DNA from: Dimorphilus gyrociliatus
Lineage: Eukaryota; Animalia; Annelida
Assembly: GCA_904063045.1 (NCBI GenBank)
Contig: CAJFCJ010000006.1
Span: forward strand, 3,054,408 to 3,118,407
Direction: 5' to 3'
DNA: 64,000 bases
Both the position numbers and the translations under genes were made by a program. Shown piece by piece: positions 1 through 64,000 of this stretch. The stretch's first letter is position 1, and every line of letters starts with the position of its first letter. The notes below the pieces were generated by a model, which was given only the letters and a program-made list of their open reading frames with translations, made no database searches and was not told where the DNA came from.

Positions 1-897
1 TAACAAATCAATACTTTTTAAATAAGCTATATCTGTGAATATAAATCTTTTTTATGGGGGCCATTTCCGGTCGCATACTTTCTAGCGGATTGATAGACAC
101 TGGCTGTTTTTTCTCCAGAATTTTTATTGCATGAAGGGCTCCTATCAATTCTTTGTTTGACAAGCTTTATACAATACTGAACGTTGACCTAAATAAATTA
201 ATAGTTTTCTGATAAAATTTGTTAGGTTTTTGTTCTAAAAAAAAAAAGAAATACTTAATTTAAACTATTCATTGTTCCTTTAATGTTTTATATTTTCCAA
301 CGCAAATCATTAAACAAATTTTTATGAACAGTCTATTTTTAAAAAATAACTATTTTAAAGTAAAAAATAATATACTTAACAATAGTTTTCTCATTGTTTG
401 ATGATTATTCATCACGGATTGTAATCTCCAAAATATCCGGTTGCTGAAAAACACACTTTATCAAATACTCTTGATAGAATGTCTGTTTTTTTTTAAAAAA
501 AACTTTCCATTTATAAAAAGATCTTATGTTGACAATGTTTATTGTTCAGATCCGAAAATTTGATAAGAATCTTTTTGTAGTTTGAAAAAGAAAATTGAAA
601 AGGATAAAACGAATTATTATGTTTTCTTAACTGTTTTACAGGTGATAAGTTTTATTGCTTGAGGGCAACAGACTAAAATTAAGTAAACACACTGGAACAT
701 ATTTTTTATCCAGATGAAATGAAAACACCGATCAATTGTGATAAACTGTTTATTATACAATAATTTTTTTCCTGTCAATTATCACTTATTTTACAGACTA
801 TATCTAAAATTAACTAATCTACATTTAATGCTTGATACCCCTTTTTGTGAACTAAATTATAATTAGGCCTATTCTAATAGTACAACTTGTTTTACAG

Positions 898-3800
898 GCT
901 ATTAGTTGGTTCGCCATTGCATTCATCTACATATAATAATGAAATTGAGGACTTTAGCTGCAAACACTCTTCATTATTAGAAAATGAGTTATATAGAAGA
1001 AAACCTGGCTCAACCTTTCAATGTGACATCGAAGCCACTACTAAACAGTTAAACAATTGTTCCTACTGGATTACCGGATGGGAAACTTGCCTCCCAACGG
1101 CGTTATATAAACTAGAAGGACTAAAACCCAATAGTCCTTACAATGTTCAAGAGAGCCGAAGAGGAATGGGCTTGGGAACAGTTGTTCATTCGTCCTCAAA
1201 AGATCGAAGTGTTGATCCACTTAAGTATGAATCTCTTGCCTGTGCCCCTTTGTGGTCAACAGTGTTAAATACTGAGGAAAAAATGTTCACCATGGGTACT
1301 TGTTTTCGTGAACCAATAGAGGTAAAAAAAATATTTGTGTTGTAGTTCTAAATCAACAGGCAAATTAAATTTTTCAGACACCCCCGAGTAGAAGAGCCAA
1401 AGGTTATGATTGGTTTACTTTCTCAAGACCGGCCAAATTAAATCTTGACAGTCGCTCGGATATCCAGGATATTTTTCAATTTTTTCATAACTCAGCCCAA
1501 GGATTCTCAGTCGATAGTAATAAAAAAAGTCAAGTTCAAGTTGCGGGAGCACCTCTAGCCAATTTTTTCAGAGGTGGATTTATTATATCCTTAATCGGTG
1601 ATGAAGAGGAGTATAAAGGGAAAAACAATAGGGATGAAACTGCTAAGGTTGGACGATATGTCTTACATTATCCAACAGGAAATAACCGCTTGAAGAGATT
1701 GGATAAAATACATTATTCGGGTATGTTGGGATATTCTGTAGCTCTACTTAGTGTTACAGATCCTAAAGATCCACGCAGATTTGATGATAAATATCGCACT
1801 AGCTTTACTAAGTGTTTGGCATATAATAATTCAAATGACTGCAGGCATGATGAGAGAATGAAACTATTTAAGAAATGTTCAAAAGGTGACTTTGAGATAT
1901 GTCGGCTAAGCACACTGGAATTAACGCCACATTTTTATAGCAATGTTGGTGTTGTTGCTGGAGCACCAGCTCTCGAAACGTCTAGTGGCGCATTAGTCCT
2001 GTTCAGAGTAATTGCTTTGAAAAACCCCAGCTTTGCCTACAAAGAAGATCCTTATCCAATGAGAATGATGTGGCAATATAATTCCACAGAAATTGGGGAG
2101 CGCCTAGGAACATCCCTGCTTAGTATGGATATTAATGGAGATGGATTCGATGATATTATTTCTGGAGCTCCGTATTATACGAATGAAAAAAGAACCAAAG
2201 GTGGTAGAGTCTATCTCTTTCTATCGAATGGAAAAGACTTGGTCGATAGTGATGTCTATCCTGAACCAGTTAAAATTGCTGTTGATCAAACTGAGACCAC
2301 AAATTGTGCTAAAAAGAAATGCTATTCTTTTCAATTTGGAAAGTCATTGGCCAATGCTGGTGACCTAGATGGTGATGGAATCGATGATTTGGCAGTGGGG
2401 GCGCCTTATGAAGATTTGGGTGCTGTTTATATATTCTCAGGAGGATCAAGATCACAAGAGGAATGGAAAAATGTCAAACCTTCACAAAAAATAACAGTTG
2501 ATTCTCTTGGGGATGAATCTGTCAAGCAAATTCTAAATAAGGGAACTTTCGGTTGGTCTCTTTCAGGTGGTTTAGACATGAATGATGACGGTTTAATCGA
2601 TTTATCCGTTGGAGCTTATAAATCAGATGCTGTGCTATCTCTCTTCAGTAGGCCCGTTGTTTTCGTGAAATGGAGCTTTAAATATCCACAGAATTTTGAC
2701 TATGAATCTAAGACATTCGAATTTAGAGTTTGCGCAGAAGTAACAGGTAGTCGGCCTTCAATTTCAAAAATACTTAATTCAATGAATTATGTAATATATG
2801 AGGATTTATCTACCGGAGCTCCGCAGCGCTTCAAAATTGATGATGAAATCGGAAAGAAGAAAGGCGTTTTAATGGAAACAATCGCCTTAAATACAAAAAT
2901 CTGCGAAACGTTTACATTAAAACTCTTAGACAATACCAGAGATCTTATCAGTGGCCTTAGACTTACTATAGTAATAGAGGCAACACAGCCGGACAAAGTT
3001 CTTGGAAATCAAATTAAATTGGTTAACTACCCTGCTGTCATGGATAAAGACAAAATTCGGTCAAAAATTATTCCATTTAAGACAACATGCCAGCAGGTTC
3101 CATGCCGTTGCGACTTAGTAACGAAAGTAAAACCGAATTTACCTTTAATTGACCCTCGGGAAAACGTCTATTTGTTTGATACTAAAGAAAACATCAATAA
3201 TACGATTAGAATGGATTTTACCGTTGAGAACAACGGCGAAGAAGCTCATGATCCTAAGCTAATTATAGAACCCCCAGATAGTTTTAGATTGATTAATTTT
3301 GTAAAAACTGAAAATTCTCGGTGTTTTACCAGTTTAAACACCTCTGTTATAACTTGTAATCTGAAAGCACCCTTAAAACAAGGAGAAAAATCTGTGGTGG
3401 CTATAGACTTTCAATTTCAGCTTAGTCTATCTTCAAGTCTCTCTCTATTTCGAGCAGAGGCTAAATCAATCAGTGAAGAAACTCATCCAGAATCCAATAT
3501 CGTGATTAATCGCATAAAGGCAAGTGTTACAATTAATTTAAGTCTGAGAGGACTGTCATCGCCAGACAGTCTGTTTATTGAAGGAGATATTAGAGGAGCA
3601 TCTTCATTTAACTCAACAAAACAAATTGGACCTCCTGTTCAACACATTTTCAATGTTCGTAACGAAGGAAATTTTACCGTTCAAAACGTTCGTTTAGTCG
3701 TACACTTTCCATACGAATTAAAACCTTTAGATGGGGACGATCATGGAAAATATCTTTTCTACGTCGAGAAAATTCCAAATGTAGAGTGTTTTATTAAACC

Positions 3801-4447
3801 AGAATATGTTATAAATCCAGAAAATTATATCATCGGTGATTCAAAAACAGTTTCAAGTCAAAAATCAGTTTCAAAGAGGTCAGTAGGCGACTCGACAGGA
3901 GAGGATTATGGAAATTCAGTGTCAGATGGAACAACTTTAAAGGTTGGCTGTAAATTATTAGGTGCTAGATGCGCAGTTATCACCTGCGTTTTTAAAAGAA
4001 TCAATACTGGACAATCAGCAGATGTTAAAATTTATGCAAGAGCTTGGAATACAACTTTCTTACAGGTAAATATATAGAATTTCTCTGTTTTTTACAATAA
4101 TAAAATATAAGAGTTTTTATTAAGAAATATGTTTTGTTCAAAAGGAATTTGCCGAATACGAAACAGTTCATGTTCAATCGGAAGCCAGTTTAGAATATGG
4201 CGAAAATTTGTTTGATCGTACACCGGAGAATAACAATTTTACTATTATAACGGAGATCCAAACTTCTAAAATATTTGAAAAGAAGGGAATAAAAATTTGG
4301 CATATTATTTTAGCAGCAATTGGAGGTTTCCTAATTTTGCTTGTAGTCTTATTTTTATGCTGGAAGTGTGGTTTCTTCAAGAGATCGAAAAGAGACGAAA
4401 TGTATGTGTATCAAGGAAAAAAACGAAAGACGAAGGACAATTTATAG
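898..4447 (+). CDS. Integrin alpha chain without I-domain; 5' partial (signal-peptide exon not found). Exons 898-1321, 1378-4065, 4145-4447
   Basis: FG-GAP repeats (LLVGSP, GFS..AGAP, GAPYEDLGAVY); Ca-binding loops DINGDGFDD, DLDGDGIDD, DMNDDGLID; dibasic cleavage site VSKRS; TM helix followed by GFFKR. GT-AG introns 1322-1377 and 4066-4144 keep the frame. Confidence 0.93.
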
Positions 4448-6310
4448 ATGATTTTTTATTTTATAGGATGAAATAATTTTACTAGTCAGTAACGTTTTTT
4501 TTTAAAGAATAAGCTCGTACTCTTTGAATGAAACGGTCCAGTAGATTTAGACGCTTAGTTCTGTTTGTTTTTCTTCCTTTTTTTACTGTTAAAAATTTTT
4601 TAAAGATTTGTATCTGTAGGTATTTCGAAGTATTGCTGTTGGTGCTAATGAACGAACATAGATTATTCAGATGTAATTTATTTCTCATGCTCTTTTGTCG
4701 TATAGCTTTTATACAACTTACAAAGTATATATATTTATTTACTTATATATACTATTTTCTCTTCTATTATGCAGTTTACATTTAGAATCAAAGATAAACA
4801 TTATTTTTAGTGTTTTATCTCTAGTTTATCCTGTTCGTTCTCTCTAAGTAGTAGATGCATTTTGAATATGCCGTTTTAATAATGCAGATGGTCAGATACC
4901 GATATAAAGTATATAGGTACAAAAACTTGTTTTTAACAACTGAGGACTACAAAAATACTTAAAAAATTTTTGAGTAATTTTTTAATAGTGGAATGCTAAA
5001 AAAAAAATTAACATCAAAATAAGATGTAATAGAAATTCAAGCTAATCTGCTCATCTGTTCTAAGAAACATAACTGCTTAATTTTTGTTACATGAGTTTGT
5101 TTTCTCTTTTTTTTTCTATTTCAGTGAAATATGCATAATGTTTGTTTTCGTACGAGTTCAAAAGAATATTAATTCGTACTTGAATTTATTTTAGATTTAT
5201 CTTGAAATGATAAAAAAAAAGAAAAATCAGTAGTTAACTTAATATAGACAAAAGTATAAAGGATAAAACGATGATATTGTATTGCTTTCGCTACTATACT
5301 ATTTTATCTATATAATGTTGACTTACTGTTTTTTAGATTTAATAATCAATGTTTTATATATACACATATTTGTTTATGTAAGAAAAATAAACGTCTATTC
5401 TTTTTGTTTGTCTCAAGGTCATAATTAAGTTTATCATGCATGGCTTATTCTTTTATATATATATATAAAAGAGTGTTACGAAGCATTATGTTTATTTTTT
5501 ATTGTTTTCGTGAGCTTAATAACCAAAGATTTGTAAATGTAATGTAACGAATTTTTCTTTCAAATGATTTAAAAAATTCGTTAAATCTATAAAGAAATAT
5601 ATATAAAAAAAGTGTTGATTGTAGGAGAAAAAAATCAATAAAATATTAAGTGTTCAATTTTGAAAGAAAACAACAACAAACAAACAAAAAAAGTGAAGGA
5701 ATGTATTATGCAAATAGATTAAAAGAAAAAACAGAATACTTTCTATATTAGTATACATATTTATATTTATATATACAGTATATCTTACATTACAAGTATA
5801 TATTTATATGTATTGTTTATGTTGCTTCTCTTACTTTTGCTTTCTACCATAAAAGTCTTTTAAACTTGTTAGCATTTGTAGAATTTACCTTTTTAGTATA
5901 TACAGTATATTTATGTATAAAGTATATGCTTTTAAAGAAAATTGTAATATGCTAAATGGAAATAATTGTTTAAAGGATCCTAATGAAAACAATAAAGATT
6001 TCTCTTTTTGTATTCTTATTAATCTATTGTTATTTTTCAACAAAATTAATAACTTATTCATTTCATAATAAACAGACGAAGTGTATTACAGTCACGCACC
6101 AATCGACTAGAAATGATATAATTAAACAGCGTCGAAAAACTTTGAAAAATGGACGGTTTCAATGTATATACTGTAAAAAGTTGTATATACCTATATTACA
6201 TATATATAAAACTATAAAGAGATGTACATATATATGTAATTATAGTTTTAAAAAAGCATTATATTTATTGCGTGTATCGATACAAAGATAGCACTTAAAT
6301 GTAATATCAA

Positions 6311-9300
6311 CTAAGCGTGTTGTTGTTGTATTAAAAGTGCCTGTTGCCTTTCCATTTCGTGTCTCTCACGCAAGGCTTCTAAATCAATTAATTCAGGAGT
6401 TTCTTCTACGTTCAAATCGACTCCATGAGTAGGACTTTTTTGTTCTTTAGGTTTTTGTTTCGGTGGTTTTTTCACCTGTTTCGCATACTGCATTGCTTTT
6501 GACCTTGCGCTAACAAGATCTTCTTTATCTAGGTTTTCTAAATTAGGTCTGGAAGACGACTTCTTGATACCTTTAAGGTCTTGACGGTTTTTTTCTTGCA
6601 CTTGTTTAGCATATTCTTGTTTTCTTTGAGCTTTTTCTTTCTATATATTTGAACAGAGTTTTAGAAAAAGGGTGCTTTACTTTTGATATATATATATACA
6701 GTATACCTTATCTCTAAGAGTTTCATTATCCAAATCGGGTCCTAAACCCCCCAATTTCACTTCTCTATTCATCCTCTTATAATCCTCAATTGTATAGATC
6801 TGATAATTCTTTTCATTCTTTGCTCTCTTCTCCTCTTTCTGCTTTTCGATTTCATATTGCTCAGCGTAAGTAAGTTGTTGACTTTTAGGCATTTGATGTC
6901 TGGGCGTCGGTTTTATGTCCCGAGGTGTTTGATTGTCTTCTGTACTATTTGAAGGAATTGGCGGTAGTACTCTATATGGACTTTCGACAGTTTGAATACT
7001 ATCGGCGCTATTTGGAACTTGGGCAGGCATAGTAAAAATATCTGCCGTCTGATGAGCGAAGAAATCATTTTCAGACGATCGACGTTTGTACCATGTTGGA
7101 ACCTGAGTTGAAACTTGAGTAGGTACCTGGTAGCCCATCTGCTGCTAATTAAAACAATAAGCTAATCAAATATCTAAGGCTTTTCTACAAATAGATACTT
7201 ACAGGAGCTACGGGAACCTGCTGTTGTACAGCGCTGGGTTTCTTACTTAATTTCCTTTTATTACCAGAGCCGTCTTTCTGCGTTGCCAAGCTTGTCGATC
7301 TATTTTTCCATAACCTCTCAGCTTCACTTTGATATTCCTCATCACTAGCTTCCTGGTTGATAAATTTTTCAACATTCCTTGGTTTTTGAGCCTTCGGAAT
7401 TTTTTCTTTTCGCCTAGGTGTTGGTGAAGTCTGCTTTTTCTCTGCAAAGATTTGACCGTAACTCTTTTTTTGTTGCTTTTTATTTAAAGATTCAATGTTT
7501 CGTTCGATAAAATCTTTTGAAAAATTTTCCCGGTTCTTTTCACTCTGTTCTTCCGGTTGCTGAGCGTACTTTAAATATCTCGGATCAATTTGATTGTTGG
7601 AAGCCTATTATAAAATTATAAATCAATTACAGTAAGAAAATAATTAATAAGGATACTCACTAAGGATGGATCGGTACTCTTTGGTACTGGACTTAATTGT
7701 TGCGCCATCTGTTGCTGTTGAAGTATTTGTTGCTGCATCATCATAAATTGTTGCAATTGTTGCTGTTGTTGCATTTGTTGCTGTTGGATATTACTTTGTA
7801 TGACTGCTTGTTGTTGCAGTTGATGAGCAAGTATATCTGTTGATACTCTTGGAGACTTTTCTTTAAACCTTCGTGGTGATTTTAAAGAATTAGGAGGATC
7901 TAAGTCGTCAGAGTCTGAATCATCCGAATCTGTATCATCAAAATTTGCAGTTTTTTTAACAACTTTTCGAGTTCGTTCCCGTTCTTTTCGTTTTTCTTCT
8001 TCCAAACGTCGTTTTAGTTCTTCTTGTTCTTGCTCTTTCCTCCTTTGAATCTCTTTTTTCCTAAGTTCCTCTTCTAACAATTTTTTTCGCTCCAGCTCTT
8101 TTTGTTTCTTCCTAAATTCTTCTCTTGCCAATTCCTCCTCCATAAGTTTTATCCTCTCCTGCTCTTCGTATCTGTTTAGTTCATTTTGTAACTTTTGCTG
8201 TTCAAATATCTGCCTTTGCTGGGCTCGTTTTTCCTTTCTAGCTACGAATAACTCGTGAAGCTCTTCCTCGTCCTCCCTGCGCCTTAGCTCCTCCAAACTC
8301 TCTCTTGACGGTTGGGTTATTGTTGTAACATTACTGGTAGGATTGCTATAATATCTCTCTGATTCATAATCCAGAGAATCAACAGGAAGAGGTTCGCTTT
8401 CTTCATTCCTTTCCCATTCATCACTCTTATGCATATCATTTTCGTTATCAGCTATCCGCTTTTTTAATCGCTCTTGATACATTCTCTCCTGCTGTAAATC
8501 TTGCTCTTCCTACCAAAAATATTTTTGCGTTAAGTACACTAGAATTGACACTAACAATATAATTGATCCTTTTATCGATAGTCTATAACAGTAGTAATTA
8601 CAAAGGAAATGTTATAAAAAAGTATTGCGAAATAATCCAGACACATAATGCCAGTAGTTTGATTTTTAAAGATTTTCAATAGTGTTTGTTAGGAAGAAAG
8701 CAAAGAGGGGAAGGGGGAAAACAAAAAACAGCAAATTTCATTGAAAAGAAATAATAAGAAGATAATTCGATTGTTAAGAAAAACAAAAATATAAAAAGAA
8801 AATGACCTAAAAATCAATACTTCACTTTTTAAATAAACAACACACCTGCTCTTTTTTGACCTGTGCTTTCGAAAAAGGTGATTCGATGGGTTGAACGGGC
8901 TTACTAACTCTAAGCAATCCTTGAGGCGGCTAAATAAATCGTGACAAACGAAATCATAACACTCGAAAAACAAAACAAATTAAAATATGATGGTAAAAAA
9001 ATAATTTTTTCTCTTTCGACAAAAAAGCAAACGAATATTAAAATAGATTAATTAAATATTTACTGTTGAATTTATTGTTGTTGTTGTTGCTGTTGATAAT
9101 CCTTTGTAACTTCTATCTTCGTATCTGAGAAATGAAGAAGAAGAATGAAAGGTAATGGAATATATAAATAATCAAACGGGTATTAACATATAGTATTTAC
9201 CTATCCGAATAAGCTGATATACTTGATGGTTGCTTAGGTCTTATCCTTTCTATGGGCTTTATTTTTTTAGCACTAGTTACTTCTAGAGAATCATCAACGT

Positions 9301-9874
9301 TCTCGTTAACGTATTCGTATCTATATCGGTAGGGTGAAAGAAGAAGAATGAATGCTTTAATAAGAAACTCTCGTCACAGAGAATGAGGATTGGTTTTTGA
9401 AATAACATAAATACTAAGAGGATTAATGAATGACATTATTAGAGTAAATTTCCTGTATAAACTTCTAGATTAATAAATTAGACCTTTTAATCCGATAGGG
9501 TCAAGCTGTTTTTTTTAAAATTCCCTATCTAATTCTATATCACATTTGCCTAACGAAGGCCTATACTATCGACAGTATTATATATTGCTATTGATTTTAA
9601 AATAAACTGAAAATTTTATAAGTAAATTTGCGTTATTCTCCTCTCTTCCCTTTTTTGTGTTAAAGAAAGCTAATAGTTTACTTTTAAGAGAGAGAATACA
9701 AATTTTAAAATTTGTTCTTTTTCGAACAATTCTAAAGTAATAAAAGTTTAGATACTTTTCGTCCTCTTCGTCGCCCTTTCGAACTCTAGCAGAACCTAGA
9801 GAACTCATTGTCCTCTCACGTAAAAGGTCGAGCAACTTTTCGTTATCCGTCGCTAAGATTCTTCCTTGACTCAT
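6311..9874 (-). CDS. JHY: JHY-like (juvenile hydrocephalus / C11orf63) motile-cilia protein, multi-exon
   Basis: C-terminal motifs KLGGLGPDL..., AMQYAKQVKKP and LEALRERHEMERQQA match the recalled JHY C-terminus. Frame-compatible exons include 9874-9756, about 9325-9220, about 9125-9068, 8929-8846, about 8511-7661 and from 7604 downward. Gln/Glu-rich middle region. Confidence 0.7.
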
Positions 9875-10117
9875 TTGATCTTAAGTAATTGAACGCTTAA
9901 TCTCAAATTACTCCTGGTTAATATATCCTCAATATCGCTCTACAACAACATTTAATTACACTTCTACAGATATTATATTATTTAACATACTTATTCTCCA
10001 ATTCTACAACTTCTTTCTTATCAGATTAAGAGGTAATTTATGTAGATAATCTTTAAATTCCCATAAAGTTTCGAAAGACGACGTTGTCGAATTTCTCAAA
10101 CTCCCATCGTGCAGTGT

Positions 10118-10131
10118 GTTGTCTTGGTAAC
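10118..10131. promoter_or_regulatory. RFX X-box upstream of JHY
   Basis: GTTGTC-TT-GGTAAC fits GYTNYY-N(1-3)-RRHRAC, about 245 nt upstream of the JHY ATG. Confidence 0.6.
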
Positions 10132-10676
10132 AAAATGGCCGATGAAGTTGTAAACAAATTTGGCGCGTTTCTTTCAACAATACTTATAATAAATTCATTA
10201 ATAATTCGAGAAAGTAGAGTAAGTTGTTCGTTTTGTCAAATGTATTAAGTCTGATAAATACTGCATATATTAATACTTTTACGAAAAGCGCATGTTAAAT
10301 TTGTCAATCTTTTTAACAACATTGACTAGACTAATTAAACAGTAGAGTTACAGGACCTTATATTTTGCTGTAACATACTTTCTTTCAAAAATAATGAACA
10401 AAGTTTGACAAAATACAAAAAATGAATAAAAAAATATTCAGATTATTGCTTAAAGCAGACTGTTGCTTTGCGTCCTTTAATCCTAACTGTTTGATTTGTC
10501 AGAATTTTACCTAGGAGAAAACAAAAACAAACACCGTTAGACGGAATTTTTTCTTTTTTTTGGCAAAAATTAATCGTTAAATTTCCTTTTTTCAAGGTTA
10601 ATTATTATTAATATTTTTTTATCTCATTCGAAAAAGAGATCAATACTCAACATTTTAACATACATATTGACTAAGT

Positions 10677-12691
10677 TCATTCATTCTTATTTTTTCTTCT
10701 CATTATACGCCTCACTCTTAACATAATAGACTTTCTTGCTGCACTCGATAATCTGGTCACTAAACAAAATATAGTTGCGGCTAAAAAAGCCATATTGTAG
10801 CAGGTTACGAAAACTATGTTGTGTAACCATTTTGGTGGTGTTCCTGGATGAAAGTCAGTAAATCCTAATGTTCTAGCCAAAAGGGGCATAGCTGAAGATA
10901 TAATTAACCACAAAGAACAATTTCCGATTAGTTTTGTTGTTGATGTGTTGGATTTGAGTAACATTAACTTTGGACTTATATAAGGAAGACAGTAAAGTCC
11001 TACAATAGACGAAAAGGTAACATAGAGAATTACCAGCAAGTATAAAGTTGAACCAAATAAGCCTGGAAAATTTGGAAAAAATATAATTTTAGTTTTATTA
11101 AAAAAGAAGAAAACAAACCTAATCTTGAAAAGCTCGCAGCTCCTAAAACCAAGTTCTTGGAAATTGCAGGAGAAGAAGTTCCAATTAATAATTCCAATGT
11201 ATTTCTCAGCACTAGTAGACCGCAAACCGCAGTTAAACTAACTAGTGCAGCAAATAATATAGGGAAAATAATGATTCTAATATAGTCCCTCTTCACTCCA
11301 AGCCATCTTCTTCTTTCTAATTCCGTATAATCATTGTCCAAATCGCTCAATTTCTTTTCATAATCGTGTAATGAATGAGATTCGTTGTTACCATTCGCCA
11401 ATTTTGAATAATTTGATGAGGAATGTTTCAACCAATTGAGATGACGACGAAGTGTTTCTTGTTCAAGAGACGTTGTATAAAGTTCATCTTCGATTTTGCG
11501 TAGAAAAGCAGGTTTTTTTACAAGTTTTCCGAGTAATGTGAACATTCTTACAAAACCCAATGGAGTACAAACTATTTTGAACAAAGAATAAGAATGATTG
11601 AGCGTTAATCGTTTATGTAAAAAATACCCCACCAGATGGCGGTTTCATTGTTAGAAATTATGCAAATTATTGAAATAATCTTTAAGAAATCTAAAATAAT
11701 ACTTACTAAATAGCAATAATACTCCAATTAGAGAGATACAAGAGTATAAATAGGGCAAATAAAAGCTCCAAACATCTAAAATAGGCTTTTTTTATTAATT
11801 AGTTCAAAAATAAATATGAACTATCTCACCAAACAAAGTTCGCTTGCTCCATTCGTCCTTGTTGAAAATGGCTGCAAATATGAACGTCAAACCACAGGCC
11901 ATGATTGCCATTAAGATTAGAACTAAAGCAGTTTCATAAACTCTGCTCATAATTCCCTTTCTACAACCGGGTAGACCTTCTGCCTCGGTAAACAAATAGG
12001 CAAACGGCATTAAAATCAGTAAACTTAGATTAGAGAATAGGGAAACCCAATTCCATAAACCTTCAATTAAAGAAGAATTTAGCCATTGCATGTAATACGA
12101 ATTGGTATAATGGAGCAAAAGTTCGTTAGATATTATTGAAATTGGAAGAAGTAACGCTGCTCCTAATGAACTAGATAAAGTAAACGTGCACATCCACAAT
12201 CTATTAAAGAGAATAAAATAAAAATAAGAATATATATGTATATAGATAGATATATATAGTGTTAGTATTATACAATATATGTCTTTTAACAAAGAGCTCA
12301 AGTATTCCTTGAATACAAATATTTTTAAGTAATGTCGAGTTTAAATGGAAATAAAATTTAGAATGTTTGAATTAATATTTGATACTGAATAGATATCAAC
12401 TTTCTTTATCGTCTATTCAAAATATCTTTTCTATTTCCTTTGTACTTACGATATTCTATAAACAATGGCATCTTCTTTTTCACCGGAAAAATGATCTTCG
12501 CAAATAGTCTTTTTTTTAAAATATGTTAGGAAGAAGTATGAAGAAACGTAAAGAATGATGAAGACTAGCAAGAAGATCTGAAAATATTGATTTTAAAATA
12601 AAATTTCATCGGTCCACTTGACACTTACGATATATTGACGAACTGCGTTGTGAAACAACCTTTCACGTAATTCGACGTCACTATCATCCAT
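10677..12691 (-). CDS. LMBR1: LMBR1/LMBR1L multipass membrane protein, 6 coding exons
   Basis: Start MDDSDVELRERLFHNAVRQYI at 12691. Spliced motifs LWMCTFTLSSSLGAALLLPISIISNE, GLWNWVSLFSNLSL, FAYLFTEAEGL, VCTPLGFVRMF, GNCSLWLIISSAMPLLARTLG. Canonical splice sites; last intron 11063-11118. Confidence 0.93.
11629..11642 (+). promoter_or_regulatory. CTCF-like motif in an LMBR1 intron
   Basis: CCACCAGATGGCGG is a near-perfect match to the CTCF core CCACYAGRKGGCRS, in AT-rich intronic sequence. Confidence 0.55.
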
Positions 12692-13200
12692 AATTTTCTA
12701 CAGCTTTCCCGATCATCCAGTATATAGTCTCTCGAGAGCTTTTAACAAAAAAATAACACAATCACTTCTTATTGAGAACCGCTTGTTATGGGTTTAACTA
12801 TAACATGAATGGGAAATAATCAGCTGAGAGTTTTAGTTATCTTCATATTAATTAAAACATAGAGTTGACTCTTTTCATTTTAACAATAAAACGTAAAAGC
12901 ATCCTTATAGAAAATATAATTTTTAAAACTCTTTAGCAAACTATAATTTTCATATTATAACCAGCAATTTCATGCACACTCAAAAATCAGCTCAAGATAA
13001 AAGATATTTACCTCAATGGGAATTTTTTTATTTAAACGAATATCTCTTCGAACTCTAGAACTCTGATTTCGAAGTAAATTGTAGCGTTCATCCCTGTTTA
13101 CATTAATTTAAATGAGTAAAACTAATTAAGCTTAGTCCTCGATTTTCTGTGATATGAGGTGACCCAGGTTTTAGTCACAACTGCCATAGAAATAATTTTT

Positions 13201-13210
13201 ACGCATGCGC
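13201..13210. promoter_or_regulatory. NRF1/ewg-like site in the LMBR1/KDM3 divergent promoter
   Basis: ACGCATGCGC, one mismatch to the palindrome GCGCATGCGC, about 85 nt upstream of the KDM3 ATG. Confidence 0.45.
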
Positions 13211-13294
13211 AAAAGTAGAATTTCCGCAACCGGAACGCTCATTTAAAGAGAGAAATTGTGGTGTATCACTAAATTAAGCCCCATTTCTTTCGAA

Positions 13295-16151
13295 ATGGTA
13301 AGTAATAACATGCGTCAAAATAATAGTCACCAGTTCATAGCGAATTCACTAGTCTAAATATTGAAGTATGGCTATAAAGTTAAATTGTGACGATCGTCAC
13401 GTAGAGTAACAGTTTTAGGTCACTGTAGTAAACCTCAATTTCAACAGGATATAAAAAACGGAATTTCGGAGGAGACGTCAACGATTGACGAATTTCAGGC
13501 AATTGCCGCAAGTCGGTGGGATGTAAAAAACCCTACATCGAAAAGATCACCAGATATGATTACGATTTGTGCCTACGATGAACAGCGATTGCCCAATAAT
13601 AATGAGGACATTACGAAGATTGCTAAATATAGCTCCAACGAAATTAATTGTGGTCCCGATATTAATTGTCCTATATCAGCGATCTGTGAGGTAAGTAATA
13701 ATATTAAAATTTTTATTTAAAATATGAATTTAAATTCGGCCAAAAATGAGTTCACTTGTGCTTGTTTAGAGTTTTTTTTCCGAGTTTACTACATATGTAA
13801 ATTTTAAAATTTGAATGGCTTACTTTCAAAAGTTGTACACTTTAATTAATTACAGACTAAGAAATATTTTTATGCTTATAGAAATTCTCCGAAAGGGAAC
13901 AAGCCAAGGAAAGTAAGAAGAGGAAGAATAAAGAAATTTCCGAATTTACCGAAAAAAAGCATTGTTCTCGTTCAATAGCATTAAAATCTACGGCGCTCTT
14001 CCCTCATCATATATCTTTTGATGATAATCAAAGACATGATGAACAGTCAACGTTTGAACAAGAGTCTCCTAGTTTATCAGCTCACTTCAATCGAAATTGT
14101 ATTCGAGAGGAAGTACCGTTTTTTTTTAACGATCACAGACATTCTCCTAGAAAGCATCTGACACAATTGCTAAAAGACCGTGGAGAACAACCTCGGCCAA
14201 AATCTTTCGGAACTTTCTTACAATATTCATCCTGCTCCCAACTTGGTGATGGTATCATGAAGTGCATGGAATGTCGTAATCAAAGAACTTTAAGTAATTA
14301 TTGTCGATTTTTTGCTTTTCGAAAAATACGCTACGACGAAAACGGCTTAAGGGCTGTAGGTTTCAGTGAAATGTGCGATATTCAGGAAGAAGATACTATT
14401 TTGTGGAAGTCATTATATCCGATATCAAAACCGTATCTTACTCAAGATATGGCCAAGTACATAATAGAGAGAGTTGCGTTTAAGTTTCTTGAAATGTTGG
14501 AAATGGAAAGGGAGGCTATTAAATTTAAAAACTCTCAAATGAAGTTATTTTGGAAGCGACCTTGCCATCAGATTAGAGAAATGTGTGATGTTTGTAATAC
14601 AACGTTATTCAACATAAATTGGGTCTGTGCCAAATGCGGTTTCTCTGTATGCATCGATTGTTTTAAATTGAAACTTCACAATTCAAAAGTGGAAGTAAAG
14701 GAAGCTGAGAGAAAGTAAGTGAAATTATTCTTTTCGATTTTAGAGTTAATTAAATATTTTTGTGAATAAGATGGTTAACTTGCGCTTCCAACAACAACGA
14801 AAATCATTCAACCGACTCACTTATAATTGCTCAAATTATTCCTGGTTATGCGTTTTGGACTTTAGGAAAAGACCTACGTTCTGTAATAAATCAGCACGAT
14901 CTTAGAGTAATTAAAGGATCCGATGAAGCATCTTCTCATATTAAAAATATTTATGATTATCTACAAAAAAAGACGTTGGACGAGAATAAAGACTTTTTCG
15001 ATATACCTGATAAATTGTTTTCATCTATTCCTCATTTTTGGATTGATAATCAGAGGGTTCTTCAAATTCTTTATCCGAGACATCCAAATGCTGTAGACCT
15101 GTTTAGAAGTCAATGGTCACTAGGAATACCTGTTATTGCTTCCAATTGCAATAGTTATATTGATGATGAATTATGGCATCCTAAAAGATTCACAGAAGAA
15201 GTAGGAAACAAGAAAGCAACCCTAGTTAACTGCAGAACACACGAGATCATTGAAGACCAACTGATTTCTGAGTTTTGGGATGGATTTGAATGCGAATCGG
15301 CAAGAATGCCAGATATTCGAAACAAAAAAGAGCACCTTATTCTGAAATTAAAAGATTGGCCTCCCACAGAAGACTTTGCCAAAATCTTACCTAAGCATTT
15401 TAGCAATTTAATGGAAGCTCTCCCATTTCCAGAGTATACTCATCGAGATGGTGTCTTCAATTTAACATCACGTCTGCCTGACTTTTTTGTGCGTCCTGAT
15501 TTGGGCCCAAAAATGTACAATGCATATGGTAGTGCTAAATACCCCAATGAAGCAACAACCAACTTACATTTAGACGTGTCTGACGCCGCTAATCTTATGC
15601 TCTATGTTGGAATTGTAAAAGATGATGCTAATTGTAATCACCATAACGTTGTTATGAACGCTTTGCGAAATGAAGGTGTTTGCAACATTCAAATTGAAAG
15701 AGCTCAAAAAGAAATTCCAGGAGCCTTGTGGCATATCTTCGACGCAGACGACGCTGACAAAATACGAGCTTTCTTAAGAAAAGTGGCACAAGAAAAAGGT
15801 GAGAAAATAGAAGCTAATCATGATCCCATTCACGACCAGAGCTCTTATCTTGACGTCAACTTAAGAAAAAGGCTAAAAGACGAATATGACATCGAAGGAT
15901 ATTGCTTAGTTCAGTTTCTAGGTGATGCTGTTTTTATTCCAGGAGGTGCACCTCATCAAGTTAGAAATTTACATTCTTGTATTAAAGCAGCTGAAGACTT
16001 TGTATCTCCCGAGCATCTTCATCATTCTTTCCGATTGACTAATGAATTTCGTCAATTATCGGATACACACTCAAATCACGAAGATAAACTGCAAATTAAA
16101 AATATAACGTATCAAGCGATAAAAGACGCTGTTGCTGTTCTTAAGAGATAA
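13295..16151 (+). CDS. KDM3: KDM3/JMJD1 histone H3K9 demethylase, about 819 aa. Exons 13295-13297, 13448-13690, 13882-14714, 14771-16151
   Basis: Zinc finger CDVC..LFNINWVCAKCGFSVCIDC; KWLTC and QIIPG motifs; JmjC core LKLKDWPP, PDLGPKMYNAYG, TNLHLDVSDA, GAPHQVRNLHSCIKAAEDFVSPEH with intact HxD...H. Exon lengths sum to 2460 nt in frame. The N-terminal exons are less certain than the core. Confidence 0.92.
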
Positions 16152-16532
16152 GAAAAAATAACTGATACAGCTCTGCTGATTAACTAGTTTGCCTTTGTTT
16201 TAAAATAGTTTATGTGGATGTTTAAATCAGAACAAAATAGCTCGAATAGTTTTATATATTAGTATATATATATATATACGTATATTGTAAATAACGCCTT
16301 ATCATTTTTTAAGAAATACTTAAATGTCAGTAGTTTTTTCAATGAAATTCTCTTGATAATGGATCTATGTAAAATAATGTACAGATTTCTAAATTATGGT
16401 ACAGAATTTTTAGAATATTTCGCAGTTTTCTACGAAATTTTCCAATAAAAATATTCAGGTTGAAGAATTAAGGGGAAATTCAGTTGGTCAACTAACCAGA
16501 TGGCGCCTTTAAAGTTATCCTTCAATACTATA

Positions 16533-16553
16533 GTCACGTGACTAGTGACGTCA
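16533..16553. promoter_or_regulatory. CLEAR/E-box (GTCACGTGAC) plus CRE (TGACGTCA) upstream of RETREG
   Basis: Perfect palindromes at 16533-16542 and 16546-16553, 30-50 nt upstream of ATG 16582. Confidence 0.65.
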
Positions 16554-16581
16554 TAGCTAAACAAAACTGCAGCAAAAAAAT

Positions 16582-18503
16582 ATGGACCGTCGATGTAAAT
16601 CAAAATGTATGGAAACAAAACAAATAAATGAGGAATTTGATAATACAGATGATGTATCTACCACTCAGTTAATTGAGAAAAGAGAGGAATATCTCAGAAA
16701 TTTACTTTTACCCATTGAAAGTCAACTGGTTGTACTGCAAAGAATTTTATATTGGGAAATACCATGGGCTAGTGCGTCGTTGATTATCAACGTTAATTTA
16801 TTCTTCTAGTAAGTAAAAATACTTTCAGTTAAATTATAAAATAAAAATTAAGAGCAATACGAATTTATTATTTAACATCTGTTGCTTTAAAAATATATAA
16901 ATATATTTAAGTCAGTCAGCATTTGCAACGGATGTGACGTCATTAATTCGAACATTTTTAAATGATACAAGTAGAACTTTCTTTTTCTGTTTTGCAGTCC
17001 TTTAAGATATTGCACAAAAGTTTTGTATCTTATAAAAAATAATAAAACAAAAATGTTGTTAAAATATATTATAGAATATCAAATAATTACGATATTCAGT
17101 ATTAAATTAATGTATCTATTATATTAGTTGAAAAAATGTTTATCTTAATCAAATTTTAATTACTATTTGTTGATGGATGTATATATGTTGTACTTTATGC
17201 AACAGAGAAATTCTTTAATAGCTTAAAAAAGAAATTGAAAAAGTTAAGTTAAAGAAAACGTGCTAATAATAATAATAATTGCCATTTAGATTAGATATCT
17301 TTATCAATTAATAAACATCCTTGAGCTCATCCTCTTTATTTTTCAACAGCTTTGCAACAACTTGTAGGCCAATTTATCTCATTGGCATCATTTCCGGACT
17401 CATTGTCTCAGTGGATATGTGGTTTAACGTATTCTGGCCTGAAATAAGAGTGTCCAAACCAGCGAACGATGACAACGAAGAGTCAGTATTGATAACAGAG
17501 TTATCTCTTCATACTTTTATTATTATTTGAACATATTTAATAATAGGGTTATTACGTAGTAGTTTTTTTTTTCTGAAAACAACCAGTACTTGACTCATTC
17601 ATAAATATAGTATATATAAAAACATATTTACAGGTTGTACTTAGAAATTATAACGCAAATTTTCCCATTGGAATCATTTTCTTTTGCAGATAACACTTAT
17701 TTAGCACTTCTAATGAATACAATTCCTCTTTTTAGTTGGACTCCTTTACATCCTCAAGCAGCTACAGTTCCAGAATTAGCTAGAACAACAGCAGAATTCT
17801 GGACTACACTTACATTATATGTTAATTGTCTCAGGAAACTGCGTTCGGAGAGAAAAGTAAAATTTTTCCTTATCAACTTCACCATCTTTTCGTCCATTCT
17901 GTTAATAAGCTCATACATCAGTGGTCTTATGCTACTATATACGATTGCCATGTTTCTTTTAATTACTCCTCCTGTTTCAAAATATGGCCTCCTACAGAGG
18001 CTATACGAACGCCTTGAACCGCATTTAATGACAATTGAGTATAGTCTCAGTATTCAGAGAAGAAGAAAAAGAAGAAGAGGAAGTGGAAGTGGTAGGTTGA
18101 CAATTTTCAATTTAGTGTACTTGTAGTGGTACTTATATTTCTATCAGAGGAGTTTATGGAAGGAAACGAACCACCTCATATACAAGTAAAGGACGAAAAA
18201 GGAAATATTTGCGAAACAGATGACAGTGATTTAGACTTGTCTTCAGCATGCGTTGATCCACAGAAGTCTGCAGCACTGGCGAAGGTTATTACAGATAGCG
18301 AAGATGAAGGAACTGATTATGCCCCTTCAGTGGATGATTCGCTCATGCCACCTACTCCAATGACAATTAGTTCCACCAGTGAAATAGAGGATACTCTCGA
18401 TATAGCTCCCGAACATTATGGAGCGGAGAGTCCAAGTCAAACTAGTGAATTCGAAGACTATGATTTATTGCCAGATGAGGACCTGGCTAGGAAGGAAATA
18501 TAA
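16582..18503 (+). CDS. RETREG: Reticulophagy regulator (FAM134/RETREG family). Exons 16582-16808, 17350-17481, 17736-18091, 18148-18503
   Basis: Reticulon-homology segments (LQRILYWEIPWAS, WTPLHP, hydrophobic hairpins), acidic disordered C-terminus and terminal LIR-like FEDYDLL. Phases are compatible across all introns. Confidence 0.82.
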
Positions 18504-19759
18504 TACCATTCTTACCTTACAGTAAATTTATATATTTATATAGATATTCATCTTATATCCTGCTGTGTAAGTCTGCACGCAAAATGATTACGTTAAAGTT
18601 GGAACAGTATATTATACATACATTTCCGTAACATAAAAGTATAGATTTAACAAATCATCCGAGTAATCTATTAGAAAATTGATAATTTTTGTTTGCATTA
18701 CAAGTAAAGGTAAAATATACTTAAAAAAAATGAGTGCCATCTGAACAAATGGAAAGAAAACAAGTTGAATGAATGTTTAAAGGATTTTTCTCATTTTATA
18801 TTTTTCCTCTTTATAGTATTTCATGGGATTAAAAAAGAGTAGTTTAACTTCTTAATAACTGCATTATGGAATATACAGTATACAAATTCACAACTCTTTT
18901 CTTGATATAAAACAGAATGTTCACAGTATAGACTAGTTTGTCTTACAATAATATAGATATTTGAAATTGAACACTAGCACTTAGCACTCAAGTTAAATGC
19001 TTTAAAACATCACTTTTAAGAAGAAATGAGGAAAATTTGGAAATTTGTTTTAATCGTCACTTGATTGAATGGTTTATTAATTTTTATTGCATTATTTTTT
19101 TTTTTCAATAGGAAAAAGGTTTGTTATTTTTCCCCTTTAAAGTAAAAAACTAATCTATACATTTAAGACTGATGATTTCGTTTTCATATTTTATTTTCTC
19201 GTTTGACTATTTTTTGAAGAAGTAAAATAAATACAAGGAAAAATTTGTAATAATTCTTTCGTTTCTTTATTAAGAATACTATATAGAGACATATGAAACT
19301 TCGCAGACGAAATACGTTACATGAACATTTAAAAAATTTTCTAATTTCAAATTTGAATTTCACTTCACTTAAGACAAATCGATGACTCAATTACACAAGC
19401 AAATGTCTCTTCCTTAATTTTTTTGAATTGGTTTGATTAATTTCATTTAAAAAGTTGAAAAAAGTTGAACCATTAAGGAGCGCCGTGGAAAATAAGTTTA
19501 TGAGATCACTTATAAAAACAATTAAATGGCATATTTTCTAAATGAAATGCAATACATATTTCTGTACAACACCGTAGGCTCAAGTCTGCTTCATCAAGCA
19601 TTAATTATTTTTAACTAAACTAATACAGATACATGTAGAAGTGTACATGTAAAGGGATGTTATACGACACAAAAACATATGTAAATATATGTTTCTTTGT
19701 TTGTATATGCTTCAAAAAAGACATATACATTTTATGTATATATATACACTGTATATATC

Positions 19760-19785
<26 letters not shown>
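19760..19785. repeat. (TA)13 microsatellite
   Basis: Uninterrupted TA run between the convergent RETREG and BMPR2-like 3' ends. Confidence 0.9.
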
Positions 19786-19790
<5 letters not shown>

Positions 19791-19909
19791 ACTGTATTAT
19801 CATACAACACTAATTAGCAGCTTTGCTGAGAGGAAACCAGACAATATCCATTGATAGAATGTTCTGAAAAACTCCATTACTTAATTTAACTGAAAATTTA
19901 TCACCGGAG

Positions 19910-22900
19910 TCAGAGTGGTAAACTTGTGGGTCTACACACCCTTGCATTTGGTGGAGCTATCAAATCTACGTGTTCACTAGATGGCACAGCACCATTGCTA
20001 TCTTGAGATATAAGTGGGCGGTAATCTATTTCACTAGAATCACTTGCAGCAATAGATTCATTGTTGTTGATTGTTCTCAGCGAAGAATTAGAAGATAACG
20101 TTAGCTCCAAGACCTTAAATCTCTCTTCAACACATATACCAGTTAACCTAGCAGCATCATCAGCATCCCAACATTCTTGTATGGTCTCAGAAATATCCAT
20201 AAGAATATTAGAATTTAAGATTTTACAATTAATGGAAGGTCTCATATTTTGTTTAACAGCAATAAACTGCATAGATTCTAAATTGGCTACCATTCCATTT
20301 AACTCTATTTCAAAAGGCAACAAATGCCTGTTATTGCTGTAAACATTCAATATCTCCCAAAGAATTAATGATAAAGAGTATATATCTGCACTTCTTAAAG
20401 AAGAACTCACATCACCCATGTTAACTGTACCATCCAATAATTCAGGTGCCATGTATCTGGTTGTGCCGGCGTTTATAAGTCCACTGTCCATTTCGTTTCC
20501 AGCAACGTGACCTAAACCCAGATCACATAATACGCAAGATGAATCTGCTCTAACAAGAACATTGGTCGAGGTTAAATCCCTATGGGCAATCTTATTCTGA
20601 TGAAGGAATGACAGAGCACTGGATAGAGTAGACATTAACTTTATGGTTTCGTCTAATTGTAAGTCGTTATGGCTGGATAGGTAGTCTCTTAGAGAACCAC
20701 CTGGTACATATTCCAATACCAATTTCATTAAGTCATCTTTCATAAATGAACCGAAAAATTGTAGTATTCCTTGGTGACGCACACCTAAATTATCAAGGTG
20801 TCGGTAGATCATGACCTCCCTTGAAAAATGGTTAAAGTTTTCTCTGCAAAATGATTTAAATATAACTAGTTTATCTCCCATAGTAGCAACCCAAACATCT
20901 CCATATCTACCAGAAGCGATCAGAGATTCTGGGGTATAACTGGCTTCAGTTAAAAACTCAGTACTAAATTTGGTCGACTTTTCACTGTGCTCCTCAAATC
21001 GGCTTCTAGAGCACCGCTTCTCATATGTACACACTCGATATACTGAATAGCAAATAATGACAATAATTGAGAAGATAGCCAAAACTGCCAGCGGTATTAA
21101 AACTTTAATAATATTATTTCTTCTACCCTCTAAGTTGGATTTTTGTGAAACCTTTTGCGAATCATTGTCATTGCCGTAGATGTCACTTTGCTTGTGATGG
21201 GTCACATTAAAAAAGTGCTTTGGGTTAATTTTATCCTCCGAATTACAATAGTTTGATTTACAACAACAAACTTGAACGCTTCTCCCATTAGGATGATATT
21301 GAGTTAAACATTCGTTGGTATCATCGCAATTATAATCTGGTGGCCATGACTCAATGTCCAGACACCCTGAACTGTAGACTTTTACCTTTTTTGAGGCATT
21401 TTTCTGAACAACATAGTGCGCGTAACATTTATGAGAAGGACTATGGCAACGTATTGTTAAATTAGAATAGAAAATTATTCCTCCAAAATCCTTATTTGAA
21501 ACTCCAGGGTCATTGGTAAAATTTTTATCTGGTTTATCGAGTGTAGGATAACCACGATTTCCGTTGTTTGTGAATTTGCAGGAAATGGTCTCCTCTTTCT
21601 TATAGACTGCTGCGCCATCTATAGGATTAAAAAACCATTATAGTAAACTAAATTAACAACAAAACAGCATTATCCTGAGGAAAAAATTACGTTATCATAG
21701 TCGAACATCTAATTAAGCAAAACAAACTAATAAATATAACAGTGTTTTTTGTATATACTCTATAAAGATAATTAGAAAATCTCAAATTAAAAAAAAACAA
21801 AGATAGAATAAAAGGTCGGCAGTGTCAGATTTTTTTTTCTGTTTAATTGTGAAAGAGATATTTTTATAACTAATGCATTTATTCAATAAGTAAGTGAAAC
21901 TTGTTAATTTGTTAGAAAACATTCTATGTGGCCTGTAAAAATTTAATCCGTTTGAAAAAATCTAATTTTTCTCTGAATTATGAGTGGCTGTTAGTGTTTT
22001 CTAAAAGCCTTCTATTATAACATGTAAATGTCTGCACGTTTTTAATGTTTATTGTAATAGACGAAGAGTATTTTGTCTTATATTATTTGATCTTAATAGA
22101 TTCATTAAAATATGTTGTAAACGAAAATCATGGCTCTTTTCAATGTGGAATAAATTTTGAAAGAACAAATAATGAATATCAATAGTTTAGGGAAATTCGG
22201 TTATAATATTTCTCATTCGACCTTTTCATATAACTGTTTATCATGCTATAGTATTCAAAATAACGGCAATAACTTTTAGTTTAAAATTAACAGGTGAAAT
22301 TGATGGGCTTAAAGAACGATTAAAGGTTAAGAAGAGAGATATTTCAAGATTTCCGACGCGATATTTTCAAAACCTTTTAACGCAAGTTAATAGTTTATAT
22401 TAAGCATACACCTGCGTAATCGCGTAACTCGAGTTGTATCAACGCAGTTATCAACGACAATAGTCAGTTAATTTGATCTTATTTGGATAGTGTTCGGTAC
22501 AAAGAAAAAAAATAGAAGAACAAAAAAAATTCTGTTAATTAGAACTGCAATCAAAGCAATATTGTTTTGCAAGATATTATAATCGAATAATTCGACTGTA
22601 TCGAGATTTCTTTTACTTTGAGCCCTCACTTTTTCATCGATTGTGAATGCCATTAAGAGAGTGCAGAGAACATTATTGTAATTTATTGTTGAATTACTCT
22701 AAATGGCTATGAAATAAATTTATAGCAGATCCAGTATCTTGAATTGACAGTATTTCATTTTAAAATGTCTTTAAGAAAACAAGGTGTCGTCAATAAAGAT
22801 AAACGGTATGAACAGTCGCTCAAATCAATAAAATAAACATGCCGTTTAATTTGTGATCAACATTGGAATTGTTTAAACAAAAATGCTAAATACTGAATAT

Positions 22901-24500
22901 ACCGGTGTCGGCCAACTCGATAGAGAACAAATATAACTCAGCACGAAAACTGAAAAGTTTATCAACCCTTAGATTAATTTATCATCGGCGAAAGGGGAAG
23001 AGAGGAGGGGCGTTAAGGGTGAAGGAGTTGAAAATCAAATAGAATCGAGCAACAGATGCAATTTGTCAAGAGAATCATTCCACAGGCTGACTTAAGCTAT
23101 GCTCAAGTTTGGGAAAAATCAAGAACAGAGATTCATTCGAACTGATGAAAAACATAGTGTTTATTTCACTTCGAAAATACTGGAGTAATAGCAGATGCCT
23201 CAACGAGAGGTAAGAAGGGAAATTGCTTTAAGTTAGAGTATGCAGAAAACAACCAAATCTTCTTTTACACCATGAAATGAGACCCGGTAAAAACGGAGCC
23301 ATGCTATCATTCCACTGAGTTAATATAAAAAAGAAAACCATCAATATTATTTTATCTAGCTAAACCGCAAACCCCCTTACCAAACATTTGCCTCCACTGA
23401 CATTTACTGGCGCCAAACAGGGTTTGCATTCTGTTATCTTGCTTTAGTTCAATTATTCATTGAAATAGTGTGTCTACTAGCTTCTCTATTTCTTTTACAT
23501 TGAGAAATAAAATGTAAGCAAATGAAAGCCATTTACTAAATGATAGAAGGCGGGAGTCTTGAAATTTGATCTTTAGACGAAGGGTGTTAATATCAAGTGG
23601 AATCCAATTAGAGAATTTTAGCATAGGCAGGCATCAAAGATTAAAGACAGTTACGGATTCTTTAAGAGATACGTCGAAAGACTAGTCATGCGTCATCTTC
23701 CAAAGAGTACCCATGAAAAAATTATTAAACTCTTATAAATTATCTGAAACCCTTTAAAAGGACTAAGTTTTAATTATGTACATAGCTAAAGTATTCAACT
23801 AAGCAATCAATACATGTTTATGTGCAACCATGCGTGCTAGTATAAAATCCATAGAAAAATTCCCATTATTTGCGCGAAAACAATTTTTGATGGTCGGATC
23901 CTTTAGCTAAATCTTTCAATCTTGTTTGCTTAAATTTTCCAGTTACGTAATTCTAAAAATACATTAGGATCCTGTAAGCCTACGACGATGCTTTAAAAAT
24001 AAACAAGTATTGTATTATTTTGATTCCCATTAATTAGTATTCTTAAAGAGTTAGAATCGGGAAAAGAGAACGAAAACAAGAAGTATAAGAATTAAAACAA
24101 TGAAAAAGCAAAAATTATTCATTAGCTAATGAAAATCAGAAAACCGGCCTGAACAGTTTTTCAGATATTCTTTGTTCTACCTAAATCTAATGTTAAAATT
24201 CATCGTCTAAGGACATTTTATACATAAAATGCAAAGACTACAACAAATAGAGTATAACATTTTTTTCAGATCCTATTTTGCATTTATACAACTTTAGATT
24301 TACTACTTCAAGTTAGAGAAAAAATATTTAATCCGACTCGAAATAGCCAAGATTCCACTCTGAATATTTTAACGAAAAAAAGCATGATTCCTATCAATCA
24401 ACGAAAGCCGATAAAGAATATAGTTTAAACAATGCTTACCTAAGAGACCATGGTATGAAATCAACAAAATCAAGGAGGAGAAAACGGACAAAGAATCCAT
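19910..24500 (-). CDS. BMPR2: TGF-beta family type II receptor, BMPR2/wishful-thinking-like, 589 aa, two coding exons (24500-24440, 21618-19910)
   Basis: Exon 1 encodes signal peptide MDSLSVFSSLILLISYHGLL with a phase-1 GTAAGC donor matching the phase-1 acceptor at 21619. Ectodomain has N.TIRC..C, GC and CCC.S.YCN; one TM; no GS box; kinase motifs GRYGDVW, HRDLTSTNVLV, DLG, GTTRYMAPELLDGTVN. Orthology to BMPR2 versus another type II receptor is inferred. Confidence 0.8.
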
Positions 24501-25350
24501 AACGCCGGTATAAGAACGTTTAATGGCGGCTGTCTGGCTGTATTGATCGATTCTGACCGATTTTAGCGCCGAAAGTTTCCCTTCTTCTCGCACCTACTTT
24601 CAAAGTCAATGAAAGTGATATATTTTCTCGATCTTCCTCTGGTTTTTATCTCTTTTCATTTGTTCACAAAAAAATTAATTTAGTTTTTATTGCCTGAACT
24701 GCGCATTTAGAAATCAGTATTTGACACCTGACCCTAGACGGTCACGTGATGTCTAGTGACCCCTATTTACATATTATTTCGGATTTTTTTTAAATTAAAA
24801 AGAGCGCACTAACTAAAGAAAAAAATTCTCAGATTAACGAAATTATTGTTATATAAATTTATTTAAAAACTTCCGAAAAATAATGCATCTGCCAACTTCC
24901 TGTAATTTCGCGCCACACATTCAAATACTACTTTTGAAGGCCGCGAGGTTCTGACCGATCAGTAGCCCGATCTTTTCAACCACAAATGATAAGAATTTAA
25001 ATACATTATTCATTAATCAATGATATAATCGCAATATTTTATAATACTATTCGAAACAGTAGAAACAATTTAAAATTATGCATTTTCCATTGATTCTAAC
25101 TACAAAACATACAAGCGATTTTACTGTTTTCAAAAGTAAAGAAAACAAGCATATGCTTTGATTTCTGATAAGAGATAACTAAAAGTCTACTCAGTAGACA
25201 GGAAAAGCAAAATAAAACTTTTTCATTAAAAAAAGCTCTTTATGCAAAAATAAAGAGAATTTATTATTTTTCAACAAGAACGTTACAAATAAAGTTAATA
25301 AACGATAATAATTCCAATGAAAACACCTTCTTCAAGTCTTTTAAGGATAA

Positions 25351-28300
25351 TCAATTCTTATTTAAACTAAAGACTCTTGCAGTTCCGTCATCACTAGCAG
25401 TTAAACAATGAGTAGAATTGCTAAAAATAGAAAAGTCGATAATGAAAATTTAGCAAAAAGCCCAAAATCGAAATTAAAACTTACTTGCACAGTTTAAAAT
25501 CTAAAATAGCACTTTGATGCCCGTTAAATTCAGTTATTAAATTACCGTCCCTAACGTCATATTGTCTAACTGTCCCATCCAACCCGCAGGCAAAAAAAAG
25601 CGGCTGGTCTTTTATAAACTGCAGTTGAACTATTCCAACCTGAAATGTTTTATACACAACAATATATTTCTTATACTTTTGTACTCAATGCGTATCAATT
25701 ACTAATAAAAACCAAAGCCAAAAAGACTTTTACTATTCACTTAAAAACATATATACATATAGAGCCTAATATTAAAAATATTAAGAAAATAAACCATGAA
25801 TTAAAGGATCTAACTACGCGCAGTATTTCAAAGGATTAGCTATTTTTATCTAAAAAAAAAAAGTACCGACACATTAACAGTAGGCTCCAAAGTTACAGCT
25901 TTACAAAGTATATACTTTAATTTTTACTTATTATGACTGGCTACTCTCTGATTTACTGTCAATTGAAAATGTTTCTCGTTCCGTGTATTTATATATGTTT
26001 AAATAAAAGCTATGCATGTGTTTTATGTAAAATGTATGGTATAGCTATTAATGAAGTTTGTTACACTCTTAAACGAGAACAACGTTGGTAAGGTGTATAA
26101 TATATAAATTTTATTGGCATGAAAGTGTAAAATACCATACGTCACGGCAGCTTACGTAGCTTAGTCTTTAAGCTATTATGCAATCAATTTAAAACCGAAA
26201 TGAAGTCGCATAAAAAAATATTTTTAGAATAAACGGGAGCTATGGGTTATTCAATAAAAATCAATCTCTTTTTTAGTTGCTATATAGCTATTTTTTCCTT
26301 TTAGTATAAAGTTTGTCTTAAGACTCTCAATTTACTTTATTAATATTTTATTAATAGTAAGACAATCAATTAGAAAATGAAGTTTAGTATATGCTGAAAA
26401 TAAAGCTGACTTTATTATAATAGGTAGAAAGGGGAAAAAAAGGAATCACGTGACCTTAGTTGAAAAATTACCGATATAGTCATGGGTAACTTTTAAACAT
26501 TATTGTTTACTTGAAGCTGAATATAGTCTCTCTCTGAAAGACTAAATAGAACTTGTATGATAAATGTATATATTCCGTGAAAAGGTGCATTGACTGGAAC
26601 AAAACGTGTCGCTTAAGCGATTTACTTCCAAATGATTTACGTAATGTACTCGCTGTCGGAACAAACAACCCATGAACAAATGACTTCTTACAATAAAAAT
26701 AGAGAGTTGCCATGAAAATAGAGATTTTTTTTCTTTCAGCGCAAAATTTACATTTGCTTTTTGTATTATTATAAAAATATTTAACAAGATCTCAAGCATC
26801 GTTCAAGCGTAAGACCTCTTTTTTCAATCTAAATTTGAACGTTTCAATAGCAATTTAGTTTATAAACGATTTTTAATTTACTTTGAACTATTTAAATTCA
26901 GAATCGTCCGATTATAATAACAATAATACCCTAAATAGCCAAGACGTGATATGTTATAAATTATTCTACTTACCCCAACTTGTATTATATGCCTAATATT
27001 CAAACTTGACAAATCCCAAATATGTATAAGACCGGCTAAAGTAGATGTTACAGCTAGGTTCTGGCTGTAAGACGAAAGGAAATAGCATAAATATAGATTA
27101 CTAAATTTCTAAGAACGTTCGTAAACAAATTAATAAAAGTTTAATAGATTTTTTGACTCAATATAGATCAATTTCGTATAGTTGCTTTTAAATAAATATC
27201 TATAACATTATTTACCCAGGTCTTTAAATCTTTTTTCCTTATTCTGTATATAAGAATAATATTTGAACTAACCTTGTACAAAAACTTAGTCCTTCGACAA
27301 CTTCCTCCTTATTTTCATCCTCTCCCTTTTGATTGCTACTACAGTCAAAATTAGCAATTACTTTTCCATTTTGGGCGTTAATTAGAACGGCGGTAGCATT
27401 TTCGAAACCTGCTATTACTAGCGGTTTATTGGGATGGCATGCAATATTTGAAGTTGGGGCACCAGCTGCCAAATAAGAAAGAAAATTCTAATAATTTCAT
27501 CGAAAAAATGTGTATATAGTACTAACAGGCAGAGGGAATATTAAACTGGACAACTGCATCTTTCAAATTCCAAATTTTTACAGAACCATCACTGTAACCT
27601 GATACTAGACGTTTACCTATAGGAAGGTTAGTAAAAAGAAATAAGGATAATGTATGAATATTTCGTATTTTGGAGTAATATATCTTAGTTATAATTTTTA
27701 ATTAGCTAACCATCTGGTAAAAATGTACCACAACCACTGGTAGTAGCATTGCTTAAAATTTTACAATCGCCAGAAGGGACTTTCCATAACCAAATAGAAC
27801 CATCTGTTGTACCAACTGCAATGACATTCCCACTATGATGCCATTTCAACCACTAAACACGTTTAGATTAAATATGTAACACTCAATTGAATACAATTAG
27901 TGCATAATAAAAAAAATTTATTTCATTCACCTCAATATCACTGCATTCACCAGACCAAGCTATTGACTTGTCGGTCATTTTATAGACTTGCACTAAACCA
28001 GACATGTCAGCTGCCGCTAATAGTTGTCCATCGTGATTAAATGAACTATTGCAAACACTATCTTTAAAACCATTACATTCTAATATAATTTCACTATTTT
28101 CTATGTTCCACACGTAGGCCATGTCGTCTTCTCCTCCAGTTACCACATAAGTTGATGAAGGATTGACATCGACACTAAATACGGAACCTAAAAACAGTAA
28201 TTTAGTGCATTAGATAACTTATATATATTCTATCCACCTTTGTGTTTCTCAAAGACGAGAATAGCATCATCAACGACTAATTCTCCCCCACTAGCCTCAT

Positions 28301-28734
28301 CTTCGTCATTCATTTCGAAATCTGCCAGGTCTTGAGCAAGTTCAGCTGAAGAAGAAAAACAATCCTAAATATTAATATATTAGAGAGTGAAACTCTTTTT
28401 GACAGTAAATTAAATAATATTTTTTGATTCCAATTTGGCAACGTTGAGAGGTTAGGGTCACGTCTTATAATTGTAAAACCTAATTATGTTGCGTGATGTT
28501 GGTAGTGGTGCTTGCTTTAAATCACCACATCTATCAAGAATGTCATCCCAAATTGGTGCATAATTATAATTGATCTGATTACTATATTGCGTTTGAGCTG
28601 TCATAAACGTATAAATCTAAAATTTCATTTAATTAACCTCCTTCGCCCTCCTCGTCTAGGCTAATAACCTCAACAAGTTCTCCCATATCTTCTTCGTTTT
28701 CGTTGGCATTGTTATCGCGTTCGTGATCGGACAT
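25351..28734 (-). CDS. AAMP: AAMP/Sqt1-like WD40 protein, about 9 exons, with a 1.3-kb penultimate intron
   Basis: Acidic N-terminus; motifs VTGGEDDMAYVW, LLAAADMSGLVQVY, GIVQLQF..ACGLDGTVRQYDVRDG..FNGHQSAILDF (exon 25639-25485) and LTASDDGTARVF (exon 25420-25351). Confidence 0.9.
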
Positions 28735-30214
28735 CTTGATTGCGAAATTCTGTAACATATGAGGATTTAAGAGAATTACTATATTATCGCTCACTAATAA
28801 TTTTAAGTTAAAGCCTTTTACAGAATAAATTATGATTTAGAGAATAGTTGACGATTATGGAGATAAATTATGCTTACAATATCTCACTTTGAATTTAGAA
28901 TTGGGTTGATAAATATTTTGTCTCGAGATAATAGATATGTTATAAAGTCGCGTGTTTTAGGGGGAAAAAAAGAGTAAAAATCGGTATTGCTAAAAGCAAC
29001 AAAGAAATGAACAAAGAGTTCTATTTCCGTCGAATTTCAGAGAATTGATAATAACATTTCAACAAAATATTTTTCTAAAAATATGTATGGTAAAGAATAC
29101 TTTTGACATTAAACATACATTATAAATTGACATATGTGAAAGTTAGTCAATTGCTGTGTGAGAGAAATAAAAGAATAGTTTACTTTATTGATAAACTTTT
29201 TTTCTTATAAATTATTGATTTTTCACTGAAAAATATTTAAATATTCCAGAGGCTAAACTCAATTCGATATGAATAACAATAAATTAAATATAGAATAAAC
29301 TGCACTCTGCATCAGGTGGGGCGGGAGGAAGGGAATTTGTTTTGTTTCATGGAATTTTTATGGAGGAAAACCACTTCTAAACTGTTTGTTTGAATAATGG
29401 CGTAAACAATTTACCTTATAAACCATCAGCACCTGCATACACATTTCTATATCTTAGAATAAATAATTTGTGTACGATCCCTCTTATTAGCATATTCAAA
29501 TAGGTATTTTGAAAATATACAACTCAACTACAAATTCAACTGCTTCTTAGATCTTTTCGTTTGCTGATAGAAAGCAGTTTAGTTTATTGAATATTATAAT
29601 GGAAATTATATTGACTGAATTATTTTTTCATCACAATGTGAATAATAATGAAAATATTCCAATGGTAATCCCTGTAGACCTAATCTATAGAATTATTACG
29701 TTCTTTTTTCAATGAAAAGCTTTTAATACGCCATCAATCAATTCAGTTGATCGAACGCAGTTCTACTCTTTCTAAGCTCTGACCTATATTATCGTCTATT
29801 TATACTGCAATGAAAGTAGCTTTTTTGTGCTGCAGTTCTTTGCATGTTTAGGGTTGAAAGGAAGTTTGATTGATTGCTGGGACGTAAAACAGAATGAAAG
29901 AAGAGGGAAATGATATGGAAATGATATATGATAATTTTTTATTGCTTGTAGCTTTTTTCGAAGTTTTATTAAGTTGCTTAGTTTTGTTAAGATGTCACTT
30001 AAACTCTGGTTAGAAAGTGTAAACCTTTGAAGAAGAACAGGCAAAGCCTGTACAACCTAGTACTAAAGAACTAATTAATGGTAAATTCATTGCATAAAAG
30101 TAATTGAACACAATATTAGTTTCAAGATTCAACTTTTATGAGAAAACCAAAAAAAGTTGCAGTTCAAATTCTCCTTAGAGAAAAATTTTTCAGACATTTT
30201 TTCGTATTTCCCTT

Positions 30215-30988
30215 TCAGCGAGGTTGATTAATATGGTGGGTTTGTTGAACGGGCCTTTTCTCTTTAGAAGGAATGGGCTTTTCATGGAATTGTTTTACAG
30301 CTTGAGGAGTAAAGTCTTTGTCCCCTTTTCCAACAGCTCCTGATAAGATGACATCAGAATTTCTATCGGGTTTCGGACTGTAAATGAAAATAAATAAAGT
30401 TTAAGAAAAACTTAGAATGATTGATTTATGTTAAACAGAAACAGTCGCGCACAGTTGCATAAATACCACAATACATCATCATTCGCTTCATGGACTATTT
30501 ATATTCGTATTTACTTAAGATGAAGTTGGCATGATGTATGAACTAAACTTACCATATGTAATTTATCATTGATTTTTCTTTTGTATAGAATATTATTTAG
30601 ATTATATTATATACTATATTAATAATTAGCATAAACGCTATATATCTTATAATGTTATTACAGCATTAATAAACTTCAAATACAATGAAACTTACTCTGA
30701 TCCATATTCTTGCTCTTCCTTCTTTATTTCGTTTGAAGATATCTTTTCATTTTCAGAGTTTCTTCTATGTTGCCCGTGACGACTTCCACCAGCTTTAACT
30801 GTTAAAACGAATTGAAAATTTTGTACTAGATAAAAGATACGCAAATATTGCCAGCATAAACACCGTTAACGTTTTGATTTCGATACATAAAAATACATGT
30901 TCATTACAAAAGCTATTATATTAATTATATATGTATTACCTGCAGGAGGATGTCCTGCAACTAATTCTTTATCGTTAGTGTCAGACAT
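30215..30988 (-). CDS. DAP: Death-associated protein 1 (DAP/DAPL1), 104 aa, absent from the ORF track. Exons 30988-30940, 30798-30696, 30377-30215
   Basis: Spliced product MSDTNDKELVAGHPPAVKAGG...ILSGAVGKGDKDFTPQAVKQFHEKP...HHINQPR matches the DAP1 signatures AGHPPAVKAGG, GDKDF and I.QPR. Exons total 315 nt in frame. Confidence 0.92.
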
Positions 30989-31663
30989 GTCTGCAATACA
31001 AAGTAATAATTATATAACTGAAGACACGTTGTAAGGTTGCTTACTTTCTTATCGATAGTCACAAAAATTGTCGGGCTATCACGCGAGACTTTGGAAATTA
31101 CTACTCTCCGCTTAAGTATTGATCATTTAATACACATCTAAGCACTTTTATGTTATAGACTACTCTAAACGTATATATTTAACTATTTTGCAAATTATAT
31201 CCTCTGCATAGGTTAAAGTTACTGTTTTTATATAAAGAACTATTTTGAATCATTCAATTCAGACCCGCTTCAAATAGCTGACACTATAGTCTGGTTTGTT
31301 TTTTTTCAAACTTTCAAATCGGAACAAACTTTTAAATTTCCCGATTTTTTTCAAGTCATGTTATTTCACTCAACATCAATTTTTTAAAAATAAAACGATA
31401 CAAATCAAAGATATTCTCTTTAAGTAAATAAAGACAAACACTAGTTTATAGCTTTGTAACCCATTTTTCATATGATTCCTTAAATTCGTCTGGCGCAACA
31501 TGTTTAGACTTGAAATAATCTACATAAATACAGCATGAAAAAGGGCTTAGACGGTTGTATAGAGGTGTTTTCTGGCATTTTAGATAACAGTACTTATTTA
31601 TTTAATGTTAAAAATTACTTTTAAAACCAAATTTTCGCAGAAACTGTACGTAAAAAATCAATA

Positions 31664-33092
31664 ATGGATAAAACAACAATTTCATCAAGAGCAAAAATTA
31701 GTAAATCTGCAGAAAAGTTCAGATCTCGCAGTCTTTCAAGTCATCGTTTTAAACCAAAGAGATGTAACAAAAGAAGAAATGATTTCACTCCAAATGCACT
31801 ATCTCAGTTTAGCGATGACTTATCCTGGCCCTTTGGTCTACCTGGAAACAGCTTACCAGTATCCTTGAATAATTCTGGTAATCATATTATTATAAATCCT
31901 TTAGTTCACTCTGACTTATTTCAATAATGTTCTAAATTAAGAATTCGACAGCTTAAGATTATCTTACCTAATTCTATTTATTTGTATTTTCCTGATAGTC
32001 GAGGCTCATCAAAACAAACCTAAGAGTGACGACGAAAAAGATCCCAATAACCCAATAAAAACAAGAGTTGAAATAGAAACCATTACAGCGCCCTACAACT
32101 CAAGATTACCTACATCAACGCCCACAAAAAAACGAAAGAATCCATCCTCAGTTCATTCCAAAGGATATTTATCGACAATAAAACACATAGAACGTAAGCA
32201 ACATAAAAACTCGAACAAAGAAAATGATGAGGATTGCACATGTTTAGAAGATTTGCAAGCAACAAAATGCGAGTCCAACAATGAACTACCAAGTGAAGGC
32301 ACTGTCACTGATCTTTTGAACGGAAAGGAGAATGTTATTGACAACGATAGTCAAAAAGATTGCATAGAGGATGACATAAAAGAAACTATACCAAAGGAAC
32401 AGGCTCCCAAAGATAATAATTTAAACAATAATAACGGTTCTGAGTCTGTGGAAATAAGGAATACCAACAGAAAAGATGCAAGGGACCACCGTCCATATAT
32501 TTATAGGGATTACAGATCAAAAAGCCGAGAGAGTAGGCGCGATAAATGCCCTCATTGTAAACTATTAAAGGGCGACGCTGGTAATGGCATTCCAAAGACT
32601 AGATTTCATTGCCGTTGTCAGTGTGTTACTAAAGAAGCAAATTCCTCGGAGAGTAGTGAGGAAAGTATTGCTGAGAGTGATGAAGAGGTCGACGATGATG
32701 ATAATCATAGTAACGAAACAGACGACGATGACGGCGATTATGACGACGACGAAGACTGTCATGATAATAACGATGATCATGATATCGAACGTCGTCGAGA
32801 TATTGAAAAGAAAATTGTACGTATTTCTTTTCACTCTTATAATTATCCCCTTCAATACGTAAGGTCTTATATTGAGTACTAAAAATAATATGTTAACCCT
32901 CCCCCTCCTCCAATACATAAAACAGCCTATACTTTATAAAATTTAACATTAACACTCGGCTTAGTAAGCGATAACGAAGAAAAATAAATTGTTTTTCTTT
33001 CAACAGCCATCGTGTTGTTTGCAAACGATAAAACAATTAATGAATAACAGGGATTACAGACATTCTGATGTGGAAGCTAAAGGTTTATATAC

Positions 33093-33154
<62 letters not shown>

Positions 33155-35282
33155 TTACTTATATACTGTATACGTTTATGTATGTAAGCATACGTACAAA
33201 GAATATATTTGTTACTAACAGAATTACATCATCCAACAACACATCGGAAAGAGAAAAAGAGAAAATCAAGTGGAAAGTCTAAAAAAATTTCCAAGAAACC
33301 CAGCGGTAAAATTAGAAAAATAAATAAAGGGAATTACATGTAATTTTTGATTATTTTCATTTCAGTCTCCCCGGACGAAAAGCTAAGTTGGAATACCCAA
33401 TTTAGTCTAGCGCTTTTACCAATAAAGAAAGAAAATGCGGACCTAAGGCGGTAAATATAAAAAGATAACAACTATATTATTATGTATTAGGGAGGAAGAA
33501 TGGAAATATATAAATTATTCTTTATTAGGAAGATAAGACTGTTAGAAGAAAAGAATACGGAAACTGAAAGAAATTTGGCAACAGAATGTAAATAGCTAGA
33601 AATTATAAAATATTTTGCATCTTTTCCTTTATTTTGCTCCTCAATTCAGCTGTTATCATTAAAAATATGAAGGATTTAGAAGATAAGTATTATAAAATAA
33701 ATAAAGTGAATCAACAACTAGAGGATCAAGTTGAGAAGATGAAAGGCGAAAGACAAACTCTTGTAGATATGTTGAAATCACGTGATGATAATCATGAAAA
33801 GATTTCTAGGGTGGGTAACATAATATATATATTTATACTGTATGTATCAATTGAAAGTGATTAAATTTTGTTACTTAGACTTGGCATTCTGAAAAAACTA
33901 GCCTTCTAAAAGAGTTAGAGATTGAAAGAGTTGCGAGAACAACCCTCGAAAAGAAGTATGATAAAGATGTTAAACATTACAAGTTTCTTATCAAGTAATA
34001 TTTATTTTTACCTCTTATTTTTAATTGAAATATTTCGCTACTCTTTACTATTAATTGAAATTTTTGCCTATTTTTATATTTAAATTAAATGCGACTCTTA
34101 GTTACATTTTGTTACAGGGAAATTCAACAGAATTTATCGAGATTGCTATGCGAATTAGGTCAAGAACCACAAGTTATTGTAAATTGTCGTAAAGGCTCAG
34201 AGAAAATTGGACAAGGTTCAACAAGAGGCAGACAATACGAATATTTCGAAAATGACTCTGCCCACAATTCTCACGTCTTTAATTCGAAACCACCAAGCCA
34301 TAGTTTAGAGTTTAAAATGAATCCTAGCTTTGCCAATCAATTTCAAACGCATGGGAAAAAATTAAGTAGCGGCGCACAAAGCGCTGTTGAGAAGATGAAA
34401 AGCCTTATTAAGTACATATCATATATATTTTAATAGTTAAGAACGTACAAGTTTTTTAATTAAATCTCTGTCAATATTTTTATATCTTCTTTTTACAGTT
34501 CAGCAACTGGAGATTTCAACTCTAAACCTTTACAAACTAGCTCACCTAGGAGCAAAACGTCTAACCAAGATTTTTATCCTAATCATTTCGATGAAAGGTC
34601 AGAGAAAACTTCAATTTGGAATGATCAGAATGCAGATTTATATTACTATGATACGAAAAAAATAACGCTCAACGGCTCTTCCATAGATAAGCAGTCTTAT
34701 TCAAGAACGTTATTTGAGAATGGTGTTAGTGAAACGAAATACGGTAAAAGATCTGGTACGAGAAAAAGATACGGAGAGTTAAATACTAATGCTAATGCTT
34801 CTTTGGATAGTTCATCATTAGATTCGGACGATACCTTATTGAATATGGACGCAAAATTGATTAATTCCAAAGAGATTGAAACTATAAATGGAGATGATAC
34901 ATCTACAGAATATTTCTTTTTACCCGGTTGTAATTCACCAGCTAAATTAAAATCTAATAAAGACATTTTAAAAATGACTGCCGACGACGAAGAAGCAGAT
35001 TATGCAAGATTGAACGAGGATAATAATCGACCAATATCTAAACCCATTTCAGAGTATTCCGTTGAAGAATCGAGACTCAGTGTTAGTGAATATTTCAAAA
35101 AGTATGAAAAAACTAGACCTAAATCGGACCTTGTAAGTTCAGTTAGTGTTGATACCTATACAACTGAAAAGAGACAAAAAGACTATACAAACTTTCAAAA
35201 AGGTCTTAGAAGCATAGACGAAAGTATTGCTAAAATTCAAATGCATCTTGTCGAAGATATAGAAACATCTTTTAATAAGTAA
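31664..35282 (+). CDS. Coiled-coil protein, probably CCDC14-like (centriolar satellite), about 9 exons
   Basis: Spliced LALLPIKKENADLRRKIRLLEEK and EIQQNLSRLLCELG resemble recalled CCDC14 segments (IALQPLRSENAQLRRQLRIL; LQTSMAKLLSDL). Long disordered and acidic flanks; phase-consistent introns. Confidence 0.55.
33096..33153. repeat. (TA)29 microsatellite in an intron of the CCDC14-like gene
   Basis: Uninterrupted TA run, the longest in the window. Confidence 0.95.
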
Positions 35283-35802
35283 AAATAAAGGAAAGAAGAG
35301 AATATAGCTAGATAGATCAAATTTTTTTTATCTCTATTAGTAACGTTTATATCATTTATGAATCTTTTGTAACCATTTTAACGTTTGTAAGATCAACAGT
35401 GAACAATTTTTTTAATAATAAATATTCATAAAACTTTATGAATATTCATAATAAAATTATAAAGGGTATCAATAGATATTTATTTAAGCCACAAGCTTTC
35501 CAGGTTTTCTTTTTTTTTGTTAGTTAATTGCTTCAATTCTATTGGATTATTTGTAAGAACTAGTAACATCTGCCAGCTTTTCTAAAAGTTATTCTATTTA
35601 CAAATTATTAATAATAATGATAAATGCTGTACAGCTGTCGGTTTATCGCATTAAAGATTTTTTTTTAACAGAATGAGAAAGATTACGTCTGATTGGATTT
35701 TTATCTTCTTTAACCAAACTTGAAATTTGGCGCATTTAACTGTTTTCTTTTTTTTTTTATAGAAAAAATGTCAATATTTTTTTTATGGAAAAATATTTAT
35801 TA

Positions 35803-38800
35803 TTATTGTTCTTCCGCCCTTTCTTCTTTATCTTCTGTTTCTTCGCCTACTGCTATTCTTGGCGAGGGAATTCTTATTTCTCCCGACGTAACTGGCCTTG
35901 GGATTGTTATACTACTTGCACGTCCGTCTTCTAGTTCATCTTCATCGCTAAAGTTTTCCGTCACTGTCTCTGTAATAAACGTGCCTGTGTCTTCTTTATT
36001 TAGTATGTATTCAATTTCTTGGTCGGCTGCGGTAGTCAATCTAGATGTTGAGGTTGTCGGTCTGGTTCTATCAGCAGTTTCCACACCAGATTTCGACCTA
36101 TCTAAGGATGGTTTTGCTATTGATTGTTTTGGTTGTAGTTGAGATAAGGATATATATTTGCTTTTCTGTTGGGTGAAAAATTTACTAAATAACAAAACAC
36201 GCCATCTATTGTATATAATATACTTACAATTTCTGGTTCGCCTTTTTTGCGATAAATTAAACGGTTCAGCTGCTCTATTTTCCTCTCTTCTTCATCATTT
36301 AAAGCGATTTGAGCGGATATATTGATTTTAGTATTTAATTGCTTAACATTCTGTTTAATTTTCGACACCATTTCCAGATCTTCAGTAGGACTAATATCCA
36401 TACATTCTAGCGAATTTTTCAATTCTCTGCAATAAAAAGTTTCGTTAGCTTCAATTGAGTTGGGAAAAGTTATAGAAAGGGATATTTACTGTCTTACGAT
36501 TGGACTATCTTCAACCAAATACCTAGCTTGAATAATGTCTCCTACTTGTTTGTTAAAGACTTTTAGACGTTGAAGTGACCTACACGCCTCAGCTCTTATT
36601 CCTGGTTCGCTTTCGAACCTCAAAGCCCAGAGTAATGTTTCAATAATTTTTTCATTAACAACACCGATTGTTCCAAAAGCTTGAATGGCTAAAGCTTTAA
36701 CTTTCCATATAGGATCATAAGTTGCTAAGAAACCTAGCTTGTCTAGGACTAATTCATCCTTGATCTTTAAGCTGGCTGCTGTTATGCAAGCCTCAATTCG
36801 TACCGAAACATATGCATCGTCAAAACATCCAATAAAGGCCGGTAGAAGTTTAGCGGTCATAATACCAAGGTGACCAACTTTACTAATAGCTTCAACTCTC
36901 TCTCTTTCACTGCCAGTCATTATCCTATTACGTAATTCATCATGAACATCCTTACCATGACCCGTTCTTCCTAAGACTTGCGCTGCTGCTTTTCGTACTT
37001 CGCTATGCCAATCAGTCCACATTAATTGCGTAAGTTTATGTACAAGATCCCTATTTATTTGTCCATATAAACTGGGTAAGGTTTTCGCAGCTATAATTCT
37101 ATGCCTCCAGCTAGAGCTATTTAATTTTTCGCCAAGCATCGATTGGACCAAAACGGAATTTTCACTTAATTTTGATAATAAATATTGAGCTCGTTCATGC
37201 CTAATAGTATCTTCCGTATTTAGTAAATGCCATATAATTTCAGTTACAATCTCCGAATCGCATTCTCCATAAAACGACAGACATTGAGCGGCAGTCCATC
37301 TATCTATAGATTTGTCTTTATGCAATGTTTCTCTAAGAATTTGCTCGGCTTTTTTGATTGGTCTTTCAAGGATAAACATTGCTATTGCCGCTGCTCGTCG
37401 AATTTCTTCCGAGTCATCTTCTAAAAGACATTCAATGGCTGTGAATAGTCTTTCCGGTAATAGTTTGGCAATATTTCTAACTTTTTCACCCTTGTCCAAA
37501 TCTATAAGACCTTCCTGAACGGGTGCTCTATATTCAACAGCTCTTGCACAAGTTGATATTGCTTTTAAACGAATATGCGGATGTAAATCGGCCATATCTT
37601 TTATTAGATCGTCAACATCAGCATCACCGTATCTTAAATCTAAATGCCACTTTGATGTCCAATCGTCTACAACTTGCACAAGTACGTTATTAGATCGGGC
37701 AAGGCGTTTTGCTAATGGATCGGGAGACTTCAACCTAAATTTAGTCTCTGTGACAATCTTATCTCTTTCGACGAGTTGCATTTCATCCTAAAAGGAAAAA
37801 ATACTTAAAATAATGATCATAAAAACAAGATTAAGTCACAAAAATAGGTGATAAAGCCAAAAAACAAAGATATCAACTATTCGCCAATCTCCATGCAGCC
37901 AGTCGTTCTCATAATTCATTCAAAGTTCTTTTCAAAAAAAAAACAACGAAAATATGCTTTTCATGCATTTTTTTTATCATTAAAGAGTAAATGTAAATCT
38001 AATCATTCCTATAGCAATCAAACTAATAGCAGCAGATAGAAGAGATACACTCACTATAAATGCAAACAAATGCATTTAATATGGCTTTGCTTGAAGCAGA
38101 AGCTAAGCTGAATTTTAATTTACAAGAGTATAGCCTAACTAATCATGCAGAGATATAATTATATCCCTTGTTGAATAATGCTTTTTAAAAATTAGCAATA
38201 CACTTAAACCTTTTCATCTTCAGCAAAGTGAACGCTACGTTTCGTTTTTTTTATCTTAATTATTTGTTGATTCTCTTTAGGATCAACAAGATTCGCCGTA
38301 TCTTTGGCCTGTTTTTTTTTTAAATTTCGATATTATCTTGTCTTGTTTTAAAGTTGACAAATATTCACATTATTAAATATGTATACAGTATTGATATATG
38401 TGTGTATATTTAGATGATTGATGGACGCTATTCAATTAAGTATACTTACACCAATGGGTTCTGGTAGGGATTCCCATCTTCTGAGACCTTTTTGGTACTT
38501 AAGAGGAGTTTCTACTTTATTTCCTTCGGTTGATGGATACCAGTTTTCAGCCGAAATCGGTTCCTGTTAATATATCTCTTAGTTAATACATGTACCTATA
38601 TATATATATATATCCTGAAATACTAATTATAAACAGAGGCTAAACCAACCTCTTTCTTAAATTTTATTTTATATTTATTATTATTTTTCATAAGAATCAC
38701 ATTCTCTTCGTCTTTTTGATGAACTTGATCAATACCTTTAATTAAAAGGTTCTCGTTAATAACTTATTTAATATATATTACAATTATCGTATCAATTACC

Positions 38801-40593
38801 AATTAACCACTCTTGGACATATTGATTGTTTGATTTATAAACAGTCTTTCCAGCTTTTCTATTAATTTGATCTTCTAAGATAGGAGGTGGTTTAGGCTGC
38901 CATTTAACAACTCGAACATTTCTTGCAGTATTATTTACAGCACCTAAGTCAAATAATATAGAAATATTTTAAAATTTATTTTTGAACCTATTTTAAAAGA
39001 ATTTTTTTTTTATCAAAAAAAAACAGATAGTTATTTTTTTCTTGATCACGCTTGATCATAGATTAGAATTTAAACAATTAATTGATAACATATAAATTAT
39101 ATGTGAATCACGTGATCGAAAAGAAAACAACAAAATAATTTTTGAAGTTTGGAAATAAATAAAAAAAAGGACAGTCTCTATATAAACAAAAGATTCTCTT
39201 AAAGATAACTTGAAAATGGAAGAGAATAGGTACTTTGAAGAAATAAATATAAGTAGAGGGTAGTTGTATAGAAATACCCGTTTTCTATTATAAAAAGATA
39301 GCTATTTATTTTTAGCTTACCCCCAATCATTGCTTCTGTTTAAATATTAAATTAAATTAACATAGTATTATTACATTAAACAATGTATAAACTTTTTGTT
39401 AAATAAGTTTTTTTTTAATATATGATAACGTTATTACAAAAATATTCTACGACTTGTTTTCAAAAACTTACCCTCTTCTTCCTTTTCTATTTGTTTTTTT
39501 GCTTTTCTCATTCCTGCTGGCAGTCTATAAAATGCTGCCGAAGATTCGTCGTCATAAGGATCGGTTTGTTTAAATTGCAATTTATGACGCTGGCGAACTT
39601 TGTCTAAGAACCTGTAAAAAAATTTTTCTAATCAGAAGATAGGTATTTGTTTGATCAAAGTTTACGTTTCGTTGTCCTTTTTCCAGACTCTTTTTTTTCT
39701 CCTTTCTTCCTTCTCTCTTTCTCGTTCTTCTTCGGAGTCACTCATCCTATCTGGAATAAGATCTAAATTCTCCTCATCAACTGGCCCATAAAGCTGCTCT
39801 AGTTTCTAAAATTATGACAAAATGTCATAAAAACGGGTAATTTGAATATATATACTGTAAAGAACGTAAATACCTGAATTAACTTATCTCTCTTCTCTCC
39901 TTCTTTCATATGTTTATGAACCATCCACCTAGCTGTGTCCTTGCTCATTATAGAGATTATATATTCTTCCCAGTCAGCATCTTCTTCTGATACACTCTCA
40001 GTAGACTTTAACGAAGATCTTCGGGATCTTTCAGATTTTCTTGTGATAAAAATCGGCTTTTTTATTTCCTTATGAGTTTCGACGTTTCTTTCGACCCGTT
40101 CTAAGATCTTCCTTCTAATGGGTTTGAGCGAATGAGGAACCCTTTTTTTAAAATGGCAATTTGCATGAGGTGGACCCTTATGTCTATTATTAAGTCTTCC
40201 GCTATAACCTCCAGGAATCTGATTGACAGGATTTTTTCTTTACTTCATTATATAAGTAGAATAAATGATAGAAATATATTTAGATAGTACCTTTGGCCTT
40301 GGTTTGATAATTTGGGAAGAATCGAGGGCTTCTTTTAGGTATTTAAAATCGTAGGGTAGGGCATCGAAACACCTTTCTCTAACAACGTTTTCCTCAAATT
40401 TGATTCCAGTGAATGAGAGGTCCCGGATTTGTTTACGAGCGGCAGAACTCGCCTCCAACATGTTCTCAGTTAAACTGGTGTAAGATTTTGTTTCTACAGC
40501 CTCAGGTGTAACTTCAGACCCAAATTGGGGCATGTTTACCTTTGGTGTTGTAGCATACATTAAAGGGACATTCGTTTTCAACGGTTGAAACAT
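35803..40593 (-). CDS. HEATR4: HEAT-repeat protein HEATR4-like, multi-exon with a 1.3-kb internal exon (37787 to about 36490)
   Basis: LGRTGHGKDVHDELR, MTAKLLPAF..CF.D, DPIWKVKALAIQA and LLWALRFESEPGIRAEACRS match recalled HEATR4. Assigning the 5' exons (38200-40593) to this gene rests on phase-compatible splice sites. Confidence 0.78.
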
Positions 40594-41203
40594 GACGAAT
40601 TAAATGATCCTCGTTAAAATATTTCTTGTTAACAACAAAACTAAAATACTGTAAGCTATTCAATTTTTTGGATTATCCACTTAACATAGAACAAATTCAC
40701 AATTAAAATTAATTTTTTTCTCGATTAATAGATAATTGTCATTATAAATTAGAAGTTTATAAAAGAAAATTCAAAATCACGCAATGTTTTCCCGCTGGTT
40801 GCCATGCCCCTTGATTGTTGACAATAGTGCCCTCTATTTATTAATGAAGGAAAATTTAGTCCTTAAAAGAATCTAGAGTACTACGAAAATAGAAGCTTTT
40901 CTTAAGAACAAATAAGATACAGCCTTTAGAAAGCAAATAATTTTTCGTATCATTTTCGATACGTTATTTCCAGGGTGTCGCTTAAGGATAAATTTTATGA
41001 AAAATCTTTTACAATTGTACAAAATCCAAGTAATGGTTTAAGTTAGTAATAACAATAATTTCATGGATAGTATATTAAAGGCAATGATGACTTATTTCCT
41101 GCTTTTCGTTCGTCTAATAAGTATATGTATTAAAAGTGATAATAATAAATTTTCTACCTAACATTAAGAACACTTGTTACAAATTAAGTAGAACTATCAT
41201 ATT

Positions 41204-41389
41204 TCAACTTTCATTTTTTGCTAGATGTTCGAAGTTTTCTCGAAAATTTAGGTTAACAACTCCCCAGTTGACAGATTTCTTTGTACTTAAACGAGTTCTT
41301 GGACTAACAACAATAAGTCTAGGTTCTACTTTCTTACCTACAAAAGAATTAAGGTCTTTCAAACCTATTTTGAGAAATGTATTATCCAT
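41204..41389 (-). CDS. Possible small 61-aa hypothetical protein between ELOB and HEATR4
   Basis: ATG-initiated ORF preceded by an acceptor-like TTTTCAG; lies 3' of the likely ELOB AATAAA (about 41550); contains KKSVNW. No family recognised. Confidence 0.3.
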   Translation of the reverse strand: MDNTFLKIGLKDLNSFVGKKVEPRLIVVSPRTRLSTKKSVNWGVVNLNFRENFEHLAKNES

Positions 41390-41613
41390 GATGAGATCGA
41401 AGGTCTAAGAAGTATCCCTATTGTTCTGAAAATATTTAGTCAGTTTGTCGCACATTGTTTTCGTTTGACATTAACCTATTAACCGTGTTTGCTATCCTAA
41501 ATAAATATCTAACGTTAAAAATACGTTAATTACACCATGCATAACATAAGTTTATTTTGAAGTATCAAAACTAATGGTGTATACTTGCTATTTATTTAAT
41601 ACAGACATAATTG

Positions 41614-42217
41614 TCATTTTTTCACACTATTGTGTTTTTTCATAACATCCGGCAGTTCGGGTGGTGAACTGTATTCTTTAACGTTCATATTCTCAAATCC
41701 GCCGTCATCCATTCGGAAAGTAACACCCAACTGCGCTGGTGACTGGGCTCTTGCAACATTCGCTGTTAAACCGCATTCGGCCAAGGATCTCTCATTTTCT
41801 AAACATTCTTCAATAGAATCTTTAGCTAAGTTATACAATTGCATATCATCAGCACTCTTTCCCATTATTCCAGATATCAGTAATTTCAAATCGTAAATTG
41901 TATTAGATTCTTTAACATCCAAAAATATACTCTTATTTTGCCATCGAATAACAAAAAAGACATCCTTTAAAAGAAATAAAACTATTAAAACAAATTTGTT
42001 TATATAGCAAGGCATTAAATGCAAAATATTAACTTTATAGGCGTTAATCTTTGATTATTACAAATTTAGTTAAGAATATAAGTTTTGGCGGGAGAAGGCT
42101 TATAATTTTAGAAAACTATTCAAGTCAGAAGGTCTAGTTGGATAGTTTCTTTAGTCAAAAGACTAAAAACTATTCTAAATAATTTCTAAGATGAAGTTAA
42201 AGCAATACACTGACCAT
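41614..42217 (-). CDS. ELOB: Elongin B, 117 aa; ATG-only exon 42217-42215 plus exon 41964-41614
   Basis: MDVFFVIRWQNKSIFLDVKES..., LAECGLT...ARAQSPAQLG, YSSPPELPDVMK. ETS-like CACTTCCGG upstream at about 42283. Confidence 0.93.
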
Positions 42218-43094
42218 TCTTAGCTTCAAGAATTCCCGTAAAGTTTATTTTAATTCTAAAGCACGCTGGAAAAGTTGAGATCACTTCCGGCTTCTATCTA
42301 TTTTCGTAAATTGTAGTAATATTTCAAATAACTACTTACGACAAGTTAGGAAATTGTTTTTGTAAAACACAGGATATTCATCGATCTATAGTAACAATCA
42401 AAATTTATTTTTTCCTGATCGATTTAAATAATAAGGGGAATATACCAACTATATTCCATGTTACGAACATTTTGTGGGAAAATGTTTTTTTTTTAAAAAA
42501 AAATATTCATCTAATCTTTATAAATTTTTATATAAATTTATAAGACGATGATAATAATAGCAAATCTTTAAAGCAGTTTTTTTTAAAAAGGAAATATAGC
42601 CTAAAAGATCATATTAACAATTTGAATTATTATGTGTTAAAGCTAATTTTTACGACTCCCATTTATAAATTTTTATAGATGATATTTTATTTTTTAAATG
42701 AGATTATTGCTGTTATGTAAGATTATGTAACTTTAAAAGATATTCTTAGCGTATATATAATAAAATTGTTACTTTATCAATAAATAAATATCATATCATT
42801 ATTATTATTATTATTATAGTTATTGAAATATACTTGTAAATTTATATTCTCATCTTATAAAGAAACATAAAATCTGATAAATATTATCTAATACAGTTCT
42901 AGTTAAAGTTCTATTTGAATTGTATGAAAGAGAAGATTTTGAATATGGTGTGTAGTAGTTTAGAAGAGATATATACTTTATATGGAAATAATAGATGTCT
43001 ATGGTAAAGACAAAAAGCATTAGAATAGTATAGAATAGATCTATGTCAAACTACTAGTTAGACTACTATAAGTATCTTCCCGTTAAGATTTGTA

Positions 43095-43131
43095 CTCTCT
43101 CTGTCTCTCTCTCTCTCTCTGTCTGTCTCTC
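43095..43131. repeat. Imperfect (CT)n microsatellite
   Basis: CTCTCTCTGTCTCTCTCTCTCTCTCTGTCTGTCTCTC upstream of HDHD5. Confidence 0.85.
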
Positions 43132-43834
43132 CAACATCGTCTCTATTTTCTTATATAACAACAAAAACAACCTTTATTTAGAGAAAAATAATTAATTAAT
43201 ATAGTGGGCGTTATGTCCGATAATGAAAAAATTATCATTTCGTAATAAATATGTAAATGATGCTTTCATCTAAAAAATATTTATCATTTTTACTAGGTTC
43301 ACATGAGAAACTATCTAATTTTTACTTTTCTTATCTAAAATCATTAAATTCTTAACAAAGACCGAAGAAAAAGTATAAGCACTAAGGCAAGGTTAAAAAT
43401 TTATATATATACAGTATATATGTATTTAAAGGGATTAAGGATCATTCAGATGTGCACTTTACCTAAGCAAAAAAATTATTAATATCATCTATTTAATCGG
43501 AGGTCAAAAAGTTATCTCAAAACATTTATCCAATTCAAGGGTATTGATATCTGTGAATGCCTGGAGGTCAAAAGTTAATTTATGTAGATGTGCCAAATCA
43601 TGCCTCTTTCTATTGATAAGATTAAAGGAAATCACAAGGAAAGCACGCATTGATCAGCGATAGGTGGTTATTGTTAATAAGTTTCAAATACAGATAGAAC
43701 CTACCTTGTTACATGAATTGAGTCTAAACGTTTATTCCGCAAAATTGTGTACGTATTCAACTAGATAACGTTAAACCTAAATACTAAGATTACCTGAGGA
43801 AAAGATTAATTAATTTTCAGACGTTACCATCACT

Positions 43835-46800
43835 ATGGGAGTTGCAGATACAGCACCTTTAAATAATATCCAAGAGGAATCCAATTCGGCGACTACAAAG
43901 GTAAGATATCGTTTATAGATTTATTTTTAGGGTGAAATTATCTTAAAGTATAAATATTTAACCTATTTGTATAAAGTGTTGATAACTCATTAAACTTTAC
44001 CCATTCGTTGTAAATACTTACTTTTTAAGGTTGCATCTGTATAGAATATATAATGCATATATTGTCAACAAATATCGTTAATCTTAAATCCCTTTTAAAA
44101 GAAGACAACTCTTTTTTCGTCATCTTCCTAATTTTCTATTTAAGATGTGTAACAAGGAATATAATAAACATACTCTCTGTATTTATAATAATAAAAAAAA
44201 ATAAACTACTTGAACGAATTTATAGTATTATAGATTTTGATAGATTTTAATAAAATGTTTATTAAAGCGCCACCTACGAAATTTTAACTACCTAATTGTA
44301 GAAATATGTTATTATTTTTTTTTTAAAGAAAATACTTTCCATATATAAAGACTATTGGGTTCAATGCCTTCTATTGTAACACTAAACTTTGATTAATATT
44401 GAAAAAACTGGCGATGCAAACTCGATTAAAAACTAGGGCAAACCACGTAAACAGAATCCTTGTTCTATTTGAAACAAAAAGTAAAAAAAGAAAGCATTTT
44501 AATAGAAATTTTAGAGAATTCATTAATTTCTTATAATAGTTAAATAAAGTATGAAATAGATTGAAAAATTTAAAAAGAAGGAAAAATTATACAACAAAGG
44601 TTTTAATAGAAAACAGATATTATTGTTTATATTGTTTGTTTTCACTTTTTTCTTGTGGGAAAATACTCTCTTATATAATGAAGACTGTGTAAAATTATAA
44701 TAAAAACTTTTTGTAGAAAAGATGCTTCTTTTATACAAAGAATACGAAAAAAAGAGAGAGATTACTAATAGATAAAGACTGACGTGAACATTATATATAT
44801 GCTTTTTCTTCTTTGTCCTTTCCTTACAAACAAATCTTAACCAACTACTATTACTGATAGTAAGTACATCCACTATCTTATATATTTAACATACATTTTA
44901 CTATAGAATTGTAAACATTTTGAAGTTTAATGAACTTGTTTTTTTCAAACGCAAAAGTTCTTTCAGTTCGAACGTCACATTTTCAAATTTTTTCACTATG
45001 TGTTTATTATATTGTCGATTAGTGACTGTTCTGATTTGACTCCTTATCGCAAATCAGAGTGTTTATTGATAGCAAAATTTTCTATCTATCACACATATAC
45101 ACAGTGTAAAATATCTAAAAAGTTGATATAAGATGAATGCATAAAAAAGTTGATTATTGTAGCAGACATTTATAAATATATTGTATAAAATTTAAATAGT
45201 TTAATGCAAAAAAATCGATATTCCTTGCTACTTTTACTTTGAAATAAGACATATAAGTTTGTAATGATAAGGCGATCTTGAAAAGGTCACCTAGACCGGT
45301 TTATTGTCCTGTTTACACCAAAATCTAGCAGCTATATAAATAGGAGCGCCCGTTATAGTAAATTCAGAATAGCATCGAAAGCTAAACATGTCGCACAACG
45401 ACTTATACAGGATGGTTGAAAAAACTTGCATCAATGTTCCTTCTTCAGCTTTGCAAAGGAAGAAAAGCAAAGATTGCTTGAATAATTTACTGAAAAAGAA
45501 GGAGGTTTTTATGATTCTTTCCTTCTCTTTTTTTATTGTTTTTATTTATTTATTTACTTTTTTTTATTACAATTTTTATCTTTGAATTACTTGCATTATT
45601 ATTCTTTCGGTTTTAATGTTACTTCTATTATATTCATTCTAATATCATAGTTATAACTCTTATTTTAACAGCCGCAATTTGGTATCATTTTTGACGTTGA
45701 TGGAGTTCTGGCAAGAGGAACTTTAGCCATACCGAGAGCAATCGAGGGTATGAAATTACTACAAGATGACAAAGGCCATTCAAGAGTTCCAATGTGTTTT
45801 GTAACAAATGCATTAAATAGAGATGAAGATAAGGCTAAACAAATTTCTGGATGGTTTAATATGCCAGTAAATATATTATTTTCTAAAAATATTACCAAAA
45901 TAATAAACTTATTAATAATGTTGTTTGTTAACAATCTTAGGTTGCAAAAGAGCAATTAGTTCAAGCTCCAGGCCCATTACGAATGTTTACGAAACTTCAC
46001 AACAAATTCTGCCTGGTTATTGGTCAAGGAAGAGTAAAAGAAATTGCTAGAGAGTATCCTTTTTTATTCATCTAAAATCATCTAAAAATTGTTTTTCCTA
46101 ATAAGGATTTACAACAAGACAAACTAACAAACCGAGTCATTTTTTTTTCAATTCCCCTCTCTTTTTTGATAATTGACACATATATTTTAAATAAGTACTT
46201 TTTTTTTATATAAATTTTATAAGTACTCATCAATTTGATAAGTTATCTAATCATATTGCGTAATATATTATTTATAAAAACTTTTTATAGTTAAAAAAGA
46301 TTTTAAGTTTGTAAACTTTGACATTCTTTTAGATTCGTCATTACTTTATAGTTGAGTACAGAAACTAATACGTAAACACAAAACTGAAAATAGGATATTT
46401 AGTAATTAGTTGACTATTAACTAAATATAATCCATTTTTAGATAAATATATATAGTACATACGAAATTATCTATTATACTTAATTTCTTCATTATAGAAT
46501 ATTACGGTCATTGCCTCTTGTTTATCCCACTAAAGCTGTAACCTTGTACTTTACAGTTGTTTTCATTGACCGAGGTCATCAGATTAGATCTTTCACTCAT
46601 TATAACTTTTTTTTTTAATTCTCTTATCAGTTTCTTCTATAATAGCTTTACTATTTTTCATATCTCAATTATATTTCAAACCCAATTTTTAGAGATTAGA
46701 AATAATATTTCCTTGACCATTAACCTTTCCTCTATAGCTTAGGATTTAAGAAGTTCTGCACTTTAGACCAAGTATCCGATGCATATCCGCTATTGGATAT

Positions 46801-47671
46801 GGTGGATCATGGAAATAGGAAAAAAATTGCTGAATTTGGCTACGAGGAAAAAGGGATGAATCGTGTTGAAGGTTAATAAAATAAATGAAATTATAACAAT
46901 TTTTAATATGCTTAATACTATTTTTTTCTGTTCCATTTAGCCATTATTCTGCTAGGCGAACCCAAAAATTGGTCATGTGCCCTTCAATTAATAATTGATT
47001 TGCTAAGATCATCGGGAAAACCCGATCAAGCACCCGAAGAACCTCCAGAACGACATATACCCGTAATAGCTTGTAATATGGATTTACAATTTATGGATAG
47101 AGCTACAATTCCTCGTTTTGGTCATGGTGCTTTCCTCCTTTGTCTTGAGGCTTTATACAAGAAGATAACTGGCTACGACCTTCAATATACTGCCTTGGTT
47201 GGTAAACCTTCTGAGACCACCTTCCGCTACGCTGAACATTGCTTGACCATCCATGCTAAAAAATTAGGCTTTACAGAGCCACTGAAAACTATCTATGTTG
47301 TTGGAGATACTCCCGACAGCGATATTGTAGGAGCCAACTTATATCAGAGATACGTGAGGAGGATGGAAGAGAGACGAAAAAATAAAGCTGATCCAAGTGC
47401 TGACCCCTCTTATGACCCAGAATTGCCGCAATGTCGCAATGTTCCGGCTGACGCTCATTTGCACCCTCAGAGCGTTGATAACGTTGTACCGTTGCTTGTC
47501 TGCACTGGGGTTTTTAAACCAGGTGAAAATAAGTATAGAGAGAACGAAGAAAAGTTCTATCATGGACATAGAGACTTTGCTCCAAATCCTGCTCTCTACA
47601 AACCAACTAGGACACAGAATGACGTATGCAACGCTATTGAATATGTTTTGGAGAAAGAAGGTATCGCTTAA
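43835..47671 (+). CDS. HDHD5: HDHD5/CECR5 HAD-IIA hydrolase. Alternative first coding exons 43835-43900 or 45388-45504; shared exons 45672-45866, 45941-46053, 46738 to about 46871, about 46941-47671
   Basis: HAD motif I FDVDGVL, FVTNA, IILLGEP..W...LQLIIDLL, ACNMDL, RFGHGAF..CLE, GKPSETTF, motif IV VGDTPDSDIVGAN, LVCTGVF. Confidence 0.92.
46054..46737 (+). other. U12-type (minor spliceosome) GT-AG intron in HDHD5
   Basis: Donor GTATCCTTT; branch point TTTCCTTGAC at 46708-46717, 20 nt before the AG. Splicing restores ...EIARDLGFKK in frame. Confidence 0.85.
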
Positions 47672-48041
47672 AGGATCCTCTATGGGCATAAAGTGATGTT
47701 ACTCTCCTACATTTCTTCTCTCTCCTTAAACTTATATGTATAAACAGTATAAACGTTATATATATTATACGATATTGACGTATAATACGCATATCTGGCT
47801 ATATTAGTTAAGAAGTATGTTCTCTCGTCCTATTTAACCTCACCCAATTTGAGATTACATAAGAACTAAATCATTACTCTACTACCTCTTTATTCAGATA
47901 ATATAGCGGAAAGAAAATTGAAAATGTTTTAGGGTATTATTGTACTTAATAAGTAATATCCGGTAAGTACAGCGCCATCTAGTAATCATTCAGAATAGTC
48001 ACTAACTGTATACGGTAACAAGCGTAAAGTGTCATTTATGC

Positions 48042-48398
48042 ATGGGGTGCGGTTCCACTCGCATCCACACCACGCCTGTCTCTAATGGAAGACAGCATTC
48101 CTACATCGACTTTCCACTGGTAAGGCGGTCTAGAACTCAATTCTCTCATTTGTCAGCGTCCATTCAAAATGACGAAGAGAGTGTCAAGATAATTATGAGT
48201 CCAGATTGTTCGACTATACAAATTGAAATGGTCTCATTCGGTTTAGACGGGACAGCGGAAGCCAACAACGACGGCAATGAGAATGGAACCTCTAATGACA
48301 CACTTCAACCTTGTAGCGCTAAAAAAGATTCAACCAAGAAGCCTCGGAGCGTACAAAGCGAAAAGAAGCGAAAATCATCTTTTGGTGAACTGATTTAG
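48042..48398 (+). CDS. Orphan 118-aa protein with an N-myristoylation/palmitoylation start (MGCGST)
   Basis: GC-richer than its flanks with an uninterrupted ORF; MGCxxS/T lipidation motif; basic C-terminal KKRKSS. A donor-like GTGAAC near 48385 means it could be only a first exon. Confidence 0.65.
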   Translation: MGCGSTRIHTTPVSNGRQHSYIDFPLVRRSRTQFSHLSASIQNDEESVKIIMSPDCSTIQIEMVSFGLDGTAEANNDGNENGTSNDTLQPCSAKKDSTKKPRSVQSEKKRKSSFGELI

Positions 48399-49332
48399 TA
48401 AACGGGGAACACTTAAGAAGAAAAGATGGATAAAATTACGGAATAAATACAATAGCCCGTAGCGACCAGGCCCTAGATCCAGGAGGTATCTTCATACTTC
48501 AACTTTTTTTTATTCGTTGTTCCAAGAAAAGAGAAAGACGCTAGAGGGCGTTCATACAAGAATTAGTGCTATTAATCATTTAATTATTAAACGTTTCCTT
48601 ATAATAAAAAAAAGAATACATTTAGTTAAAACCTTAAAGAGCGAATTAGTTAACAAAAAGTGAATTGAAATAGTTCGCATAAACGATCGCTTAGCGTTGT
48701 TTGTTTATTTATTCTGGTCTATAAATCATACATTTAACAACTTCAGCTATTGTTCTATTAAAGACCATAGGAGGAAAATACAATATCTACCTATATACAT
48801 ATATAAAATAAAGAAGAAAGAAGAGAAATCCTTTGGGGGTGGCTAAAATCAATAATATTTTTTCTACATAATAAATTTTATATAGGTTTTATCATGATAA
48901 TTTAAGATTAGGTATAATTTTAGAGTTCATTTAAAAGACTACGTGTAAGCTAGGAGGGAATACTGTGGGAAAGGTTGAAAAGAAAACAAAAGTAAAGAAA
49001 GAGAGAAGATAGAGGAGGGATTAAACGAGATGTTATAAGTGTAAAAATGACAATCTATTTATAAAATCTTAACATTGAGCTATTTGCTTTTAAAGTATAA
49101 AGAAAATAACAAAATATCCCAACTATAGTGTTTTTCTTTTTATTAGGAAAAATCACTTCTTTTCATTTTGAAGAAAAATGCATTATGAGACAGTCCTCTT
49201 CAATAGTGACTATTCTCTTCTAATGACGTCTAATATAAGCAATTTCTCTCTATTCCTTCTAATCTATAATCAGTTTATTTTATTTTTCCCTTTTAAATAT
49301 TTATGCTAAATTTGGTTCTTCCTCTTACTAGA

Positions 49333-49485
49333 TAAGGTTTAACGGGGCGTAGTATAGAGCTCGTTCTCATTGGAAACGTTAGACACCAGTAAAGAGACGC
49401 TATCAATCAACACTCAACTAGATGGTTTACTCTGGCGACTGTGATAGCACTTTCGTCTGGAGACGCCCCAAGGACGTTAAATCTT
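49333..49485 (+). repeat. 153-nt GC-richer element with terminal inverted repeats (structured RNA or MITE remnant)
   Basis: 49333-49344 pairs with 49474-49485 (12 bp, one G-U); 49345-49350 pairs with 49463-49468; internal arms CCAG/CTGG, AAAG/CTTT and GCTATCA/TGATAGC. TA at both ends. Confidence 0.5.
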
Positions 49486-50478
49486 AACAGAAAGTATTTT
49501 GTCCAGTTAAATGTTTACATTACACTGAGGGGAATAATTAAATCCTTTAAAAAGTTCACATTCTTATCCATTTCACTTTTAAAATACAATATTATTCATT
49601 AACCTATTCAAATTAATGAATTATTTTCAATCATTAAAAGGTTGTCTTTGTAAATTATTTTAAAAGCCTCTTCACTCCTCTCTTCACTACTTTTTTTCTC
49701 AATTTTTTTTTTAAAAAAAAAGGCCAAATAAAAGATAGAAGTTTTTATTCATTAAAACACCATTCTTCACTCGATCCACTCATTCCCTTTTTGTCACTCT
49801 ATCACTTCTCCCTTAGGAATTCGGATTGTTGTAGAATATTAGCGCCCTGATTGGATACTTTCAATCGAAACAAGAGATTAGTAAAACGTTGTATATTGTT
49901 TAATGTAATTTAAAGGATTATAGGCATATTTTATATAAACATATCAAAGATTACATTCATTAGCATTATTAAAGATACCAATAAAACTTAAAAGTTTTTA
50001 GTGACGCCTTTACAAAAACAATTGCAATAGAAAATTTATTATTCTTTAACACAATCTAAATTTATTTTTTTGATACGCCCCATTAACAAGCTATGATTTA
50101 TTATGTAATCTATGCTCCAATTGCAGACTATTTATCAGTTAAAAAGTGCATTATCTTAATACGTTGGATAATTAAAAAAAAAATCGGTCACAGTAGCATA
50201 TAACCTTATGAAAAAAATTACTTCTTGATAAAATAAAAAGATAACATTTTATAAATCTACAACGTTCTATTATGTGATATACAGTATATACATATATACG
50301 TCTACAACTGATATAATAGGATTAAGTCTGTATGTCTTTAAAGATTACACATTAATAGAAATTTTCTAATTCACAGTAAAATCAAAGGTTTAATTAAGCC
50401 AAATTCTGAAAGAAAACCATATACGTATATAAAATATGATATTTAATTACTCAGTAGCAGATGGGTTATAACTTAAGC

Positions 50479-50485
50479 TATAAAA
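50479..50485 (+). promoter_or_regulatory. TATA box of the peptide-precursor gene
   Basis: TATAAAA about 30 nt upstream of an Inr-like TCAG (50511) and 40 nt upstream of ATG 50519. Confidence 0.65.
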
Positions 50486-50518
50486 GGAGGCGTAAGAAAC
50501 GCTGTACAATTCAGAATC

Positions 50519-51051
50519 ATGAAGTTTCTCATTGGTTTTACCCTCTTCTTTCTCTACTTAATATATGTCCAAGGATTTCCCGCAACGGTAGGCCGATTTG
50601 GATTAATTAGATTAACATTTTTATTTATTAATTAAATCTCTTATAATTCTTTTTTGAGTCTATAGCAGTATTTTCGCGAATCTTTGTCAACAAGTAGTAG
50701 TGAATTGAAACGAAATAAGAATAATAATAATTCTTCAAAGCCTCTATGGATATATAGTAAGCTGATACAGTATTAGCACGTATAAACCGTTTATTAAAAA
50801 TTGAATTCAGTGATGGGACACCCTAGTTATAAGAGATCGCTAAATTCAAAATGGCTGATTGAGAAGAAGAGAATCAAAAGCTTACTTGAAGATTTTCTTG
50901 CATTTCTTAATTTAAAAGGTGAGCTATTTTGTGTTACTATTATTATGATTACTATCGTACTTTTCTAATTTAGAAGAATAAAATAGAAGGACTCTTTTCA
51001 GATTTAGGCCTCCTCTCTCAATGTTTTCCCAATAATCCAAGAAGTTCTTAA
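50519..51051 (+). CDS. Secreted neuropeptide-type precursor, galanin/GMAP-like, 105 aa. Exons 50519-50587, 50666-50756, 50811-50918, 51002-51051
   Basis: Spliced product MKFLIGFTLFFLYLIYVQG-FPATQYFRESLSTSSSEL-KR-NKNNNNSSKPLWIYMMGHPSY-KR-SLNSKWLIE-KKR-IKSLLEDFLAFLNLKDLGLLSQCFPNNPRSS. Signal peptide, dibasic sites, three canonical GT-AG introns with phases 0/1/1, TATA box. Confidence 0.8.
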
Positions 51052-51226
51052 AGGAACAAGAGTAAATGAAATCCTAAACCCAAATGAATAAGAAACAATA
51101 CATTACTTAAATTAAATACACGTGTTTGCTATCACATCAATTTTAAATGTATTCGTGATTCAAACTATCGAAACGTGAAAAAGCGAAAGAATGAGAGATC
51201 TCCTATTATCAATTACTCTTTCTAAG

Positions 51227-53576
51227 CTATTTGAAACTTTTCGTATACTTTACCAAAATTTTCGTAAAAAGTCTGAAAGTAAATTAGATATATTTATTAA
51301 AAATTTAATATATTATTAAAAATGATTTTATAACTAAATGTAAAGCTTACTTTAAATAGGTCACAACCCTGTTTAATAGATGAAACATCGCACATTTCTC
51401 TGATCGAATGCATCGACAATTGAGCTAAGTTGATAGTGAAAAAAAATGAAAAACGTTTATTCTCTCATTTAAAATAAGAAAGAATATAAAAAGCTCACGA
51501 GCTCCAATATCGATTGTTGCCATTCCTAATTTTGCTGACATTATAGGCCCAATGGTACTTCCGCATAACGAATCGTTTCGGACAACGAAATCTTGAAGGG
51601 GAACTTGAGCAATTTGAGCAATTTCCCTCAATATACCGGCTGTTACTAAAGTAGTTGCGTAGCGTTGGTTTTGGTTGGTTTTTATCACAATTCCCTTTTT
51701 AAAAACAAATACAATAAAATATAGATTTTCACAATGTACAGATCTTTTTTTCAGTAACTACCTTATGCAAACTTGGTTTATGTTGATCTTCATGCTTGTC
51801 GGGATAGTTTGGGTGCACGGCATGAGCCATATCCGAGGAAATCATCAACGATTTAGATATGGATTCTTCAAAAGCTACAGGATTTGCACCTGAAGATAGT
51901 CTTCGTAGAATCAACTCTTGAATTGTTGACATAGCACCCTGGGCACTTTGTGATCCGACTTCTTCGTTATCGAAAAGGCTTACCATTCTTATACGTGAAT
52001 CAGATTTCAAGGAATCGTGCCCAAGGGAATTTATCAATCCCTAGAATAAAATTACTCTTTAACGACTCCCTTCTGAATATTTTCTCTTTCTATTTAATCT
52101 TACTTGAATTGCACAATAGCTTGAATGGAGATTATCAAGCCTTGGAGAGAATATAAATTCTTCGAGGATACCACCAATTGCCTACAATGAATTAGTGGAT
52201 AATTTTGAAATTAAAAAAAAAAACAAATAAAATATTCATACAGCTGGTTGGGTGTCGGCCAAGCATAACTCAAAATCTACAATCTGTTCTGGTCGAATTC
52301 CTAATTCTTTACAAATCAGTTCAATAAGAAGAGGTTGATGCTTTTCTTGCTGTAAAAATTGTTAATAATCAATCAAAGTGGATAAAAGTTGAAATTATGT
52401 CCTTACTGCTGATAGTTGTCCGGATGACTCGGCGCCAGAAGATTTAACACCCTTTTGCAATTCTTCTTCAATGCTAGTTGCCAATACTGGTAACCTTTAC
52501 AAATTAAATGTAAAAATTATTGGAGAATATATATATTTTAAAGGGAAATTTTCAACCAACAAGTTAGTTTCTTTATTCCATTCAAACTTTGTACCCATTT
52601 CTCGATTAAGGTGAATAGCCAAATTTGGTACTCTCAAGATAGGTCTCTTAACGTGTATAAGTTTTTGTACTATATTGTCGTTGTTCTGTTGTTATGAAAA
52701 ACAAAAATTAATATTGTTTTAATGTAAATTTAGTTTTCTTACTTTAACCAAAACTCTGCCGGCAATAGTTAAATCTCTATCAAACCATGTGTGCCAGGTT
52801 CCACCTAATTGTTTAAATTGATAGTAGAATGATAATATTACATTTTTAATATTAATTTACCTCCATAACATTCAACGCCAACTTGAACGAATCCACTCTT
52901 TACTTTCTTAGATACTGGTTTTACTCTAAGACAAGGACTATCAGTATGAGCTCCAATGATTGAGAAACCATTACCAGGTTTATAATTTCCGCCCACTGCA
53001 AATGCTATTAAAGTTGACTTGTTCTTCGTCATATAGTACTGTTTAATTTTTAAGGATTAAGATTCCTCGAGGAAAAAATAGATAAATCATTCTATACCTT
53101 ATCAAGTGGCTTTATATCCCATTTTTCGCTTTCTTTCAATTCCTTAAATCCTGCTGCTTCCAGCATGGAAGCACTTTCATGAACAGCTGTAATTGCGACT
53201 CTTTTATTGAAATCATCAAATAATCAACCAGTTGTTATTACTTCTTAACTTTATATATAAAGTGAACTTTATACTTCTTACCATGATAAGGAGATGGAGA
53301 ATTATTAATGAAATTTATAAATCTCTTTGCAGCAGTCAGTCTTGAAGATTCCGAGGCCTGGATTTGGGATAATTAGAAGGAAATTTAAACTTTTTAAATG
53401 GCAGAATAAACACTTTAATTGATAAAATAAGCTATATTAAAGTACACTCAAGGGATAATTATCGAAAAGTCCAAAGAATATGCATTTAAAGTATTTTTAT
53501 ATAAATATAGTTGAATATGAACTAATAGAATAAAATAGTTAATTAAATATTAGAGTATAATTTAATTAAACACCAT
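51227..53576 (-). CDS. DNPEP: Aspartyl aminopeptidase (M18), about 10 exons, probable ATG-only first exon
   Basis: [96 protein letters not shown]. Confidence 0.96.
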
Positions 53577-53999
53577 TTTGGAATTCAGGTTAGGAGCACA
53601 GATTAAATTGTAATCAGCGCTGACTTGACACAATCAACGTTGAGAAATACGGGTAGAAAAATGTTTTCTATTCAGAGAACATACATAGAACCCGTAACCA
53701 TCTAACAACGAGATCTCGTAAGTATTACGTATATAAACAAGAGAACTATTGCTCAATCTCTTTTGTAATCCGAGATTTGGTAAGGTCAAGGCTATTAGAT
53801 ATTTCTTGCAAAACTATAAAGTTTTTGAAAATAGTAATTCTAACAAAACAAGACATTCTTAGATAATTTTGCATTATCATAAACAGAATAAATTATACCA
53901 TGTTGATAATCATACTGTATTGAAAGGAGTGAAAAAGTTTAGTTTTAGTTTTACAAATATTGTTAGTATTACACTTGATATTGTTAACATATTGAGAAA

Positions 54000-55868
54000 C
54001 TATGCACAAACTAGGCGTATAGCCTTAATAATCTTCTCCAGGGGAACGTTCTCCTCACAAACATTAACCAAATTGAATAAATGCCTCATTGCGTAATCAT
54101 TCTTCGATAAATCGAAACATGTTGCATCAAAAAATTTAGCTGCTGGTTCATAACATTCCCATTTTGTTAGTGGAAATCGTGTTTTACCATATCCACCGTT
54201 TCTGCCGGTTGTTATGGAAACGATATCCCTCATTTTAACTTCAACATTTCGCCTTCTCATGGCTTCGTCACGAATTTCTTCGGTTAATTTTAAAATCTCG
54301 AGAGTATTTTTTGTTGCAACTAGACGTCTCTTCAAAATTTCTATTTTAACGTCTTCTGATTTTACAGCATCCAAAGGAACGTTTGGTACAATTTTCCTAT
54401 ATAGAAAAGAGGCAACGTTTATAATTTAGATCTCATAAAGAAATTTTAAAAATCTATACTTTTGAGTATTCGTTAATCCTTGGAAAAAACCAACAGCTTC
54501 GTTTGCAATTTGCATGTCACCGAACTCTTGTACATGACTGGTGTTCGTTTCCTCTTTTACTAAGCGAAATTGTCTGGCTAACGTTTCAGTACTAAGATTT
54601 TCTTTGTCAGAATCTTCCATCCATTTGACACTGTAAACATCTCCGAGGAAAGTCTGTCTGGCTTTGTCAAAGTAGCAAGCGTATGAACTCTCTTCGCTAT
54701 TGGCTGCAGTAGTAGCGTATATATTGATATTGGACGGTAGTAAATTCTCAAACATTGAACCAGATTCGCAAGCTTCAACATAAATGACCATTTGAGCAAA
54801 CTTATTTTCTGAGTACATTGATTTCAAGACTTTAATAAGTTGGCTGGCGTATAATTCTCCATTGGGAAAAGCTATTAGACCAGGAGCTCCATGATCAACA
54901 AAATTAACAAAGACGTGATCGTTGGGTCCGCTCTGAATAACTTTACCACTTCCAATACCTTTCATACCGTCAAGATCGCCAGCGAGAACTTTGAGAAAGT
55001 TTTCAGGAGTAACAGTTTCCCCTAATTTTAAAAGAAAATTTATAGATCTTATTGCAAAAAAATGCGATTAGCAGAAATTTAATCCTCTGTTAAAAAAGAA
55101 CTTCTGGGAAAATAGGTCAATTGATTACTCTGTATTGTTATTTATACGTAATTAATTTTTCTTATCTAAGTACAATAATTAGTTAATTTCGTAACGAATT
55201 GATTAGTCTTTGCTATTGTTTTGTTTTTTCTTTTTGTTATATAACATAAACAACAAAAGAAATTCGAAACTTAAATTCAAATCTTAAATAAATTTACCTG
55301 TATAATCTTTAGGAACACCGTGGTACACATCGCTACCATTCGGATGATTAATAACAATTCCAGGGGTTGGATTTCTATTTTGAAACGAGAAAAAAAATCA
55401 TGTGACACTTGAAACTTTTAAAGAATTCAATCGATTTTTACTTGGAAAAAGAATACTTACTCCTGATTTTCCGCTAAATCATCATACATCATAACAACAA
55501 TTCTTTCATCAGGTAAACCATGGCTCTTCAATATTTGATATGCGTGACAAGCGTCAGCCTGGAAAGAGTAAAAATAATTGTTAGTATCATCGTTAGTTTA
55601 ATTTTTTTTCTCAACTATAAATAAAGAGCTTTTTCGCTAGAATACTTTATAGTTTATAGGAATTTTTCTAAAAATAATATCGTACTTGGTGTCTGTAGTT
55701 AAACCAACCATTAGAACCCGCCACGATAAGAGCCCAATGTTCTCCACCATTAGGTAGTTGATCTTTCAATTTTAAATCGTCTCCATTTCTAAACATAAGA
55801 AAATCTGCTCCGAAACAATTGGAGCAGAGAAGCGCAATTGATATGACTGTTTTCAAAATTAAAGTCAT
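54000..55868 (-). CDS. LGMN: Legumain (asparaginyl endopeptidase, C13), 5 exons
   Basis: Signal peptide; [24 protein letters not shown]; catalytic DHG and EACES; YATTAAN..ESSYACY; C-terminal prodomain with conserved cysteines. Confidence 0.96.
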
Positions 55869-55932
55869 AGTTAACTAAAAATACTTTTGCTTCGCAACTG
55901 CTTAGTTAGTTCTCTTATATATTTGCTAATGG

Positions 55933-55942
55933 GTCACGTGAC
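55933..55942. promoter_or_regulatory. CLEAR/E-box upstream of legumain
   Basis: Perfect GTCACGTGAC 65 nt upstream of the legumain ATG. Confidence 0.7.
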
Positions 55943-56270
55943 AATCATATGACTGACAGTCACGACGACAAGGAACCATATTATTAGGCTGGATGACCTT
56001 AACCCCTATTAGTAAACTTGCGAAATAATAAATGTTTAAGGGAAAAAATCCGAAATAAATGATTTAAACTTGCTTTAAGCAGAGTCAATAATCAAAATAA
56101 ATAAATAAATAGATATGAGAGAACAATTGGAAATTATTATAAACATTATTTATTTTTATTGTCAACTATTCTTTAATAATTTAAGACGAATTTATAAAAA
56201 AAACCGAACCAATTTTAATTCTAACCCATTAAAGAAAATAAATCTTAATTTACAAGAGTCAAAAACAAAG

Positions 56271-57227
56271 CTAGGCCTCTGGTGAAGTATTTTCTTCTTT
56301 TTCAGGTTCGTAAGTTTGCAATCTCATCTTCAATTGCCCATTTTCTTCAGTTAATTCTTCGACTTTTCTTCTCAATTCCGAAACCTGAAGAAATAGTAAT
56401 AAATTATTTATAAATTATTGCCACAAATGTAATCATACCATAAAAATTATATTAAAAACAGATTAATACATTAAAATATGATGTATTTTTTATTGTTATG
56501 AAAATTTATGTATCAATTCATCTATTTGAATTCTTTATGGTTCTTTTATTATTATTTAAAAATCGAAAATTTTTTTTAAAATACTTGTGATTATATAGAG
56601 ATATTGGAAAGAGTTTACATTCTCTATCTTAGTAACAACGTGACAATCCCTTAAAAATATCGATCGCCTTGTTTACAATCTAGTAAGTGGATGCTTGAGA
56701 TCAAAAAAACCTAAACAGATAAGGTATTTAAATTTTGTTGTACCTCTTTTTTTTTTTTACTTCCCTCAGCTGGAAGACATTTTTTTTATTTGCCTCAGAC
56801 ATTTTTTTAGATGAAATTAATCTTTTTATCACTAGCGTTGCTATTATCAACAAAATTTGATAGTTTTTTAAACTAAAATATATTAATTAATATTATAGGG
56901 AGTGTTATATTTCGTTAGCAAATCTAGAGCTAAGTGTTGAGATAAACGCTATGTTTTGATATTAAGTTGCTAATGTTTGAGTTTTTTACTGACATGTCAT
57001 TAAAAAAATGTTAGAGAACAAACCTCCAATTTCAAAGCTTCAAAATCAGCAGATTCGGGACCTTCGCTGCCTATATGTTTTTTCAGATAATCTAAAGCAT
57101 TATTCGGCTTTTCTGGTTCTTCGTAGAGACCCACCAAAACCTTCGTCATGCTGTCGATGACACCAGCCTTTTCTAGATATTTCCTAAATTCTTCACGCTT
57201 TGAATCTGCTGGTTTATATTGGCTCAT
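56271..57227 (-). CDS. MYCBP: c-Myc-binding protein (AMY-1/FAP174), 105 aa. Exons 57227-57024 and 56384-56271
   Basis: YKPADSKREEFRKYLEKAGVIDSMTKVLVGLYEEPEKPNNALDYLK followed by a coiled coil; phase-0 intron. Confidence 0.95.
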
Positions 57228-57882
57228 TTTTGCCGAAATAATAGGTTGTCTTTACACGTTAAAATTAACTGTTTTTTCCTCAACGCGCTTTTTCCGTCCG
57301 TTGCTAGACGATACTTCGCATGCGTCAACGATTTACATATCCGGTCATGACCGGTTTTGTGCTTTCTTTTACTTTTGGTTACCGGTTTATTCAAACGTAC
57401 ACACCTTTTATAATAAAGACAGCATAGTAGTTAATAAATATTATTAAAACAGTTACAATAATTTCTCACGTAGGAAATAAATTTATTAATAAACGTATCG
57501 AGGATACATTAAAGTTTAAATTTTGTTTTTGAGCATCAACATTCTACTGAATAAAGTTTTTAGCATTAGCTTTTACTGTGTAAGAATTCTTAATATAATT
57601 AAATAACTGATAACGAAGATAGTTTTGTAAAAGCTTAACTTCTAGACTTAAAATAAATAACTTTTTTTTAAATAAAATTTCAAACATTTGAAATTAAGTT
57701 AATTTAGGTCGATTCGAAAATATAACCTTTAATTTTATGGTTTAATCCATAGAAACTATTTCATTGCTTCTTTGTACAAGTCCTCTATTGCAATAGCAAT
57801 AATCATATTCAATTTGAGACTTAAAATTCTCTTTACAATGATACGATTCGGAAAATTTATCCGAAACACTTGTTTATTTCTG

Positions 57883-57906
57883 GTCACGTGACGTGGGCGC
57901 ATGCGC
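57883..57906. promoter_or_regulatory. E-box/CLEAR plus NRF1 module at the septin promoter
   Basis: GTCACGTGAC (57883-57892) and perfect GCGCATGCGC (57897-57906), about 35 nt upstream of ATG 57940, which is followed by T and a GTAAGT donor. Confidence 0.6.
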
Positions 57907-57939
57907 AAAAAGTGGCGCTACTTGTGTGAATCACGGAGA

Positions 57940-60900
57940 ATGTGTAAGTAGATGATAAATCGTTAAAATTATTGTTCCTAACGCATATTAAACAATTTTT
58001 TTAGTTTTCAATCTATCGTGATCTGAATATTGTTAACTGTGAAAAATTTGATTCAATTTAATTTAAGAGCTCTTATGAGAGGCGGCTATTTCTAAGCTCT
58101 TTATGACGGTCTTTATCCGCATCAAATATATTTATAATAAAAATATCCAAAAAGTTGCCACATTTAACCGCTCTTGAATAATGGGATTTTTAATTAAATA
58201 ATGGCTTCATAATGTAATGGTAAATTTTATAATAGATATTAATTTTATTCAATATATTATGTGAAATACGAAACACTAATATTTGAAAGGTACTAGTATT
58301 ACCCCCCCTCCTTTAACTGTAAGGCTATATAAATACTAATACATCCGTATGATGTATTTTACATTTAACCGAGATTTTTAAGATAGTTCTTATTACCCGC
58401 TTGAATCATCTTGCTTTGTATGAAACTATTAATATTCTATTTATGAATAATTAATTATTTGATTGATCTATGAAATATTCCATGCTTATATTTTTCTGCT
58501 TAAAGATTTGGCTTTTAAACAAAAACGAATTCATTCTTTTTTTCTCTTGGAATACTTTTTGTTCTTTTAAAGTATTTTTTAGAGAAAAATTGACCTAAAT
58601 TTCACCACTAATATAATTTGTTCTTTTTTTTCACTTTCATATTCCTCATTCACAATCTCCGACGATTATAAAAAAATTGCACAAAATAGCTGTAAGTATT
58701 TATATGCACTATTACATTTTTCTCAGTATAATTGTTTTTGAACTTTGACTAATTGTTATTATTATTATTCTCTTATAATCGTATGTAAATTTATTGGCAT
58801 TATTCTTTAGTCAATAAAACTGATCGCTATCCTGCTATCTAATAATCCTTGCTTTCTCTCTTAAAGAAGAGAAATAAGGTCAACTTCGAAAAAGTTATAT
58901 TGACTCAGAAATTGAGAAAGTTCTGATGGTTTAATTATGAAATTGAGAGGAATCTGTAAATATTTGGTCCTCAATGCAAGGCCTTTAAGCCAATTTTAGT
59001 AGGCCTTCCTATTTTATTCATTCAAAAACTTATACCTGTTGGCCACAATCAGCCGATGACTGCTAGCCAAAATGCAGAACAGTTTAGAGTAGAAAATACG
59101 AAAACAAAATTTGATAATAGAAATTGAGTTTTAAATGAAAATCTATTTTGCAGACAATAAATTCAGCTAAACGCGAGGCGTTCTTCCGTTCGCCACCTTC
59201 CGACATACCTAGTCAACAATCGTACAAAACAGACTATAATTATCGTTACGATATGAATTCAAGAACCGCAAATCTTTCTAAATTGCCACAAGAAATTGAC
59301 AGAATGGGTGAACAGAAAATGGTTAGCGATTCTACCTATGTTGGATACGCAACATTGAGCGATCAAGTTTTCAGAAGAAGCGTTAAGAAAGGATTTGAAT
59401 TTAATTTAATGGTAGCAGGTGAATAATTGTTTACAATTTCAAGTAGGGCTGCTCCATACAATACAGAGTCTTTTATTAAACATGGAAGGTAGTTTAGAGT
59501 TAACAGAAAGCCTTTTGAATCTTCGAAGTTCACTCTATTATATTCTATTTACTGTATTCTCTATATACAATTGTTACCCCTATTCCCATTCTATTTCAGG
59601 TGAATCGGGGCTTGGAAAATCGACTTTAATTAACTCCCTTTTTAATACGGATATCTACGATCTTAAAGATCCGAGTAAACGAAAGTTACGTAAGACAGTT
59701 TCGGTAAGTGAAATTTTGCAAAGTTAGAATAAAATTTACTCTATTTTATTGTTCGGTAAACAAAGTATAGCCAACCGAAAATTTATTGTAAATAAACCAT
59801 TATCTCGTATATAAACGTATAAAATATAAAAGTGTTGAACTTTTAACTAATTTTAGGCTTTGGCAAATTTACTTATCTCCTTTGTACTATTGATGAGTTT
59901 ATTTACAAATTTCAATTTAATTCTATTTACAGGTTGAAACTAACAAGATTATTCTGAAGGAGAAGGGTGTTCAACTTCGTTTGAATGTAATTGATACGCC
60001 CGGATTTGGCGATCTTCTTGACAATTCCCAAAGTACAAATCCAATCGTGGACTATGTTAATGAAAAGTTTCACGAATACTTAACGCTTGAATCGCGAGTT
60101 AATCGTCAGAAACAAATAGCCGACAATCGAGTTCATTGTCTGCTCTATTTCATCAGTCCAAATGGACATGGTCTGAAAGAAATTGATGTTTTCTTTATGA
60201 AAAAATTGCACGACAAAGTCAATATCATACCAATTATTGCTAAAGCGGATACAATGACATCTGAGGAATGTGTTTTGTTCAAAAAAACTATTCGAGAAGA
60301 AATAGCCAAGTTTGGTATCAAAGTCTACGAATTTCCGGAAGTTGAAGAAGAAGGTTATCCAGACCACAAAAATTTCAAAAACAGAGTACCATTTGCTATT
60401 ATTGGAAGCAATGTTATGATTGATAACGATGGTAGACGTGTAAGAGGAAGGAAATATCCATGGGGAGTTGTTGAAGTTGAAAATTTACATCATAATGATT
60501 TTTTGGCTCTCAGAAACATGCTTATAAGAACCCATATGCATGATTTAAGAGATGTCACCAATAACGTTCATTATGAGAATTTTAGATATGCAACTTTATC
60601 TGAAAAAGGAAGATTGGACTCAAATACTTCCACTGACTCGTAAGTTATCGAACAACAATGGTGATAAATATTTCTATTTTCCCCTTCTGTTGTTTCAGTA
60701 GTCCATTGTCTCAAATGGAAGAAGAAAGACAAAACCATGAAAATAAAATTAGAAAAATGGAAAAGGAAATGGAAATGGTATTTCAAACAAAAGTCAAGGA
60801 GAAGACTCAAAAAATTCACGAATCTGAACAACAGGTACTCTTAGTCAATTTTCTAGTTAATAAATATTTCAGGTTTCAATTTTTACTCTTAGATGCTACG

Positions 60901-61423
60901 TAAAGCTGACGAAATGAAGCGTACAATAATGGAAGAACGTAAAAAATTGGCTGAGGAAAGAGAAAGATTCGAACGCGAAAGAACTGAGTGGGAACAGGAG
61001 CATAGCAACGAGTCAGTAATGAGTAGAGTTTTACAGCGTGCTGGTGCTTCTCGCTTTACTCTGCAACGCGATTAACTTTTTTTTTTGTAATTTATTTGTA
61101 TGCCTGCTAATAATCATTATATAAAATTTGGCTGATTCCTCTTTCGCCAGAAAAGACTTTTAATGGACATTTATCTTTTCCTTGCGTTTTTGATCTTTTT
61201 CCGAATTTGAATATTCCTATTTTATGGTAGATTAGTTTTCAGCATGTTTATTTTTTTTGCTACCGTGTTCTGGGAAACTTTCTTAATAATTTGTTAATTT
61301 TCCATAGGCAACCTAAATATTTGTTGTAGATGATTGTTAATCAAGTTTTTTTTCCTCTTATAAAAAATAGCCCCTATCTGATGTTTTTTGTTTGACAGGA
61401 AAAAGGGCAGAAAAATGTTTTGA
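57940..61423 (+). CDS. SEPTIN7: Septin 7-like GTPase; both ends ambiguous (alternative splicing possible)
   Basis: [70 protein letters not shown]...VF..KVKEK. Best terminal exon 61399-61423 gives EKKGRKMF-stop, like the SEPT7 ending. Confidence 0.92.
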
Positions 61424-61907
61424 AGACGTCTCTGGTTCACGTATATAAAAATTAAAGGTGCTTTTTTTTTAAAATTAATTGCATATGTAGATCTTATACA
61501 TTAGAATATATATATACTATGCATGTCATTTTTTTATCGTGTTCATTTACAAAGTTATCTGTTTGTTTGCCAGAGATCATTTAGATTATTTTAAAACTAA
61601 TACATAACTTTTTGCATAAAACTCAAGAAAGAATTTTTCGCAAATTTAATAAGCTTCTCTGCTCCAGTTTTTTTTTGTTTTCAATGAAAAAATTAAAAAG
61701 AAATACGTTCACATCTATAAATTAATTTCCCGTAGAAGAAACATGAAATAAAGAATAATGAAACATTAAAGAAATTGTTTGCTTGGGATTTTGGAGGAAG
61801 AAAAAAAAACAACATTAAAAATAGATTAGACAAATAAACAGAATTGAATATACCATTATCTAAAAAAAAAACCTGATTATGACTAGTCATCGTACGTAAA
61901 AGAAATA

Positions 61908-64000
61908 CTATGCGTCAACACTAACTTCTTCAACGTTAAAAGTTGGTGAATTTACGCTTTGGGCGCTACTGTTTTTATCGTTGTCTTCAGTTTCTTCATC
62001 ATCATCATCTTCATCATCCTCCTCATCAGATGATCCTATTGAATAATTATTTATCTCTTCGCTTTTCGTATTCGAACTAGAATCGTTTTTGGTTATATTG
62101 GACGGTGAAATCGAACTATCTGGCATCATTAATGAAGATTCTTCCCCAGCACTCGTTTCGGTGGATTCTACTTGTTTTTTTAATAATTTTCCCCTTTCCT
62201 TTCTCGTCTTCGATTTTGAACTTTTCACCCTCACAGTAGTTTTATCCGAAGGGTCCGGCTTATATTCTTTATCGAATTTTTGCATATAGGTTTCAATAAA
62301 CGACTTTGCTTTAGACTTTACATCCAAATTAACTTCCAAGTCTTGAATATTTCTACAATGTTTTAATTCTTTCATCATAATTAAATGAGTCAATTTTCGT
62401 GCTAAGGTCTTAAAATCATCATTGTTTTTTATTCTGCCCTGCTTGCAATCCGTTTTATGATAAGGATTTAAAACGTGGACAACATAGGCCGATATCTGGA
62501 ACAATTTTGAAAAATAAACAATATACATATATAGAGAAAATATAAGAAACATACGGCTTTTTTAAATTTATCTTTAAATTTCTTTTCTCGTTTTATCATA
62601 TTTTCTTTCTCATCTTTAATTCTTTTCCTTTTTTCTTTTTCTTTTGTCTTCTCTTGCAACTGATTGATGGTAGTAAATGTAGGAATAAAAAAAAGCTTAA
62701 TTAATATTTGCAATTTAAAAAAACATTAATATTGTGACAGATTTTTATATTATTATCAAAAGATAATGAAATTATTTTCCATATAGATAGAGAAATTATA
62801 AAACTGTTTAATCCTTCATTAGGTAATTGATTAATAGAAATATTTATTTTTTAAGGTATTATATAATTAATAATAAATAATAAAAAATAAATAAAGCCAA
62901 TAAAGGTTTTCAATAAAGCATTAGCTAAATAGTTAATAAGTTCAATCACCCCGGAATAAATTTTGGTGAAATTAAAATGGAGAAATAATTTGTGAGACAT
63001 ATCAGAAGGATCAAGACAAATTTTGGCATAAAGCAGTAAAAAAATATTAGGGAAAAAAATTATGTGTCATTACATGATGAATTGTAAGAGGACTTAATTC
63101 GCCATCGCTGACAATCTGTAAATGGCGCTAGTTATAAAATTCACTAATAAAAGAAGACTATATAAAAAACTTTGTTTATAAAAAGAAATACATTATTTAA
63201 TTGAAGATTAATTTAAAATTGAAAAAATAAAATTAAAAACTATTGGAAATACACGTACATTGGTTTCAGTTGATTCAGGACTAGGAGGTGGAGGGGACCA
63301 TCGTGTTTCCCTGTTGATATATTTTTAATGCAACATTCTATATATATCATCTTAAAAAAATAACTTACTTTGTTTTTATATTATAATAATATGGTGTTCC
63401 GTCACCGTCATGAGCAATTTTCCAACTTTTTGGCAACTTTTTGCTAATAGATATGGGCTTGGGGGGAGGAGGAGGTACCTATTATACGAAGATAATATAT
63501 ATATATATATATTTATATTTATTATCTCAATCAAATATTAATATGTATATATAGATATTTACTTTTGGTCTTGCTCTAGGATCTGATGGAGGTGTACCCT
63601 GAGAAGCAAAAACATCGGATAGCCTTTCTTCAAAATTGGATACCGACGATGAAGGTTCCTGAGGAGGCGGCGCTGGGTTCCACGAAACAAATGTATGATC
63701 AGAAGGAACGGTAGGAGCTCCGTATACTACAGGCACTTGATGACCTGCATAAACCACAGGCACTGTAAAAGCAGAAGGCTGAACGACGGGTGGAAGATTT
63801 GTTCTGGGCTGAAAGATAACAGAATAGGTTTAATATAACTTTAGATTAATATTGAAATCAATGATACTTACTGTATTAACTTCGAAAAATTCTTGACCGG
63901 ATAGTTTAAAGCTTGACACAGGTGTTACCTAATAAACGGTAGTTTAAAATCAGCATTAGCATTTATAAAATATATAAAATTTACTTCATTCATGCTTTCC
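61908..64000 (-). CDS. SETD2: SETD2/Set2 3' part (WW and SRI domains); gene extends beyond the window
   Basis: WW domain LPKSWKIAHDGDGTPYYYNIKTKETRWSPP; SRI domain LNPYHKTDCKQGRIKNNDDFKTLARKLTHLIMMKELK...KAKSFIETYMQKF. Confidence 0.9.

Follow-up and report, generated by a model that had tools for sequence, protein, structure and literature searches.

The window analysed here is a stretch of 64,000 nucleotides from the forward strand of contig CAJFCJ010000006.1 of Dimorphilus gyrociliatus (assembly GCA_904063045.1), and all coordinates refer to it unless stated otherwise. Its plus strand carries a small gene whose coding sequence, as translated from the genomic coordinates, totals 315 nt, or 105 codons, over four exons. 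The sequence reads as a TATA box, TATAAAAGG, at 50479-50487, 32 nt upstream of the ATG, and would provide the promoter element. Exon 1 (50519-50587, 23 codons) opens with the ATG at 50519 and encodes the predicted signal peptide together with the first four residues of the propeptide. It is followed by intron 1 (50588-50665), a GT..AG intron of 78 nt in phase 0 that ends in a tandem acceptor, TAG|CAG. Exon 2 (50666-50756, 30 codons plus 1 nt) encodes a spacer peptide, a first KR site at 50708-50713 and the start of the candidate peptide, which on translation and two-species comparison consists of a variable N-rich beginning and the conserved residues SSKPLWIY. Intron 2 (50757-50810; 54 nt, GT..AG, phase 1) splits the first Met codon of MMGHP. 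Exon 3 (50811-50918; 2 nt, 35 codons and 1 nt) translates into MGHPSY, which closes the candidate peptide, then the second KR site (50831-50836), a linker peptide, a KKR site (50864-50872) and the first 15 residues of a GMAP-like stretch that begins at 50873. Intron 3 (50919-51001), of 83 nt, is again a GT..AG intron in phase 1 and holds an acceptor AG at 50972-50973 that is not used. The coding part of exon 4 (51002-51051; 2 nt, 15 codons and TAA) completes an Asp codon and continues with LGLL, a single Cys and NP[RK] before the TAA stop. For comparison, the median intron of the D. gyrociliatus genome, which is assembled in about 350 scaffolds, measures 66 bp (PMC7854359).

This four-exon model reproduces exactly the residues given in the first-pass annotation, including the KR, KR and KKR sites and a candidate peptide of 21 residues. 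RNA support comes from one public run, X1 (2017, Logan contigs), which is the only run found to contain the stretch. It behaves as RNA, since the contig that covers the peptide gene carries nine further joints of the CT..AC type to its right. Within 49000-53000, this single contig of 1962 nt joins 50587 to 50666, 50756 to 50811 and 50918 to 51002, in each case across GT..AG, so that the three introns predicted from the sequence agree with it to the base. The last of these joints shows exon 4 attached at the distal acceptor, 51002. An alternative form of the protein, which would use the acceptor at 50973 and end in LKEE-stop, is absent from the contigs of run X1, although rare variants are lost in such contigs. 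The 1962-nt contig has its left end at 50532, immediately behind an Illumina adapter, and the first 13 nt of the coding sequence (50519-50531) as well as the transcription start lie outside its coverage; by implication, the 5' UTR would have to be very short.

On the other side, a putative 3' UTR occupies 51052-51272, with an ATTAAA at 51111, and the contig passes from exon 4 straight into the aspartyl aminopeptidase gene, which is convergent and lies on the minus strand; the introns of that gene appear as CT..AC from 51272 onward. That both genes are found in one RNA contig implies that their 3' UTRs abut or overlap, within about 170 nt. The contig depth of 982 is common to the peptide gene and the aminopeptidase transcript and thus says nothing about the level at which the former is expressed.

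The NCBI annotation of contig CAJFCJ010000006.1 in GCA_904063045.1 holds no gene call between 48398 and 51222. Its upstream neighbour there is a 118-aa product (ORF 48042-48395, an exact match in the assembly), and the next model downstream is a 943-aa product combining a legumain with an M18 peptidase, at 51222-55868 on the minus strand. The absence of the gene from the annotation agrees with the null result of a search with exon 3 (35 aa) against 1.84 billion representative proteins, which returned no match at E<=0.001. We conclude that the locus is a genuine, transcribed and spliced gene that the public annotation of D. gyrociliatus has overlooked.

Three features of the surrounding DNA may be recorded here. 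Upstream of the gene, in an otherwise unannotated stretch, run X1 has three unspliced contigs of low depth (5-14) at 49111-50236, which may represent background, carried-over genomic DNA or an extended 3' UTR belonging to the 118-aa gene (48042-48398). The legumain (Peptidase_C13 plus prodomain) and Peptidase_M18 model at 51222-55868 on the minus strand (13181-17827 of L009) probably merges two adjacent genes of the same strand. Farther away, at 19913-21205 on the minus strand, lies an ORF of 431 aa that is 100% identical to DgyrCDS4947, a kinase of the TGF-beta-receptor family; with no match above 38% identity beyond the close relative described below, it is a rather divergent receptor kinase.

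Further searches for relatives of the protein were run on single exons of 23-35 residues. With exon 3, the ESM Atlas gave nothing at >=0.9 and no galanin or GMAP family, and the PDB sequences gave no match at E<=10. A word search of 5.8 billion proteins with the ORF at 50801-50965 (55 aa, exon 3 plus intron read-through) brought up no candidates; since it sees only proteins of 30-96 aa, a full-length relative of 105 aa would have been invisible to it. Single-exon queries of this length make weak searches, and together with the size range of the word search this makes the orphan status of the protein a weak negative. [quoted passage not shown] No paralogue was seen elsewhere in the 64-kb window. 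The gene at 56271-57227 also encodes 105 aa, but its product is c-Myc-binding-protein-like and unrelated.

An orthologue was found in a close relative of D. gyrociliatus. The search with DgyrCDS4947 had retrieved a Logan protein with 85% identity, and the neighbouring aminopeptidase exon (86% identity) then served as a handle for recovering the relative's genomic contigs, L002 (run SRR23372228) and L003 (run SRR23372216). Exon-wise tblastn on L002 and L003 places all four exons of the orthologue on the expected strand, directly after the aminopeptidase (DNPEP) gene and convergent with it, in a locus that is collinear with 50061-59244. The amino acid identities amount to 18/23 in exon 1, 20/29 in exon 2, 24/35 in exon 3 and, over its first 13 whole codons, 7/13 in exon 4, so that about 30% of the residues have changed between these two close relatives. 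In the DNA alignment every GT donor and AG acceptor is kept, as is the reading frame, and the split codons read ATG in both species at intron 2, and GAT and GAA, respectively, at intron 3. Before the tail, the only difference in exon length is one in-frame CAG (Gln) codon, missing from the relative's exon 2 at the tandem acceptor. Apart from this codon the exons are aligned without a gap, as against 76 gap columns in intron 1, which measures 155 nt in the relative and 78 nt in D. gyrociliatus, and 68 in intron 2. In exon 4 the relative keeps the Cys and has a tail 11 residues longer.

Codon counts made exon by exon give a dN/dS of 0.24 (pS 0.51, with 31.2 differences over 61.5 synonymous sites; pN 0.18, with 42.8 over 238.5 nonsynonymous sites); for exon 1 alone, pN is 0.09 and pS 0.33. 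An orthologue with this ratio indicates a real gene rather than a chance arrangement of signals. Conservation extends upstream, the 173 nt at 50306-50478 being 82% identical (142/173) to L002, compared with 47-71% in the introns, which also have large indels, and 56% in the 3' flank. This putative promoter region includes two TAATTA cores of the homeodomain type, at about 50392-50397 and 50445-50450 (within 50388-50401 and 50440-50453), that are unchanged in the relative, and the TATA box TATAAAAGG is identical in the alignment with L002. The comparison of the two species thus identifies a functional gene under purifying selection, with a promoter that appears to be conserved as well.

The runs that yielded the orthologous locus also contain a second, AT-rich aminopeptidase locus, represented by L004, L005 and L006 (runs SRR23372228, SRR23372229 and SRR23372216). 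Its neighbours are different, SelO lying upstream and a tetraspanin gene downstream, and the peptide gene was found to have no orthologue beside it. Either paralogy or the presence of another dinophilid species in the samples could explain this locus. Exon-like matches at the distant DNPEP loci, L004-L006 (72% identity) and L007-L008 (61-69%, GC about 0.40), had E values of 0.1-0.9 and were discarded as noise; those in L004 have stops within and form no gene. The relative also differs in gene content. L002 bears, at 5979-6944 on its minus strand, a 321-aa Fe-hydrogenase-like ORF (NARF-type) that sits between the legumain and aminopeptidase genes in an extra segment of about 3.1 kb, and tblastn finds no trace of it in the window, where 53333-54006 is the corresponding place.

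The protein has the general features of a proneuropeptide, namely an N-terminal signal peptide and dibasic sites that are conserved between species, and the prepropeptide layout proposed in the first-pass annotation is upheld as far as these two features go. By inspection, the signal peptide comprises M-K, a hydrophobic core of 15 residues and V-Q-G|F-P (I-Q-G|F-P in the relative), which fits the -3/-1 rule and predicts cleavage after Gly19, at 50575|50576. The three KR pairs, LKR, S[YS]KR and E[KN]KR, have all persisted in the orthologue while their flanking residues differ, KKR being replaced by NKR. The best-conserved mature stretch is SSKP[L/I]WIYMMGHPS. Conservation is also seen in FPxT(Q)YFRESL just behind the signal, in W-L-I-E-x-K-R-I-K-x-L-L-x-D-F and in L-G-L-L-x-x-C. 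None of the predicted peptides ends in a Gly for amidation.

With moderate confidence, we read the gene as encoding a secreted prepropeptide of 105 residues, apparently restricted to its lineage, that is cut to peptides. Residues 1-19 would serve as the signal peptide and be removed after Gly19, and the remaining propeptide would be routed to regulated secretion. Prohormone convertases would then cleave it at each of the three conserved KR sites, a carboxypeptidase would remove the basic residues, and four non-amidated products would be released. The likeliest signal among them is the second, or rather its conserved core SSKP[L/I]WIYMMGHPS within the 21-mer, which would probably act on a receptor. 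As to the machinery, D. gyrociliatus possesses 7B2, a processing chaperone, along with a full complement of neuropeptides (PMC7854359). Points against this reading are the lack of an amidation Gly, the modest enrichment in KR and a difference between the two species in the C-terminal residue of the core peptide, Y versus S; the N-rich start of the 21-mer varies as well. A precursor is nevertheless favoured over a folded protein by the presence of only one Cys, by spacers that are poly-Asn or Ser-rich and by the retention of sites and cores while the spacers drift.

A possible, though clearly less probable, alternative is that a small protein is secreted uncut. It could come from a gland, the epidermis or the egg, belong to a matrix, or serve as a carrier or in sorting, and its KR pairs would be ordinary residues of a Lys-rich protein encoded by an AT-rich genome. 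The signal peptide and the conservation fit such a protein equally well. The enrichment in KR is modest, Lys preceding three of the five Arg in 80 residues, and an amidation signal is absent. Moreover, conservation is not confined to one peptide, since it includes FPxT(Q)YFRESL behind the signal and the whole C-terminal third. However, an uncut protein would not readily account for three KR pairs that all persist amid changing residues, and one Cys along with low-complexity poly-Asn and Ser-rich segments would make a stable fold unlikely. That the locus is transcribed but yields no functional translated product, being non-coding or a very young gene, is most improbable: a homologue is seen in one close relative only and the start codon lies outside the RNA contig, but the frame is kept over four exons, whose only indel is one in-frame codon against the many in the introns, dN/dS is low and conservation extends to the start, the splice sites and the region of the stop.

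The first-pass annotation had considered a different ancestry, in which the gene is a preprogalanin- or GMAP-type precursor retained in a protostome. The gene would then be a true homologue of preprogalanin, coding for a galanin-like and then a GMAP-like peptide and kept in an annelid beside allatostatin-A. We regard this as very unlikely. In its favour is the C-terminal stretch, for which an ungapped match of 9/20 to a 20-mer given as human GMAP had been reported. The arithmetic of that match is right, with a BLOSUM62 score of 43, and the relative reaches 8/20 with a score of 42. The 20 residues compared span the junction of exons 3 and 4, with 15 of them in exon 3, and the GMAP core to which they are matched is F-L-x-F-L-x-L-K-(D/E)-x-G-x-L, corresponding to ...EFL[SA]FLHLKEAGAL of GMAP. 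With the rat GMAP core as printed (PMC3516677), the D. gyrociliatus stretch agrees at 8/19. When exon 3 alone is compared with rat GMAP(1-41) by BLASTP, this single pair scores 18.1 bits, with an E value of 7e-4. Composition-preserving shuffles attain the observed ungapped score in just 1/5000 cases for D. gyrociliatus and 6/5000 for the relative, and the human 20-mer gives a score of >=30 with none of the 35,838 stop-free 20-mers in the six frames of the window. The similar size and order of the parts, and the presence in both genes of introns inside the peptide and inside the associated peptide, also speak for homology.

Several considerations weigh against these figures. When the pairwise statistic is scaled to known precursors, roughly 30,000 residues in all, our calculation yields about 0.1-0.5 chance matches per gene examined, before allowing for many genes; the GMAP match is thus only nominally significant, as it fails correction for the few hundred precursors it could have matched. 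Two of the nine identities have changed from L to M in the relative, whose stretch matches at 8/20 positions. GMAP is a poorly conserved, fast-evolving part of its precursor even among vertebrates (PMC3516677), and with some 30% of residues altered between close relatives it is hard to see how 45% identity could have survived since the bilaterian ancestor. A separate check gave the C-terminal stretch a low Eisenberg hydrophobic moment, 0.18-0.23, for which reason we do not call it a clearly amphipathic helix. The Pfam-A models are silent. In hmmscan at E<=10, with exons 1-3 of the window and exons 1-4 of the relative each submitted singly, there was no match to Galanin and none to GMAP, including exon 3 of either species, where it must be noted that HMMER filters hide most matches above E of about 0.1.

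The candidate peptide does not help the case for galanin. Galanin begins directly after KR with the near-invariant GWTLNSAGYLLGP (GWTLNS-type), which is needed for receptor binding (PMC12749109, PMC3516677). This N-terminus is absent here; the sequence directly after KR is N-K/Q-N/K-N/D-N-N-S-S-K-P, and a Trp stands two residues before the Tyr, versus seven in galanin. The supposed echo of galanin's YLLGPH in YMMGHP reduces to Y..G, worth about 11 bits by our estimate with ungapped BLOSUM62 parameters and to be expected by chance when 30 residues are compared with 105. The introns do not coincide either. In vertebrates, the junction of galanin exons 3 and 4 falls between residues 13 and 14, after LLGP (PMC12749109). 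When YMMG is aligned with YLLG, the peptide intron of the present gene comes after the Tyr aligned with Y9, in phase 1, and is therefore displaced four residues upstream of the 13/14 position. Of the preprogalanin layout that had been claimed, the order of the parts is indeed similar, but a linker peptide and another dibasic site, the third, intervene ahead of the GMAP-like stretch. Finally, the species has a normal allatostatin-A precursor. The link to galanin and GMAP is thus unproven and probably coincidental. The C-terminal resemblance to vertebrate GMAP, as judged from these alignments, is most likely due to chance or convergence between short hydrophobic segments rich in Leu and Phe. The evidence favours instead the second alternative of the first-pass annotation, a new peptide family: a new, apparently lineage-restricted orphan prepropeptide.

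Read as a prepropeptide gene, the locus adds a conserved and expressed precursor to a model annelid whose neuropeptide complement had been described as canonical and complete. It also illustrates that cleavage-pattern mining and the annotation of the genome both miss genes made solely of exons shorter than 40 codons. A signalling role of the peptide, if it has one, would make it a candidate ligand of an orphan receptor in this animal. Should the galanin/GMAP interpretation be true after all, it would bear on the evolution of the galanin/allatostatin-A system. A true preprogalanin relative would mean that the precursor architecture predates the split of protostomes and deuterostomes and coexists with allatostatin-A in annelids.

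The accepted protostome ligands of galanin-type receptors are the products of allatostatin-A/buccalin precursors. These are likewise secreted precursors with dibasic sites and occur in the same animal. The allatostatin-A of D. gyrociliatus, however, is encoded by a different gene with many copies ending in ...FAGFG-KR, whereas the gene described here is devoid of repeats, of an FGL-type ending, of Gly-KR and of an amidation Gly. Vertebrate preprogalanin has the same order of signal, short spacer, KR, single non-amidated peptide, KR and C-terminal associated peptide, and likewise one intron in the peptide and one in the associated peptide. It differs in having five coding exons, versus four here, and in the presence of GWTLNSAGYLLGP. 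GMAP has about 59 residues and directly follows galanin and one KR (PMC12749109), while the C-terminal peptide has 31 residues in D. gyrociliatus and 40 in the relative. The GMAP-like stretch is here preceded by a linker of 9-10 residues and KKR or NKR, and vertebrate GMAP has no such linker. The third comparison is with the orphan or lineage-restricted proneuropeptides of spiralians, those of annelids having been catalogued by cleavage-pattern mining (method in PMC7854359). The present gene shares with them a precursor of about 100 residues, a signal peptide, conserved KR sites and fast-evolving spacers, and likewise has no detectable homologue outside a narrow clade, here on single-exon searches. 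It differs from them in that its candidate peptides are single-copy and non-amidated, and in that it is missing from the published D. gyrociliatus list.
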